From an uncultured Bacteroidales bacterium (lineage in GTDB: Bacteria; Bacteroidota; Bacteroidia; Bacteroidales; UBA12077), in NCBI GenBank assembly GCA_964585385.1, contig CAZPDP010000011.1:1086-65085 (forward strand): a stretch of 64,000 bases of DNA, read 5' to 3'. How positions within the stretch are numbered: the first letter of the stretch is position 1; each line of letters opens with the position of its first letter. A program made the position numbers and the translations under genes. Positions 1-64,000 of this stretch are shown here, piece after piece. The notes beneath the pieces were generated by a model that saw only the letters and a program-made list of their open reading frames with translations, did no database searches and was not told the DNA's origin.

Positions 1-152
1 AAGTCAAAGGTATAAGTTTGTTTTTCCGGGTATTTTTCCGTAAAATCATTGCTGTCTAAAAGTATAAAATCCTCCTTTTCCCTGGCCCACTCGAGTAATT
101 GTTTCTTATAATGGGAAGTATCTTCTATGTCAATTGTAATTTTCTTTCGCAT
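1..152 (-). CDS. pabB: Aminodeoxychorismate synthase component I / anthranilate synthase component I family protein, N-terminal part (runs off the window start)
   Basis: Not in the ORF track. Minus-strand frame from ATG at 152 reads MRKKITIDIEDTSHYKKQLLEWAREKEDFILLDSNDFTEKYPEKQTYTFD, matching the 'K.LL.WA......LDSN' N-terminus I recall for Bacteroidota PabB-type proteins. It lies 24 nt downstream of the Omp85 gene on the same strand. Confidence 0.65.
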   Translation of the reverse strand, partial: MRKKITIDIEDTSHYKKQLLEWAREKEDFILLDSNDFTEKYPEKQTYTFD

Positions 153-176
153 AATGCAAAAATAAAAAAAGCATTC

Positions 177-2186
177 CTAAAAATTTATAGTTCCGGGAGC
201 TGTTGGGGTGTATCGCTCGGGCTCCAATGTTTTTTCACCCGACATTTTAAACAACAAACTGTTACCAAAAGACAAATCAGGATAATATCCTAACCGAATC
301 TGGAAAGTCTGAAAAACAAGGTTCTCATTTCGCACCCGGAAACCCAGGCCAAAACCACTGTGGAGAGGATTTTTAAAGATTAGTTTGCTTTCCGGCCCTA
401 TAAAGCCAAAATCCATGAAACCATATACGGCAAAACGAAATCCATAGTAAAACAGGTTGGTAAATCCTACGGTCTCTAGTTTTAAAACCAGTTTCTTGTC
501 TCCAAAAAGGTTGCTTTCATCAAAACCCCTGATATCTTTTCGCCTGTCGAACCTGATGTATTCATCACTAAACCTATTGATGCCATATTTATATTGAAGG
601 TTCACGAATTGCCTCAGTTTCAAATTATCAATCTCAAACAATTTACTGATATAACTTGATCTAAAGTTCAAAACCCCTTGTTCGAAGCTGCCATCATAAA
701 TAAATCCTCCGAAATTCAGACTGTTGGATAGATACCCGAAGTTAGGGTAATAATTCCCGTGTTTCAGGTTAATACCGGAGTAGAAACGTCGAAAAAATTC
801 ATCGGCTTCCCAGCCAAAGGTGTAACCAAGCAAATCACCGACAGGGATATCCTCTGTTTGCCCAAATCCGTAAATTAAGGCAGTTTTATAAAAATTCTGC
901 CGTGAAAAACTGACATTGGCAAGAAATAGGTGGTTGTTATGATAGTGATAATTATACCTTTCACTAACCTCCGGACCCTCGAAAAACTTATTCCTGTTAT
1001 ACCTTGCAGACAGAACCAGCCTGTTCCGATCCTTAAAATCCCCTTTTTGTGAACTTATTGGAAAACCATAACCGATCCATGCATCATGTTCCACATAGTT
1101 CAGTGGCACATTGAGAAGCATAGTATCTTCCTTCCTGATGTTCTGCACCGTTTCTCTTTTATATGCTGTAACTCCTCCAACCCACCGGGTTTTGTATGAA
1201 TAAAATTCACGAGAGAAATGCATTCCGTAACTAAAATTTTCGAATGCATCAAGGTAAAAAAACCTTGCATCTATAAATGACCCCATTAAGTTATTGAGTT
1301 TATAGGATGTTTGATATCCAAAATTCTCCTGTGTTAAATAGTCAAACATCAAATCAGCCTGAAACCGGTGACCGATACCAAAAATGTTGTTATCAAACAA
1401 CCTAATCTCTCCTGAATTAATACTTTTCAAATCCACATTATATCCTTTAGACCAAACATCCTGGGTAATAACTATTACATCAACCTTTTGTGAATCCTTT
1501 TGGGTATTCACAAGAATTCTGGCATCTTTGATATACTGCAGGTTCCTTAACACCCTTTCATTATCAGCCAGCAAAAGGGGATCAAGGCTATCCCCTTTTT
1601 CGAATAGCAGATTTTCATGGATGATTTCTTTTTTGGTAAAAATATGCATCCAGTTAGCAAAATCTTTATACCACGAAACATTGAGAGAAACGGTATCATC
1701 TACAGCAGTTCCAAAAACATTCAACTGCCTGATGATAACATTGTCAATTTCCTTACCTCTGTATTGTAAAAAAGGATTTTCTATATCATTGACTTTATCG
1801 TTTTCTAATAATTTCGATTCCCTCGTAGGAACAATTAGAAAATCATGAATGGTTTGCAGCAAATAGTGTCGCCCTGCCTTATATCTGAGGGAGTCATAAA
1901 ATTGGTCCGTATGTCGGGCATCTTCAGGGTTAACCATGAATATGACTGGTTTTTGGCCTTTTCTGTCTTTTTCATCAGGAAGGGAATCGGAAACAGGAAG
2001 GGAATCAGATAAAATGTAGTAAATTTTGGAATAATCAGAGGAAGTCCCCTGGGAATAAGTCATATCTATTGACAAACAAAAAGCGCCAATCACTAATAGC
2101 AAAATTTTAATTAGCCTAAAGTTAGGAAAGAAGTGCACTGCCAAAAAACTTCTCAGGTTCGCAAGTAAATACGATCTCTTTCGCAT
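177..2186 (-). CDS. Omp85/BamA-TamA family outer-membrane protein (POTRA-like region plus beta-barrel)
   Basis: 669 aa. Signal-like N-terminus, 'LLADNERVLRNLQYIKDARI' POTRA-like segment, 'DIRGF' loop motif, 'GFGLGFRVRN' C-terminal barrel strands. Confidence 0.7.
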   Translation of the reverse strand: MRKRSYLLANLRSFLAVHFFPNFRLIKILLLVIGAFCLSIDMTYSQGTSSDYSKIYYILSDSLPVSDSLPDEKDRKGQKPVIFMVNPEDARHTDQFYDSLRYKAGRHYLLQTIHDFLIVPTRESKLLENDKVNDIENPFLQYRGKEIDNVIIRQLNVFGTAVDDTVSLNVSWYKDFANWMHIFTKKEIIHENLLFEKGDSLDPLLLADNERVLRNLQYIKDARILVNTQKDSQKVDVIVITQDVWSKGYNVDLKSINSGEIRLFDNNIFGIGHRFQADLMFDYLTQENFGYQTSYKLNNLMGSFIDARFFYLDAFENFSYGMHFSREFYSYKTRWVGGVTAYKRETVQNIRKEDTMLLNVPLNYVEHDAWIGYGFPISSQKGDFKDRNRLVLSARYNRNKFFEGPEVSERYNYHYHNNHLFLANVSFSRQNFYKTALIYGFGQTEDIPVGDLLGYTFGWEADEFFRRFYSGINLKHGNYYPNFGYLSNSLNFGGFIYDGSFEQGVLNFRSSYISKLFEIDNLKLRQFVNLQYKYGINRFSDEYIRFDRRKDIRGFDESNLFGDKKLVLKLETVGFTNLFYYGFRFAVYGFMDFGFIGPESKLIFKNPLHSGFGLGFRVRNENLVFQTFQIRLGYYPDLSFGNSLLFKMSGEKTLEPERYTPTAPGTINF

Positions 2187-2264
2187 AGGACTTTGTTCCA
2201 GCAGGATTTAATACAAAAATAAACATAATCTAATCACAATCCATTAAAATTCTAATTTACAAAT

Positions 2265-2295
2265 AAAAAAAGCCTGCCGGATACCGACAGGCTTT
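2265..2295 (-). terminator. Intrinsic terminator downstream of the DPP III gene
   Basis: A-run, GCCTG, loop, CAGGC on the + strand gives a hairpin plus U-tract on the minus strand. Confidence 0.65.
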
Positions 2296-2300
2296 ATACC

Positions 2301-2320
2301 GAATAATTCATGAATTATTC
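2301..2320. repeat. Perfect 20-bp palindrome, REP-like
   Basis: GAATAATTCATGAATTATTC is its own reverse complement and is intergenic. Confidence 0.6.
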
Positions 2321-2345
2321 CTATCTCCGATAAATAGCAAAAAAT

Positions 2346-4010
2346 CTATTCGATGCCAAGAACATCTTTTCCTTGCTTAAATCTTATGTCTCTGGGTATA
2401 CCTTCTTTTGTAAGTCTATCCAGGTCTTTTTGCAGTTGGTCTTCTATTACACTCTTTTCGTCAACCATCTTTTTAGCTGCATCATAATTTCCATCACCCT
2501 GCATTGTGAGGATTTTGTTTCCAAGAGTATTCATCGCTTCGGTCATCTTTTCAAAATCTACTTTATATGTTCCGGTTTCTGAATCTCTTGTAAACGCTCC
2601 CATTTCTTTGAAATAATTGAAACGCATCATATTGGCTTTACCATGAGAACTGGCTGCACCAAAACGAATGGAACGGAAGATGCTTGCCATAAAGGTTACA
2701 TAATTATCCTTTATTTCTTTATCTTCCAATTCATCCATGTCAGCAAGTTGCTTAACCAGAAATAAGCCCAGAATATCTGCTTTGCTTTCTTCCACCGGAC
2801 TGTAATATTCTTTTAATGCCTTTCTTACAGTACCTTTTCCGTTAATGGTTTCCTTTATTCCAAGTCCGTGAGCTACTTCATGAAACATGGTATTTTCAAA
2901 GAAAGCATCAAACTTGATGTATTTTCTTTGAGATTCATCTATAAGAACATCGCTTATAGGAACCAGGATCTTTTCAAATTTATAACGCATTGCGTTCTTT
3001 AACTGAAGTTTACGGCTTCCTTTTTCAACATGTACTCGTTCATCATTAGGCAGGTTAATAGCTATTGTTTTACTTCCTGCATTACAATCACCTGCATAAA
3101 AAACAGCTTCGTATACTCCCAGGTCTGAATCGCTACCAGGTTTTTCCTGTTTATATTTGTCTTCTACAGGCAGACTTTTCTGCAGTTCTGGCAACAATGC
3201 GCTAAATTTTGTGAGTTTTTTCGTCCATTCATGGTCTTTTACAAGTATAAAAGCCTCATGAGCAGCTTTGTACCCATAAAGATTGTCTTCATAATTTTCA
3301 ATCGGACCTACCACAAAATCGATATCATTATTTTTCACATCCATCCAGGCCATATCAGAATCCAGATACTTATCGTTAAGCAGTGCTTCTGCTCTTAAAT
3401 TGAGATATTTTTCAAAGGTTTTATTATCTGCCAGCTCAGCAGCTTTTTTCAGGAGATCTGCAGCTTTTTGTGTTTTTTCTTCGTAAGCTTCATGATAAGG
3501 TATTGTCATTAAGTTGCCTTCCTCATCTCTTCTGATTAACGTATAAAGGCTTGTTTTATCTTCTGCTTCGAATTTTTCAAACTCTTCTTTGGTCATATCT
3601 TCCGGGTAGAAGTTTGCACCGGCTGGCTTTTCTCCGTATCCTTTAACAAAAGGCTTATTCTCTTTCAACCTTTCCCAGGGCCCGTAATTGATTTTTACAA
3701 AAGCCTTCAGGCTTTCGTTCTCAATCTTATTCATCAACTCTTCTTTCTCTCCAAATGCCTGCTTCCAGAAAATATCATCCATAATACTTGCTGCATCAAA
3801 AAGATGAGATACCATCTTTTTTTGGTTTTCAGAGAGGTGGCTGATGTCTGCTTTAAGCTCAACTTCAACAAACTCATCCACTTTCTTCTGAACCTCGCTC
3901 ACTGGAATTTTTGCCATGCTATCTTCGTTTTCTTTTTTTGGCTGATTACATCCGGCCAAAATGGCAAAAACCAATAATAAATTCAGTACACTAAATAATT
4001 TGTTTCGCAT
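2346..4010 (-). CDS. Dipeptidyl-peptidase III family (M49) zinc peptidase, lipoprotein
   Basis: Lipobox ILAGC, 'AGSKTIAINLPND', HEVAH zinc motif, 'EESKAD' second motif. Confidence 0.85.
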   Translation of the reverse strand: MRNKLFSVLNLLLVFAILAGCNQPKKENEDSMAKIPVSEVQKKVDEFVEVELKADISHLSENQKKMVSHLFDAASIMDDIFWKQAFGEKEELMNKIENESLKAFVKINYGPWERLKENKPFVKGYGEKPAGANFYPEDMTKEEFEKFEAEDKTSLYTLIRRDEEGNLMTIPYHEAYEEKTQKAADLLKKAAELADNKTFEKYLNLRAEALLNDKYLDSDMAWMDVKNNDIDFVVGPIENYEDNLYGYKAAHEAFILVKDHEWTKKLTKFSALLPELQKSLPVEDKYKQEKPGSDSDLGVYEAVFYAGDCNAGSKTIAINLPNDERVHVEKGSRKLQLKNAMRYKFEKILVPISDVLIDESQRKYIKFDAFFENTMFHEVAHGLGIKETINGKGTVRKALKEYYSPVEESKADILGLFLVKQLADMDELEDKEIKDNYVTFMASIFRSIRFGAASSHGKANMMRFNYFKEMGAFTRDSETGTYKVDFEKMTEAMNTLGNKILTMQGDGNYDAAKKMVDEKSVIEDQLQKDLDRLTKEGIPRDIRFKQGKDVLGIE

Positions 4011-4225
4011 AGTTGTAATTTTTAAAGTTTTGTGGTTAAACCATATGATTTCTGTTACATCATAAAATTGCTAATTTAAACATTTTGATAAATCTTTAAA
4101 ATAGCTCAGTCAACAAACAAATATACAAGATTGAATTTATTACTGTTTAGATTTTTTTAAATAATTTTATAACCATTTTAATAATATTTCGTTAGCTCAA
4201 AAGAAAGAAGAAAGAAGAGAGAAAA

Positions 4226-5695
4226 ATGGATAAGCACAAGGAAGAACAATTATTATACAGGATATCGGAACTTATCAAAGAAAATAAGGAGTTGACAAAA
4301 CAACTTAAAGAACTTAATAATGAAAAATCAAAACTATCCAAAGAAAAAGAAAAACTTGAAAATGTAATTGCCCAGATTCCTTCCGAACACCTTCCCAAAG
4401 GCACAAAATATCCCAGCAAAACGCGTTCTCTCCGTTTTGACATGGTCACGGTACTTTATGCCGATGTTCAGGGTATAAAAAGAATAGCCCAGCAAAAGAC
4501 TTCCACCGACATAATGGATGAATTGGACAATATCTTCCTTGAGTTCAACAAAATTGTTAAAAAATACAAGATTGAAAAAATAAAAACCATAGGCGATGCT
4601 TATATGTGTGCGGGTGGTGTGCCTGAAAAAAACATCACCAATCCTGTGGATGTTGTGCTTGCTGCCCTTGAAATGAAGGATTATATGGTCAAGCTGAAAG
4701 AGGAATATGAATCTGAAAACCATGAATTCTGGGATTTCAGAATAGGTATTCACACTGGTGCTGTTACAGCCAATTTTCATGGGAGAAAAAAACTATCCTA
4801 TGACCTCAAGGGCGATACCGTTCATATAGCAACCCGTATAGCCTCTGCCAGCGAGTTTGAAGATGTAAATATGTCCATTATGACCTATGAACTGATAAAA
4901 CAATATTTCGCCTGTGATTACAATGGCAAAATCCCGGTGAAATATGTAGGGGATATGGAAATTCTAAAGCTTAAGCGAATTAAACCTGCTTATTCAGAAG
5001 ACCGGAAAATAGGTAAAATCCCGAACAACATTTTCATGAACAAATACCTGCTCCGTCAGTTCACGGATTTGCAGGAACTGATTCTGGACAAACTGGAGAA
5101 AGAACTTCCGGACTACCTTTATTACCATAACGTCAAGCACACCATTGATGTGGTTAACCAGGTTGAACTAATTGGTTATGGCGAAGGTGTTGATGATGAA
5201 GCGATACTGCTTCTTAAAACCGCAGCTCTTTTCCACGACGCAGGACATACCATTGGATATGACAACCATGAATATTACGGCAGTCAGCTAGCCAAGGAAT
5301 ATTTACCTAAGTTCAGCTACCGACAGGACCAGATAGAAAAAATTGAAGACCTGATTATGTCTACCAAAATACCCCCGGATCCACAAAATACCCTGGAAAA
5401 AATCATGTGTGATGCGGATCTTGACTACCTGGGAAGAAGCGATTTCATACCTGTTTCCAACACTTTATATAAGGAACTGAAGGCCCAGGATAAAATTGGA
5501 GATATTAACGAGTGGAACAAACTACAACTCAAATTTATTTCTAAACATCAGTATTTCACAGAGACAGCTTTAAACCTTAGGGAAGTTAACAAGCAAAAAC
5601 AGATTGAAAGAATCAAATCACTCATTGAGAATGGTAGCACTGAACCTGAAGAATTAAATAGCAAGCAAGGTTCATCCTCTGAGAGAAAATCCTGA
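4226..5695 (+). CDS. Class III nucleotide cyclase domain fused to an HD phosphohydrolase domain
   Basis: N-terminal coiled coil; cyclase motifs YADVQG, IKTIGDAYM, RIGIHTG, YDLKGDTVHIATR; HD motifs YHNVKHT, AALFHDAGH, CDADLDYLG. Confidence 0.85.
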   Translation: MDKHKEEQLLYRISELIKENKELTKQLKELNNEKSKLSKEKEKLENVIAQIPSEHLPKGTKYPSKTRSLRFDMVTVLYADVQGIKRIAQQKTSTDIMDELDNIFLEFNKIVKKYKIEKIKTIGDAYMCAGGVPEKNITNPVDVVLAALEMKDYMVKLKEEYESENHEFWDFRIGIHTGAVTANFHGRKKLSYDLKGDTVHIATRIASASEFEDVNMSIMTYELIKQYFACDYNGKIPVKYVGDMEILKLKRIKPAYSEDRKIGKIPNNIFMNKYLLRQFTDLQELILDKLEKELPDYLYYHNVKHTIDVVNQVELIGYGEGVDDEAILLLKTAALFHDAGHTIGYDNHEYYGSQLAKEYLPKFSYRQDQIEKIEDLIMSTKIPPDPQNTLEKIMCDADLDYLGRSDFIPVSNTLYKELKAQDKIGDINEWNKLQLKFISKHQYFTETALNLREVNKQKQIERIKSLIENGSTEPEELNSKQGSSSERKS

Positions 5696-5716
5696 ATTTC
5701 CAGCTAACTTCTAATC

Positions 5717-5764
5717 ATAAAAAAGTCATAAGGCAGTCGAAATGACCTTATGATTTTTATTTTT
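5717..5764. terminator. Bidirectional terminator between convergent genes
   Basis: AAAAAGTCATAAGG...CCTTATGATTTTT stem with A and T tails. Confidence 0.7.
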
Positions 5765-5781
5765 TGCACTTATACACTGTA

Positions 5782-7767
5782 TTATTTTTTTATCACCTTA
5801 ACTTCTGTCCGTCTGTTCAGGGCCCTTCCTTTCTCAGTTCTGTTAGGAGCTATAGGTTGAGTCTCTCCATATCCCTTATAAGTGAGTCTGTCTTCATCAA
5901 TACCTTTCTCTACAAGATAATTATAAACAGACTGAGCCCGGTTTTCCGAAAGTTCTATGTTGTATTCATTGGTTCCCAGGCTGTCGGTATGGCCTGAGAT
6001 TTCCAGCATAAGCGTGGGGTTTTCTTTCAACAGACCATAAAGCTTGTCAAGCTCAACTTTTGATTCGTCCTTCAGTTCGTACGAATCCAGTTCATAAAAA
6101 ACGTTTCTTAAAATTATTTTTTCACCCTCTTTAATAGGTTTCAAAGGAATATCCTTTTCAAAAGGTTCAGATGCCTCATATTTGCCTTCAAGCTGAAAAT
6201 TATCCGAATAAAACAGATAACCTTTCTTTGAAACATTCATCAAATAATCGTTGTTTGAAGGGATGCTCACAAGGAACTTACCATCGTTTTTATCTGAATA
6301 GGAATCCATCAGAAGGTTTTCATTATTCAGGGAAATTAACTCAAAATGTGCTTTGAGGGGCTCATTTGTTTCTGCATCGTATACACGTCCTCTCATGTAA
6401 GAACTGGAAACAGGCTGGGCAGCCTCAGGAAGCTTAAAAGAGTATATGTCTTTTTCCATACCTTCCTCCCTGTTGCTGGAATAGAAGGCTTCAGTACCAA
6501 GAGTATTTACGATTATTCCCACTTCGTTTTTATGTGTATTTATAGGATAGCCCAGATTTACAGGTTCAGACCACACTGAATCATTCTTTTTCCGTGATTT
6601 AAACAGGTCCAGATTGCCCATTCCCGGCCAGCCATCAGAAGCAAAATACAGGGTTTGATTATCCAGGTGTATAAACGGAGCTATATCTTCACCCGGAGTA
6701 TTTATACTATCCCCAAGATTAACAGGTTTTGTCCATGTACTGTCTGATTTCAATGTAGACATCCAGATGTCTTTCTTCCCTTTGCCTCCTTTTCTCTCGC
6801 TTGCATAATAAAGTGTTCTCCCATCAGGACTAATGGATGGCTGTGACTCCCAATTGATAGTATTTACAGGAGCACCAATATTTTTTGGTTTCGTCCACTG
6901 ATCGTCCTTCTTGTGAGTAACATAAATATCACATCCCCCTTTGCTGTCTTTCCTGTTGCAGGCGCTGAAATACATAGTCTTTCCATCGGCGGACAATGTC
7001 TGGGCTCCTTCGTTATCATCCGAATTTAAAGGATCACCTAAATTCCTTGCTTGCATCCACCCTGTATCGGATTTATAACTTACAAAAAAATCTTCCTGTT
7101 CCAGAGGATTGATGGACATCATCATTCTGCGCCTGGGTTCAGGCAACTCATCCATCTGGCGTTTCAATTCTTCCGCGTTTTCAACAGGTATCAACCTCGT
7201 AAAAACAAGTGTTTTGCCATCTGCTGAGAGGGAGGGCCAGTAATCATTGTATTGGCTGTTCACTGCATATCCAAGGTTTTCAGGCTCAAAATCCACCGGA
7301 TTCTGCTTTTGGTGAATAGCAAAATGGCAGGATTTAATTTTCATCTTAGTCTTATCTCTGAAAATAGGGCCAATACTTTCGTATTCCAGGAAAGTCCGAA
7401 AACTTTTTTTCGCTTCTTCATACCTCCCCTGATTTTGATGCAGGTATCCAATGCTGTAATAAAGCTTGGGGTAATAATCCGGATCAACTCCAATCGCTTT
7501 CCTGTAATTATCCAGGGCCTTACCAGGTTCATTCATTGCTTCATAAACCTGTCCCTTCACAATATAAGCTTCTATAAACTCATCGTCTTTATCTAAAGCT
7601 TTATTCAGAAATTCAAGAGCTTGATCATACTCTCTGATGTTGTAATTTTTCCACGCTTCGTTAAAATATTCAATGGCCTTCTTTGACTTGGTTGAATAGT
7701 CATGCTGAGCTTGAATAATGGACGCTGAGAAAGTGGATAATACCAATAAAATAATCAGTTTTTTCAT
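5782..7767 (-). CDS. PorE-like protein: TPR, PD40 beta-propeller, carboxypeptidase-regulatory-like and OmpA_C peptidoglycan-binding domains
   Basis: TPR helices; repeats 'WPSLSADGKTLVF', 'QPSISPDGRTLYY', 'APFIHLDNQTLYF'; OmpA motifs 'ISGHTDSLG...NIELSENRA' and 'NRRTE'. Confidence 0.85.
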   Translation of the reverse strand: MKKLIILLVLSTFSASIIQAQHDYSTKSKKAIEYFNEAWKNYNIREYDQALEFLNKALDKDDEFIEAYIVKGQVYEAMNEPGKALDNYRKAIGVDPDYYPKLYYSIGYLHQNQGRYEEAKKSFRTFLEYESIGPIFRDKTKMKIKSCHFAIHQKQNPVDFEPENLGYAVNSQYNDYWPSLSADGKTLVFTRLIPVENAEELKRQMDELPEPRRRMMMSINPLEQEDFFVSYKSDTGWMQARNLGDPLNSDDNEGAQTLSADGKTMYFSACNRKDSKGGCDIYVTHKKDDQWTKPKNIGAPVNTINWESQPSISPDGRTLYYASERKGGKGKKDIWMSTLKSDSTWTKPVNLGDSINTPGEDIAPFIHLDNQTLYFASDGWPGMGNLDLFKSRKKNDSVWSEPVNLGYPINTHKNEVGIIVNTLGTEAFYSSNREEGMEKDIYSFKLPEAAQPVSSSYMRGRVYDAETNEPLKAHFELISLNNENLLMDSYSDKNDGKFLVSIPSNNDYLMNVSKKGYLFYSDNFQLEGKYEASEPFEKDIPLKPIKEGEKIILRNVFYELDSYELKDESKVELDKLYGLLKENPTLMLEISGHTDSLGTNEYNIELSENRAQSVYNYLVEKGIDEDRLTYKGYGETQPIAPNRTEKGRALNRRTEVKVIKK

Positions 7768-7803
7768 GTTTTTGCAGGGTAAACTTGTTTCTAAAATCCA
7801 ATT

Positions 7804-8433
7804 CTAAGGTATGTGCATAAATTTGTGTGCCTGGAGCGATACATTCCACCTGGGGTGCATTTTTACATACTCAACAATTTTCGGGATCATCTTCTCATAT
7901 CGGCTCCATTCGGGTTGAAGATAGAGCAGGCAGTCTTTACCTACATGTTGCGATGCCTCTTCAGCCCATGCAATGTCGTCTTCTTTAAACACAATTACTT
8001 TGAGTTCATTGGCTCTCTTATAGAAAACGTTTTCCGGGGGATTATGTTTCTTGGGAGATAAACAAATCCAGTCCCAGATTCCTGTATATTCGCCAGTACC
8101 CGCTGTTTCAAGAAAAGTTTTTACCTGAAGTTGTTTAAGAGACTGACAAAGGGGGTCGAGGTTATAGGAAGAGGGCTCTCCTCCTGTTACCACAATTGAC
8201 TTAGCTGCTGTATTCCTGACAGCCTCCTGAATATCCTGTATTGGAACAAGCGGATGCAGGTCTGCTCTCCAGGAAAGTTTGGTATCACACCAGTGACAAC
8301 CAATATCACACCCCCCGATTCGGATAAAATAAGCAGGTTTTCCTGCATGAAATCCTTCTCCCTGAATGGTATAAAACTGCTCCACAAGCGGTAAATTCAG
8401 CCCGTCTTTATACTCTTCTCTTATCTTTCCCAT
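7804..8433 (-). CDS. queE: 7-carboxy-7-deazaguanine synthase (radical SAM)
   Basis: 'EQFYTIQGEG', CxxxCxxC (GCDIGCHWCDT), 'VTGGEP', C-terminal 'SLQAHK'. Confidence 0.92.
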   Translation of the reverse strand: MGKIREEYKDGLNLPLVEQFYTIQGEGFHAGKPAYFIRIGGCDIGCHWCDTKLSWRADLHPLVPIQDIQEAVRNTAAKSIVVTGGEPSSYNLDPLCQSLKQLQVKTFLETAGTGEYTGIWDWICLSPKKHNPPENVFYKRANELKVIVFKEDDIAWAEEASQHVGKDCLLYLQPEWSRYEKMIPKIVEYVKMHPRWNVSLQAHKFMHIP

Positions 8434-8476
8434 ACCCCATTAATTTAAAGGCAAAATTAGAAGAAAATTCTTCAAG

Positions 8477-8513
8477 AAAAAAAGTCCGCCCTGATGAAAA
8501 ATACAGGACGGAC
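8477..8513 (-). terminator. Intrinsic terminator after the stand-alone trpB
   Basis: A-run, GTCCGCCCTG...CAGGACGGAC imperfect stem. Confidence 0.55.
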
Positions 8514-8536
8514 CATTTTAAATCATCTAAATCATA

Positions 8537-9748
8537 CTAAACCAACTTTCTTCCTATATCTTTATCTCCTCTTCCTGATAAATTGATAATGCTTACCTTG
8601 TCTTTTTTTCCTTTAAGCTGTTTCATAGCAAGCGCAAGTGCATGAGAGGATTCTATTGCAGGGATTATACCTTCCAGTTTCGACAGCATTTGAAAAGCTT
8701 CGACTGCCTCTTTATCAGTTACACAAAAATATTCGGCCCTTCCTGTATCTTTCAGATAAGAGTGCTCCGGTCCGACCCCGGGATAATCAAGCCCGGCAGC
8801 CATAGAGTAAGTATCGACCGGATTCATCTCTTCATCAACAAGACAATAGGAATACGTACCCTGAAATACTACCGGACTACCCATTACCAATGTTGATGCG
8901 GTTTTATACAGTATTTCACCTTCACCTCCCCCTTCAGCAGCATAAATTTTAACATCGGAATCATTCAGAAAGCCTGAAAACAATCCGATAGCATTCGAAC
9001 CACCGCCCACACAGGCAAAGATTGAATCAGGCAGTTTCCCTTCCTCTTTTAGGATCTGACTTTTCGCTTCCTCTCCTATTATACTCTGAAAAAACCTGAC
9101 AATTTCAGGATAAGGATGGGGCCCGACAGCAGAACCCAGCAAATAAAACGCATCGGGATTTTCAACATAATATTCAAGAGCTGCATTGATTGCATCCTTT
9201 AAGGTAGCAGTACCCCGGTCTGTGGTCACCACCTCGGCACCAAGCACCTTCATACGGTAAACATTCATCTCTTGTCTTTTGGCATCTTTTTGCCCCATGA
9301 ACACTTTGCATTTCATGCCCATAAGAGCAGCCGCAGTTGCTGTAGCTACCCCATGCTGGCCGGCACCTGTTTCAGCTATTATTTCTTTTGCACCCATATG
9401 TCGGGCAAGAAGAATCTGACCTACTGTATTGTTAATTTTATGAGCTCCGGTGTGATTCAGGTCCTCTCTCTTTAAATATATTCTGGAGCCAACTTCCCTG
9501 GAAAACCTTTCTGAATAATACAGTGGAGAGGGTCTCCCAATATAATGCGTATTGTAATATTTAAGATCTCTCAGAAAATCTGTATTTCCCTTCAGTTCAT
9601 TAAAAGTTTCTGACAAGGAAATCAGTTTATCTTTTAAAATCTCAGGTACATGTGCTCCTCCATAAGGTCCAAAATACCCGTTTTTATAATTTTCCGGATT
9701 GTATTGTAACAATTTTTCTGATTTCGTATTTGCTATATCTGATTTCAT
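8537..9748 (-). CDS. trpB: Tryptophan synthase beta chain, stand-alone copy (TrpB1-type)
   Basis: PLP lysine motif [51 protein letters not shown]. Confidence 0.92.
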   Translation of the reverse strand: MKSDIANTKSEKLLQYNPENYKNGYFGPYGGAHVPEILKDKLISLSETFNELKGNTDFLRDLKYYNTHYIGRPSPLYYSERFSREVGSRIYLKREDLNHTGAHKINNTVGQILLARHMGAKEIIAETGAGQHGVATATAAALMGMKCKVFMGQKDAKRQEMNVYRMKVLGAEVVTTDRGTATLKDAINAALEYYVENPDAFYLLGSAVGPHPYPEIVRFFQSIIGEEAKSQILKEEGKLPDSIFACVGGGSNAIGLFSGFLNDSDVKIYAAEGGGEGEILYKTASTLVMGSPVVFQGTYSYCLVDEEMNPVDTYSMAAGLDYPGVGPEHSYLKDTGRAEYFCVTDKEAVEAFQMLSKLEGIIPAIESSHALALAMKQLKGKKDKVSIINLSGRGDKDIGRKLV

Positions 9749-9760
9749 CGTTTTCTTGTT

Positions 9761-9868
9761 TTAGTGAATTAAATAATCATGAATGTAAAATCGATTTGCC
9801 TGATAGTTAAAACACCTTTGCCAGGGAAATAAAATTTTTTCCCACCATTGTTGAAGTTGCAGATTCAT
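9761..9868 (-). CDS. Second Trp-rich leader ORF upstream of stand-alone trpB (MNLQLQQWWEKILFPWQRCFNYQANRFYIHDYLIH)
   Basis: Hand-translated. WW plus a third W; starts 22 nt after the attenuator U-tract and stops 12 nt before the trpB ATG. Confidence 0.6.
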   Translation of the reverse strand: MNLQLQQWWEKILFPWQRCFNYQANRFYIHDYLIH

Positions 9869-9890
9869 TTTTAATTATTTAGTTGTAAAT

Positions 9891-9926
9891 AAAAAAAAAG
9901 CCGCAGGCTTTCACCTGCGGCTTTTT
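9891..9926 (-). terminator. Attenuator terminator in the trpB leader
   Basis: Minus strand reads AAAAAGCCGCAGG-TGAAAG-CCTGCGGC-TTTTTTTTT. Confidence 0.85.
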
Positions 9927-9946
9927 AAAAACATAAATATTTCAGG

Positions 9947-10015
9947 TTAATTGCCTTTCATTAACTTATTATCTTTAAGCCACCACCAGTTTCTATGTAT
10001 AAATCGTATGATCAT
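9947..10015 (-). CDS. trpL: Trp leader peptide (MIIRFIHRNWWWLKDNKLMKGN)
   Basis: Hand-translated. Three consecutive TGG codons. AGGC..ACCTG at the end of the ORF can pair with CAGGT..GCCT of the terminator, forming an antiterminator. Confidence 0.85.
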   Translation of the reverse strand: MIIRFIHRNWWWLKDNKLMKGN

Positions 10016-10034
10016 ATGTATGTATTGAATGGAG

Positions 10035-10042
10035 CAAATATA
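10035..10042 (-). promoter_or_regulatory. Bacteroidota -7 promoter box for the trpB leader
   Basis: TATATTTG on the minus strand matches TAnnTTTG and lies 19 nt before the leader ATG. Confidence 0.6.
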
Positions 10043-10202
10043 AAAATTAAATTGTAAAATAAATCAGGCTGGTAATCAAAATCCATATCTTTTTGTTATA
10101 TAATATTGTCGTATAATAAAAAGGAGAATTTAAACAATTACAAAGATTTATTATATTCGAGCAATCAAAAAATCAATTTTAAATTAATAAAAGCTAAGTT
10201 TT

Positions 10203-11573
10203 ATGGAAGACATTAAAAAGTATATTGAAGACAATAAGCAGCGCTTTTTGGATGAGCTTTTTGATCTCATCAGAATTCCCTCAATCAGTTCAGAAAAAGA
10301 ACACAAGGAAGACATGACAAAAGCTGCTGAAAATCTCAAACAAAAATTACTGGATGCCGGCGCTGAGAAGGCAGAAGTTATGCCAACCGATGGCAATCCT
10401 GTCATTTATGCAGAGAAAATAATGGATCAGAACAAACCTACTGTATTAGTATACGGACACTATGACGTAATGCCTGTGGATCCTATCGAAAAATGGGAAT
10501 CTCAGCCTTTTGAACCTGAAATAAGAGACGGTAAAATTTATGCAAGAGGAGCAGACGATGACAAAGGCCAGTCATTCATGCACGTCAAAGCATTTGAATA
10601 CCTAGTAAAATCAGGCAAGCTGGATATCAATATCAAATTCATGATAGAAGGGGAAGAAGAAATTGGCTCCCCAAGCCTTGGCAAATTCTGCGAACAAAAC
10701 AAAGAAATGCTGAAAGCCGATACAATATTGGTTTCTGATACCAGCATGCTGGCAAAGGATGTACCATCCATCACCACAGGATTAAGAGGACTTGCATACA
10801 TGGAAGTAGAAGTTACAGGCCCCAATAAAGACCTTCACTCTGGTTTGTTTGGCGGTGCAGTAGCCAATCCGGCCAATGTACTTTCAGAAATGATTGCCAA
10901 ACTAACAGATGAAAACAACCACATCACTATACCCGGTTTCTATGATGACGTGCTGGAAGCTTCTGAAGAAGAAAGAAAAGAGATGAATAAGGCGCCATTT
11001 GACCTTGAAAAATATAAAAAAGCAATCGACGTCGAAGAAGTACACGGTGAAAAGGGTTATACCACTCTTGAAAGAACCGGTATCCGCCCATCATTAGATG
11101 TTAACGGAATGTGGAGCGGTTACCAGGGAGAAGGAGCTAAAACAGTTCTACCTTCCACCGCAGGTGCTAAAATTTCTATGAGACTTGTTCCCAACCAGGA
11201 ATGGAAAAAAATAAGCCAGCTTTTCGAAGATTATTTTAAATCCCTTGCACCCAAATCCGTCAAGGTAAGTGTGAAAGCTCTGCACGGCGGTCAGGGCTAC
11301 GTTTGCCCAATTGATCTCCCAGCCTATAAAGCTGCAAGCATGGCCATGGAGGAAACACTGGGGAAAAAGCCTGTTCCCTACCGAAGTGGAGGAAGTATAC
11401 CTATTATAGCAACATTTGATAAGATTCTTGATACAAAAGCAGTGCTTATAGGTTTTGGTCTTGAATCTGATGTAATCCATTCACCAAATGAAAATTATCC
11501 ACTGGAACAGTTCTATAATGGTATTGAAACCATTGCCCGTTTTTATGAAAAGTTTGCAGAAATAAACAAATAA
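10203..11573 (+). CDS. M20/M25/M40 family dipeptidase
   Basis: YGHYDVMP, ARGADDDKG, EGEEEIGS, DLHSG, HSPNE. Confidence 0.9.
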   Translation: MEDIKKYIEDNKQRFLDELFDLIRIPSISSEKEHKEDMTKAAENLKQKLLDAGAEKAEVMPTDGNPVIYAEKIMDQNKPTVLVYGHYDVMPVDPIEKWESQPFEPEIRDGKIYARGADDDKGQSFMHVKAFEYLVKSGKLDINIKFMIEGEEEIGSPSLGKFCEQNKEMLKADTILVSDTSMLAKDVPSITTGLRGLAYMEVEVTGPNKDLHSGLFGGAVANPANVLSEMIAKLTDENNHITIPGFYDDVLEASEEERKEMNKAPFDLEKYKKAIDVEEVHGEKGYTTLERTGIRPSLDVNGMWSGYQGEGAKTVLPSTAGAKISMRLVPNQEWKKISQLFEDYFKSLAPKSVKVSVKALHGGQGYVCPIDLPAYKAASMAMEETLGKKPVPYRSGGSIPIIATFDKILDTKAVLIGFGLESDVIHSPNENYPLEQFYNGIETIARFYEKFAEINK

Positions 11574-11594
11574 CAAAACCCTTATATTTTTATT

Positions 11595-11625
11595 AAAACC
11601 TGCCAGAAAATTGGCAGGTTTTTTT
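11595..11625 (+). terminator. Intrinsic terminator
   Basis: AAAACCTGCCA-GAAAAT-TGGCAGG followed by a T-run. Confidence 0.75.
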
Positions 11626-11753
11626 ATTTACCCCTTTTATTAACATGGCCTGTTGATAAAAAAATGTAATTATTTTAAATTTACCCCTGAATAATTTGGG
11701 GTATTTCAAAAAATAATCCATATTTTTGCAGAACATCATTTAAAAAAAGAGGT

Positions 11754-13946
11754 ATGTCAACAATTAGATTCAAAACCATCGAAGAGGTGCTAAAAAGAAA
11801 GCCACTAGAAGTGGAGTTGCCCTCAGTAAAAACTTCCCGTTATTTCGGGGAAAATGTTTTTGACACCAGAAAGATGCAGGAATATCTGTCAAGAGAATCG
11901 TATGAAAATGTTCTTGAAGCCATAGATAAAGGCATCAAGATTGACAGAAAATACTCCAACCAGGTTGCCTCAGGAATGAAAGCCTGGGCCATAGACAGGG
12001 GTGCAACTCATTATACGCACTGGTTCCATCCTCTCACGGGAACTACAGCAGAAAAACATGACGCTTTCTTTGAACCCGCAGATGATGGAGGAATCATAGA
12101 AAACTTTCAGGGTGACATGCTGGTGCAACAAGAATCCGACGCATCCAGTTTTCCTAGCGGGGGGTTAAGAAATACTTTTGAAGCCCGTGGGTATACTGCG
12201 TGGGATCCTTCATCACCGGCATTTGTTTACGGAAGAACTTTATGCATACCAACTATTTTTGTTTCCTACAATGGAGAAGCTCTTGACTATAAAACTCCCC
12301 TTATAAAATCACTGAATTTAATAGACCAGGCGGCATCCGAGGTATGCAGTTATTTCGATAAAAGCGTGGAAAAAGTGAATGTTACTCTTGGCTGGGAACA
12401 GGAGTATTTCCTCATAGATGATGCCTTCTTTAATGCAAGACCTGACCTCTACCTTACCGGAAGGACACTTTTGGGACATGCCTCTGCGAAAGACCAGCAG
12501 TTAAACGATCATTATTTTGGTTCTCTTACTGATCGGGTGAAAAACTTTATGCACGAATTTGAAATTGAAGCATACAGGCTGGGAATTCCTATCAAAACAA
12601 GGCACAATGAAGTAGCTCCCAATCAGTTTGAATGTGCCCCCCGGTTTGAAGAGGCAAACCTGGCAGCTGACCACAATCAAATGCTGATGACAATCATGGA
12701 TAAAGTAGCTAAAAAACACAAATTCAGAGTGCTATTCCATGAAAAACCTTTCAAAGGAATTAACGGCTCCGGCAAACACTGCAACTGGTCTTTAGCTACC
12801 AATACAGGAAAAAACCTTTTGGCACCCGGAAAAACGCCAAAAAATAATTTTCAGTTCATCACCTATCTAATCAATATCATAAAAGCGGTTTGGCAGAATG
12901 CAGATTTGCTCAGGGCAAGCATCGCATTCGCAGGGAATGAATACAGACTTGGTGCCAATGAGGCTCCACCGGCCATCATGTCTGTTTTCATCGGAAGCAG
13001 GCTAACCCATATGCTTGATGAACTGGAACAAAGGGTTGACAATACAAAAATGAGCCCCGAGGAAAAAGGTGAGTTAAAGCTTGATATTGGTAAAATCCCC
13101 GAAATATTGTTAGACAACACCGATCGCAACAGGACTTCCCCATTCGCATTTACTGGGAACAGATTTGAATTCAGGGCGGTGGGAAGTTCAGCCAATGTTG
13201 CCTCTCCCATCACTGCTTTAAACACAGTAGTAGCAGACCAACTCAAACAATTCAAAGAAGATGTGGATAACCTAATCGAAAATGATAAAATCAAAAAAGA
13301 TGAAGCCATATTCAGAGTGCTGAAACTTTATATCCAGGAGTCCAAAGACATCAGATTTGAAGGGGATGGTTACAGCGAAGACTGGATAAAAGAGGCAGAA
13401 AGAAGAGGTTTAACAAATATCTCCGCTATCCCGGAAGCACTCGAAGCTTTCCTTTCACCCAAAACAGTTGACATTTACAACAAAAATAACATACTGTCAT
13501 CGAGAGAATTAAAAGCAAGAAAAGAAATCAGACTCGAACAGTATACAAAAAAACAGCAGATTGAAGCACGTGTTTTAGGTGACCTTGCCATGAATCATAT
13601 AATCCCAACAGCTGTTAAATACCAGAATACACTGCTGGAAAATATCAAATATATAAAGGACATATACCCTGATAATGAGTTCAAAAAAATGACGTTGCAC
13701 CAGACAAATACGGTGGAAAGGATTGCCACTCATATATCTAACATAAGAGAAAAGGTGGTTAATATGGTTAATGAAAGAAAGAAAGCTAATGAGATTGAAG
13801 AGATCAGAACTAAGGCTGTAGCCTATCATCAGAATGTGGTCCCCTATCTTGAGGAAATAAGGTACCACGTGGATAAGCTTGAACTGATAGTGGACGACGA
13901 AATCTGGCCTTTCCCAAAATACAGGGAAATGTTATTTACACGTTAA
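11754..13946 (+). CDS. glnA: Glutamine synthetase type III
   Basis: 730 aa; 'THYTHWFHPLTG', 'HNEVAPNQFE', 'NGSGKHCNWS', 'RNRTSPFAFTGNRFEFRA'. Confidence 0.93.
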   Translation: MSTIRFKTIEEVLKRKPLEVELPSVKTSRYFGENVFDTRKMQEYLSRESYENVLEAIDKGIKIDRKYSNQVASGMKAWAIDRGATHYTHWFHPLTGTTAEKHDAFFEPADDGGIIENFQGDMLVQQESDASSFPSGGLRNTFEARGYTAWDPSSPAFVYGRTLCIPTIFVSYNGEALDYKTPLIKSLNLIDQAASEVCSYFDKSVEKVNVTLGWEQEYFLIDDAFFNARPDLYLTGRTLLGHASAKDQQLNDHYFGSLTDRVKNFMHEFEIEAYRLGIPIKTRHNEVAPNQFECAPRFEEANLAADHNQMLMTIMDKVAKKHKFRVLFHEKPFKGINGSGKHCNWSLATNTGKNLLAPGKTPKNNFQFITYLINIIKAVWQNADLLRASIAFAGNEYRLGANEAPPAIMSVFIGSRLTHMLDELEQRVDNTKMSPEEKGELKLDIGKIPEILLDNTDRNRTSPFAFTGNRFEFRAVGSSANVASPITALNTVVADQLKQFKEDVDNLIENDKIKKDEAIFRVLKLYIQESKDIRFEGDGYSEDWIKEAERRGLTNISAIPEALEAFLSPKTVDIYNKNNILSSRELKARKEIRLEQYTKKQQIEARVLGDLAMNHIIPTAVKYQNTLLENIKYIKDIYPDNEFKKMTLHQTNTVERIATHISNIREKVVNMVNERKKANEIEEIRTKAVAYHQNVVPYLEEIRYHVDKLELIVDDEIWPFPKYREMLFTR

Positions 13947-14090
13947 TTAGTTTTATATACGCAGCTTTTAAATTCAAGTAAATTTATTTACATTTACAGA
14001 GGTATAATGGGTATGATTTTCTTGTATTTCAAATACAACATCATGTCAATTATACGTTATTGATTATATTCTATTCAAAACTCAGAAGTA

Positions 14091-16064
14091 ATGAATATTC
14101 GGAAGATATTATTAATTCATGTTTTATTTTTTATTCTCCTGCCCGTTTCTAAAGCTCAGATGAAATATTTCAATGAAGCTGAAAAGGTCTATAATGCAGG
14201 ACAGTACTACAAAGCTGTAGACATGTATCGGGAAGCCTACAACAACATTCAGGGTAAAGAAATCAAGGCTGAAATAGTATTCAAAATTGCTGAATGTTAC
14301 AGAATAACAGGCCAGCACAGAAAAGCAGAGCTTTGGTATAACAATGCCATTAAAAAGGAATATGATAATCCAAAGATATATCTCTATTATGCCGATGCAC
14401 TTAAAGCCGGGGAGAAATTTGACAAAGCTATAGATAATTACAAGGAATATGCAAAACTGGCGCCCGATGATCCGAGAGGAGAGATGGGTGTGGAGTCCAG
14501 CAAACTGGCTCAGAAATGGAAAGAAAACCCCAATGGATACAAAGTATCCGAAATGAAGTATGTAAACTCTGTAGATCGCGATTACTGTCCTTCATTTTCA
14601 AAAGCTGAATACAACGAAATCTATTTCACTTCAACTAGAGATGATGCCATGGGTGAGGAAACACACGGAGGTACAGGTGGTTATTTCTCTGATATTTTCT
14701 TTTCTCAAAAAGATATGTCTGGCAGATGGAGCCGGCCGGAACCGATACCAGGCGAAGTTAATACAGAAGTGGAAGAAGGCGCAACTTCATTCACAGGGGA
14801 TTATATGACTATGTATTTCACAAGGTGTGAAGTAGATAAAAAAGAAAAACTAGGCTGCCGGATTTTTTCTTCTCAAAAAAGCGATGAGGGGGAATGGGCA
14901 AAACCAAAAGCTATTAACCTGGGCCGTGACAGCCTGGTAGTAGCTCATCCTTCAATCACCGATGACGGCAACACTCTCTACTTTGTTTCTAATTTGCCCG
15001 GCAGCATTGGAAAAATGGATATATGGAAATCAACCAAAGGAAGCAACAATGAATGGAGCGAACCCCAAAACCTGGGAAGCGCCATTAATACCCCGGGAAA
15101 TGAGATGTTCCCTTTTATTCACCCCGACGGAACCCTTTATTTTTCATCCGACTATCACCTCGGAATGGGAGGCCTGGACATATTTAAAGCATCTATCCAA
15201 AACGATGGCACCTGGAAGGTTGAAAACATGAGATACCCAATAAATTCAACGAAAGACGACTTTGGATTTGCTATTCAGGATGAAAAAGAAAAAGGATTTT
15301 TTAGTTCTGCAAGGGATGGTAACGATAAAATTTACTCCTTCGTTCTTCCACCTTTAAAATTCAGCGTTGAAGGTTTAGTGAAAAACAAAAAAACTGAAGA
15401 ACCGATTCAGGATGCTACTGTCAAACTGGTAGGAAGCGATGGAATGACCATGAGCTCAGAAACAAACTCAGACGGAAACTTTAAATTTATGCTCAGACCG
15501 GAAACAGATTATGTCTTTGTTGCATCGAAAAAGAACTTTTTAACGAACAAAGACAAAGCTTCAACAAAAGGACTGGAAGAAAGCAAAGTGTTTGAACCCG
15601 AGATATTGCTATCCTCTATAAAAGAGCCTATTGAACTACCCAACATTTTCTACGATTTTGCAAAATGGAGTCTGAGACCGGAATCTAAAAAGGCACTTGA
15701 CAAGTTGGTTGGAACCCTTAACGACAACCCAAGGGTAATAATAGAGCTTAGAGCTCACACCGACTTCAGAGGTGAACACTGGACCAACATAGAGCTTTCA
15801 ACGAAACGTGCCGAATCGGTTGTTAACTACCTCATTGAGAACGGAATTGATCCGGAAAGACTTAGGGCTAAAGGTTATGCCGCTACCAAACCAAAAGAAA
15901 TCGGGCCCAAACTGGCTAACGAACATGACTTCCTGAATGAAGGCGATGTGCTCTCAGAAGAATTTATTAAAAACCTTGATACAGAAGAAAAGAAAGAAAC
16001 AGCGCATCAGATAAACCGCAGAACCGAATTTAAAGTTATTTCAACAGATTATACTCCTCAATAA
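14091..16064 (+). CDS. PorE-like protein (TPR, PD40, CRD, OmpA_C), second paralogue
   Basis: TPRs; PD40 repeats 'HPSITDDGNTLYF' and 'PFIHPDGTLYFSS'; 'AHTDFRG...NIELSTKRA' and 'NRRTEF'. Confidence 0.85.
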   Translation: MNIRKILLIHVLFFILLPVSKAQMKYFNEAEKVYNAGQYYKAVDMYREAYNNIQGKEIKAEIVFKIAECYRITGQHRKAELWYNNAIKKEYDNPKIYLYYADALKAGEKFDKAIDNYKEYAKLAPDDPRGEMGVESSKLAQKWKENPNGYKVSEMKYVNSVDRDYCPSFSKAEYNEIYFTSTRDDAMGEETHGGTGGYFSDIFFSQKDMSGRWSRPEPIPGEVNTEVEEGATSFTGDYMTMYFTRCEVDKKEKLGCRIFSSQKSDEGEWAKPKAINLGRDSLVVAHPSITDDGNTLYFVSNLPGSIGKMDIWKSTKGSNNEWSEPQNLGSAINTPGNEMFPFIHPDGTLYFSSDYHLGMGGLDIFKASIQNDGTWKVENMRYPINSTKDDFGFAIQDEKEKGFFSSARDGNDKIYSFVLPPLKFSVEGLVKNKKTEEPIQDATVKLVGSDGMTMSSETNSDGNFKFMLRPETDYVFVASKKNFLTNKDKASTKGLEESKVFEPEILLSSIKEPIELPNIFYDFAKWSLRPESKKALDKLVGTLNDNPRVIIELRAHTDFRGEHWTNIELSTKRAESVVNYLIENGIDPERLRAKGYAATKPKEIGPKLANEHDFLNEGDVLSEEFIKNLDTEEKKETAHQINRRTEFKVISTDYTPQ

Positions 16065-16074
16065 AAACAATTCA

Positions 16075-16091
16075 AAGAGGCTGTCTCAAAA
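16075..16091. repeat. Solo copy of the terminal repeat of the 34096-34226 element
   Basis: AAGAGGCTGTCTCAAAA matches the two arms of that element at 15/17 and 16/17 positions and runs into the terminator hairpin. Confidence 0.5.
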
Positions 16092-16120
16092 AAGACCGGT
16101 TTAAAAGCCGGTCTTTTTTT
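16088..16120 (+). terminator. Intrinsic terminator
   Basis: AAAAAAGACCGGT...GCCGGTC-TTTTTTT. Confidence 0.75.
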
Positions 16121-16221
16121 CTCATCAAAAGCTATTTCAATCAATAAATCAAAAAGATATATTTTTTCACCTTTTATCAATTTCTAATTCTTAATTTTGT
16201 ACAGAATTATAAGAAATTGTT

Positions 16222-17394
16222 ATGTCAAAAGACTCAAGATATAATCAGCGGGGAGTTTCAGCTTCAAAAGAAGATGTTCACAATTCTATCCAGCATCTTT
16301 ATAAAGGATTGTATCCCAATGCTTTCTGCAAAATTGTACCCGATTACATTTCAGGAAGTAATGACCATTGCATTGTCATGCATGCAGATGGAGCCGGAAC
16401 AAAATCATCTCTGGCCTATATGTATTGGAAAGAAACAGGAGATTTAAGTGTCTGGAAAGGAATCGCCCAGGATGCCATTGTCATGAACCTGGACGACCTT
16501 CTGTGCGTTGGAGCTTATGACAATATTATGTTATCCTCCACAATTGGCAGAAATAAAAACAAAATACCTGGTGAAGTTATTTCAGCGATAATTAATGGTA
16601 CGGAAGAAATCCTTGAAGATCTGAGAAATCTGGGCATTAATATTTATACCACAGGTGGTGAAACTGCGGATGTAGGGGATTTGGTCAGAACTATTATAGT
16701 TGACTCCACAGTAACTGCTCGTTTGAAAAGAAAACAGGTTGTTGACAACAGCAAAATAGAGGATGGAGATGTAATTATTGGCCTTTCTTCTTCGGGCCAG
16801 GCTACCTATGAAAAAGAATACAACAGCGGAATAGGAAGCAATGGACTAACTTCCGCCCGTCATGATGTTTTCACAAAAAGCCTGGCAAAAAAATACCCGG
16901 AAAGTTATGATAATGAAATCCCTGAAAATCTTGTTTATTCAGGAAAATACAACCTGACAGACAGTATTGAGAAACTGGGAATGGATGTGGGAAAATTAGT
17001 ACTCTCTCCAACCCGTACTTATGCTCCAGTGATTAAAGAAGTACTCAAAAGTCAACGTTCCAATATACACGGTATAGTGCATTGCTCTGGAGGAGCCCAG
17101 ACTAAAATACTCAATTTCATTGATGATTTACACGTGTTTAAAAATAACCTGTTCGAAGTACCCGAAATTTTCAGAATTATTAAGCAGGAATCGGGTACTA
17201 AGTGGAAAGAAATGTATCAGGTTTTCAATATGGGGCATCGCTTTGAAATCTATACCAAACCTAAATACGCAGATGATATTATAAAGATTTCCAAAAATTT
17301 TAATATTGATGCAAAAGTTATTGGACACTGCTATAAATCAGCAAAGAAAGGATTAACCATTAAAAGTCCTTTTGGAGTGTTTGATTATTCTTAA
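16222..17394 (+). CDS. purM: Phosphoribosylformylglycinamidine cyclo-ligase (AIR synthase, Bacteroidota type)
   Basis: 'RGVSASKEDVH', 'HADGAGTKS', 'GGETAD', 'HCSGGAQTK'. Confidence 0.92.
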   Translation: MSKDSRYNQRGVSASKEDVHNSIQHLYKGLYPNAFCKIVPDYISGSNDHCIVMHADGAGTKSSLAYMYWKETGDLSVWKGIAQDAIVMNLDDLLCVGAYDNIMLSSTIGRNKNKIPGEVISAIINGTEEILEDLRNLGINIYTTGGETADVGDLVRTIIVDSTVTARLKRKQVVDNSKIEDGDVIIGLSSSGQATYEKEYNSGIGSNGLTSARHDVFTKSLAKKYPESYDNEIPENLVYSGKYNLTDSIEKLGMDVGKLVLSPTRTYAPVIKEVLKSQRSNIHGIVHCSGGAQTKILNFIDDLHVFKNNLFEVPEIFRIIKQESGTKWKEMYQVFNMGHRFEIYTKPKYADDIIKISKNFNIDAKVIGHCYKSAKKGLTIKSPFGVFDYS

Positions 17395-17460
17395 TAAATT
17401 TTACAATAGCTTTTTCATTAAAAAGTTATAATAAAAACAGAAACAGATAAAAGATAGATC

Positions 17461-18555
17461 ATGAGCGAAAACAATACAATACTTGAAAAACTGGAAGGGA
17501 TAAAATTACGATATGATGAGGTTAGCGAATTAATTGCCGACCCTGAAATTATGGAAGACATGGATCGGTATATCAAACTGAATAAAGAATACAAAGATCT
17601 TCAGCCCATAATTGAGGCATACAAGGAATATAAAAATCTTCTGGAAAACATTGAGACCTCGAAACACATGCTGGAAAATGAGGATGATGAGGAAATGAAG
17701 GAGATGGCAAAAAACGAGCTCGAGGTACTCAATAAAAGAAAGGAGCCCCTGGAACAAAAGATCAAAATGCTTCTCATTCCAAAAGATCCGGAAGATGAAA
17801 AAAATGCAATACTGGAAATCAGGGCAGGTACAGGAGGAGACGAAGCCAGCATTTTTGCAGGCGATTTGTATCGAATGTACCTTAAATACTGCGAAAACAA
17901 AAAATGGAAGGTCGAAGTAACTCATGCATCGGAGGGAACTGTGGGTGGTTTTAAAGAAGTAGTTATGAAAGTAAGCGGTGATAATGTTTATGGAATTTTA
18001 AAATATGAATCCGGGGTTCACCGCGTTCAAAGGGTTCCCCAGACAGAAACCCAGGGAAGGGTTCACACTTCAGCCGCAACCGTAGCAGTTCTCCCCGAAG
18101 CTGAAGAAGTGGATGTGGAGCTGAAAGATGACGAAATACGAAAAGACACATTCATGTCTTCCGGTCCCGGCGGTCAGTCTGTGAATACAACCTACTCCGC
18201 TATTCGTCTCACGCACATACCCACGGGCATTGTGGTAACCTGCCAGGATGAAAAATCACAGCTTAAAAACCTGACAAAAGCAAAAAACGAATTGCGCTCC
18301 AGGCTTTATCACATGGAATTGCAGAAGCATATGGATGATATTGCTTCCAAAAGAAAAACCATGGTGTCAAGTGGTGACCGGTCTGCAAAAATAAGAACCT
18401 ACAATTTTCCGCAGGGAAGAGTAACCGACCACAGAATCAACCTGACACTCTATAACCTGGACTCAATAATGGATGGTAACATCCAGGAAATTATCGATAA
18501 GCTGCAGATGGAAGAAAATGCAGAAAAACTCAAAGAAACCGGCTTAGACCAATAA
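17461..18555 (+). CDS. prfA: Peptide chain release factor 1
   Basis: [21 protein letters not shown] (PxT), [23 protein letters not shown]. Confidence 0.97.
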
Positions 18556-18558
18556 CCC

Positions 18559-19395
18559 ATGGATGCTAAAAAACTATTTGCCCAAATCCGGGAAAAAAAG
18601 AGCTATCTCTGTGTAGGACTTGATTCTGACCCGGATAAAATCCCTGGGCATCTCAGGAATCATGAAGAAGCACAATTTTTGTTTAATAAAGCCATCATTG
18701 ACTGCACTCATGAATTTTGTGTTGCATATAAAATTAACACTGCATTTTACGAAGTAAAAGGCAGCCAGGGATGGAAGATGTTAGAAAAAACAGCCGGTTA
18801 CATTAAGTCCAATTATCCCGGGATATTCCTGATTGCAGATGCAAAAAGAGGTGATATAGGAAATACAGCCCGAATGTATGCCAAAACTTTTTTTGACAGG
18901 ATGCATTTTGATGCGATAACAGTATCGCCTTACATGGGGAGAGATTCAGTTGAGCCTTTCCTTAAATTCCCGGATAAATGGGTTATCATCCTCGGACTTA
19001 CCTCCAACAAAGGAGCCGAAGATTTCCAGTTTTTCTATTCTGAAAAAGAAGAAAAACAATTGTTCGAGAAAGTGATAAGCCAGGCTGAAAGCTGGGGGAA
19101 GCAAGATAATACCATGTTTGTCTTTGGAGCTACAAAAGCTTTACACCTTAAAAAGATAAGAAATCTCATCCCAAATCATTTTCTACTCGTTCCGGGTATT
19201 GGAGCGCAGGGAGGCAGTCTGGAAGATGTATCGGAACACGGATTTAATGAACAATGCGGTTTGCTGGTAAATTCTTCCCGTTCCATTATATTCGCCGACA
19301 CCTCTGAAAATTTTTCCTCAGAAGCCGGGAAAAAAGCTAAAGCCATACAAAACTCAATGGAAAAACTACTTAAAAAATATCAAATTTTATCATGA
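18559..19395 (+). CDS. pyrF: Orotidine-5'-phosphate decarboxylase
   Basis: LCVGLD, DAKRGDIGNT, LVPGIGAQGG, NSSR. Confidence 0.95.
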   Translation: MDAKKLFAQIREKKSYLCVGLDSDPDKIPGHLRNHEEAQFLFNKAIIDCTHEFCVAYKINTAFYEVKGSQGWKMLEKTAGYIKSNYPGIFLIADAKRGDIGNTARMYAKTFFDRMHFDAITVSPYMGRDSVEPFLKFPDKWVIILGLTSNKGAEDFQFFYSEKEEKQLFEKVISQAESWGKQDNTMFVFGATKALHLKKIRNLIPNHFLLVPGIGAQGGSLEDVSEHGFNEQCGLLVNSSRSIIFADTSENFSSEAGKKAKAIQNSMEKLLKKYQILS

Positions 19396-19629
19396 ATCTG
19401 CCCCCACTATTCCATCTTTGTTAACCTCTTCAAGAATGAAAATCTTTCCCGCACTTGTACCCCTTTGCCCATTCAAATTAGGTGGCAACTATTTTTACAA
19501 TTAGCCTCGCCTTGAGAAGTAATACGTAAAATTGAAAATAAGATTTGCTACATCTGCTTATCACACTTCAAGTTTTTTTCAAAGTTTTTATATCTTTGAA
19601 TAACGAAACTGTAAATCCAAACTTTTTTC

Positions 19630-20913
19630 ATGAGACATGTTCCTGAAGACTTCCTTCAATATCTTTGGAAGTATAAATTATTCAATAAAGAAAATCTGAT
19701 AACCGATAAAGGAGAAAAAATTGAAATCTTTGAAAATGGTTGGCATAACCAGCATTCAGGACCTGATTTTTTAAACGCGAAAATAAAAATAGACAGCACA
19801 TTATGGGCCGGCAATGTCGAAATACATCTTAATTCTTCCGATTGGTATGCCCACAACCATCATACTGACAAGGCCTATGACAATGTTATCCTGCATATCG
19901 TCCTGAATCACAACCAGGAAATTAAAAGAACCAATGGAACAGAAATACCAACCCTGGAAATAGAATTCGATGATAATCTGTACGACAATTACAGTAAATT
20001 GTTAACGAATGAAAGCTGGATACCCTGTGAGCAAGAAATTGCTTATGTTGACCATTTCACGGTAAGTTTCTGGCTGGATAAGTTAACCATAGAACGGCTT
20101 AAGTTCAAGCATGATGACATTAAGACATCGCTTATTAAAAACAAAAACAACTGGGAAGTTACATTCTATCATAAACTAGCCAGGAATTTCGGTTTCAAAA
20201 TTAACGCAGAGCCTTTTGAAATACTGGCCCAATCCCTTCCTTTAGATTATCTCGCTAAACACAAAGACAGCAGATTTCAGCTTGAAGCTTTATTTTTCGG
20301 ACAGGCAGGTTTTTTAGAGAATAATTTGAGCCATGATAAATATTATCTCGAACTTAGCCGGGAATACGAATACTTAAGAAAAAAATTCGGTCTGCGCCCC
20401 ATTCAAAATCATGCCTGGAAATTTGCCCGGCTCAGACCTACCAATTTCCCAACCATCAGGATCTCTCAATTTGCCGGTATCATTTACCATTCACGAAAAT
20501 TGTTCTCCAGGATACTTGAAAGTGAGGACATATCGGAAATTCATGAATTACTCAAAACAGAAGTCAGTGAATTCTGGCATGAACATTACACCTTTCAAAA
20601 GCGAGCTCCTGCCAACCGAAGAAAAAAACTGGGAAAGACAGCCATCAATACCATTATAATTAATACTGTGGTTCCTTTTCTTTTTATATATGGCGAAAGA
20701 AAAAACAAACCACAATACAAAGACAAAGCGCTGAATTTTTTGAATCAACTGCCACCTGAGAGAAATTCGGTTATTAAAAAATGGAAAGAATTGAATATAC
20801 ATGCTGAAAATGCATATCAAAGTCAGGCATTAATTCAGTTAAAAAATTTATATTGCAGTCAGAAAAGATGTCTGGAATGTCAAATAGGCAATAAAATTAT
20901 CAACTTAACCTGA
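19630..20913 (+). CDS. DUF2851 family protein
   Basis: 'EDFLQYLWKYKLF', 'GPDFLNAKIKI', 'WAGNVEIH', 'RLRPTNFPTIR', C-terminal 'CSQKRCLECQIG'. Confidence 0.88.
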   Translation: MRHVPEDFLQYLWKYKLFNKENLITDKGEKIEIFENGWHNQHSGPDFLNAKIKIDSTLWAGNVEIHLNSSDWYAHNHHTDKAYDNVILHIVLNHNQEIKRTNGTEIPTLEIEFDDNLYDNYSKLLTNESWIPCEQEIAYVDHFTVSFWLDKLTIERLKFKHDDIKTSLIKNKNNWEVTFYHKLARNFGFKINAEPFEILAQSLPLDYLAKHKDSRFQLEALFFGQAGFLENNLSHDKYYLELSREYEYLRKKFGLRPIQNHAWKFARLRPTNFPTIRISQFAGIIYHSRKLFSRILESEDISEIHELLKTEVSEFWHEHYTFQKRAPANRRKKLGKTAINTIIINTVVPFLFIYGERKNKPQYKDKALNFLNQLPPERNSVIKKWKELNIHAENAYQSQALIQLKNLYCSQKRCLECQIGNKIINLT

Positions 20914-21096
20914 ACATGAAGGAAAAACAGTTAAAGATCAAAAAAACCAGTTCAAACTGTTCAAATCCTCAAAAGAATTAAATTTCTCTCTTCAATCTTT
21001 ACGGAAGGTCTGAATTTAATTGAGCAACAATTGAATGACACAAATCTTGATATATAACTTTTTTACAAAACTCCTTGCAAAGAGAAAAAAAATAAA

Positions 21097-21104
21097 TAAT
21101 TTTG
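21097..21104 (+). promoter_or_regulatory. -7 promoter box for rpsO
   Basis: TAATTTTG matches TAnnTTTG, about 45 nt upstream of the ATG. Confidence 0.5.
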
Positions 21105-21148
21105 CAGTTCTAATTAACTGGGTATAATTTATTCAAACGGAAAATAAT

Positions 21149-21415
21149 ATGATTAATTCAGAGAAAAAGAAAGAGATATTTAAAGAGTACGGAGGATCAG
21201 AGAGCAATACCGGTTCACCCGAAAGCCAAATCGCATTGTTTACGCAAAGAATTACTGATCTCACTAAACATTTAAAAAATCACAAGAAAGATTTCAGTAC
21301 ACGAAGAGCATTATTAAAACTGGTTGGAAAAAGAAGAAGATTGCTTGATTACCTGAAGAAAAATGATATTGAAAGGTATCGTGCCGTCATTAAGCAGCTT
21401 AAATTACGTAAATAG
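21149..21415 (+). CDS. rpsO: 30S ribosomal protein S15
   Basis: '[13 protein letters not shown]', '[25 protein letters not shown]'. Confidence 0.97.
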
Positions 21416-21418
21416 TAG

Positions 21419-21447
21419 AAAAGGCAATCAAAAGCATTGCCTTTTTT
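21419..21447 (+). terminator. Terminator or processing hairpin between rpsO and pnp
   Basis: AAAAGGCAAT...ATTGCC-TTTTTT. Confidence 0.7.
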
Positions 21448-21500
21448 CATATCTTTCCGGCTGATTAAACCTTAATCTTACCCGAAAAAAATTATTACAT

Positions 21501-23636
21501 ATGACTAAAGTTATTCAAAAATCTATTGACCTGGGTGAAGGTAGGACTATTACCCTAGAAACAGGCAAACTCGCAAAACAGGCAGATGGTTCTGTTGTTG
21601 TGAAGCAAGGAAGAACTATGCTATTGGCAACAGTTGTTTCAGCAAAAGAAGGAAAAGAAGATCTTGATTTCATGCCTCTCACTGTTGAATATAGAGAAAA
21701 ATTTGCTTCATTCGGACGTTTCCCGGGTGGTTTCCTTAAACGTGAATCAAGACCTTCCGATTACGAAATATTAATTTCCAGACTAGTAGACAGGGTATTA
21801 AGACCCCTTTTCCCTGAGGATTACCACGCAGAAACTTTTGTAACTATCCATCTGATTTCTGCAGATAAAGATATTACACCTGATTCTTTAGCAGGGTTGG
21901 CTGCTTCAGCGGCTCTGGCCGCGTCGGATATACCGTTTAACGGACCCATTTCCGAAGTAAGGGTAGCCAGGATTGATGGTCATTACAAGATCAACCCTAC
22001 CTTTTCAGAACTCGAAAAAGCTGATATGGATATCATGGTGGGTGCTAATCTTGAGCATGTTATGATGGTTGAAGGCGAAATGGACGAAGTTTCAGAAAAA
22101 GAGATGCTGGAAGCCATAAAATTTGCTCATGAGGTCATTAAAATGCATTGTATCACCCAGCAGGAAATTACTGATGAGCTGGGGATTCAAAAACGAGAAT
22201 ATGACCATGAGACCAATGATGACGATCTGAAAAAACTTCTGCATGAAAAGACTTATGACAGCATTTATAAGGCTGCTAAGGAAAATAAAGGAAAGCACGA
22301 GCGATCAGATGCTCTTAAAGAAATAAAGGAAAACTTTATCAATGAACAGATCGAAGAAAAAGGAGAAGAAGAAGTTGACACTGGTCTAATTGACAGATAC
22401 TTTCACGATGTAGAAAAAGAAGCCATCAGAAATCTTGTTCTAAGTGAAAGCATTCGTGTGGATGGCCGTAAATATGATGAAATCAGATCTATTTCCTGCG
22501 AAATAGACTATCTACCTGCAGCCCACGGATCCGCTCTTTTCACAAGAGGAGAAACACAGTCACTTACCACAGTCACCCTGGGGACAAAACTGGATGAGCA
22601 GGTTATTGATGAAGTGTTGGTTCAGGGTACAGAAAAATTTGTTTTACACTACAATTTCCCACCCTTTTCTACCGGTGATGCCAGACCAGTAAGAGGTGTC
22701 AGCCGCAGGGAGGTTGGGCACGGTAACCTGGCACACAGAGCTCTGAAAAGAATGTTACCGCCTGAATCTGAAAATCCTTACGCGATAAGAGTTGTTTCAG
22801 ATATCCTCGAATCCAATGGTTCCTCATCAATGGCAACCGTCTGCGCAGGTACATTAGCGCTTATGGACTCAGGTGTTCAACTTAAAAAACCGGTATCCGG
22901 AATTGCTATGGGACTTATTACGGATGAATCCGGAAAATATGCAGTTCTTTCGGACATACTGGGAGATGAAGACCATTTAGGTGATATGGACTTTAAAGTG
23001 ACCGGTACTATAGATGGAATAACCGCATGCCAGATGGATATTAAAATCTCAGGTTTGTCTTATGATATTCTTGGAAAGGCACTGGATCAATCCAAAGAGG
23101 GCAGGCTATTCATACTAAATAAAATGAATGAAACCATCTCAGAACCCCGGCCAGACTTAAAACCCCATTCACCAAGAATCCAGCAGATTAAAATTCCAAG
23201 AGATATGATTGGGGCGCTGATTGGTCCGGGTGGTAAGATTGTTCAGGAAATACAAAATGAAACCGAAACAACAATAACTATCGACCAGGAAGACAACTAC
23301 GGTATAGTTGATGTATTTGCTGAAAATAAAGAGCAAATAGACAAAGCAATGGAAAGAATTAAAGCCATTATACAGGTACCTGAAATTGGTGAAATATATG
23401 AAGGAGTGGTTAAATCTGTTGTGAACTTCGGTGCTTTCATTGAAATCTTACCCGGTAAAGAAGGTCTGCTTCATATATCTGAGATTGACTGGAAGCGAAT
23501 CAACAAAGTGGATGATGTACTAAAAGAAGGAGACACGGTAAAAGTCAAACTGCTGGATATCGATAAAAAAACAGGAAACCTGAAACTTTCAAGGAAAGCA
23601 CTTCTTCCAAAACCTGAAAGGGATAAAAAAGAATAA
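21501..23636 (+). CDS. pnp: Polyribonucleotide nucleotidyltransferase
   Basis: '[11 protein letters not shown]', two RNase PH domains ('RVDGR', 'SNGSSSMA', '[10 protein letters not shown]'), KH and S1 domains. Confidence 0.97.
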
Positions 23637-23659
23637 AGAGAAAATCAATGAAAACAATG

Positions 23660-23691
23660 AAAAGCTGCCAAAAAATAAGGCAGCTTTTTTT
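23660..23691 (+). terminator. Intrinsic terminator after pnp
   Basis: AAAAGCTGCC...GGCAGC-TTTTTTT. Confidence 0.75.
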
Positions 23692-23798
23692 ATTCCTTAA
23701 AATGCCCATGCAGACAGTGATTTTTTGATATTCTAGTATTTCTTTTTTATATTTACTCTTCGATAAAAATGCATTATTAACTTCATAAATAATTGATT

Positions 23799-25910
23799 AT
23801 GAAAAATAAACTATGGCTCTCCCTCGCAGTATTAATTGTATTTGTGTATTCGTGCCAGAATGCAAATTACAATTATCCGGAAACTAAAAAAGTTGATACT
23901 GTAGACACATACTTTGGAACTGAAGTAGCAGACCCTTACCGGTGGCTTGAAAATGACACTGCTAAAGAAGTTAAGCAATGGGTTAAAGCACAAAACAAAG
24001 TTACCTTCGACTACCTGGAGCAAATTCCTTACCGACCCAAACTAAAATCAAGACTTAAAGAGATATGGAATTATAAAAAAATGGGATCGCCTAAACAAAT
24101 AGGTGATAAGTATTTCTTCTTTAAAAATGACGGATTACAAGATCAGTCAGTATTGTACATGACGGATGATTTGAAGAAAGAACCCCAGGTTGTTCTTGAT
24201 CCCAATAAACTCTCAAAAGATGGTTCAATATCTTTATCTAATTACGAAGTTTCCAAAAACGGAAAATATATAGCTTATTCAATTTCAAGAGGTGGTTCAG
24301 ACTGGCAGGAAATTTATATCAAAAACCTTGAAAACGGGGAAAAGCTGGATGATCACATCAAATGGGTTAAATTTTCAGGTATTGCCTGGTATAAAGACGG
24401 TTTCTTCTACAGCAAGTATGAAGAACCCCAGGAAGGAGAAGAGCTATCTCAGATGAATAAAAACCAGAAAGTATATTATCACAAACTGGGAGATAATGTA
24501 AGCCATGACGAACTGATTTTTAAAAACCAAAAATATCCGCAGAGAATGTACTATCCGGATATTTCTGAAGATGAAAAATACCTTTACATATACGAATCCA
24601 GGTCCACACATGGCAACAATGTATACATCAAGAATCTACGGACCAATAAAAACTTTGTAAAATTAACCACAGGATTCAAATATGAATATGATATCCTTGG
24701 CCACAGGGGAGATAAATTGATTGTACGAACCAATTACAATGCACCCAAATTTAAGGTTGTAAAAATTGATGTTCACAAAAGAGATGTGGGCAACTGGATT
24801 GAAGTCATACCGGAAAAAAAAGATGTACTAAGACAATGTGAGCTTGTAGGCGATAAAATAGTAACCTCTTATTTAAAAGATGCACATAGCCAGCTTGGGG
24901 TATATTCAAATAATGGAGATCACCTGTATGATATTGAATTGCCTGAACTAGGCAGTGTAGGTTCCATTAATGGAAATCAACAAAGCAATACTTTTTTCTA
25001 TTCATTTACCTCTTACACTACCCCATCGCAGGTATGGAAGTTCAATGTAGAAAACAAAGATTCTGAGGTCATTTTCAAACCCGATTTAAATATCAACACC
25101 GATGAATATGTGACTGAACAGGTATTTTACAAAGCGAAAGATGACACAAAAATACCCATGTTTATAGTGCATAAAAAAGGTATTGAAGCAGACGGGACCA
25201 ACCCTGTCATGCTTTATGGCTACGGTGGATTCAATGCAAGCCTGACACCTCGTTTCAGTACAAGCAATATGGTCTGGCTTGAGAGCGGAGGAATTTATGC
25301 GGTAGCTAATTTAAGAGGAGGTGGAGAATATGGAGAAAAATGGCACCGTCAGGGTATTCGACTGAATAAAAAGAATGTCTTTAACGACTTTATTGCAGCC
25401 GCTGAATATTTAATTGACAAAAAGTACACCAATCCGAATAAACTAGCTATACACGGAGCTTCTAACGGGGGATTATTAATTGGTGCGGTTGTAAACAAGC
25501 GCCCTGAGCTTTTTGAAGTAGCAATTCCTTCTGTTGGAGTTATGGATATGCTGAGGTTCCATAAATTTACTATTGGTTGGGCCTGGGTTGACGAATATGG
25601 TTCAAGCGAAGATTCTCTGGATTTTGAAAACCTTTACAGTTACTCACCGCTCCATAACATTCAGGGAAATTTGAACTACCCAGCTATACTGGCCATGACT
25701 GCTGACCATGATGACCGTGTGGTTCCGGCTCATTCTTTCAAATATATTGCCACTCTGCAGGAAAAATACGGCGGTAAAAACCCAACCATGATTCGTATTC
25801 AGACTAAAGCAGGCCATGGTGCCGGAAAAGCTACCAGCGTTAAAATACAGGAAGAAGCAGATATGTGGTCGTTTATTTTTTACAATATGGATATTAAACC
25901 AAATTTTTAA
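23799..25910 (+). CDS. Prolyl oligopeptidase (S9A), lipoprotein
   Basis: Lipobox VYSC, 'ADPYRWLE', GASNGG nucleophile, 'DHDDRV', 'AGHGAG'. The ATG at 23799 is preferred over the TTG at 23793. Confidence 0.93.
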   Translation: MKNKLWLSLAVLIVFVYSCQNANYNYPETKKVDTVDTYFGTEVADPYRWLENDTAKEVKQWVKAQNKVTFDYLEQIPYRPKLKSRLKEIWNYKKMGSPKQIGDKYFFFKNDGLQDQSVLYMTDDLKKEPQVVLDPNKLSKDGSISLSNYEVSKNGKYIAYSISRGGSDWQEIYIKNLENGEKLDDHIKWVKFSGIAWYKDGFFYSKYEEPQEGEELSQMNKNQKVYYHKLGDNVSHDELIFKNQKYPQRMYYPDISEDEKYLYIYESRSTHGNNVYIKNLRTNKNFVKLTTGFKYEYDILGHRGDKLIVRTNYNAPKFKVVKIDVHKRDVGNWIEVIPEKKDVLRQCELVGDKIVTSYLKDAHSQLGVYSNNGDHLYDIELPELGSVGSINGNQQSNTFFYSFTSYTTPSQVWKFNVENKDSEVIFKPDLNINTDEYVTEQVFYKAKDDTKIPMFIVHKKGIEADGTNPVMLYGYGGFNASLTPRFSTSNMVWLESGGIYAVANLRGGGEYGEKWHRQGIRLNKKNVFNDFIAAAEYLIDKKYTNPNKLAIHGASNGGLLIGAVVNKRPELFEVAIPSVGVMDMLRFHKFTIGWAWVDEYGSSEDSLDFENLYSYSPLHNIQGNLNYPAILAMTADHDDRVVPAHSFKYIATLQEKYGGKNPTMIRIQTKAGHGAGKATSVKIQEEADMWSFIFYNMDIKPNF

Positions 25911-25984
25911 AATATTATTCTATACCTTTGTAAGAAGCTGCTTTTATTCTGAAAGCAGCTTTTTTACTAATAAATTATATATCT

Positions 25985-26620
25985 GTGGATTATAAATACA
26001 TTGTGATTGAAGGTAACATAGGAGCAGGGAAAACAAGCCTGGCAAAAAAAATAGCATCTGAATACAATGCAAACCTGGTACTTGAAGAATTTGAGGACAA
26101 TCCTTTTCTTCCTAAATTTTATAAAAATCCAGACAAGTACTCATTTCATGTTGAGCTCTCATTCCTTGCCAGCAGATACCAGCAGCTTATTAATGAAATC
26201 CCTTATAAAAACCTTTTCAAAACATTTACCCTGGCTGATTTTTATTTTGCCAAGTCTCTGATTTTTGCCAGCGTTACTCTTTCCCAGTCAGAATATAATC
26301 TATACCGAAAAATATTTAACATAATTTACAAATCCTTACCCAAGCCTGATATTTATATTTACCTTCATGTGAATACCAAACGACTGATTGAAAATATAAG
26401 AAAAAGGGGAAGAGAGTATGAAAAAGAGTTGGATGAGGACTACTTAAACAAATTACAAAATGCTTATTTTCAATTTATGAGAGAACAAAAAGAGATGCGA
26501 ATTGTAATACTAGATGTAACAAACATGGACTTTATGAGACATGACTCTGATTATGAAACAATTAAACATCAAATCTTCAACAAAAAATATAATAAAGGAT
26601 TAAATCAGATTGCTTTTTAA
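25985..26620 (+). CDS. Deoxynucleoside kinase (dCK/dGK family)
   Basis: P-loop IEGNIGAGKT, 'ELSFLASRYQQ', 'RIRKRGREYE'-like lid (ENIRKRGREYE). Confidence 0.88.
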   Translation: MDYKYIVIEGNIGAGKTSLAKKIASEYNANLVLEEFEDNPFLPKFYKNPDKYSFHVELSFLASRYQQLINEIPYKNLFKTFTLADFYFAKSLIFASVTLSQSEYNLYRKIFNIIYKSLPKPDIYIYLHVNTKRLIENIRKRGREYEKELDEDYLNKLQNAYFQFMREQKEMRIVILDVTNMDFMRHDSDYETIKHQIFNKKYNKGLNQIAF

Positions 26621-26737
26621 TGTACTATTAATGATAATTTTCGTATATTTATTTTTATTTTACCCAAAACATTATTAAGTTTGTACTTTAAGAGTCACAT
26701 TTAGAAACTAATTCAAAACAAATAATTAGAGGCAATT

Positions 26738-28462
26738 ATGAAAAAACTAAATTTCTTAACATCTTTCTTAATAGCAGCTTTAATCTTGAGTAGCTGCGGC
26801 GGCCTAGATAAAATGGCAGAAGAATACGGAACTCTCCAGTTTCAAACAGAACCAAAAATTTTAGAAATGCATGGTGGAACAGTAGAATATTCCATCGATG
26901 GAGATATCCCCCCTGAATGGTTCAACAAAGATGCAGTGGTGGAATTTACCCCTGTACTTACCTATGAAGGAGGTGAAGTAGCAGGTGAATCCAAAACATT
27001 CCAGGGCGAAGACGTTGAAGCCAATAATACAGTAATACCTTACGAAGGAGGTAAGTCGATTTCTTTCGAAGGTAATTTTGACTATAAAAAAGATATGAGG
27101 GTATCAACCCTTGAAATGAGAGGTACAGCATCTGTTGACGATGAGTCAATTCAGTTACCTGTAATCAATCTGTCAAAAGGTGTTGTAGCTACACCAAATC
27201 TGGTTCAGATTGACCCCAAGCCTGTTCTTGCTTCTGATAAGTTTATCAGGGTAACCGAACACCAGGAAAAAGCTGATATTCATTATCTCATTGAAAGAGA
27301 CAACTTAAGAAGATCAGAGCTTACCCAGGATGATATTAAAAATCTTGAAAATTTTGTAAAAGATGTTGAAGAAGCTGAAAATAAAAAGTATAAAGGTATA
27401 AAAATTTCTTCCTATGCTTCTCCTGATGGACCCACTGACCTTAACGAAAGACTTTCTAAAGGAAGAAAGGGTTCAGCCAATAGTTACCTGGACAAAGTGA
27501 TAGACAAGAAGAAACTCAGTGAAGAAGATGCAAAGAAATTATACGAAGTAAAAACTACTACTGAAGACTGGGAAGGTTTCAAAAAATTAGTGCAGGAATC
27601 AAACATTGAGGATAAAGACCTTATCCTAAGGGTTCTCTCAATGTACTCAGACCCTGAAGTAAGAGAAAAAGAACTTGAAAACATGGCTAAAACCTGGGAA
27701 GTATTAGCTGATGAGATTCTTCCCAAACTGAGAAGATCTGAGTTCTATGTTACTATCGAACAAATAGGTTTCTCCGATGAGGAAATCGAAAAGTTTGTTG
27801 ATGAAAATCCGGATACCTTAAATGTAGAAGAATTGCTTTACGCAGGTTACAACCTTTTCAAAGATGATCTTGACAAACAACTGAAAGCTTTTGAATTAGC
27901 TACAGAGAAAGATCCTGAATGCCTGAGAGCATATAACAACATTGGTTATGTTAAAATCAAACAAGGTAAGCTTGGTGACGCTACAGAAGCCCTTGAAAAA
28001 GCCAATGAAATAAAAGAGGGACATCCGATGGTTTTAAACAATCTTGGTGTTATTGCTCTTGAACAAGGCAATATTGAAGAAGCTAAGCAATACTTCAAAG
28101 ATGGTATGGATGCCGGAAAACAGGCTAAGTACAATCTTGGAATTATCTCTGTTAAAGAAGGCGAATACGAGCAAGCTATCAATCACCTTCAGGAATACAA
28201 TTCCTTCAATACAGCGCTTGCCATGTTGCTGGGTGGAAAGAAAACTGAAGCTGGTAAAATGTTAGCTGGTCTTGATGAAACGAATGCAATGGTAAATTAC
28301 CTGCAGGCAGTTATTGCAGCAAGAAATAATGCGGAAAATGAAGTATTCGAAAACCTGAGAACAGCAGTTGAAGAAGATAATTCACTGAAAGATCTGGCAA
28401 AAACAGATATGGAATTTGCCAGCTACTTCGAAAATGAAACATTCAAATCAATCGTTGAATAA
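26738..28462 (+). CDS. Lipoprotein with an OmpA-like central motif and C-terminal TPRs
   Basis: Lipobox LSSC; 'SSYASPDGPTDLNERLSKGR' resembles OmpA_C; TPRs 'RAYNNIGYV' and 'MVLNNLGVI'. Confidence 0.7.
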   Translation: MKKLNFLTSFLIAALILSSCGGLDKMAEEYGTLQFQTEPKILEMHGGTVEYSIDGDIPPEWFNKDAVVEFTPVLTYEGGEVAGESKTFQGEDVEANNTVIPYEGGKSISFEGNFDYKKDMRVSTLEMRGTASVDDESIQLPVINLSKGVVATPNLVQIDPKPVLASDKFIRVTEHQEKADIHYLIERDNLRRSELTQDDIKNLENFVKDVEEAENKKYKGIKISSYASPDGPTDLNERLSKGRKGSANSYLDKVIDKKKLSEEDAKKLYEVKTTTEDWEGFKKLVQESNIEDKDLILRVLSMYSDPEVREKELENMAKTWEVLADEILPKLRRSEFYVTIEQIGFSDEEIEKFVDENPDTLNVEELLYAGYNLFKDDLDKQLKAFELATEKDPECLRAYNNIGYVKIKQGKLGDATEALEKANEIKEGHPMVLNNLGVIALEQGNIEEAKQYFKDGMDAGKQAKYNLGIISVKEGEYEQAINHLQEYNSFNTALAMLLGGKKTEAGKMLAGLDETNAMVNYLQAVIAARNNAENEVFENLRTAVEEDNSLKDLAKTDMEFASYFENETFKSIVE

Positions 28463-28485
28463 AGCAAGCGATTATTAAAATAAAG

Positions 28486-28518
28486 AAAAACGCACTTCAT
28501 TTGGAGTGCGTTTTTTTT
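28486..28518. terminator. Bidirectional terminator
   Basis: AAAAACGCACT...AGTGCG-TTTTTTTT between convergent genes. Confidence 0.75.
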
Positions 28519-28547
28519 ATCCATTAGAGGAGTGCAATAACTAAAAT

Positions 28548-29078
28548 TTAACTTTTTAAGTGAAAATAAAAGTGATACAATACGATTCCCACGCTTACTG
28601 AAATATTGAAAGAATGCTTTGTTCCATGTTGTGGTATTTCCAAACAAATATCGCTTTTTTCAACAATAGATTGCTGCACACCTTTAACTTCATGCCCAAA
28701 TACTAACGCGTATTTTTCATCCATGACAGGATTAAAATCTGTAAGAATTTTGCTATTGTCTGCCTGTTCAACAGAACAAACTGTATATCCCTTCTCTTGC
28801 AAATCGGCAATTGCCTCTTCTGTTGTTTTGAAATATTTCCAGGATACGGAATCGGTTGCTCCCAGAGCTGTTTTATGTATATCCCTGTGGGGTGGCTTGG
28901 CTGTTATACCACACAAATAAATTCCTTTAATAAGAAAACCATCGGCGGTCCTGAACACCGAGCCAACATTGTTCAGGCTTCTCACATTATCCAGTACAAC
29001 TACTACCGGATATTTATCAGCCCCTCTGAATTCCTCAACCGATTTTCTCTGAAGCTCACTATTTTTTAATTTTCTCAT
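28548..29078 (-). CDS. SpoU/TrmH family RNA methyltransferase
   Basis: 'VVLDNVRSLNNVGSVFRTAD', 'LVFGHEVKG', 'IPQHGTKHSFNISVS'. Confidence 0.9.
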   Translation of the reverse strand: MRKLKNSELQRKSVEEFRGADKYPVVVVLDNVRSLNNVGSVFRTADGFLIKGIYLCGITAKPPHRDIHKTALGATDSVSWKYFKTTEEAIADLQEKGYTVCSVEQADNSKILTDFNPVMDEKYALVFGHEVKGVQQSIVEKSDICLEIPQHGTKHSFNISVSVGIVLYHFYFHLKS

Positions 29079-29127
29079 AGTCTGTCAACTATTTGCAAAT
29101 GCCAAAATTAATACAATTCAAACCAAT

Positions 29128-29157
29128 AAAAAAAGCCTGAAGGGAAACTTCAGGCTT
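29128..29157 (-). terminator. Intrinsic terminator after the AGCS symporter gene
   Basis: A-run, GCCTGAAG...CTTCAGGC. Confidence 0.7.
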
Positions 29158-29182
29158 AATAAGATTATTATATGCAGAAAAA

Positions 29183-30580
29183 TCAAGGCTTATACTTTAC
29201 TTTTTCCATTTCGGAAAAGTACTTCCTGGTTTCCTGAACAACGACAGGTCCGAGCAATAACAGAGCAATCAGGTTTGGTATGGTCATAAATGTAATTACC
29301 ATATCAACAAAATGCCAAACAAGGTCAATACCCCATATTGAACCAAAAAATACAAATAAACCAAAGAGATAAAAATAAGGTTTGATGTATTTTTCACCAA
29401 GAAGGTAATTTGCTGCTCGTGAACCATAGTAAGACCAGCTAATCATAGTTGAGAAAGCAAATAAGAGTAGTCCGATAATAACGATATGTCGGCCTGTATG
29501 CTCAATACCCAGTTTTGTCAAACCTTTTGACAGGCCTATAATAGTCATATCAACACCTTTAGCACCAGACTCCCAGGCTCCGGTAACAATAATAAGCAAG
29601 GCTGTGAGTGTACAAATAACAATGGTATCAATAAAAGGACCTACGGAAGCAACGAGCCCTTCGCGAGCAGGATGTTCTGTTTTGGCGGCGGCATGGGCAA
29701 TAGCAGCAGAACCTTGTCCGGCTTCATTCGAGAACAGACCTCTCCGAACCCCCCAGATAAGTGTCATCATAAATGTAGAACCAACAAAACCACCGGCTGC
29801 AGCTGTTCCAGTGAATGCATCATGGAAAATCAAATGAAAAGCCTGGGGTACATCTTCGTAATTAAATATTATCACAGTTAAAGAGCTGATGAAATATAAA
29901 ACGGCCATAAAAGGAACTAATTTTGAAGTAACGCTGGCAATACGTTTGATGCCACCCACGGTTACCAGCAAAACCAAGAAAGTAAGTATAGCTCCTGTAA
30001 GCCACGTAGGAATGCTGTAGTTATTTAAAGCATCTGATATTGAATTGGATTGAGCCATATTACCTGTTCCTAATGAACAAATCACGGTTGCTGCTGCAAA
30101 AATAACGGCCAGTATTTTAGCAAACTTACCCAGTTTATCTTTTAACCCAATCTCCATATAATACATCGGCCCACCGGAAACGGTTCCATCTGAATTAAAT
30201 TTTCTGTACTTATTTGACAGGGTACATTCAACGTATTTTAACATCATTCCTAAAAACCCGGTGATCCACATCCAGAAAACAGCTCCCGGACCACCAAAAT
30301 ATATTGCCAAAGCCACTCCGACAATATTTCCAGTTCCAACTGTTGCTGAAAGAGCAGTAGTCAGTGCCCTGAAGTGATTAATATCCCCTTTATCCTCTTT
30401 TCTGTCATATCTTCCGGCAATAACTTTTAGAGCATGACCAAATTTGGTGATATTTAAAAATTTGAGCTTGAAAGCAAAATACAAACCTGTGGGTATCAAT
30501 AAAATAAGAAGTGCATAGCCACCCACGTAGTCATTGTATGTAACAATCGCTTTGTCAATAGCTTGTAAAATTTCATTCAT
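29183..30580 (-). CDS. Alanine/glycine:cation symporter (AGCS family)
   Basis: 'ATVGTGNIVGVA', 'GGPGAVFWMW', 'GGPMYY', 'RGLFSNEAGQGS'. Start placed at MNEIL (30580); the ORF track extends to 30622. Confidence 0.92.
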   Translation of the reverse strand: MNEILQAIDKAIVTYNDYVGGYALLILLIPTGLYFAFKLKFLNITKFGHALKVIAGRYDRKEDKGDINHFRALTTALSATVGTGNIVGVALAIYFGGPGAVFWMWITGFLGMMLKYVECTLSNKYRKFNSDGTVSGGPMYYMEIGLKDKLGKFAKILAVIFAAATVICSLGTGNMAQSNSISDALNNYSIPTWLTGAILTFLVLLVTVGGIKRIASVTSKLVPFMAVLYFISSLTVIIFNYEDVPQAFHLIFHDAFTGTAAAGGFVGSTFMMTLIWGVRRGLFSNEAGQGSAAIAHAAAKTEHPAREGLVASVGPFIDTIVICTLTALLIIVTGAWESGAKGVDMTIIGLSKGLTKLGIEHTGRHIVIIGLLLFAFSTMISWSYYGSRAANYLLGEKYIKPYFYLFGLFVFFGSIWGIDLVWHFVDMVITFMTIPNLIALLLLGPVVVQETRKYFSEMEKVKYKP

Positions 30581-30845
30581 AGCAAATTTATTTTGGTTAG
30601 ACAGGTAAAAAACGTGGTTCAATATAGTATTTTTTGTCAGAATAAAAAAAACCGTTATGTAAAACCATCATGATTAATTATCAACATATACAAGCGTTAC
30701 ACGACATAATAGGCGATCTGTAAAGAACTTATAAATTTAAATTATAATAAAAACCTCTTAACTAAAAAGTTGAATTCTTATATATAAAAGAGAGTTAGAA
30801 ATAGCATGCATGAAGAAAACTTTCTTTATTATGTGCAACAAATAT

Positions 30846-32549
30846 TTAATGCATTCTGTTTATAATCTCATTACGGGAAATCTGCCCGAGTACTTTTGAA
30901 TTGTTGGAGCTGTGAATTACAGGAAGTCTCTCAAGATTATTTTTTGCCATCTTGTACAAGGCATTGCTTAACGTTTCATCAGGATAAGCAACTTCAATAG
31001 GTTTGCTCATAAAATCTTTGACTTTGGCATCTCGTTCGGCAATAGGTATTTTATTTATATCTTTCAGAGATATAATTCCCAGCAGTTTTCTTTGATTATC
31101 AATAATACATGTTGTATTGTAATTTCCTTCAATCAGTTTGGAGTGTACCTCAATGATATTCTGGTCTTCAGGGATCCCATAGGTTAATGTCATAGCCTCT
31201 CCTACCTTCAATGTATCCAGGAGATTGGCCTCCATATCCTGAGATATCCTTAAACCTCTGATGCTTAACTTTTTTGTATATATCGTGTCTTTGCTATACA
31301 TCCAGGCTACCAAATCAGCAATTACACAGGAAAACATAAGGGGTAATATAATGTTATAATCAAGAGTAAGCTCAAATATTATGATAATTGCAGTAAAAGT
31401 AGCCCTTGAGGTAGCAGCGAAAACAGCAGCCATACCCACGAGTGCATAGGCTCCAAATGGAGCTGTGATATCAGGGTAAGGGGTATTAAGCATCCAGCCG
31501 TAAGCCGCTCCCAGGGCAGCCCCGATAAATAACGAAGGCGAAAATATGCCTCCGGAAGCGCCAGAACCTATTGTAACTACAAATGCCAGAATTTTAAATA
31601 TAAAAAGTAAAAGGATAGTGGTTAAAATAAGCTCCTGGTTCAACAGCGCACTTATCGTATCATAACCATATCCAAATATTTGTGGAAGGAAAAAACCGAT
31701 AATTCCAACGATTAATCCTCCCAATGCAGGTTTAAGAAATTCCGGTATATTTATCTTATGTTCAAACAAGTGTTCGGTCCCATAGACAAGCTTTATAAGT
31801 ATGATCGCGGTAATACCTGCTAAAATGCCCAGTCCGAGATAAAATACGATTTCATACAAACTCACAAAAGAATAAGCCGGTACTTCAAAAGCCGGATGAG
31901 AACCAAGGATCACCCTGGATACAGTTGTGGCAAAAAAAGCAGAGATTACAAGAGAAATAAAAGAACGGGATTTAAGTTCAAGCAAAATAATCTCGAGAGC
32001 GAATATAATTCCAGCAACAGGAGTGTTGAAAGTTGCGGCAATACCTCCTGCAGCTCCACACCCTACAAGTATCTTTACCTGATCACTATCAAGTTTAAGC
32101 AATTGTCCAATTGTTGATCCTGCTCCAGCGCCAACCTGAATTATAGGACCTTCCCTCCCTACTGCACCACCTGAGCCGATTGAAAAAGCAGATGCAAGGG
32201 CTTTGAACAACACAATTCTTGGCCTCATCCTGCCGCCATGCAAGGCAATTGATTCCATAACTTCAGGTACACCATGGCCCTTAGCTTCTCCTGCAATATA
32301 TTTTGTAATAAGACCAACAAGCACTCCACCTATAACTGGTACAATTATTACCCAATACCCCAGCTCATGATTCACAGGACTGATCTCCCGACCTGAAAGG
32401 TTTTGATAGAAAAATAAATTTTGAATAGAAAACAATAAATACCGGAATCCAATAGCAATAAATGCGGAGATAACACCTACAAGAGCAGCTAAGAACACCA
32501 GCTTTATAGTATCTCTATGCTGAAGGTTGGTTCTTATCTTTTCTATCAT
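30846..32549 (-). CDS. ClC chloride channel / Cl-/H+ antiporter with CBS domains
   Basis: GHGVPE, GREGP (gating Glu present), GGIFSP, C-terminal CBS pair. Confidence 0.9.
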   Translation of the reverse strand: MIEKIRTNLQHRDTIKLVFLAALVGVISAFIAIGFRYLLFSIQNLFFYQNLSGREISPVNHELGYWVIIVPVIGGVLVGLITKYIAGEAKGHGVPEVMESIALHGGRMRPRIVLFKALASAFSIGSGGAVGREGPIIQVGAGAGSTIGQLLKLDSDQVKILVGCGAAGGIAATFNTPVAGIIFALEIILLELKSRSFISLVISAFFATTVSRVILGSHPAFEVPAYSFVSLYEIVFYLGLGILAGITAIILIKLVYGTEHLFEHKINIPEFLKPALGGLIVGIIGFFLPQIFGYGYDTISALLNQELILTTILLLFIFKILAFVVTIGSGASGGIFSPSLFIGAALGAAYGWMLNTPYPDITAPFGAYALVGMAAVFAATSRATFTAIIIIFELTLDYNIILPLMFSCVIADLVAWMYSKDTIYTKKLSIRGLRISQDMEANLLDTLKVGEAMTLTYGIPEDQNIIEVHSKLIEGNYNTTCIIDNQRKLLGIISLKDINKIPIAERDAKVKDFMSKPIEVAYPDETLSNALYKMAKNNLERLPVIHSSNNSKVLGQISRNEIINRMH

Positions 32550-32781
32550 TTAAATCCAGTTATTATCTAACACATCGTTTCGAATCATTAAAAATATAAG
32601 TATTGTAAAAGAAAAGCAAAAATATAGGGGGTTTTATGGCAAGTCTAACTGATTTTAGAATAATAAAATATTGCAAATCTTTTCTAAATAAATACAACTT
32701 ATTTATACCGAAAAAGGTAAACAATGATGCATTTGATTTCGTTATTAAACTAGAATTTAACTATTAAAAGGAGGATAAACG

Positions 32782-32997
32782 ATGTCTGCTTTACATATAA
32801 TACTGATTTCAACTATTCTTGTAATTTTTGCAATGTTAGCCCTTTCAATAAGACTGCTTGTTTCCAAAAAGGGTGAATTCAGAGGGGGTTCATGCACAAA
32901 TATTACTCCCGAACTCAAGGAAAAAGGTATAAGTTGTGCATGCGGTAATGAGGAAAGTTGTGATTATGAGAGTGAACCGAGAAAAGCCAATTCGTAA
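32782..32997 (+). CDS. Small single-pass membrane protein with four Cys, NqrM-like candidate
   Basis: 71 aa. N-terminal TM helix, then GGSC...SCAC...SC. Convergent with apbE beside the nqr operon. AGGAGG upstream. Confidence 0.6.
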   Translation: MSALHIILISTILVIFAMLALSIRLLVSKKGEFRGGSCTNITPELKEKGISCACGNEESCDYESEPRKANS

Positions 32998-33012
32998 TTA
33001 ACCTAATTATTC

Positions 33013-33052
33013 AAAAAAACCTGATCATTCCACAAGGGTGATCAGGTTTTTT
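33013..33052. terminator. Bidirectional terminator overlapping the apbE stop codon
   Basis: AAAAAAACCTGATCA...TGATCAGGTTTTTT. Confidence 0.7.
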
Positions 33053-34047
33053 ATATTATCTGAATATTCAAGGGCATAATCTCCATTTTTACCGGAATAG
33101 ATAAAATAAGCTTCAAGATTTTCCAATCTGTTGACCATTCTCAGACTTTTCTCCAGTCCCATCACCATAAATGCAGTAGCATAAGCATCTGCTTTAATGC
33201 ATTCATCAGAAACAACAGTAACACTTAATAAGTTATGTCTTACCGGATACCCTGTGGCTGGATTAATTGTATGAGAATATTTGACTCCGTCCTTCACATA
33301 ATACTTTCTGTAATTCCCTGAGGTTGCCAGTGTTTTATTATGAAGCTCGATAATTGCCTGCAGATTTCTTCCGGGGACATCATTGCTGTCAACTGGTTTA
33401 TCAATACCAATGCGCCAGGTTTTATTATTGGGATTTTTTCCCTTAGTAGATACCTCTCCGCCTACTTCAACCAGATAGTCTTCTATATCTTTGTTTTCAA
33501 GAAAACGGGACAGCACGTCAACTGTATAACCTTGAGCTATTGCATTCATATCCAGCATAATTCTTTTATCATCCTTATAAATTCTTCCTTCCTTTAGTTT
33601 CACTTTTTGATAACCAACAAATTCAAGGATGCTATCTATTTTTGCACTATCCACATCCGGTATTTTTTCAAAACCAAAACCCCAGGCATTAACCAATGGA
33701 GCCACAGTAATATCAAAGGCCCCGCCGGTTTCTTCAGAAATCTCCATAGCATCTCTGTAAACCTCTTTAAAATATTTATCAGGATTTACTTCCGGCTCAT
33801 TTCTATTGATTCTGGAAATTACGGATTCATCATTATACGTTGAAAGAGAAGAATCAATATCAGCAAGAATGTTTTCGAATTGAGGTCTTAGATTAACCGT
33901 ATCTTTTGTACTGTATTTGATCATATAAGTTGTACCCTGCGTAAAACCGTTAATCTCCATATAGGCTTTTGAATCTCTTTTATCCAGAGGGGTACATGCT
34001 GCAAAAAAAATCGTAAAAATGAATGAGAGTATTATTGGGGCTTTCAT
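33025..34047 (-). CDS. apbE: FAD:protein FMN transferase (flavinylates NqrB/NqrC)
   Basis: Lipobox FAAC, 'GAFDITVAPLVNAWGFG', 'LDMNAIAQGY', 'ATSGNYR', 'ADAYATA'. Confidence 0.93.
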   Translation of the reverse strand: MKAPIILSFIFTIFFAACTPLDKRDSKAYMEINGFTQGTTYMIKYSTKDTVNLRPQFENILADIDSSLSTYNDESVISRINRNEPEVNPDKYFKEVYRDAMEISEETGGAFDITVAPLVNAWGFGFEKIPDVDSAKIDSILEFVGYQKVKLKEGRIYKDDKRIMLDMNAIAQGYTVDVLSRFLENKDIEDYLVEVGGEVSTKGKNPNNKTWRIGIDKPVDSNDVPGRNLQAIIELHNKTLATSGNYRKYYVKDGVKYSHTINPATGYPVRHNLLSVTVVSDECIKADAYATAFMVMGLEKSLRMVNRLENLEAYFIYSGKNGDYALEYSDNIKNLITLVE

Positions 34048-34095
34048 TGTTGGTTCGATTTAATTAGTAGTAAAAGATCTTTTTGTGTAAAAATA

Positions 34096-34226
34096 ATAAG
34101 AGGTTGTCTCGAAAGATGCTTTAATGTATTCCACGCAAAGTTTAATTTGACGAACCATAATACCTTAGTGTTTCGTCAGCATTCTTTGCGTGAACACATT
34201 TTTCTACTTTTGAGACAGTCTCTTAT
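34096..34226. repeat. 131-bp nested inverted-repeat element (MITE/REP-like)
   Basis: Arms ATAAGAGGTTGTCTCGAAAG and CTTTTGAGACAGTCTCTTAT; inner stems CACGCAAAG/CTTTGCGTG and TGACGAA/TTCGTCA. Confidence 0.7.
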
Positions 34227-34244
34227 AGACCTTGTTGCTATTGT

Positions 34245-35501
34245 TTATCCTCCGAAGTCATCGAAGGCAATCATCTCCTGAGGCACCCCAAGATTATAGA
34301 GCATATCCTGCACAGCATCGTTCATAACAGGAGGACCGCAGAGATAGTATTCAATCTCTTCTGGTTCTTCCATTTTACTAAGGAATTCATCATAAGCGAC
34401 CTGGTGGATGAAACCAACCGGGCCGTCCCATTTGTCTTCTTCTTTTGGTTCGGAAAGTGCTATATGGAATGAAAAATTTGGGAATTGTCTCTCTATCTCT
34501 CTGAAATCTTCCTCATAGAATATTTCCTGCATTGACCTGGCTCCATACCAGTAGGAAACTTTTCTGTCTGTTTTCAGGGTATGGAAAAGATGGAAAATGT
34601 GTGAACGAAGGGGTGCCATTCCAGCACCACCACCAATATAAACCATTTCCCTGTCCGAATCTTTTATAAAGAAGTCGCCGTAAGGACCGGATATCGACAC
34701 CTTGTCTCCTGGTTTTCGGGAGAATACATAAGAAGAACATAATCCGGGATTTACATTTTTAAATCGTCCTTTTGCTCTATCCCACGGAGGGGTTGCAATA
34801 CGTATATTTAACTTAATAATATTACCTTCGGCAGGATGGTTGGCCATTGAATAAGCACGGAAAGTTTCTTCTGAATTTTTCATTTTCAAATCCCAGAGAC
34901 CGAATTTGTCCCATTCGGGTTTAAACTCATCTTCAACTTCAATATCTTTAGAAAAATCCACTTCAATTTTTGGAACATCCAACTGAATATAACCTCCTGG
35001 TTTAAAATCAAGAGTCTCCCCTTCAGGTAATTTCACCACAAATTCTTTAATAAAAGTTGCCACATTCTTATTTGAGATAACTTCACATTCCCATTTTTTA
35101 ATATCCATTACCTCCGGTGGTACCTTAATGGTCATTTCATCACGGATTTTCACCTGGCAGCCCAATCTCCAATTCTCCATCTCTTCTTTTCTTGTAAAGA
35201 ATCCTTTCTCAGTTGGGAGCATATCTCCGCCGCCTTCGATAATCTGACAGGTACACAACCCACATGTACCCTGCCCTCCACATGCTGACGGAAGGTATAT
35301 ACTTTGATTGGAAAGAGCAGATAGAATAGTTTGCCCGGGTTCTACCTCATAATCTTTGTCATTAACTTTTAGCTTTACTTTTCCCTGTGGGATAAGTTTT
35401 TTCCTTGCATAAAGCAATATAACAACAAGCGTAAGGATGATAAATAAAAATACAGCAATGCTGAGTAATATTACAGTTGTGTTCGATGATAAAATTATCA
35501 T
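34245..35501 (-). CDS. nqrF: Na+-translocating NADH:quinone reductase subunit F
   Basis: [2Fe-2S] motif 'SACGGQGTCGLC', 'RLGCQ', FAD motif 'RAYSMAN', 'GGGAGMAP', 'YLCGPP'. Confidence 0.97.
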   Translation of the reverse strand: MIILSSNTTVILLSIAVFLFIILTLVVILLYARKKLIPQGKVKLKVNDKDYEVEPGQTILSALSNQSIYLPSACGGQGTCGLCTCQIIEGGGDMLPTEKGFFTRKEEMENWRLGCQVKIRDEMTIKVPPEVMDIKKWECEVISNKNVATFIKEFVVKLPEGETLDFKPGGYIQLDVPKIEVDFSKDIEVEDEFKPEWDKFGLWDLKMKNSEETFRAYSMANHPAEGNIIKLNIRIATPPWDRAKGRFKNVNPGLCSSYVFSRKPGDKVSISGPYGDFFIKDSDREMVYIGGGAGMAPLRSHIFHLFHTLKTDRKVSYWYGARSMQEIFYEEDFREIERQFPNFSFHIALSEPKEEDKWDGPVGFIHQVAYDEFLSKMEEPEEIEYYLCGPPVMNDAVQDMLYNLGVPQEMIAFDDFGG

Positions 35502-35521
35502 TTCTTCAATATTTTAACAAT

Positions 35522-36139
35522 TTATAGTTTTATTCCCATAAAGCCCATGAAGGCGATTCCCATAAGACCTGTGATAATAAAAGTTATCCCAAGACCACGC
35601 AATGGTGCAGGAACATTTGAATAACGTATTTTCTCACGTATTGCAGCTATACCGACAATTGCCAGAAACCATCCTACTCCTGAGCCAAGACCGAAGGAAG
35701 TAGCTTCTGCAAGACTGGCATAATCACGTTCCTGCATAAACAGTGAACCACCTAAAATTGAACAGTTCACAGCTATCAGGGGAAGGAAAATACCCAGATT
35801 ACTGTACAACGTAGGTGAAAATTTTTCAATGATCATTTCCACAAGCTGAACCATAGAAGCAATAACAGCTATAAAGAGTATAAAACTCAGAAAGCTTAAA
35901 TCTACATCGGCAAATTGAGGGCTAATCCAGGTAAGTGCACCTTCTTTTAGCACATAATTATGTATCAGATAATCAATTGGAACTGTAATACCGAGAACAA
36001 AGATAACAGCCATTCCCAACCCGGTAGATGTTTTCACTGTTTTAGAGACAGCAAGATAAGAACACATGCCAAGGAAATAGGCAAATATCATGTTATCAAT
36101 AAAAATAGACTTGACGAATATATTGATTAAATTTTCCAT
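35522..36139 (-). CDS. nqrE: Na+-NQR subunit E
   Basis: '[12 protein letters not shown]', '[12 protein letters not shown]'. Confidence 0.96.
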
Positions 36140-36158
36140 ACAGCAAAATTATTTTGTA

Positions 36159-36806
36159 CTAGTTTTCTTCAATTAATTTTCTGTTTCTGTATCGCTGAAC
36201 CCAAATAATGATTCCAACTGTAATCAGGGCCATTGGTGGAAGGATGAACAATCCGTTATTCTCATACCCAACAGTATAGGCACCTTCGGGTATTACCTGT
36301 TTTCCCCAGATAGTACCTGAACCAAAAAGTTCTCTTACAAATCCTACTATTACCAGGATCACACCATAACCTGCTGCGTTTCCAATACCATCCAGGAAAG
36401 CTGGCCATGGCTTGTTACCCAGAGCGAAGGCTTCCAGTCTACCCATGATGATACAATTTGTAATAATCAAACCCACAAATACCGATAACTGCTTGCTAAC
36501 GTCGTAAGCAAAAGCAGCCAGAAACTCATCCACAAGAATCACCAATGATGCAATAACTGTCAACTGCACGATAATCCTGATTCGTGGAGGGATCATATTT
36601 CGCAGTACCGAAATGACCACATTCGAAACAGCCATTACAAATACAACTGAAAGAGCCATAACTACGGAAGGTTCCAACTTGACCGTAATCGCGAGGGCTG
36701 AACAAATACCCAGGACCTGCACTGTGATAGGATTGGAATCATCCAGTGGCTCTTTTAATAATTTCATATTTTTAGCCGACAATAAAGGCTCTCTATCTTG
36801 ACTCAT
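36159..36806 (-). CDS. nqrD: Na+-NQR subunit D
   Basis: 'QVLGICSALA', 'GLIITNCIIMGR'. Confidence 0.96.
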   Translation of the reverse strand: MSQDREPLLSAKNMKLLKEPLDDSNPITVQVLGICSALAITVKLEPSVVMALSVVFVMAVSNVVISVLRNMIPPRIRIIVQLTVIASLVILVDEFLAAFAYDVSKQLSVFVGLIITNCIIMGRLEAFALGNKPWPAFLDGIGNAAGYGVILVIVGFVRELFGSGTIWGKQVIPEGAYTVGYENNGLFILPPMALITVGIIIWVQRYRNRKLIEEN

Positions 36807-36811
36807 AATAA

Positions 36812-37516
36812 TTAATTTTTTCGCATTTTCTTAATATAAGGCAAATAATCGCCTATAACACCTCTAAGCATTTTATCCACCCCATTGCTGGTGATTGTAC
36901 CACCGGAAATACCATCCACCTGGTGTTTGGCATCGGGTGGAATATCTTTTTTTACAACACTTACTGAAACAAAATTCCCGGATTCATCAAATATTTTTTT
37001 GCCAATGAATTGTTTCTGGAAAGGTCTGTTGGCAATTTCTGCTCCCAATCCGGGTGTTTCACTTTGATGACTGAAATTTGTTCCATATATTGTGTTAAAA
37101 TCGTCTTCAATTGCTACATAGCCCCAAATAGGCCCCCAAAGACCTTTTCCTCTTACAGGGAGCACATAAATTTTTTGTCCTTCTTTGGTTCCTATAAACA
37201 CCGGTAAATTCCTTTCTTCCAGTGATTTTTCCAATTCTTTCTCAAGCTCCACAGGAAAGGCCTCTACATCTTCTTTTACCTCTCCTTCATGATCTACCAC
37301 ATAGCTATCGGTTATATACTCATCATATTTTTCAATGGCATTATCCTTTGTACTTTCAATATTGAGCGAAAGCAGGATATTTTGCTTTTTATTCCTTTCA
37401 ATGTTCTTTTTCTGCATGGGCTGTAACTGCATAGCCACGATTGAAAGAATGGCAGCAACAGAAATAACCATTATGAACGAGAATGTAAATATGTATGTAT
37501 TGCTATAATGCTTCAT
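36812..37516 (-). CDS. nqrC: Na+-NQR subunit C
   Basis: 'GKGLWGPIWG', 'ETPGLGAEI', FMN attachment site 'VDGISGGTITS'. Confidence 0.96.
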   Translation of the reverse strand: MKHYSNTYIFTFSFIMVISVAAILSIVAMQLQPMQKKNIERNKKQNILLSLNIESTKDNAIEKYDEYITDSYVVDHEGEVKEDVEAFPVELEKELEKSLEERNLPVFIGTKEGQKIYVLPVRGKGLWGPIWGYVAIEDDFNTIYGTNFSHQSETPGLGAEIANRPFQKQFIGKKIFDESGNFVSVSVVKKDIPPDAKHQVDGISGGTITSNGVDKMLRGVIGDYLPYIKKMRKN

Positions 37517-37530
37517 ATCTGTATATTTTA

Positions 37531-38694
37531 TTAACTTGCTTTTACTTTAGCTCTTTTCAGGCGTTTCTTAATATTACTTTCCACCACATAGTGATCGATA
37601 AGTGGAGCAAACACGTTCATCAGAAGAATAGCCAGCATAACTCCCTCGGGATAGGCAGGATTTACAACACGGATAAGAATAGCAAGGAAGCCGATTAGAA
37701 ATCCGTAAATGTATTTCCCTCTTCTTGTTTGAGCTGCAGATACAGGGTCTGTAGCCATAAATACTGCCCCAAATGCAAATCCACCCATTATAAGATGCTC
37801 CCATGCAGGAATTTCCATAAAGGGATTAACAGCAAATGCATTTAAAATCAACCCCATAACTAGTCCCCCGATAAAAGTAGAAAGCATAATTCTCCAGCTA
37901 CCCACGCCGGTCAGGAGTAATATTACTGCACCTATCAGAACTGCCAGAGCAGATGTCTCACCAATGGACCCCGGTATAAATCCGAAAAACATATCCGAAG
38001 CAGAGGGGATACTCTCAACACTTCCTTCTGCTGCCAGACCTAGTGGTGTTGCCCCTGAAAAACCATCAACAATTCCTTCTCCATTCATTAATCCGTGGGT
38101 CCAGACCTGGTTCCCTGACATATAAGCCGGGTAAGCAAAAAACAGGAATGCCCTTGCTGTAAGTGCGGGATTCAAAATGTTCATCCCTGTTCCACCAAAT
38201 ACCTCTTTACCAAAAATCACAGCAAAAGCAGTAGCTGTAGCCACCATCCAAAGGGGCACATCTACGGGAAGAACCAGGGGAATTAACATGCCGGACACAA
38301 GAAATCCTTCATTTACCTCATGTCCTCTTATTTCTGCAAATAGAAACTCGATGGCCAGACCTGTAACATAAGAAACTATTATTATCGGCAGTACAAGTTT
38401 AAACCCTTCCCAGAAAGTCTGCAACAACGCCCCTTCCTGCCCGGTAGCCAGAAAATGCTGATGTCCTGTATTCCACATTCCAAAAAGAAGGGCAGGAATC
38501 AAAGAAATGACTACCAGACTCATAGTCCTTTTCATATCAATGGCATCTCTTATGTGAGCCCCTTGTGTTGTGGTCTTATTGGGTACAAAAAGAAAGGTTT
38601 CAAATGCCTCAAAAGATCTTGAGAACTTCTCGTACTTTCCCCCTTTCTCAAAATGGGGCTTAATATTATCGACTATTTTACGTAAAGACTTCAT
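37531..38694 (-). CDS. nqrB: Na+-NQR subunit B
   Basis: 'KEVFGGTG', FMN site 'SGATPL', 'GSIGETS', 'FMATDPVS'. Confidence 0.96.
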   Translation of the reverse strand: MKSLRKIVDNIKPHFEKGGKYEKFSRSFEAFETFLFVPNKTTTQGAHIRDAIDMKRTMSLVVISLIPALLFGMWNTGHQHFLATGQEGALLQTFWEGFKLVLPIIIVSYVTGLAIEFLFAEIRGHEVNEGFLVSGMLIPLVLPVDVPLWMVATATAFAVIFGKEVFGGTGMNILNPALTARAFLFFAYPAYMSGNQVWTHGLMNGEGIVDGFSGATPLGLAAEGSVESIPSASDMFFGFIPGSIGETSALAVLIGAVILLLTGVGSWRIMLSTFIGGLVMGLILNAFAVNPFMEIPAWEHLIMGGFAFGAVFMATDPVSAAQTRRGKYIYGFLIGFLAILIRVVNPAYPEGVMLAILLMNVFAPLIDHYVVESNIKKRLKRAKVKAS

Positions 38695-38714
38695 TCGTAA
38701 TATTTTTTATTTGA

Positions 38715-40067
38715 TTAACTCATTTCCTCCATCATCAGATTCAGTCCTTTTCGGATATATGACTGAACAGGAATTTTGGAGGTACAAACAAATTCGGGTA
38801 AAGCAAAATCCTCCTCATCCACTTCATAAATACCCAACTTCTCCATAAGCTCTATATCTTCAATCATAATTGCTTTTATCAACTGTACCGGATAAATATC
38901 CATAGGCAGCACATTTTCATATTCTCCACTCATAACATAAGCTCTTTCTCCACCTTTAAGGTTTGTATCTATCCTGTACTTCCTGTTTGGCTGTAGCCAG
39001 GAGAAAAATGTTCTTGATGTGCTGAATTTATGAAATCCCGGCTTTGCCCATCCCAGCATTTCGTAGTAGTTCCCTTCAGGAATAACGGTAACCTGGTTAT
39101 CGAAGAAACCTGTATACCCTTCGCTTGATATCTTTTTGCCAGTTAAAACATTACCACTTATATATCGTAAATTTCCCTCTGCAACATTGTCTTTGATGAG
39201 GTTTTCTATACTTGCTCCCCGAAGGATACGGTAATATTGGGGGCGTTTGACTTCAGAGCCGGTTAAAGCAATGATTTTTGAAGCGTCGTACTTCCCATGA
39301 TCAAATAATCTTCCAATCGTTAAAATATCCTGTGGATATATATACCAAACTTTTTCCCCTGCATTTATCGGATCAATTTTATTAATTTGAATCCCTATAT
39401 TACCTGCCGGATGAGGTCCAACAAAGTGGTTGAGCTGTACTCCTCTTGCATTGCTAAAAACTTTTGAAATAGGATATTTAGCATTCACATTCAAATGAAT
39501 AGTCCCCGAGGTAAGTTTTTTAAGTGCATCCAGGCCTTTTTGGAAATTCTGCTCTTCTCCTTTAACAATCATATCGTTATCAGGAGCCAAAGGAGATGAA
39601 TCGAACGCAGAAATAAAAATAGCCTTCGGATCATCTTCAGGATTAGCTACTACGGAATAGGGCCTTTGTCTGATGAATGACCATAACCCGGATTTAACGA
39701 GTTTATCTGCAATTTCTTCTCTTGATAAGTCATTCGGATCAGCCTTTCCAAAGTCTTCGTATTCGATATTGGAGTCTGCTTCGATGACGACTTCCAATAT
39801 TTTTCTTCTTTCCCCTCTCGTTACTTCAATAATTTTACCGCTCACAGGCGACGGGATCTGCGAATGCGGAATAAGTTTATTATAGAACAGAGGAGTTCCT
39901 GATTTTACTCTATCTCCTTCCTTTTTCAGAAGCTTGGTTCTCATCCATTTGAAATCAATGGGCTTAACACCATAAAATCTCGCCGGTTCGGCTTTGCTAA
40001 TGACCTTTTCAGCCTCACCTTTCAGAGGAATATCCAGCCCTTTTTTTATCTTAATAACCTTAGACAT
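38715..40067 (-). CDS. nqrA: Na+-NQR subunit A
   Basis: 'IKIKKGLDIPLKG', 'PSPVSG', 'GPHPAGN', 'EEDFALPEFVCTSKI'. Confidence 0.96.
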   Translation of the reverse strand: MSKVIKIKKGLDIPLKGEAEKVISKAEPARFYGVKPIDFKWMRTKLLKKEGDRVKSGTPLFYNKLIPHSQIPSPVSGKIIEVTRGERRKILEVVIEADSNIEYEDFGKADPNDLSREEIADKLVKSGLWSFIRQRPYSVVANPEDDPKAIFISAFDSSPLAPDNDMIVKGEEQNFQKGLDALKKLTSGTIHLNVNAKYPISKVFSNARGVQLNHFVGPHPAGNIGIQINKIDPINAGEKVWYIYPQDILTIGRLFDHGKYDASKIIALTGSEVKRPQYYRILRGASIENLIKDNVAEGNLRYISGNVLTGKKISSEGYTGFFDNQVTVIPEGNYYEMLGWAKPGFHKFSTSRTFFSWLQPNRKYRIDTNLKGGERAYVMSGEYENVLPMDIYPVQLIKAIMIEDIELMEKLGIYEVDEEDFALPEFVCTSKIPVQSYIRKGLNLMMEEMS

Positions 40068-40091
40068 GATTGGTTTTTTGAAGATTTAAAA

Positions 40092-40122
40092 CAAAAATAT
40101 ATATTATTTAATTATTACCAAA
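40092..40122 (-). promoter_or_regulatory. Putative nqr promoter (-7 and -33 boxes)
   Basis: Minus-strand TATTTTTG at 40099-40092 with a TTTG about 20 nt upstream. Confidence 0.45.
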
Positions 40123-40204
40123 AAGTTTGACAAATGATACAAATAACAAAATTGAAATGTTTACTGATTTTCATTGTATTTAATTATCTAAATAGTTCAC
40201 TTTG

Positions 40205-40894
40205 TTATTTCAATAACGTCATTTCTTTCAGAGCCGATTTATCTTTAATAATTAACACACCCTTTTTTTCCTCTATTATATCATTTTTAATGAAGTGCTG
40301 CAATGTTCTTACCACACTCATGGTCGACATTCCGCTAAATTCAGCCAGGTCTTTTCGTGAAAGATTAAGATTGAAACGAATATTCTGATAGACGTTATCA
40401 GACAGATGCAAAAGGCTATCGGCCAACCTGCCATGTGTTTGTTTCAGATTCAGGCTAATCAGTTTATTTCTAATCTGATCCATTTCTTCATTAAGGGTTT
40501 GGATGACCGAAACAGCAAAATTGTTGTTATCTCTGATTATCTGTTGAATAACTTTCTTATCAATGGCACAAACTCTTGAATCTGAAACAGCTGCCACTGA
40601 AAAATGAAACTTCTCTGTATAAAAAAGGGAGGATAGCCCGATTAATAAACCCTTAGGATATATACTGTATATTGTGGTACTGTTGTCTTCATTTTCCCTG
40701 TAGACCTTTACAATACCTTCTTTAACATAAAGGATATGAGTAAGAAATGTACCCTGCTTTTCAATGGTTTCGCCTTTCTTGTAGCTTACCTGAACCTTAC
40801 TTTCACTTGTCATAATCAATTCATTCTGATTAAGCTCATGAAAGCAAGAGGATTTAAAGTCGCAATCTGTACAGGTAGTTCGAATTTCTGCCAT
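40205..40894 (-). CDS. Crp/Fnr family regulator with an FNR-like N-terminal Cys cluster
   Basis: CTDCDFKSSC (C-x2-C-x5-C), cNMP-binding-fold region, C-terminal HTH 'LSRKDLAEFSGMSTMSVVRTL'. ATG start at 40894; the ORF track starts at 40906. Confidence 0.88.
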   Translation of the reverse strand: MAEIRTTCTDCDFKSSCFHELNQNELIMTSESKVQVSYKKGETIEKQGTFLTHILYVKEGIVKVYRENEDNSTTIYSIYPKGLLIGLSSLFYTEKFHFSVAAVSDSRVCAIDKKVIQQIIRDNNNFAVSVIQTLNEEMDQIRNKLISLNLKQTHGRLADSLLHLSDNVYQNIRFNLNLSRKDLAEFSGMSTMSVVRTLQHFIKNDIIEEKKGVLIIKDKSALKEMTLLK

Positions 40895-41053
40895 TTCATT
40901 CAACAACTTTGGGTGTACAAATATAAATAAATCTATTTTTTTATCGACTTATTTATATATTTATTTTTCCATATTCATATATTTTTATAGCTCCCCGCGG
41001 CCCATTTTTATTTTTTAGAATATATCTATTTTTTATGGTTGGAATTCAATTAG

Positions 41054-41079
41054 TGTTATTTTTGTAACATCTAAGTTTG
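41054..41079 (+). promoter_or_regulatory. TGTTA-N6-TAACA palindrome adjacent to the -7 box of the mbx operon
   Basis: TGTTA (41054-41058), TTTTTG, TAACA (41065-41069); TAAGTTTG at 41072-41079. Confidence 0.5.
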
Positions 41080-41108
41080 TAAATATATAGAATTCTAAAT
41101 TTATCAAA

Positions 41109-41603
41109 ATGAAATTTAAAAATATATTCGTTTCCTTCTTAATCGGTTTGGGGTTCTGGATTTTACTTAATAATACTTTTGACCCGCTGATTCTTGCAAT
41201 TGGAGCAGGTTTATCCCTTTTACTTTCGCTAATATTTTGCGCAAGATGTGATGTATTTTCTGAGTTAAAACTCACTCCAATAGCATTATTATACACGATT
41301 ATCTATATTCTGATTTTTCTTTTTGAACTTGTTAAGTCCAACCTGGATGTTGCACGTCGTGTTCTAACCCCTTCACTACCTATCAACCCAGGCATTGTAG
41401 AAGTAAAGACCAAGCTGAAATCAAAAATGGGCAGACTGATTCTGGCTAATTCCATAACACTTACCCCTGGTACATTAACAATAGATATAAAAGAAGACAC
41501 CCTATACATTCACTGGATTGACGTTCAGACAGAAGATATTAAGGGTGCTACCGAGCAGATTGTAAGAAAATTTGAAAAATATTTAGAAAAAATATATGGT
41601 TAA
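41109..41603 (+). CDS. mbxA: Mrp-type subunit MnhE / MbxA
   Basis: 'PINPGIVEVKTKL', 'LANSITLTPGTLT', 'LYIHWID'. Confidence 0.85.
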   Translation: MKFKNIFVSFLIGLGFWILLNNTFDPLILAIGAGLSLLLSLIFCARCDVFSELKLTPIALLYTIIYILIFLFELVKSNLDVARRVLTPSLPINPGIVEVKTKLKSKMGRLILANSITLTPGTLTIDIKEDTLYIHWIDVQTEDIKGATEQIVRKFEKYLEKIYG

Positions 41604-41856
41604 CACAATACTATCGATAGCTCTGGGAATAATGCTTTTATCCATTATTCTCTCTTTGATAAGGTTCATAAAAGGACCTTGTTATACCGACCGGGTCATT
41701 GCTTTTGATGTAATGACTATCTCCTCCCTGGCCATCATTGCAGGCATTGCTTATCTGAGCGGAAGAATTATTTACCTGGATATTGCTATGGTTTACGGAA
41801 TTTTAAGTTTCCTGGGAGTATTAATTGTTGCACGATATCTGGAAAAAGGACTATAA
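41596..41856 (+). CDS. mbxB: MnhF / MbxB
   Basis: 'RFIKGPCYTDRVIAFD', three TM helices, 'ARYLE'. Confidence 0.85.
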   Translation: MVNTILSIALGIMLLSIILSLIRFIKGPCYTDRVIAFDVMTISSLAIIAGIAYLSGRIIYLDIAMVYGILSFLGVLIVARYLEKGL

Positions 41857-41859
41857 ATT

Positions 41860-42222
41860 ATGAATACATTAGCTGTTATCGGATCTTTTATTACCCTGGC
41901 CGGTTCAATATTCCTCCTGCTGGGTTCTATTGGACTTCTGAGGATGCCGGATTGTTTCAACCGAATCCAGGCTGGTACAAAAGCATCTACTCTCGGAACC
42001 ATTTTATCTTTTACCGGTATTTTACTTATCGTTCCCGGTTGGTGGGGAAAATTACTGATATTGATTATTTCAGTAATGATAACCAACCCGGTTTCTTCTC
42101 ATGTTTTGGCAAGGGCGTCGCATTATATAAGGGTACCCCTCACAAAAGCACTGTTAGTGGATAAATACCAGGAGGACGAGCAGTATATTTCTGTTGATGA
42201 TCAAAAAAATAAAAAAGAATGA
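41860..42222 (+). CDS. mbxC: MnhG / MbxC
   Basis: 'GLLRMPDCFNRIQAGTKASTLG', 'TNPVSSHVLARA'. Confidence 0.85.
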   Translation: MNTLAVIGSFITLAGSIFLLLGSIGLLRMPDCFNRIQAGTKASTLGTILSFTGILLIVPGWWGKLLILIISVMITNPVSSHVLARASHYIRVPLTKALLVDKYQEDEQYISVDDQKNKKE

Positions 42223-42473
42223 TACTAAAAATTATTGCCTTAGTCATTGCTTTAGCCATCATTCTAATGGCCATTATAGCAGTTCAGAACAAAAAACTTA
42301 TCGTCGCCATCATCGCAGCTGGTGTGGTGAGTTTGTTTGCCTCGGTCTTCTATCTTCTCATGTCAGCACCTGACGTAGCCATGACAGAGGCAGCCATTGG
42401 CAGTGGATTATCCACAATAATCTTTTTCTATGTATTGAATAAAATCAAAAAAGACAGACTGGACAATGTTTAA
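42219..42473 (+). CDS. mbxD: DUF4040 / MbxD (MrpA C-terminal fragment equivalent)
   Basis: 'APDVAMTEAAIGSG'. Confidence 0.8.
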   Translation: MILKIIALVIALAIILMAIIAVQNKKLIVAIIAAGVVSLFASVFYLLMSAPDVAMTEAAIGSGLSTIIFFYVLNKIKKDRLDNV

Positions 42474-43170
42474 GAATATATTTGTATTTGTTGTACTCAT
42501 TGGGCTGGCTTTCATTCTTTCTAAATCATACGTGATTTTGCAGCCTGAAGAAGGTTTAAATGAAGTCGCCACCCGCTATGCTGAAAAAGGACCTGAAGAA
42601 GTCGGGGCAGCTAACCTGGTAACAGCAGTAATTGTTACATATCGGGGTTTAGATACCCTGGGTGAAGTAACCATATTGTTCATTACAGCAGCTATTATCG
42701 GTTTTTTCCTCAAGGTAAAGCTTGAAGATGAGATAGAATCAAGAAGTTTAAGAAAGACAAGTGAAATTCTTGAGACCGCTGCAAAAGTAATTACACCTGT
42801 AATTTTTCTTTTTGGTATTTATGTATTTATTAATGGTCATCTTACCCCGGGAGGCGGTTTTCAGGGAGGCGCCATCATTGCATCCGGACTGGTATTGATG
42901 TTGCTTGCCAATCCTAAAAAAGAAGTCAATCATAAGATCATATCCTTTATTGAATCCATATCCGGTTTTTCATTCATCATACTTGGAATCCTGGGAATCT
43001 TCCTGGCAGGCGGATTCCTGGATAATAATTTCATCAGCCTCGGTAAATTTGGGACGCTCCTTAGCGCAGGCGCAATTCCGGTAATTTACATTTTTGTCGG
43101 ATTAAAGGTTGGATCCGAATTGTCAGGCATTGTAAGTAACCTACAGGAAACACAGAAAGAAAAAATATAA
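42466..43170 (+). CDS. MnhB / MbxE-F type subunit
   Basis: 'ANLVTAVIVTYRGLDTLGEV', 'GHLTPGGGFQGG'. Confidence 0.85.
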   Translation: MFKNIFVFVVLIGLAFILSKSYVILQPEEGLNEVATRYAEKGPEEVGAANLVTAVIVTYRGLDTLGEVTILFITAAIIGFFLKVKLEDEIESRSLRKTSEILETAAKVITPVIFLFGIYVFINGHLTPGGGFQGGAIIASGLVLMLLANPKKEVNHKIISFIESISGFSFIILGILGIFLAGGFLDNNFISLGKFGTLLSAGAIPVIYIFVGLKVGSELSGIVSNLQETQKEKI

Positions 43171-43541
43171 TGGAACAAATCAGTTTAGCACATATTGGCT
43201 TTGTTTTAGGGATTGCAATTATACTAATCGGCCTTTGGGCCATTCTGACAAAGAAAAACATTATCAAAATCATTGTAGGTTTTTCTTTGTTCGACACAGG
43301 AACACATATAGTAATGGTATCCATTGGTTATGTTCAGGGTAAAACAGCTCCGATACTGGATAAAGCCGTTAACCTTAAAAACGCCGCACAGGAAATTGTC
43401 GATCCTGTTCCCCAGGCGCTGGTACTCACAGCAATTGTCATCGGACTGGGTATTACTGCACTTATGCTTGCTTATGCTTTAAGACTTTATCAAAGAAGAA
43501 AAACATTGGAAATTAAAAAATACAGCGATCTAAAATGGTAG
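43170..43541 (+). CDS. mbxG: MnhC / MbxG (NuoK-like)
   Basis: 'KNIIKIIVG', 'DPVPQALVLTAIVIG'. Confidence 0.85.
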   Translation: MEQISLAHIGFVLGIAIILIGLWAILTKKNIIKIIVGFSLFDTGTHIVMVSIGYVQGKTAPILDKAVNLKNAAQEIVDPVPQALVLTAIVIGLGITALMLAYALRLYQRRKTLEIKKYSDLKW

Positions 43542-46500
43542 AACCTATTTATATTGTCGGATCAGGCCTTGGTATTGCTTTTCTGCTTGGTATCATAAAA
43601 AAAGCAGGTAAAAATACTTCAGGTATCCTAATGCTTTTGACCATTGCTTTTATGACCTTTGTATCGGTTCAGTGGCTCTGGTCTGTCATATTTGCGGGTA
43701 ATGCTCCCCATTACACTTTCACAGCAGGATTCAAACCTCCTTTCTCGATTAACCTATTAATGGGAAGGCATGAAGCTATTCTTACCACTATGATTAATTT
43801 TTTGGGACTCCTTGGGGGATTATACCTCTGGGATAAATTCAAAAAAGAAGGAGTCAATTCCATGATTGTTTTCCTGGTGATAATTATGGGACTGAATGTT
43901 ATCATAATGACCCGTGATATTTTCAACCTGTTTGTATTTCTTGAAGTAGCGAGTATAGGTGTTGCAGGGTTGGTGGTTCTGGAAAGAAATACCAAATCGC
44001 TCTCAGCAGGATTTAAATATATGATTGCAACCAGTATAATTGCTGGTATCCTGCTTCTGGGAATCATTTTCTCATATAAACTAGCCGGTTCACTTAATAT
44101 AGATGATTTGGTAAAATCCAACCTCTGGTTCGCTAAAGGAGGCACAACCACTGTCTTTCTGATTCTCATAGCCGTTATATTTGAATTAAAACCCTTTCCT
44201 GCTAATGGCTGGGGACTCGACCTTTATGAAGGAGCAAATCCCGGTTTAGCTGCCCTGATCTCGGGTGGAATTGCAACAGCTTCTTTATTCATACTTTATA
44301 AATTAATGCATCTTGGAGGAGAAAACTGGTATATTCCTATTGCAACCACAGGCATGATAACTTTTATTGGCTCCAACCTGCTGGGTATTAATCAAAAAAA
44401 CAGCACCCGTTTGCTTGGTTATTCATCAGTGGGGCAGATTGGTCTTATCATGATGATTCTTGGCTTTTCCAGCATGCTGGGCAACAAATTTGAATTCATA
44501 GCCTTTGGAATTCTCATAAGTCACTTTCTTGCTAAAGCAGGCTTATTCTGGATTGCCGGCTTACTCAAAAACACAAAAATTCAAAACTGGGGTGTAATAA
44601 GAAACAGGCCATTCATGCTTTTCCTGATGGGCACCTTTATCCTGGCCCTTATCGGAATGCCACCTTTCCCATCATTCTTTGGCAAATGGGAATTCATTAT
44701 GAAACTGGCTGATAATAACATGCTCGTTTGGGTTATTGGAATATTAACAGGCTCGGTACTTGAAGCAGTTTACCTGTTTCGCTGGTTTGGATATGCAGCA
44801 AAACTCGAACCAGAAGAAGAAAACAAAATTTCGTTTCCCATACACAAAGTTATACCCATACTTTTTGCAGGCCTTGGGCTTTATATTTTCAGTTATTTCA
44901 GTGCAGAATGGATTGGCTTAAGTTTTTCCGCTGCTTTTTACATTCCGTTAATTTTGATAATTATTCTCTTTGTACTGGATTTTCTGCCTGTTTATATCAA
45001 AAATACCATTGGTATAGCAGGACTGGGATACTATACCTACACCCTGTTTTTTAATGATTTGATACCCGGAGGCGATATTCTGCGTATCGTGTTTGCCATC
45101 CTATTCCTGGCCGGTGGACTTATCATGCTTATTCCCGGGTATACCCAAAAAGGCAAACGAAAAGGGTTTTATCCTTTGGTAATTCTTATGTTTGCAGGAT
45201 TAGGCGGTTTAATTCAGGCAGAAAATACCTTGCAGTTTTTCTTTGCCTGGGAAATTATGACCATCGCCTCCTACTTCCTAATAATGCGCGGAAAACAGGC
45301 CATGAAAGCCTCTCTGAATTACATCCTTTTCTCAATTAGCGGGGCTTATTTCATGCTTATGGGCTTTGCTATGGCCTTTCAGGCACATGAAAGTTTCACA
45401 CTCGAAATCCTCAACAATACAACAGGCCTCACATCCTGGATATTTCTGCTGGTAGCCATTGGTTTTATGTTTAAAATTGCCACCATTGGAATTCACATCT
45501 GGCTTCCCGGCTCTTATACTGAAGCCGAAGATGATGTGACACCCATGATATCTGCAATACTCATCAAATCAGGAGTTTTTGGTTTTCTGATATTTATGAT
45601 TTCGGGCGGGAATTTTGAACTGGCAAATATTAACATCCCCTATGTTTTAGGGTGGTTAGGCGCAATAAGTGCCGTAATCGGAAATATGCTGGCTATTTAC
45701 CAGGAAGATGCGAAAAAACTGATAGCCTATTCCAGTATCGGTGTTATGGGATATATACTCTTTGCCATTTCCATGATGACCGGTTTGGGATGGCTTACAG
45801 CCGTGACCTACGGAATGCTTCATTTCTTGTATAAAGGCTTGTTGTTCCTGGCTGTTGCCGGTGTCATATACCGAACCAGAACCCGTAAATTCTATGAGAT
45901 GGGTGGTCTGATAAAGAAAATGCCGATTTCGTTTATTGCGGTATTAATCGGTATCATTACACTTGCGGGTATGCCCCCACTAGCAGGTTTTGCAGGAAAA
46001 TGGCTGTTCTACAACGCAGTGATTTTAAAAGGCTGGTATATACAGGGAACACTGGTATTCTTTGCAGGAATTGTCGCATTTTTATATTGTTTCAAACTCA
46101 TTCACAACATATTTCTTGGCCCCATTAAAGATGAACACCGCAGAATAAAAGAAACATCAGTATGGTGGCTTATCCCCCAGGTTTTGCTTATCATCGTGAT
46201 TATGGCATTTTCGGTACAACCCAGAATCTTTATGGAACCGGTCGGAGCCTACCTGGCCAACTATTTCCCGGGTGAAACGCTGCAATGGCAAGGAACCAAA
46301 GCCTCCACAAGTCTCGGATACTGGAATGCAACTCAAATCATGTATATAGTCGGCGGTCTGTTTGCAGTCCTTTTTGGAGCCTTGTTCTTTTTAAGCAGAA
46401 AAGCACAAAAAGTGAAACAATTCAATATGGTCTACCAGGCTGAAAGACCTTTCAGGCCAGAAACCACGCATGTGGCTTACAATATGTTTGCACATTACAA

Positions 46501-46681
46501 TAAAGCGCTTGGAATATTCAGTGCGCCTCGTGTAACAAATTTCTGGAACGGGTTTTCAAACTTAATCCATGATACCGGAAATCATATTCGTCAGCTATAT
46601 TCGGGTAATGGGCAAGCTTATGCACTGCATATCGTCCTGTATTTTATTGTATTTTATGTATTACTAAACGGAGGATTCTAA
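43535..46681 (+). CDS. Fused double antiporter-like subunit (MnhD/NuoN-like twice; MbxH-MbxH')
   Basis: 1048 aa with two proton-translocating modules: 'DIFNLFVFLEVAS...KPFPANGW' and 'TLQFFFAWEIMT...KIATIGIHIWLP'. Confidence 0.85.
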   Translation: MVEPIYIVGSGLGIAFLLGIIKKAGKNTSGILMLLTIAFMTFVSVQWLWSVIFAGNAPHYTFTAGFKPPFSINLLMGRHEAILTTMINFLGLLGGLYLWDKFKKEGVNSMIVFLVIIMGLNVIIMTRDIFNLFVFLEVASIGVAGLVVLERNTKSLSAGFKYMIATSIIAGILLLGIIFSYKLAGSLNIDDLVKSNLWFAKGGTTTVFLILIAVIFELKPFPANGWGLDLYEGANPGLAALISGGIATASLFILYKLMHLGGENWYIPIATTGMITFIGSNLLGINQKNSTRLLGYSSVGQIGLIMMILGFSSMLGNKFEFIAFGILISHFLAKAGLFWIAGLLKNTKIQNWGVIRNRPFMLFLMGTFILALIGMPPFPSFFGKWEFIMKLADNNMLVWVIGILTGSVLEAVYLFRWFGYAAKLEPEEENKISFPIHKVIPILFAGLGLYIFSYFSAEWIGLSFSAAFYIPLILIIILFVLDFLPVYIKNTIGIAGLGYYTYTLFFNDLIPGGDILRIVFAILFLAGGLIMLIPGYTQKGKRKGFYPLVILMFAGLGGLIQAENTLQFFFAWEIMTIASYFLIMRGKQAMKASLNYILFSISGAYFMLMGFAMAFQAHESFTLEILNNTTGLTSWIFLLVAIGFMFKIATIGIHIWLPGSYTEAEDDVTPMISAILIKSGVFGFLIFMISGGNFELANINIPYVLGWLGAISAVIGNMLAIYQEDAKKLIAYSSIGVMGYILFAISMMTGLGWLTAVTYGMLHFLYKGLLFLAVAGVIYRTRTRKFYEMGGLIKKMPISFIAVLIGIITLAGMPPLAGFAGKWLFYNAVILKGWYIQGTLVFFAGIVAFLYCFKLIHNIFLGPIKDEHRRIKETSVWWLIPQVLLIIVIMAFSVQPRIFMEPVGAYLANYFPGETLQWQGTKASTSLGYWNATQIMYIVGGLFAVLFGALFFLSRKAQKVKQFNMVYQAERPFRPETTHVAYNMFAHYNKALGIFSAPRVTNFWNGFSNLIHDTGNHIRQLYSGNGQAYALHIVLYFIVFYVLLNGGF

Positions 46682-46691
46682 ATATCGAACT

Positions 46692-47585
46692 ATGAAGATA
46701 CTGTACGTTTTATTAGGATTATTCATCATCATCAATTACGGATTGCTTAAAACAGGACTAATCCGGAGAATTACAGCGCGTGTAGGAAAACGTATAGGCG
46801 TACCCATATATCAGCCTTATATTGACCTTATCAAGACTTATGGCATTCGATCCCAGGTAACGCATGGCGTGATGTTCTACCTGGGTCCTGTTTTCAGACT
46901 GGCGGGCGGGATCGGAATATTCCTGTTCATGCCATTGATATATGGCTCTGATATGTTTAGTAATTTTTCATTCGCCGGTGACCTGATACTCATCCTGTAC
47001 TTCATCTTTTTTGGTATGCTGGGTATGGCGCTTGGCGCTGGTGAAGGCGGGCACCCCTACTCTATTGTCGGTATCAGCAGAGGATTGTCTCAATTCACAA
47101 CAGTTGAGATTCCCCTCACCCTGGCTATCATTGCCATAGCAGTTCAGTATCAAAGCTTATCAATAACCGAGATTGTAGCGGCCCAGCAGGGAGGTATAGA
47201 AAACTGGACCCTCGTAACCAATCCACTTGCTACTATTGCAGCCTTCTTTTCTTTCCTGGGAATGATGATGTATTCTCCCTTTAATGTGGTGAATGCTCCA
47301 CAGGAAAATCCTATTGGCCCCCCAACTGAATATCAGTCTACATTCCTCGGAATGCTCCAAACCAACAGGGCCATCCTTAGTGTTATGGAATCAATATTAT
47401 TTGTAAATCTTTTTTATGGTGGCGCAACAAACTGGATTGAACTTGTTGTAAAAGCCTTTATAGTCTATTTCCCTGCAATATTCATCGGTACAGTTTTCCC
47501 CAGATTCAGGGTTGATCAGTCTATTAAATGGTTTATTCTTATACCTACATTGCTGGGATTATTAGCTATTTTGTTTGCAGCTTAA
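46692..47585 (+). CDS. mbxM: NuoH-like membrane anchor / MbxM
   Basis: 'RRITARVGKRIGVPIYQPYIDLIK', 'PFNVVNAPQE', 'FPRFRVDQ'. Confidence 0.82.
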   Translation: MKILYVLLGLFIIINYGLLKTGLIRRITARVGKRIGVPIYQPYIDLIKTYGIRSQVTHGVMFYLGPVFRLAGGIGIFLFMPLIYGSDMFSNFSFAGDLILILYFIFFGMLGMALGAGEGGHPYSIVGISRGLSQFTTVEIPLTLAIIAIAVQYQSLSITEIVAAQQGGIENWTLVTNPLATIAAFFSFLGMMMYSPFNVVNAPQENPIGPPTEYQSTFLGMLQTNRAILSVMESILFVNLFYGGATNWIELVVKAFIVYFPAIFIGTVFPRFRVDQSIKWFILIPTLLGLLAILFAA

Positions 47586-47598
47586 AGTTAAATGAATT

Positions 47599-48270
47599 AT
47601 GAGTGATAACAACAAAAAAGACAAATTCTTAAAGCCTGAAAATGAGAAAAGATGGGTAACCAGCCCGGATGGAGAGAGATTTGAAGTGGATCCCATGCAG
47701 GATTATTTCTGTGATGCCCGGCCTAAAGAACACCGGCCGGCATACAGCAAAGTCGTTGAGAAATTCCTGAACTGGGCAAGAGCGGAATCCTTATGGGTAT
47801 TAGGATTTGGAACCGGTTGCGGTAGCATTGAAATTTATCCGCTTATGACACCCCGGTTTGATGCTTACCGCTTTGGCGTTCAGCAGAGACCCACTCCAAG
47901 ACAATCCAACGTACTCATTATTTCAGGATACCTGAGTGTAAAAACATTGAAAAGGGCAATCAGAACGTATGAACAGATGCAAAACCCCAAATTCGTTATG
48001 GGTTTGGGAAGTTGCACCATCAACGGCGGAATGTACTGGGACAGCTACAACACAATCAACCGGCTGGATTACTACATGCCTGTCGATGTTTACGTTGCAG
48101 GTTGTATGCCCAGGCCAGAAGCCTTACTCGCTGGTTTTGAACAGTTAAAAAAACGCATAAAAGAAGGAAGAGGCGAAGGAGCCAATGACTACGCAAGGAA
48201 CTTCGACTGGTACAAAGGCAACCAGAAAAAAATTATTAAAGACTGGAATATGCCGGATTACAACTGGTAA
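47599..48270 (+). CDS. mbxJ: NuoB-like Fe-S subunit / MbxJ
   Basis: 'FGTGCGSIE', 'GSCTINGGMYWDSYN', 'AGCMPRPEA'; three cluster Cys, no tandem CC. Confidence 0.85.
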   Translation: MSDNNKKDKFLKPENEKRWVTSPDGERFEVDPMQDYFCDARPKEHRPAYSKVVEKFLNWARAESLWVLGFGTGCGSIEIYPLMTPRFDAYRFGVQQRPTPRQSNVLIISGYLSVKTLKRAIRTYEQMQNPKFVMGLGSCTINGGMYWDSYNTINRLDYYMPVDVYVAGCMPRPEALLAGFEQLKKRIKEGRGEGANDYARNFDWYKGNQKKIIKDWNMPDYNW

Positions 48271-48328
48271 TTATAGAATTTAGAATTATGATTGAAAGCC
48301 AAAAGTTCGTAATTAAAAAAGAAGTAGT

Positions 48329-48865
48329 ATGGACAACGAAATAATTAAAAACATAAAAAATCACTTCGAAATCATAGATATAACAGAACAAAGAGATAAC
48401 CTGACTTTTGTGAGTGTTAAAAAAGATCAGACTGTGCCTTTGGTAACTTATTTGCGGGATTACGAAGGTTTTTCGCATTTTGTTCTGCTCACTGCTGTTG
48501 ACTGGATTGAAGAGGATAAATTTCAGCTAACGTATATTCTCAACCACCCTGAGAAAAAATTAGATATTGGAGTCAGAACAGGAATACCCCGTGAAAATTC
48601 AGTAATGGAATCAGCTCACCATTTATGGGCAGATATCGCCACGCATCAGCGCGAACTGAAGGAAAACTTCGGAATTGATTTTCCGGGTAGCCCGAGAGTT
48701 GATGAGGAGTTTCTCCTGGAGGGATGGGATAACACACCCCCCATGCGAAGAGAATTTGATACAAAAAAGTATTCAGAAGAAACATATTTTCCCCGACCGG
48801 GACGTGAAACGAACGATCCGGCTGAACATATGAAAAAAAAGCTATATCCTGATGAAGAAAAATAA
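48329..48865 (+). CDS. mbxK: NuoC-like subunit / MbxK
   Basis: 'LLTAVDW', 'HQRELKENFGIDFPGSP', 'LEGWDNTPPMRR'. Confidence 0.85.
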   Translation: MDNEIIKNIKNHFEIIDITEQRDNLTFVSVKKDQTVPLVTYLRDYEGFSHFVLLTAVDWIEEDKFQLTYILNHPEKKLDIGVRTGIPRENSVMESAHHLWADIATHQRELKENFGIDFPGSPRVDEEFLLEGWDNTPPMRREFDTKKYSEETYFPRPGRETNDPAEHMKKKLYPDEEK

Positions 48866-50045
48866 ACTGTTCCACTGGAATTCGGACAGAAGCGCTTTCC
48901 CGGATGTTGGAGAAGACGGCAAACTTAATATTGACCTGGATTCACAAAAATATGTCAAGGTCTGGCACGGCCCCAATCACCCCGGTGTAACCGGTAATAT
49001 GTCGCTTGAACTCACCATAAGCGGCGATGAAGTACTTGAGGCCAAAACACACGTGGGATATCTTCACCGGGGATTCGAAAAGCTCTATGAAAGAAGAAGC
49101 TACATTCAGTGTTTTCCAACTGTTGTTCGAATGTGTGTTCCCGAACCCGATTCCAACGAATACAACCTGGCTGCAGGCATTGAAGAACTGGCCGGGCTGG
49201 AAATTCCTGAAGCAGCCAAATGGCACAGAACCCTGGCGCTTGAAATGTCCCGGTTGCAGTCGTTGTTGCGAATAATGCCCGCTCAGGCCGGTACTACAGG
49301 ACTCGGACTTGGTGTACAATGGGGTGTTTACCTTCGAGATCTCATCCTCGACAGATTTGAAGAATTAACAGGTGGCAGAATATATCATATGTACATGATT
49401 CCCGGTGGTGTCAGGGGATTAATACCGGAAGGTTTTAAAGATCGGCTTGAAGAAAATCTCAAAGAAATAGATGAGTTTATTATCAATATCAAAAAATTGG
49501 TCCTTGATAATTCTGTGTTCAAAAAGCGTACGGTAGGAAGAGGAGTTATTCCTGGAGACTGGATTGACAAATATAGTGTGGTAGGACCCAATGCACGGGC
49601 TGCAGGAGTAAACAGGGATATCCGTATCGACTATCCTTATCTGAAGTACGATGAACTGGACATTGAACCATTCACAGCAGAGGATTCCGATATTTATACC
49701 CGCACCTACACCCGCTGGATGGATATTCAGACCACTGTGGACCTGTTGAGACAAATTATGGACAAGCTTCCGGAAAAGGGAGAAATAAGAACAAAAACAC
49801 CTAACGTTCTGCACTGGGAGATTCCCAAGGGTGAAACTTACATCCGGTCCGAATCCTCAAGAGGAGAATATGGATTCTACATGGTTTCAGACGGCAGCAA
49901 GTACCCCAGACGTATTAACCTGAAAGGTCCGAGCTATTCTCATGCAGTAGCCCTGCTTGAAAAAATACTGATAAATGCCAATATAGCCGACATAGGGGCG
50001 ATTATGGTTTCATTGGCAACGTGCCCGCCGGAGATTGAGCGGTGA
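48852..50045 (+). CDS. mbxL: NuoD-like large subunit / MbxL; lacks complete NiFe-binding CxxC motifs
   Basis: 'HGPNHPGVTG', 'GYLHRGFEK'. The hydrogenase L1 and L2 motifs are reduced to RMCVPE and TCPPE. Confidence 0.85.
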   Translation: MKKNKLFHWNSDRSAFPDVGEDGKLNIDLDSQKYVKVWHGPNHPGVTGNMSLELTISGDEVLEAKTHVGYLHRGFEKLYERRSYIQCFPTVVRMCVPEPDSNEYNLAAGIEELAGLEIPEAAKWHRTLALEMSRLQSLLRIMPAQAGTTGLGLGVQWGVYLRDLILDRFEELTGGRIYHMYMIPGGVRGLIPEGFKDRLEENLKEIDEFIINIKKLVLDNSVFKKRTVGRGVIPGDWIDKYSVVGPNARAAGVNRDIRIDYPYLKYDELDIEPFTAEDSDIYTRTYTRWMDIQTTVDLLRQIMDKLPEKGEIRTKTPNVLHWEIPKGETYIRSESSRGEYGFYMVSDGSKYPRRINLKGPSYSHAVALLEKILINANIADIGAIMVSLATCPPEIER

Positions 50046-50050
50046 TATGT

Positions 50051-50139
50051 GTTTAAGGTTTAAGATTAAAAAAAGAGAATGTAAGTTGTCAGATAACAGA
50101 CACAAGATACCGGATACAAGATACATGATGCCTGATAAC
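50051..50139. repeat. Upstream heptamer arrays: (GTTTAAG)2 and about 7 x NGATACN
   Basis: AGATAAC AGACACA AGATACC GGATACA AGATACA TGATGCC TGATAAC at 50091-50139. Confidence 0.8.
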
Positions 50140-50215
50140 AGGATATCGAAGCATCGAAATGTTAGAATAGGATAATAAAAAGATAAAGCTTTCATTACAA
50201 TACTAAACTAATCAT

Positions 50216-50593
50216 ATGAGCTATAAGAAACTGGAAATTTGGAGTCTTGCCAGAGAACTGGTTGTAGACATACATAAAATGACTTTAAATGAACTTCCGA
50301 AATTTGAAATGTATGAAACAGCTTCCCAGATAAGAAGGTCTATTAAATCTGTTAAAGCCAATATAGTCGAAGGTTATGGAAGAAGAGAATACAAACAGGA
50401 ATTCATCAGATTTTTGACATTTGCAATAGCATCAAATGATGAAACGATTGATCATTTAGAAACTTTATATGAAACTGAATCTTTAAAAAATAAAAAGCTA
50501 TATGATGAAATACACCAGAAGTTAAATCTACTGAGTAAAAAATTGTTAAAGTTTCATGAAGTAGTAAATATCAATCACAAAACCCATAGATAA
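50216..50593 (+). CDS. Four-helix-bundle protein (23S rRNA IVS protein / TIGR02436-like family)
   Basis: '[21 protein letters not shown]', '[30 protein letters not shown]', '[15 protein letters not shown]'. Confidence 0.88.
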
Positions 50594-50668
50594 AATCCGA
50601 TATCCGGTATCTGGTATCCCGTATCTGGTATCCGAAATCAATATTCGAAATTAAACTTCAAACTTTTA
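50592..50668. repeat. Downstream heptamer arrays, reverse complement of the upstream arrays
   Basis: GATATCC GGTATCT GGTATCC CGTATCT GGTATCC at 50599-50633; TAAACTTCAAAC at 50652-50663. Confidence 0.8.
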
Positions 50669-50679
50669 ACGAAAATACT

Positions 50680-52455
50680 ATGAACCTAAAAGACATACTA
50701 TCCCCCTTCTCAGCCTGGAAAAACTTATTGAAGGAACCGGTTACTGTTAAGGATCCAATCAATGAGAGACCTGGTGCACCAAGATACAGGGGATTTCACA
50801 AGAACGACATTGAAAAATGCATTGGTTGCGGAACCTGTGAAGAAATCTGTGAGAATGAGGCTATTGACCTTGTTGAAGTAGCCAGCATAGAAACTACCGA
50901 TGGTGACAGTGGACTCAGACCAAGAGTTGATTATGGACGATGCTGCTGGTGTGCTCTTTGCGTGGATGTTTGCCCCACCGGCTCACTCACCATGTCCAAT
51001 GAATATATATGGATTGATGAAAATCCTGATGTATTTCGTTATACTCCAGGCATCGAAAGCAAAGAATGGGACAACAACCAACTGGGATGGACCAAACCGG
51101 AGTACCCGTTGTATGAACCTGAGCGTGTTGATATGGTAGAGATGGACGCCGATGAACGCAAAAGTTCATTCCTTGAAATAGTCAGAGGTTATTCACGGGA
51201 ACAGGCTGAAAAAGAAGCTGACCGGTGCATTCAGTGCGGTATATGTGTTGCTACATGTCCTGCTCACATGGATATTCCGGGATATATAAAATCCGTTCGT
51301 GAAGGGGATATGGAAAAAGGACTTCATCTGCTTTATGATACCAACCCGCTTCCGGAAATCTGCGGGAGAGTTTGTACGCACAGATGTGAAACGGTTTGTG
51401 CTGTCGGACATGAAGGCGATCCGCTGGCTATTCGCTGGCTCAAGAGGTACATTGCGGATGCTGTACCTTTCGAGCAATACAAGGAAATTCTCGGCGTAAC
51501 AGATATTGAAGAAAACGGCAAAAAAGTGGGCATCATCGGAGCTGGTCCGGCAGGACTGGCAACTGCATATTACCTGAGAATAAAAGGCTTTGACGTCACT
51601 ATTTACGAAGCCAAATCCAAAGGCGGAGGCATGACCATGTATGGTATTCCCAAATACAGGCTCCCGCAAAATATGCTTGATTCTGAAATCGGTTTCATCG
51701 AAGATATTGGAGTGAACATTCATTACGAAACAAGAGTTGGTGAAGACATCAGTTTTGAAGAAATCTACGATAAGTTCGATGCAGTATTCGTAGGTATTGG
51801 ATTCCAACACCCCTATACACTTGCCATTGAAGGTGAAGACCTGAAAGGTTCTCTGCAGGCGATTGATTTCCTGGACAAGATTAATAAGAGCGAAAAGGTA
51901 GACATTGGAAAGAAAACAGCCATTATCGGCGGGGGCAATGTGGCCATGGATGCCGCCAGGGTGGCAAGAAGACTTGATACGGATGTAACAGTCCTGTACC
52001 GGCGAAGGGTACAAGATATGCCGGCAGACGAAGAAGAAATCGAAGGAGCTTACGATGAAGGAGTTAAAATTGAACCTCAAACAATACCGGTTAAGATTAT
52101 TCCGGATGAAAAAGGAAACGTGAAGGCCATTCAATACCTCCGGGCAGAACTGGTACAACAGGAGGAGGGAAAAAGACCCAGGCCTGTACCCATTGAAGGA
52201 AGCGAAGAAACACTGGAAGTGGACAGTGTGATCGGTGCCATCGGACAGGAAGCCAAATACACCTTCCTGCCGGAAAAATTCGAGAAACAACTTGAACTAA
52301 AACGCGGAAGAATGGTTGTAGATAAAAACAACAAAACTACAATCCATAAAATATATGCAGGTGGAGACGCTGTCAACAGAACGGCAGATGCTATCAGTGC
52401 AATTGCAGATGGACACCGGGCAGCAAATGGAATTGAAAAAATGCTATTAAAATAA
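50680..52455 (+). CDS. NuoI-like 2x[4Fe-4S] subunit (MbxN) fused to a GltD/SudA-like FAD-NAD(P)H oxidoreductase
   Basis: [11 protein letters not shown] and [12 protein letters not shown]; then [50 protein letters not shown]. Confidence 0.88.
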
Positions 52456-52461
52456 AAGCTT

Positions 52462-52923
52462 ATGAATGAAAATTTTAGCAATCCAAGGGAAGTTATTGAC
52501 TTCGCCATTGAGCGCGAACAAGAAGCACACGATTTCTATCTGAACCTTAAAGAACATGTTAAATCCAAGGAACTACAGGATACATTAAACCAATTCGCCA
52601 TGGAAGAATTGGGTCATAAAAAGAAACTCCAGAGCATTATAGAGAAAACGGAAGAATATGGCTTTACCAAAGATGAGGTTACACATCTAAAAATCGGTGA
52701 TTATCTTGTTGACAAGACACCTACTGCTGACATGTCTTACCAGGATGTACTGATCATATCCATGAAAAAAGAAAAGAAATCCTATCTTCTTTACACCGAT
52801 CTGGCTCAAAGAGTAAACAATCCTGAGCTGAAAAAGATATTCAGTAACCTGGCCCAGGAAGAAGCGAGCCATAAATTAAGGTTTGAATTGGAATATGACG
52901 AACATATTCTTTCCGACAATTAA
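52462..52923 (+). CDS. Ferritin-like / rubrerythrin-family di-iron protein
   Basis: 'AIEREQEAHDFY', 'EELGH', 'EKKSYLLY', 'EEASH'; no rubredoxin domain. Confidence 0.82.
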   Translation: MNENFSNPREVIDFAIEREQEAHDFYLNLKEHVKSKELQDTLNQFAMEELGHKKKLQSIIEKTEEYGFTKDEVTHLKIGDYLVDKTPTADMSYQDVLIISMKKEKKSYLLYTDLAQRVNNPELKKIFSNLAQEEASHKLRFELEYDEHILSDN

Positions 52924-52978
52924 AAAAAAAGCCTGTTGTTGAAAGTCAATGTTCAATCAGGAACTTCCGGCAACAGGC
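52922..52978. terminator. Hairpin between convergent genes; U-tract on the minus strand
   Basis: A-run, GCCTGTTG...CAACAGGC. Confidence 0.55.
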
Positions 52979-52999
52979 AAATTCATATTTTCGATCAAC

Positions 53000-54097
53000 T
53001 TATTTTACTTCGTACTTCTTGTCAGCCACCAGGTTTACCAATCTGAAGGCCCTTTTTCTGAGTCCGAATACTGCCCGTTGATTGGACAGAACGATCACAT
53101 CTATATTTTCGGCGGGAAGTTTTAAAACAATATGGGTATTGCCATATCCAATACCTCCCTGGTAAAGAAATTTTCTTCCTTTGTTAAAAGCCTTTCTCCA
53201 ACCATAACCATAAAATTCCTTTGCTCCCCTTATGAAATTTAAGCGTTTAGCATGACTTAATGTGTTACTTTTCAGTATTTTTCCTGTATCCCAGCTTGCC
53301 ATCCATTTTTTCATATCTTCAAGGGTAGAATAAATACCTGTTACACCCCGCAGATATTCCTTACTCATTTCCTCTTCTACTTTTTCATAATCAGACTCTT
53401 CAGCAGACCCGACATTTTGGTATCCCCGGGCCTTATTTTTTATCTTATAAAACCAACCTCCTTTGTAGACTTCTGAATCCTGCATATTTAAGGGTTCAAA
53501 GATTTGGGATGTAATAAAATTCCTGTAATTCTCTCCGGATACTTTTTCAATGATTAAAGTAAGTAATGCATAATTGGCCGGGTTGTTAGCAGCCCGTGCA
53601 CCTGTCTTAAAAGCCAGTTTTTCATGCCGGTTCAGAAAATCTATAACATCTTCAGTTACAGAAATATCTTTTTTTCCTTCAGCCATATTAAGATAAGGCA
53701 AACCTGAAACATCCCGGAGAAGTTCATCAATCGTTATCTCTTTGGCATAGTCAGGCATTCCTTTTATATGACTGCTAACTTTTTCCTTATAATTCAGCTT
53801 ACCCTGATCTTTCAAAATTAAAATACCGGTAGCTGTAAACTGCTGGGTCAGAGAACCCAGGTTAAATTTTGTTGAAGAACTTACAGGTGTTTTCTCTTCC
53901 AGGTTGGCATAACCATAATTTTCCTGGATAACGGTTTCTTTTCCTTTCACCAGTACAATACTGAAGCCGGGAGATTGTTCTTCAAGATAATTCCTGAAAA
54001 TCTTTCGTGCTTTAATGCTTAAACTATCCTGAGAATAAGATAAAGTAACAGAAATAAAAAAGATTAGCAGACCGGCCAGTATATTTTTCAAACGCAT
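53000..54097 (-). CDS. Beta-lactamase/AmpC-fold serine-hydrolase family protein, secreted, with degenerate catalytic motifs
   Basis: Signal peptide, 'YGYANLE', 'FNLGSLTQQFTA', 'IIEKVSG', 'IFEPLNM', 'YGYGW'. Confidence 0.8.
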   Translation of the reverse strand: MRLKNILAGLLIFFISVTLSYSQDSLSIKARKIFRNYLEEQSPGFSIVLVKGKETVIQENYGYANLEEKTPVSSSTKFNLGSLTQQFTATGILILKDQGKLNYKEKVSSHIKGMPDYAKEITIDELLRDVSGLPYLNMAEGKKDISVTEDVIDFLNRHEKLAFKTGARAANNPANYALLTLIIEKVSGENYRNFITSQIFEPLNMQDSEVYKGGWFYKIKNKARGYQNVGSAEESDYEKVEEEMSKEYLRGVTGIYSTLEDMKKWMASWDTGKILKSNTLSHAKRLNFIRGAKEFYGYGWRKAFNKGRKFLYQGGIGYGNTHIVLKLPAENIDVIVLSNQRAVFGLRKRAFRLVNLVADKKYEVK

Positions 54098-54130
54098 AAA
54101 AAAATCTTTAATGGTATGAATTAAAAAATC

Positions 54131-55471
54131 CTATTTATGTCTTCCACAGTAAGTTTCAATCATTTCTTGTGCAGGCTCATAGCCATACTCGAGTGCTTTT
54201 TTAAAGTCAGCACAACCTTCAGGAAATTTATTCAGGTTGATTTTTGAAATGCCTCTGTTATAGAATGCCTGGGCATAAGTGCTGTCTAACTGAATAGCCT
54301 GGTTATAATCCTCAATAGCCTCTTCATGATTATTGAGAACTCCCTTTGAAACACCGCGGTAATAAAATGCCTGCTTGTAAGCGGAATCCAGTCCGATAGC
54401 TTTTGAGAACATATCAATGGATTGCTGAATATCATTCAGATTCGCCTTAGTCAGTCCTAACAAATAATATGCTCTTTCGTGTTTCGGAACCAGCTCAATC
54501 GTCTTTTGAAGGTATCTTTCAGCTTCATCAAAAGCACCCAGATGCATTTTTGCAAGTCCCAGATTGAACAATACTTTCTCATTTTCAGGTTCTTTTTTAA
54601 GCACTTTAGAAAAGTCGGTTACCGATTTTCGATATTGCCTGGTTTGAGCATAAGAATGGCCCCTGTAATACAGAGCATCACGGTGCTCCTGTTCGGATTT
54701 GAGAACATTGGAAAAATCCGGTATAGCTTTCTCATACTGCTGAAGTAAAAAATAAAGGTATCCTCTCTGATAATAGAGTTGCTTACTACCTCCTGTCATT
54801 TCAATCAGTTTGGTATAATCATCGATTGCACCTTTATAATCGTTAATTGCTGAACGGGCGTTCACCCTTTGCTGATATACACTCTGGTTATCCATACCCA
54901 GTTGTAATGCCTTCGAATAATCATCTACAGCTTTTTGTTGCTGATCTAATGCTTTATAAGCTGCTCCCCGTTTAAAATAAGCATCTGCAAACGAACTGTC
55001 AATGCGGATAACTTCTGAAAAGTCGTGTATAGCAGACTCATATTCTTTTTGGGAAAGATTAATAAGTCCCTTATGGTAATGAGCGGGTTTAAAGTCTTTA
55101 TTCAGATTCAATGCCTTAACAAAATCTTCTTTCGCTTTTTTTGTATCCCCTAATTCCCTGTATGACAAACCCCTGTAAAAATAAATATGATGTGATGCAG
55201 TATCCAGGGTGATGGCTTTTGAATAATTATCAATTGCTTCCTGGTATTTCCCAAGGGAATCATAGGAAAGACCTCTCCCGACATAGTATGCGGCCTGATC
55301 TTCATCAAACCAAATAGCCCTGTCATATTTTTCAACAGCCAGCGTAAATTGTGAAGAATCGTAATACATTTGTGCTTTCTCATAAGCCATTTCACCAAAT
55401 TTTGGCTTTAACAGAAAAAAAGCTATAATTAATACAATAAGAAAGGCAATAGGATAAATCCACTTTTTCAT
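54131..55471 (-). CDS. Tetratricopeptide repeat protein with an N-terminal membrane anchor
   Basis: More than 10 TPR units such as 'AYYVGRGLSY' and 'AFYNRGISK'. Confidence 0.88.
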   Translation of the reverse strand: MKKWIYPIAFLIVLIIAFFLLKPKFGEMAYEKAQMYYDSSQFTLAVEKYDRAIWFDEDQAAYYVGRGLSYDSLGKYQEAIDNYSKAITLDTASHHIYFYRGLSYRELGDTKKAKEDFVKALNLNKDFKPAHYHKGLINLSQKEYESAIHDFSEVIRIDSSFADAYFKRGAAYKALDQQQKAVDDYSKALQLGMDNQSVYQQRVNARSAINDYKGAIDDYTKLIEMTGGSKQLYYQRGYLYFLLQQYEKAIPDFSNVLKSEQEHRDALYYRGHSYAQTRQYRKSVTDFSKVLKKEPENEKVLFNLGLAKMHLGAFDEAERYLQKTIELVPKHERAYYLLGLTKANLNDIQQSIDMFSKAIGLDSAYKQAFYYRGVSKGVLNNHEEAIEDYNQAIQLDSTYAQAFYNRGISKINLNKFPEGCADFKKALEYGYEPAQEMIETYCGRHK

Positions 55472-55753
55472 AGCATAAAATTTTATGAATAATGCAGGTT
55501 AGTTATACCAACCATGCCAAAGATAAAGAATTAATAAACAAATTGAAACCTGCCTTATACATTTTATCAAGTATTGAGAAACACTAATCAAAATGTACTA
55601 TACAAAAAAAGATCTACAGAGAAAGGACATCCGCAGAATAATGGGTATTGAAAAAAAAAAATAAACAAGTAACCTTATAATTTTAAACTTTTTTTAATCT
55701 TTACTGTTATTCAATAAATTTGATAAAATAGGATGAATTATTCAAATAATTTT

Positions 55754-55761
55754 TATATTTG
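55754..55761 (+). promoter_or_regulatory. -7 promoter box of the trp operon
   Basis: TATATTTG, 19 nt before the first leader ATG. Confidence 0.6.
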
Positions 55762-55780
55762 TACCCATTAAAGAAACCAA

Positions 55781-55837
55781 ATGAAACCCGATACAATTAA
55801 AATATGGTGGCAGCTATTTTTCACGCAAACATCGTGA
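55781..55837 (+). CDS. trpL: trp leader peptide 1 (MKPDTIKIWWQLFFTQTS)
   Basis: Hand-translated. TGG TGG followed by the hairpin CAGCTAT..TCACG/CGTGA..ATAGCTG. Confidence 0.85.
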   Translation: MKPDTIKIWWQLFFTQTS

Positions 55838-55862
55838 GGAAAGATAGCTGTGTAAGAAATTA

Positions 55863-55893
55863 AAAGCTCATCGTACTCACGATGGGCTTTTTT
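55863..55893 (+). terminator. Attenuator terminator 1
   Basis: AAAGCTCATCGT-ACTC-ACGATGGGC-TTTTTT. Its CTCACGATG (55876-55884) is complementary to CATCGTGAG (55830-55838). Confidence 0.85.
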
Positions 55894-55915
55894 CATTTTA
55901 TAAAAACTTTAAACT

Positions 55916-55975
55916 ATGAATGCATTAAGAAACAACTATTGGTGGTGGTCCAAATTCTGCACAAAAACATTGTGA
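55916..55975 (+). CDS. trpL: trp leader peptide 2 (MNALRNNYWWWSKFCTKTL)
   Basis: Hand-translated. TGG TGG TGG. Confidence 0.85.
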   Translation: MNALRNNYWWWSKFCTKTL

Positions 55976-56003
55976 GATAAAAGGCCCATAGTATCTAAAA
56001 TCC

Positions 56004-56035
56004 AAAGCCCATCGCTCTCACGATGGGCTTTTTTT
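56004..56035 (+). terminator. Attenuator terminator 2
   Basis: AAAGCCCATCG-CTCTCA-CGATGGGC-TTTTTTT. Its CTCACGATG (56017-56025) pairs with CATTGTGAG (55968-55976), with one G-U. Confidence 0.85.
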
Positions 56036-56056
56036 GTACCAAAAAATTTTTAAACC

Positions 56057-57451
56057 ATGACAAAAATCCAAACACACACAAAAACAATGCTGGCCGATAT
56101 AACCACTCCTGTCAGCATCTACCTGAAGCTCAGGGATGAATTTCCAAACTCTGTTTTGCTTGAAAGTTCGGACATACATCACCTGGAGAACCGAAACTCT
56201 TACATATGCCTGGAGCCAAGGGCTGATTTTATTGTGAAAGACAACCAGATAATTCAGAAAACTCCTGAAGAAAAGGAGGAAGTTACATCAATAAATGAAC
56301 GGGAACAGGTGGAACAATCTCTTCAATCCTTTATCCAGTCATTTCAATTCTCCGGTAATGGCAATAACCTCAACGGTTTTTTTGGTTATATGGGATTTGA
56401 AGCCGTTCAATTCTTTGATAAAATCTCCTTCAATCCTGAAAAACCCAAGAATGATTTGCCCGTTATTCGTTACCACCTCTACAAATACATTATCTCCATC
56501 AATCACTTTAAAGACCAGCTAACCATAACCGAAAACCTCCTTCCGGGTGAAGATAGTGAGCTAGACAGGCTGAGCTTTCTTATTAAAAACAAACCCCTTT
56601 CGCATTACCCGTTTCAGCAGAACGGAGCAGAAAAAGCCAGCTTATCGGGTAATGAATTCAAATCGATGGTTTCAAAGGCAAAAGACCATTGCCGACGAGG
56701 AGATGTCTATCAACTGGTTCTATCGCGTAGGTTTTCAAAACCATTTAAAGGGGACGAACTCAACGTTTACCGGGCGCTCAGAAGCGTGAACCCCTCTCCT
56801 TACCTCTTCTATTTTGATTACGGGGACTACAAAATATTTGGATCCTCACCCGAAATGCAGCTCAGAACCCAGGAAGACAAAGCTACAATCAACCCTATTG
56901 CAGGTACATTCAGGAGAACAGGCAACGATGCAGAGGATGAAAAACTGGCTTCAAAGCTGTTACAGGACAGAAAAGAAAACGCTGAACACGTCATGCTGGT
57001 AGATCTGGCCCGGAACGACCTGAGCAAAAACGCTACCAATGTAAAGATCACAAAAATGAAAGAAATCCAGTTCTATTCTCATGTTATTCATATCGTCTCA
57101 AGGGTTGAAGGCAAACTGCAAAATGGCGTTTCACCCCTTAAAATCCTGGGCGATACTTTCCCTGCCGGAACACTGACAGGGGCTCCTAAAAATAAAGCGC
57201 TCCAGTTAATTGACCAGTATGAACCCACTCAACGTGGTTTTTATGGCGGTTGCATTGGATTTATTGGTATCCATGGAGAAACCAACCACGCCATCACTAT
57301 ACGGTCATTCCTAAGTATGAAAAACACACTTTATTACCAGGCTGGAGCTGGTATTACCAATGAATCCGAGGAAGAGAAGGAGTTGGAAGAAGTTGACAAT
57401 AAACTGGAAGCCCTCCGGAATGCCATCGAAATTGCAAGTAAAAACCTATAA
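56057..57451 (+). CDS. trpE: Anthranilate synthase component I
   Basis: 'ADITTPVSIYLKLR', 'LLESS', 'GDVYQLVLS', 'NPSPYLF', 'AEHVMLVDLARND', 'FPAGTLTGAPK'. Confidence 0.95.
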   Translation: MTKIQTHTKTMLADITTPVSIYLKLRDEFPNSVLLESSDIHHLENRNSYICLEPRADFIVKDNQIIQKTPEEKEEVTSINEREQVEQSLQSFIQSFQFSGNGNNLNGFFGYMGFEAVQFFDKISFNPEKPKNDLPVIRYHLYKYIISINHFKDQLTITENLLPGEDSELDRLSFLIKNKPLSHYPFQQNGAEKASLSGNEFKSMVSKAKDHCRRGDVYQLVLSRRFSKPFKGDELNVYRALRSVNPSPYLFYFDYGDYKIFGSSPEMQLRTQEDKATINPIAGTFRRTGNDAEDEKLASKLLQDRKENAEHVMLVDLARNDLSKNATNVKITKMKEIQFYSHVIHIVSRVEGKLQNGVSPLKILGDTFPAGTLTGAPKNKALQLIDQYEPTQRGFYGGCIGFIGIHGETNHAITIRSFLSMKNTLYYQAGAGITNESEEEKELEEVDNKLEALRNAIEIASKNL

Positions 57452-57461
57452 ATAAACAACT

Positions 57462-58112
57462 ATGAAAATACTGGTATTAGATAATTATGATTCATTCACT
57501 TATAACCTGGTTCACATACTCCGTCAAATCACAGGGAATACGGTTCAGGTTGCAAGGAACGATGAGATAAGCCTTGAAGAAATTTCTGTGTATGATAAGA
57601 TTCTTCTTTCTCCGGGACCAGGAATACCGGATGAAGCAGGAATTATGAAAACGCTGATTAAAAAATATGCTTCAAGCAAAAGTATCTTAGGCGTATGCCT
57701 TGGTATGCAGGGAATTGCTGAAGTATTCAACAGCAAAATCTATAACATGCATAAGGTTTATCATGGCATTGAATCTGAGATTTCGATAGTAAAACCGGAT
57801 GATACGCTTTTTATGAATCTTCCAGACACCCTGCCGGTCGGCAGATACCATTCCTGGGCAGTGGAGCCTGATTCCCTTTTAGATGAGCTGGAAGTCACAG
57901 CGGTAGACAAGTACGGCATACCTATGGCTATCAGACATCATGATTTTGATGTAAAAGGAGTCCAGTTTCATCCGGAATCTGTAATGACGCCCCATGGAAA
58001 AAAAATGCTTATGAATTGGATGCAGGCTGAGGACCAGGAAATAGTTCTGCCCCAGACCGACAATTCAAAATACAGCATTAAGAATTTGATCAAGGGCCAT
58101 CTATTTTGTTGA
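57462..58112 (+). CDS. trpG: Anthranilate synthase component II (glutamine amidotransferase)
   Basis: 'DNYDSFTYNL', 'SPGPG', 'GVCLG', 'QFHPES'. Confidence 0.95.
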   Translation: MKILVLDNYDSFTYNLVHILRQITGNTVQVARNDEISLEEISVYDKILLSPGPGIPDEAGIMKTLIKKYASSKSILGVCLGMQGIAEVFNSKIYNMHKVYHGIESEISIVKPDDTLFMNLPDTLPVGRYHSWAVEPDSLLDELEVTAVDKYGIPMAIRHHDFDVKGVQFHPESVMTPHGKKMLMNWMQAEDQEIVLPQTDNSKYSIKNLIKGHLFC

Positions 58113-58130
58113 ATCTAAAGTGCTCAAAAA

Positions 58131-59126
58131 ATGAAACAAGTATTAGAAGATTTATACAGGCAACGATATCTAACCAAAGAAGAATCCAAAGATATTCTAA
58201 AAAACTTTGCCAGCGGGTTATACAACCTGTCTCAAATGGCTTCTTTTCTTACGGTATTCCAGATGAGAAATATCACGGTTGAAGAAATGAACGGTTTCAG
58301 GGAAGCCATGCTGGAATTGTGTATTCCTGTTGATTTTGACGGACACAACACCGTCGATATGGCAGGAACGGGCGGGGACGGAAAGGATACTTTTAATATC
58401 TCCACACTGGCCTCATTCATAGTGGCAGGAGCAGGCGCCAAAGTTATCAAGCATGGCAATTACGGGGTCTCTTCATCATGTGGATCATCCAATGTTCTGG
58501 AATACCTGGGTTATACATTTTCAAATAACCCGGATAAACTCAGGAAAGAACTGGATAAAACAGGATTCTGCTTTTTGCACGCCCCGCTTTTTCATCCTGC
58601 TATGAAGAATGTGGCTCCTGTAAGAAAAGACCTGGGAGTAAAAACCTTTTTCAATATGCTGGGACCCCTGGTTAATCCGGGAAATCCTAAAAACCAGCTA
58701 ATTGGCGTATTCAGTCATGAAGTTGCCCGTTTGTACAATTACATCTATCAGAACCTGGATAAAAATTATTCAATCATCCACAGCATGGATGGATACGATG
58801 AGATTTCACTCACTGGAGATACCAGGCTGGAATCTATGGAAGGGAGCTATATGTTGAAACCCGAAGATTTGGGCTTTGAAAAGCAAGAACCAGAAGGAAT
58901 AAGGGGCGGCAACGATGTTCCTTCCTCTGCTAAAATATTCATCAATATTCTTGAAGGTAAAGGTACTGAAGCTCAAAACCAGGTAGCGCTTGCAAATGCT
59001 GCTGTTGCACTGAAAACGGTTTTCCCGGAAAAAAACCTGGAAGAAACCCTGGAAATGGCGAAAAACTCTCTTCACGGAAAAAAAGCCCTGAAAGTTCTAA
59101 ACCAGTTAATGGAGATGCAGGTATGA
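58131..59126 (+). CDS. trpD: Anthranilate phosphoribosyltransferase
   Basis: 'GTGGDGKDTFNIST', 'KHGN', 'FHPAMK', 'DGYDE'. Confidence 0.96.
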   Translation: MKQVLEDLYRQRYLTKEESKDILKNFASGLYNLSQMASFLTVFQMRNITVEEMNGFREAMLELCIPVDFDGHNTVDMAGTGGDGKDTFNISTLASFIVAGAGAKVIKHGNYGVSSSCGSSNVLEYLGYTFSNNPDKLRKELDKTGFCFLHAPLFHPAMKNVAPVRKDLGVKTFFNMLGPLVNPGNPKNQLIGVFSHEVARLYNYIYQNLDKNYSIIHSMDGYDEISLTGDTRLESMEGSYMLKPEDLGFEKQEPEGIRGGNDVPSSAKIFINILEGKGTEAQNQVALANAAVALKTVFPEKNLEETLEMAKNSLHGKKALKVLNQLMEMQV

Positions 59127-59929
59127 GCAATATTCTGGAAAAAATTAGTCAGAAAAAAAGACAAGAAGTATCATTAAGAAAAAAGCATCAGCTAGTGAGC
59201 ATGCTTGAGAACAGCGCCTATTATTCCCGGCCTGCATTTTCTCTGTCAAATCATATCAAAAATAGCAAGCATGGAATTATAGCTGAATTCAAACGCAAAT
59301 CTCCTTCCAGGGGAATAATCAATCCAAATGCAGATATCCGAAAAACTACAAAAGGGTATATTGAATCAGGAGCTACCGCATTATCTGTGCTTACAGATGA
59401 GTATTTTTTTGGAAGTTCTTTGGAAAATTTAAGCATTGCAAGGGAGGAAAATGCCATCCCCATTCTACAAAAGGACTTTATACTGGATACATTCCAAATT
59501 ATGGAAGCCAAAGCTTACGGGGCTGACGCCATTCTATTAATTGCCAGCATTTTGTCTAAAGAGGAAATTCATAATTTAACCGAATTCGCTGTTTCTCTGG
59601 GAATGGAAACCCTACTTGAAATTCACAACCGGGAGGAAGTCGAAAAAATTCCGAAACAGGTGCATCTCATAGGAATAAACAACAGGAATCTTCAAAATTT
59701 TAATGTGAATCAAGAAAATGCTCCGGAACTTCTCAAACATATTCCGGGCCATTATCTCAAAATAGCCGAAAGCGGAATAAGCCATCCGGAACAAGCATTT
59801 AAATTATTGAATAATGGATTTGACGGACTGCTTATCGGGGAAGCTTTTATGAAACATACAAAACCTGATGAAGCATGCAAAAATTTTATAAAGGAATTAG
59901 GATCTTTTGAGAAACAGAAAAATATATAA
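59123..59929 (+). CDS. trpC: Indole-3-glycerol phosphate synthase
   Basis: 'IAEFKRKSPSRG', 'SVLTDEYFFG', 'GINNRNL', 'AESGI'. Confidence 0.95.
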   Translation: MSNILEKISQKKRQEVSLRKKHQLVSMLENSAYYSRPAFSLSNHIKNSKHGIIAEFKRKSPSRGIINPNADIRKTTKGYIESGATALSVLTDEYFFGSSLENLSIAREENAIPILQKDFILDTFQIMEAKAYGADAILLIASILSKEEIHNLTEFAVSLGMETLLEIHNREEVEKIPKQVHLIGINNRNLQNFNVNQENAPELLKHIPGHYLKIAESGISHPEQAFKLLNNGFDGLLIGEAFMKHTKPDEACKNFIKELGSFEKQKNI

Positions 59930-59951
59930 CGAACCAATCAAAAAAAGGAAA

Positions 59952-60611
59952 ATGAAACTAAAAGTATGTGGACTTACCAATGAAAAAAATATACAGGAGA
60001 TTATTAAAAATGCTCATCCGGATTACCTGGGTTTTCTCTTTTATCCAAACTCTTCCCGTTATGTAATCGGACGCCTGGAGCCGGATGATATATCGAATAT
60101 CTCTGGAAACATACAGAAAACGGGAATATTTGTCAACAGCCCGACTAATTGGGTCATGAAACAGGCCGAAAAATATAATCTTTCAGCTCTTCAGTTGCAC
60201 GGAGAAGAAAGTCCGGCCTATTGTGAAAAATTGAAATCTGAAGGCTTTGAAATCATCAAAGTGTTCAAAATAAAAGATGAAATGGATTTTTTAAGGATGT
60301 CATCCTATCTTTCGGTTGCTGATTCTTTTCTTTTTGATACAGCCGGGAAATTCAGGGGAGGAAATGGTATAAAATTCAACTGGAATATTCTGAAAAGCTA
60401 TAAGCATGATATGCCCTACTTTTTGAGCGGCGGTATCCGGCCCGAAGATGCAAATCCCATAAATACTATTCAGGATCCAAGACTTATCGGGATTGATATA
60501 AACAGCGGTTTCGAAATTCAGCCGGGAATAAAAGATCCGGCAAAAGTTCAATCATTTAAAAACAAGATAAACAATGAACAGCATGGAAAAGCAGCAATAC
60601 ACCGCAGATAA
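59952..60611 (+). CDS. trpF: Phosphoribosylanthranilate isomerase
   Basis: 'MKLKVCGLT', 'QLHGEE', 'FLFDT', 'LSGGI', 'IDINSGFE'. Start placed at the ATG at 59952. Confidence 0.93.
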
Positions 60612-61779
60612 AAACGGGTATTACGGAGCATACGGCGGGGCTTTTATTCCCGAGTTGTTATATCCGAATATTGAGGAATTGAAAAACAGTTATCTTGAAA
60701 TTCTTGCAAGCCCTGATTTTCAAAAAGAATTTCAAAATCTGCTTAAAGATTATGTGGGCAGACCCAGTCCTTTATATTATGCTAAAAATCTTTCCAGGTA
60801 TTATAAAAAGCAAGTTTATCTCAAACGGGAAGATTTAAATCATACCGGCGCTCATAAGATCAACAATACAATAGGACAAATTCTGCTGGCGGACAAACTG
60901 GGCAAAGAGCGAATCATTGCAGAGACCGGTGCAGGCCAGCATGGAGTAGCCACGGCAACAGTCTGCGCCCTGATGAAAAAAGAGTGCGTCGTTTACATGG
61001 GCGAGACCGATATGAAGAGGCAGGAAAGCAATGTAGTTCAAATGCAGCTGTTGGGTGCAAAGGTCATACCCGTAAAATCAGGGAATATGACCCTAAAGGA
61101 TGCTACCAATGAAGCCATAAGAGACTGGATCAACAATCCGGAAAGCCATTACATCATCGGGTCTGTAGTCGGGCCCCACCCTTACCCCGATCTTGTAACC
61201 AGATTGCAGTCGGTTATTGGAAAAGAGCTACCTGCGCAATTGATGGAGAAAACAGGCCAATCCTACCCGGATCACATTGTAGCCTGCGTTGGTGGAGGCA
61301 GTAATGCAGCCGGTATTTTTTACCCGTTCTATGATAATCCTGATGTCCGTTTACATGCCGTGGAAGCCTCCGGCAAAGGAATCAACAGCGGTATGACGGC
61401 TTCCACTATTAAAAAAGGAACAGCCGGCATTCTTCATGGAAGCAGAACGCTTGTTATGCAAAACGAAGACGGACAAATTACCGAGCCTTACTCTATTTCA
61501 GCCGGCCTGGACTACCCGGGTATCGGACCTGCTTATCCGCATCTTTTTGAAACCAGCAGGGTATCCTTTTCAGAAGCAACCGATGATGAAGCCCTGGAAG
61601 CAGCTAAAATCTGCATGCGGGAAGAAGGTATCTTTCCGGCCCTGGAATCAGCTCATGCCCTGGCTGCGCTCAAAAAGATCGAAACAAAGCCTAATGAGAT
61701 TCTTGTGCTGAATCTTTCAGGCAGAGGCAATAAAGATTTGGAAACCTATAAAAAGCATCTTCACAATGAACAGAATTGA
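60574..61779 (+). CDS. trpB: Tryptophan synthase beta chain (operon copy)
   Basis: [42 protein letters not shown]. Confidence 0.96.
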
Positions 61780-62539
61780 TCAACTCTTTCAAACCAAAAA
61801 GCACAATATCTTATCGGTCTTCTTTACGGCAGGGTACCCGACAATAGAAGACAATCCAAAAATTATAAAATCCCTGGCTGAATCCGGGGTCGATATGATT
61901 GAGATAGGTATGCCGTTTTCCGACCCAATGGCTGATGGTCCGGTTATACAGGAAAGCAATAAAAGGGCGCTGGAGAATGGAATGAATCTTTCCCTGCTCT
62001 TTCAGCAATTGCAGGAATTACGAGAAATAACGGACATACCCGTTTTGCTCATGGGTTACCTCAATCCCGTTATTCATTATGGGATAGAAAAATTTTGCAA
62101 CAAATGCAGGGAAGCCGGAATCGATGGAGTTATTCTACCTGACTTACCTGTAGAGGTTTACCAGCAAAGCTATAAAAAGCATTTTGCTGAAAACAACCTG
62201 CACAACATCTTCCTTGTGGCTCCTACCACTAGTAAAGAAAGACTGAATAAAATCCTCCCGGAAGCCGGTGGATTTGTTTACATGGTTTCTTCGAGCTCCA
62301 CCACAGGTACCCAAAAAAATTCCGGCAGTCAGCTTGACTATGTGCACACATTAAAAGAAATCCGCGAGGACATCCCGGTAATGGTAGGGTTCGGGATTAA
62401 CAGCCGGGAAAAATTTCAACAGGTTTGCGAAAAAGCGGAAGGAGGAATTATTGGTTCAGCCTTTGTTAGAGCCCTGGAAAATGAAAACGGAGCTATTGAG
62501 AGCCGGATTCGCTCGTTTATCGAATCGATTAAAACCTGA
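61766..62539 (+). CDS. trpA: Tryptophan synthase alpha chain
   Basis: 'FTAGYP', '[17 protein letters not shown]', 'LMGYLNP', 'VGFGI'. Confidence 0.96.
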
Positions 62540-62556
62540 GTTGAGCGGCTTGAACA

Positions 62557-62637
62557 GCCTGTCCCGTACACGGAGTGTCGGGAAGGTGATAACCTTATAA
62601 TTTCTTTGTCCCCGGCACTTCGTGTACGGGGGCAGGC
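62557..62637. repeat. REP-like inverted doublet
   Basis: GCCTGTCCCGTACACGGAGTGTCGGGA (62557-62583) and its near reverse complement TCCCCGGCACTTCGTGTACGGGGGCAGGC (62609-62637). Each arm can also form its own hairpin. Confidence 0.7.
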
Positions 62638-62857
62638 AGTAAGAGAAAATCGCTCAATTTGGGTTATAGTAACATGAAATTTCAGAATCATTAGTCAGGT
62701 ATCTTTAGCTTGCAGAATATTATCAATCAGGAAACATATCAATAATATTTATCATTTTTTAAGTATAGCTTAAATTTACTAAAAAATATACAAAAGTTTT
62801 AATTATACTTTAAACTTATTGTATATTTGCACAAAATTTAAATTATACTTTAATTAT

Positions 62858-64000
62858 ATGAGTTATCTAAGACAATATTACATAAAACGTCCTCTTTATC
62901 TTGAAAAAATCAAGCCTTATATTGATAAGGACATTATCAAAGTGTTAACGGGTCAGAGAAGAGTGGGGAAGAGCTATATGCTTTACCAGATTATGGATGA
63001 GATTGCTAAAATGCATGACAATCCTGCAATGATATACATCAACAAGGAAATGTATGAATTTGATTTTATTCATAATCATAAAGATTTAATAGAATACATT
63101 ATTCAAAAAGAACAGAAAGGCGTAACTAACTTCATCTTTATTGATGAGGTGCAGGATATAGAAAACTTTGAAAAAGCACTCCGAAGTCTTCAGGCTAAAC
63201 CTCATTTCAACATATTTTGTACAGGCAGCAATGCGAAACTTCTTTCCGGGGAACTGGCAACCTTTTTAAGCGGCCGGTATATTGAGATAAAGATATACAG
63301 CCTTTCGTATAATGAATTCGTAAGGTTTCATGAACTTGAAGACAACAACCAGACTTTCATTCAATATCTCAAATATGGAGGGCTTCCTTATTTAATCAAC
63401 CTGGAACTCAAAAAAACCATTGTTTATGATTATTTAAAAAATATCTATGCAGCCATCCTGTTTAAAGATGTGGTAAAAAGACATAGTATACGAAATATCA
63501 ATTTTCTGGAAAATCTCATAAAGTATCTTGCGGATAACACAGGTAGCTTGGTTTCCTCCAAGAAAATCAGCGACTTTCTAAAATCTCAGCAAATCAATAT
63601 TTCTCCACAAGTCGTTATGAACTATCTCTCCTATCTGGAGCAGGCATTTTTTATATTTAAAGTAGTCAGATCTGACTTGAAAGGAAAAAAAATTTTTGAA
63701 ATTGGTGAAAAATACTACTTTGAGGACCTGGGTTTAAGGCATTCAATCCTTGGTTACAGAACCGAAGATATCAATAAAATTCTGGAAAACACGATTTATC
63801 AGCATCTCGCTATTGCAGGATATCAAATAACAGTTGGAAAACTGGCAGATAAGGAGGTTGACTTTGTATGTGAGAAACCAGGTGGAAACAAAATGTATGT
63901 GCAAGTAGCTTACCAATTGCCTGATGAGAAGGCTCTGAAAAGAGAATTTGGCAACCTGGCAGAAATTAAAGACAATTATTCAAAATATGTCGTTTCCATG
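62858..64000 (+). CDS. AAA_14 ATPase with C-terminal DUF4143 domain (runs off the window end)
   Basis: Not in the ORF track. Read by hand from the ATG at 62858: Walker A GQRRVGKS, Walker B FIFIDEVQD, 'TGSNAKLLSGELATFLSGR', 'EVDFV...YVQVAY'. The C-terminal motifs are in the same frame at the window end. TATATTTG promoter box at 62822-62829. Confidence 0.88.
   Translation, partial: MSYLRQYYIKRPLYLEKIKPYIDKDIIKVLTGQRRVGKSYMLYQIMDEIAKMHDNPAMIYINKEMYEFDFIHNHKDLIEYIIQKEQKGVTNFIFIDEVQDIENFEKALRSLQAKPHFNIFCTGSNAKLLSGELATFLSGRYIEIKIYSLSYNEFVRFHELEDNNQTFIQYLKYGGLPYLINLELKKTIVYDYLKNIYAAILFKDVVKRHSIRNINFLENLIKYLADNTGSLVSSKKISDFLKSQQINISPQVVMNYLSYLEQAFFIFKVVRSDLKGKKIFEIGEKYYFEDLGLRHSILGYRTEDINKILENTIYQHLAIAGYQITVGKLADKEVDFVCEKPGGNKMYVQVAYQLPDEKALKREFGNLAEIKDNYSKYVVSM

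Follow-up and report, generated by a model that had tools for sequence, protein, structure and literature searches.

In this uncultured Bacteroidales bacterium, two complete tryptophan (Trp) attenuators stand in tandem ahead of the trpEGDCFBA operon, and we put the probability at roughly 75% that one promoter gives rise to a leader transcript in which two independent ribosome-mediated Trp attenuators act in series before trpEGDCFBA. Textbooks always depict the mechanism of ribosome-mediated attenuation with a single leader. The arrangement described here, found in a window of 64 kb (the whole stretch of DNA that was analysed), is a conserved, real variant of that mechanism, with anatomy and family membership firmly established. 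It is apparently undescribed: a full-text literature search found no tandem Trp leader-peptide attenuator, in agreement with the initial annotation, which was aware of none, and an earlier mention may exist.

Both units lie within a 585-nt intergenic gap between trpE (starting at 56057) and a divergent gene for a TPR protein (54131-55471, minus strand). The operon occupies 56057-62539 on the plus strand and consists of trpE (56057-57451), trpG (57462-58112), trpD (58131-59126), trpC (59123-59929), trpF (59907-60611), trpB (60574-61779) and trpA (61766-62539). Each ORF matched the NCBIfam model of its own family; TrpD, TrpC, TrpB, TrpA and a TrpG subfamily model passed the curated cut-offs, and TrpE and TrpF scored below theirs. 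The initial annotation had described two complete tandem attenuators ahead of these genes, and every part that it listed was present, all on the plus strand.

In unit 1, a leader ORF (55781-55837) encodes the peptide MKPDTIKIWWQLFFTQTS, with two adjacent Trp codons at 55805-55810 (WW) and a TGA stop codon at 55835-55837. A hairpin that we call P1, the equivalent of 1:2 (55811-55850, predicted -17.1 kcal/mol), begins directly after the Trp codons and has both the stop codon and the antiterminator strand inside it. This strand, CATCGTGAG (55830-55838), contains the stop codon and is the exact reverse complement of CTCACGATG (55876-55884), giving a predicted duplex of 9 bp and -12.7 kcal/mol. CTCACGATG itself is made up of three bases from the loop and six from the 3' arm of terminator 1 (55862-55893, AAAAGCTCATCGT-ACTC-ACGATGGGCTTTT followed by a T-run; hairpin -16.2 kcal/mol), whose stems at 55866-55874 and 55879-55887 enclose the loop ACTC, can be extended to 55862-55891 and are followed by the T-run at 55888-55893.

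Unit 2 repeats this plan. Its leader ORF (55916-55975) encodes MNALRNNYWWWSKFCTKTL, has three Trp codons at 55940-55948 (WWW) and ends with TGA at 55973-55975. The local P1 hairpin (55956-55977, -4.5 kcal/mol) sequesters the antiterminator strand and, in free RNA, gains outer pairs between 55913-55918 and 55987-55992 and between 55947-55950 and 55983-55986. The antiterminator strand CATTGTGAGA (55968-55977), again containing the stop codon, can pair with TCTCACGATG (56016-56025) over 10 bp including one G-U (duplex -12.5 kcal/mol). Terminator 2 (56004-56035, AAAGCCCATCG-CTCTCA-CGATGGGCTTT followed by a T-run; hairpin -17.1 kcal/mol) has stems at 56007-56014 and 56021-56028, extendable to 56004-56031, with the loop CTCTCA and the T-run at 56029-56035. 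Each unit thus has a Trp-run ORF upstream of trp genes and an intrinsic terminator before the next ORF, and the two complete sensor-plus-terminator units lie in one 5' leader, point the same way and are not separated by a gene.

These features stand out from the background of the window. A terminator scan recovered both hairpins (13 and 11 pairs) among 4 sites, compared with 0.5 +/- 0.8 in shuffles (0.5 sites per kb), and the 287-nt leader folded with a z-score of -6.4 against shuffles, with the P1 hairpins present in both its minimum free energy (MFE) and centroid folds. Short ORFs with TGGTGG followed by a terminator occurred in the window as leaders 1 and 2 and once more on the opposite strand near 10000. 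The two units are about 60% identical to each other (89 identical columns; alignment z = 11.9 against shuffles), and both terminators contain an identical 21-nt stretch (CTCACGATGGGCTTTTTT preceded by CATCG). The latter could be taken to mean that the pair is a chance resemblance, a mobile repeated terminator element or an assembly duplication, a reading whose probability we consider negligible. The terminator motif CATCGNNCTCACGATGRGC is found on the plus strand at only these two places in 64 kb (0.04 expected) and nowhere else, which led us to reject a mobile element. An assembly duplication was rejected given the approximately 60% identity of the units and the presence of the same protein and locus on four independent contigs. 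The tandem is moreover conserved in relatives, as described below.

The sequence TATATTTG at 55754-55761 (+) matches the Bacteroidota -7 consensus TAnnTTTG and is a candidate promoter box by this consensus match only; a second candidate, TAAATTTG, lies at 55715-55722 (+). The -7 motif by itself is not enriched in the window (83 found vs 77 expected). The layout AATTTTTATATTTG-N19-ATG also precedes the trpB2 leader (10042-10035, minus strand), another Trp leader of the window, which supports 55754-55761 as the promoter box. A consensus scan, which is a weak predictor in Bacteroidota, found no further TAnnTTTG on the plus strand from 55762 to 56056. If unit 2 had its own promoter, the units would be separate transcription units and the attenuators parallel rather than serial. 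Bacteroidota promoters are hard to predict, and a sigma-70-like match does lie inside unit 2 (55972-56001), but promoters of this phylum do not follow the sigma-70 consensus, and the region has no Bacteroidota -7 motif. The distance from the terminator 1 stem to the ATG of leader 2 is only 28 nt with the U-tract included (median 26.5 nt over the 22 tandem loci described below), too short for a promoter and a 5' UTR unless the promoter overlaps terminator 1. We therefore consider separate transcription very unlikely, and co-transcription of both units from an upstream promoter the probable state.

We folded each unit with a 30-nt ribosome mask placed either on the Trp codons or on the stop codon. 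With the mask on the stop codon, the terminator formed in either unit. With the mask on the Trp codons, the constrained folding proposed in the initial annotation bore out the antiterminator in unit 1, where it was the MFE structure (-22.1 vs -20.9 kcal/mol for the terminator) and an inner helix, GAUAGCU:AGCUC-AUC, tied up the 5' arm; it did not do so in unit 2, where the terminator stayed favoured and was the more stable at equilibrium (about -22 vs -15 kcal/mol). Because equilibrium favours the terminator of unit 2 even under a stall, antitermination there must be kinetic. Kinetic antitermination is accepted for the E. coli trp attenuator. In transcripts ending before the 3' arm, the stop-codon stretch of both units was already paired with the loop (GUGAG:CUCAC), and in a truncated unit 2 transcript with a stalled ribosome, GUGAGA:UCUCAC formed ahead of the 3' arm. 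Since this loop pairing exists before the 3' arm does, the antiterminator would have a kinetic head start. In these models the antiterminator and the terminator are mutually exclusive, and the availability of the antiterminator would be set by ribosome position.

The logic is the classical one and the geometry is unusual, in that the antiterminator strand mimics the 5' arm of the terminator and competes with it for the 3' arm. How such pairing to loop and 3' arm would succeed kinetically is harder to see than for the classical 2:3 arrangement, a point against the serial model. We also compared duplex energies of the region from Trp codons to terminator with its own or foreign terminators; this cognate test gave a weak, noisy positive signal (mean z of -0.7 in the 3' half and -1.2 in the 5' half), since foreign terminators rich in GC bind indiscriminately, and we replaced it by the column-wise counts given below.

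A mechanism consistent with the folds would run as follows. With charged tRNA-Trp plentiful, the ribosome would reach the stop codon and cover the antiterminator strand; after its release, this strand would be re-sequestered in P1, and with P1 re-formed the terminator would form, so that transcription would stop near 55893 or 56035. A ribosome stalled on the Trp codons would instead cover the 5' strand of P1 and free the stop-codon stretch, which would pair first with the terminator loop (CUCAC) and then zip into the emerging 3' arm, with the second helix GAUAGCU:AGCUC-AUC of unit 1 holding the 5' arm. The terminator would thereby be prevented and the polymerase would read on. Read-through into trpE would require antitermination at both units, so the two probabilities would multiply, and a multiplicative effect may lower basal expression and give a steeper and wider response to Trp. 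The tandem may also take the place of a repressor, as the initial annotation suggested.

Support for a shared architecture came from a covariance model, R1, built from 32 units that included no sequence of the window's own clade (clade A, defined below): the trpE-proximal units (unit 2) of a second tandem clade (clade B) and the units of single-unit Bacteroidales loci. In the 64-kb window, R1 matched unit 2 best, at 62.1 bits, and unit 1 second best, at 59.6 bits, each with E about 1e-10, which places both units in one attenuator family as judged by sequence and comparison. A further R1 match at 2263-2370 on the minus strand was rejected, being an ordinary gene-end terminator without Trp codons. 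Across 160 loci, R1 matches always lay just upstream of trpE on the coding strand, and two matches per locus were found only in clade A; other loci had a single match. Scores within clade A were 66 and 59.9 bits for locus L001, 68.5 and 59.1 bits for L081, 61.3 and 54.3 bits for L082, and 51.2 and 50.6 bits for L084.

Covariation was counted in a MAFFT alignment of 51 units. The terminator helix was paired in 98% of cases, and 8 of its 12 pairs change on both sides. For the antiterminator helix of 10 pairs, 76% of cells were paired, compared with 28-39% when the partner was slid by 1-3 columns, and two-sided changes were seen in 34 cells vs 14 +/- 3.4 after shuffling, a count reached by 0 of 500 shuffles. 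Covarying columns included CG/UA at 46:138 and GC/AU at 51:132 and 53:130. Compensatory changes are illustrated by ACCGUGA:UCACGGU vs AUCGUGAA:UUCACGAU (L041), by GUAAG:CUUAC (L084 unit 2, L059 and L141), by ACCGAGAGU:ACUCUCGGU (L047) and by AGCGUGAA:UUCACGUU (L001 unit 1). The claim that each unit has its own antiterminator overlapping the leader stop codon is thus upheld by complementarity in both units, and covariation supports it. In several clade B loci the frame stays open across the conserved CGTGA and ends 12 nt further on, which shows that conservation applies to the RNA element rather than to the stop codon itself. RNAalifold applied to the five clade A unit-1 sequences recovered P1 and the terminator with a few compensatory pairs; the five clade A unit-2 sequences gave P1 and the terminator with two pairs changing on both sides.

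Using TrpE as query, we collected 80 loci each from GTDB species genomes and from metagenomes (the window's own genome was absent from the set) and scanned them with a heuristic that looks for a short ORF containing a cluster of Trp codons and, after it, a terminator. A single leader proved to be the norm, as the initial annotation had held, with one unit in 111 of 156 usable loci; the search for paired Trp leaders upstream of trpE in Bacteroidota, which it had suggested, turned up two units in 22 of the 156. The heuristic found no unit in the remaining 23, in some of which R1 does find units. Of the distinct sequences among these 22 tandem loci, 5 belong to the window's clade and 15 come from Prolixibacteraceae-like genomes.

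The nearest TrpE relatives are L001, from an uncultured Bacteroidales metagenome-assembled genome (MAG; 70% identity), and metagenome contigs at 72-73% and 60%. Among the closest relatives, the four distinct ones with an attenuator in their upstream region all have two units. Together with the window these form clade A (the window, L082/L083, L081, L001 and L084/L085), whose two units share one type and have terminators following the pattern GCYCATCG..CTCACGRTGRGC. Leaders homologous to leader 1 (IWWWLFFTRIS and similar) are found at the same position in L082, L081, L001 and L084, as are leaders homologous to leader 2 (NNWWWLKFCTNTL and similar) in L082, L081, L001 and L084. Clade B comprises 15 distinct sequences from Prolixibacter denitrificans and Maribellus maritimus (both cultured) and from MAGs including Draconibacterium, Mariniphaga and Prolixibacteraceae. 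Its trpE-proximal unit is of the same type as the clade A units. The first unit differs, with a leader reading ..NTIWLPWWGLLT, a terminator CCTGCTCCT..AGAGCAGG and an antiterminator UUAGGAG that pairs with the 5' arm and loop of the terminator.

Alignment z-scores agree with this division. Clade A unit 1 scored 10.8 against clade A unit 2, 8.6 against clade B unit 2 and 7.8 against the single units of other Bacteroidales, and the first unit of clade B was unrelated to all others (z 2.4-3.8). Since unit 1 and unit 2 each group together across species, duplication in the clade A ancestor would be the simplest history. The different type of the clade B first unit implies that the tandem probably arose twice, independently in clade B. 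One relative at 60% TrpE identity (L086) showed no attenuator in the 281 nt available upstream, and in the second tandem clade L019, L021, L064 and L133 have degenerate first units without a terminator of their own, which together suggest that the arrangement has been gained and lost over time.

Such decay raises the question of whether unit 1 of the window is itself a redundant or decaying duplicate of little effect, with only the trpE-proximal unit regulating. Unit 1 has one Trp codon fewer in the window (WW) than in L082, L081 and L001 (WWW), and leader 1 of L001 lacks an ATG, so that its start would have to be TTG. Against this, the ORF, Trp run, P1, antiterminator complementarity and strong terminator of unit 1 are kept in 5 of 5 clade A sequences despite TrpE divergence to 60-73% identity, its R1 score equals that of unit 2, and compensatory changes are found within the unit-1 sequences. 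A terminator of -16 kcal/mol with a T6 run in a 5' leader, moreover, cannot be neutral. We consider an idle unit 1 unlikely. The same comparison speaks against the proposal in the initial annotation that 2 vs 3 Trp codons might set two thresholds. The WW of unit 1 is a local change, TGG to CAG, and the difference is limited to the window and L084; with WWW in both units of L082, L081 and L001, a designed pair of thresholds is unlikely.

Alternatively, unit 1 might mainly encode a trans-acting terminated small RNA and/or peptide, like rnTrpL/peTrpL of Sinorhizobium, with its position secondary. Small RNAs derived from attenuators, and leader peptides that function in trans, are documented (PMC6614838 and PMC7298713), and the first-unit leader of the Prolixibacteraceae group (NTIWLPWWGLLT) is conserved far beyond the needs of a Trp run. 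The unit-1 peptide of clade A is only moderately conserved, and nothing in our analysis indicates a target. We regard this as quite unlikely to be the main role of unit 1; a role in trans would in any case be compatible with serial attenuation, because terminator 1 would still gate the operon.

Serial attenuation by two Trp leaders can be set beside several known systems. Like the window units, E. coli trpL combines a short ORF that has neighbouring Trp codons with a hairpin for sequestering or pausing and with an antiterminator and an intrinsic terminator that exclude each other; it likewise governs trpE and the genes downstream, and its fold depends on where the ribosome is. It differs in having one unit where the window has two complete serial ones, and there is no sequence similarity between them. 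In the window, the stop codon is part of the antiterminator strand, whose partner is the terminator loop and 3' arm rather than the 5' arm, and no Shine-Dalgarno-type context is seen. The absence of such a context is usual in Bacteroidota.

For Bacteroidota, Rfam has the single-unit family RF01692, Bacteroid-trp (Weinberg et al. 2010, PMC2864571). As with the window units, its members have Trp codons in a leader that precedes Bacteroidota trp genes; Table 1 of PMC2864571 mentions no tandem. RF01692 matched unit 2 with 28.9 bits and unit 1 with 24.1 bits, with the strand correct and the Trp codons in register, but its gathering score (49 bits) was reached nowhere in the window or in 20 related loci. 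The Rfam model therefore does not cover the window type, and standard annotation would miss these units.

The closest analogue is found among Bacillota, in which tandem and triple T-boxes on trp operons are documented (PMC12452182; Gutierrez-Preciado et al. 2007, as cited there). As in the window, two complete sensors of tRNA-Trp charging with their own terminators lie in series in a trp operon leader, and the expected effect is multiplicative. In a T-box, uncharged tRNA is bound by the RNA sensor itself, whereas the sensor in the window would be a translating ribosome; the systems belong to different phyla and show no homology.

Leaders with two short ORFs are also known from Salmonella mgtCBR, where the ORFs reportedly respond to different signals. 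The window leaders are not of this different-signal type: both ORFs carry Trp runs and no other conserved repeated codon. According to PMC3641672, mgtCBR resembles the window in having two short leader ORFs whose translation controls transcription into the coding region, but those ORFs act on particular stem-loops of one long leader, whereas the units of the window are alike and each possess a Trp run and an intrinsic terminator of their own.

Taken beyond the window, we tentatively suggest that homotypic tandem attenuators may be a recurrent Bacteroidota solution with at least two origins, a Bacteroidales-type duplication in the window's clade and the addition of a different first unit in Prolixibacteraceae-like genomes. 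They may act as a two-stage AND gate that provides switch-like, very low-leak Trp control in organisms relying on attenuation alone, and would then be the first natural example of ribosome-mediated attenuators for one amino acid paired in series. The attenuators are invisible to Rfam annotation, and the models built here could annotate them. Two cultured carriers, Prolixibacter denitrificans DSM 27267 and Maribellus maritimus 5E3, make the idea directly testable. If it is true, this conserved natural tandem would mean that the dynamic range and steepness of attenuation are tunable by serial duplication, as they are for riboswitches and T-boxes, and it would offer an experimental handle on the coordination of transcription and translation in Bacteroidota, where it has been little studied.

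The antiterminator strands of the two tandem attenuator units 5' of trpE (55830-55838 and 55968-55977) resemble the 5' arms of the terminators, as is also seen in A2, the alignment of attenuator units used for antiterminator pairing. The partner of each strand lies in the loop and 3' arm of its own terminator (55876-55884 for 55830-55838, and 56016-56025 for 55968-55977), whereas in Escherichia coli trpL the antiterminator pairs with the 5' arm. The geometry of these units is also present in Chitinophaga, where CGCTGTGTA pairs with TACACAGCG (loop and 3' arm), but other Chitinophagaceae have the classical arrangement of E. coli trpL (CGGGGC with GCCCCG). In the closest genome (L001), no ATG lies in frame with leader 1 (1290-1352) from the promoter box to the WWW run; the leader's start codon would have to be TTG (LKQNYKNIWWWQFLFTRKA).

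A third Trp leader attenuator, in the region 9761-10042 (minus strand) of the window, precedes a stand-alone second trpB (8537-9748, minus strand; TIGR00263, 534 bits). On the minus strand, a candidate -7 box (TATATTTG, 10042-10035) lies 5' of a leader ORF (MIIRFIHRNWWWLKDNKLMKGN, 10015-9947), with a terminator at 9926-9895 and, in addition to it, a T-run. This attenuator was matched by R1 (39 bits, E = 5e-6), a covariance model of 32 trp attenuators from other lineages that contains no sequence from the window's own clade. On its 3' side lies a 35-codon uORF with WW (MNLQLQQWWEKILFPW..., 9868-9761, minus strand), which lacks its own terminator and whose end is 12 nt 5' of the trpB ATG. At its gathering score, the Rfam single-unit family RF01692 (Bacteroid-trp) matched 0 of 20 trpE-leader loci scanned and nothing in the whole window; for most Bacteroidota that do not belong to the seed group, this family model appears to be too narrow.

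In the relative L086 (TrpE identity 60%), the 281 nt of contig upstream of trpE (1-281) hold neither a leader ORF nor an attenuator. Degenerate copies of the Prolixibacteraceae-type first unit, the distal partner in a second tandem group, lie upstream of the trpE-proximal unit in L019, L021, L064 and L133. These copies retain the long hairpin as well as the Trp codons but lack a separate terminator, which suggests that the first attenuator has been lost or remodelled in some lineages.

The Prolixibacteraceae-type first unit itself (L003, L024, L026, L034, L041, L046, L048, L050, L051, L070, L093, L108, L110, L113 and L114) is located 200-450 nt upstream of trpE and encodes the peptide ..NTIWLPWWGLLT. 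The unit contains a long hairpin (ACAAUAUGGCU...AGCCAUAUUGGU) that carries the Trp codons in its 5' arm and has a U-run after it. Its nucleotide sequence is near-invariant between genera and, because this conservation far exceeds the needs of a Trp run, a peptide-level or additional RNA-level function is possible.
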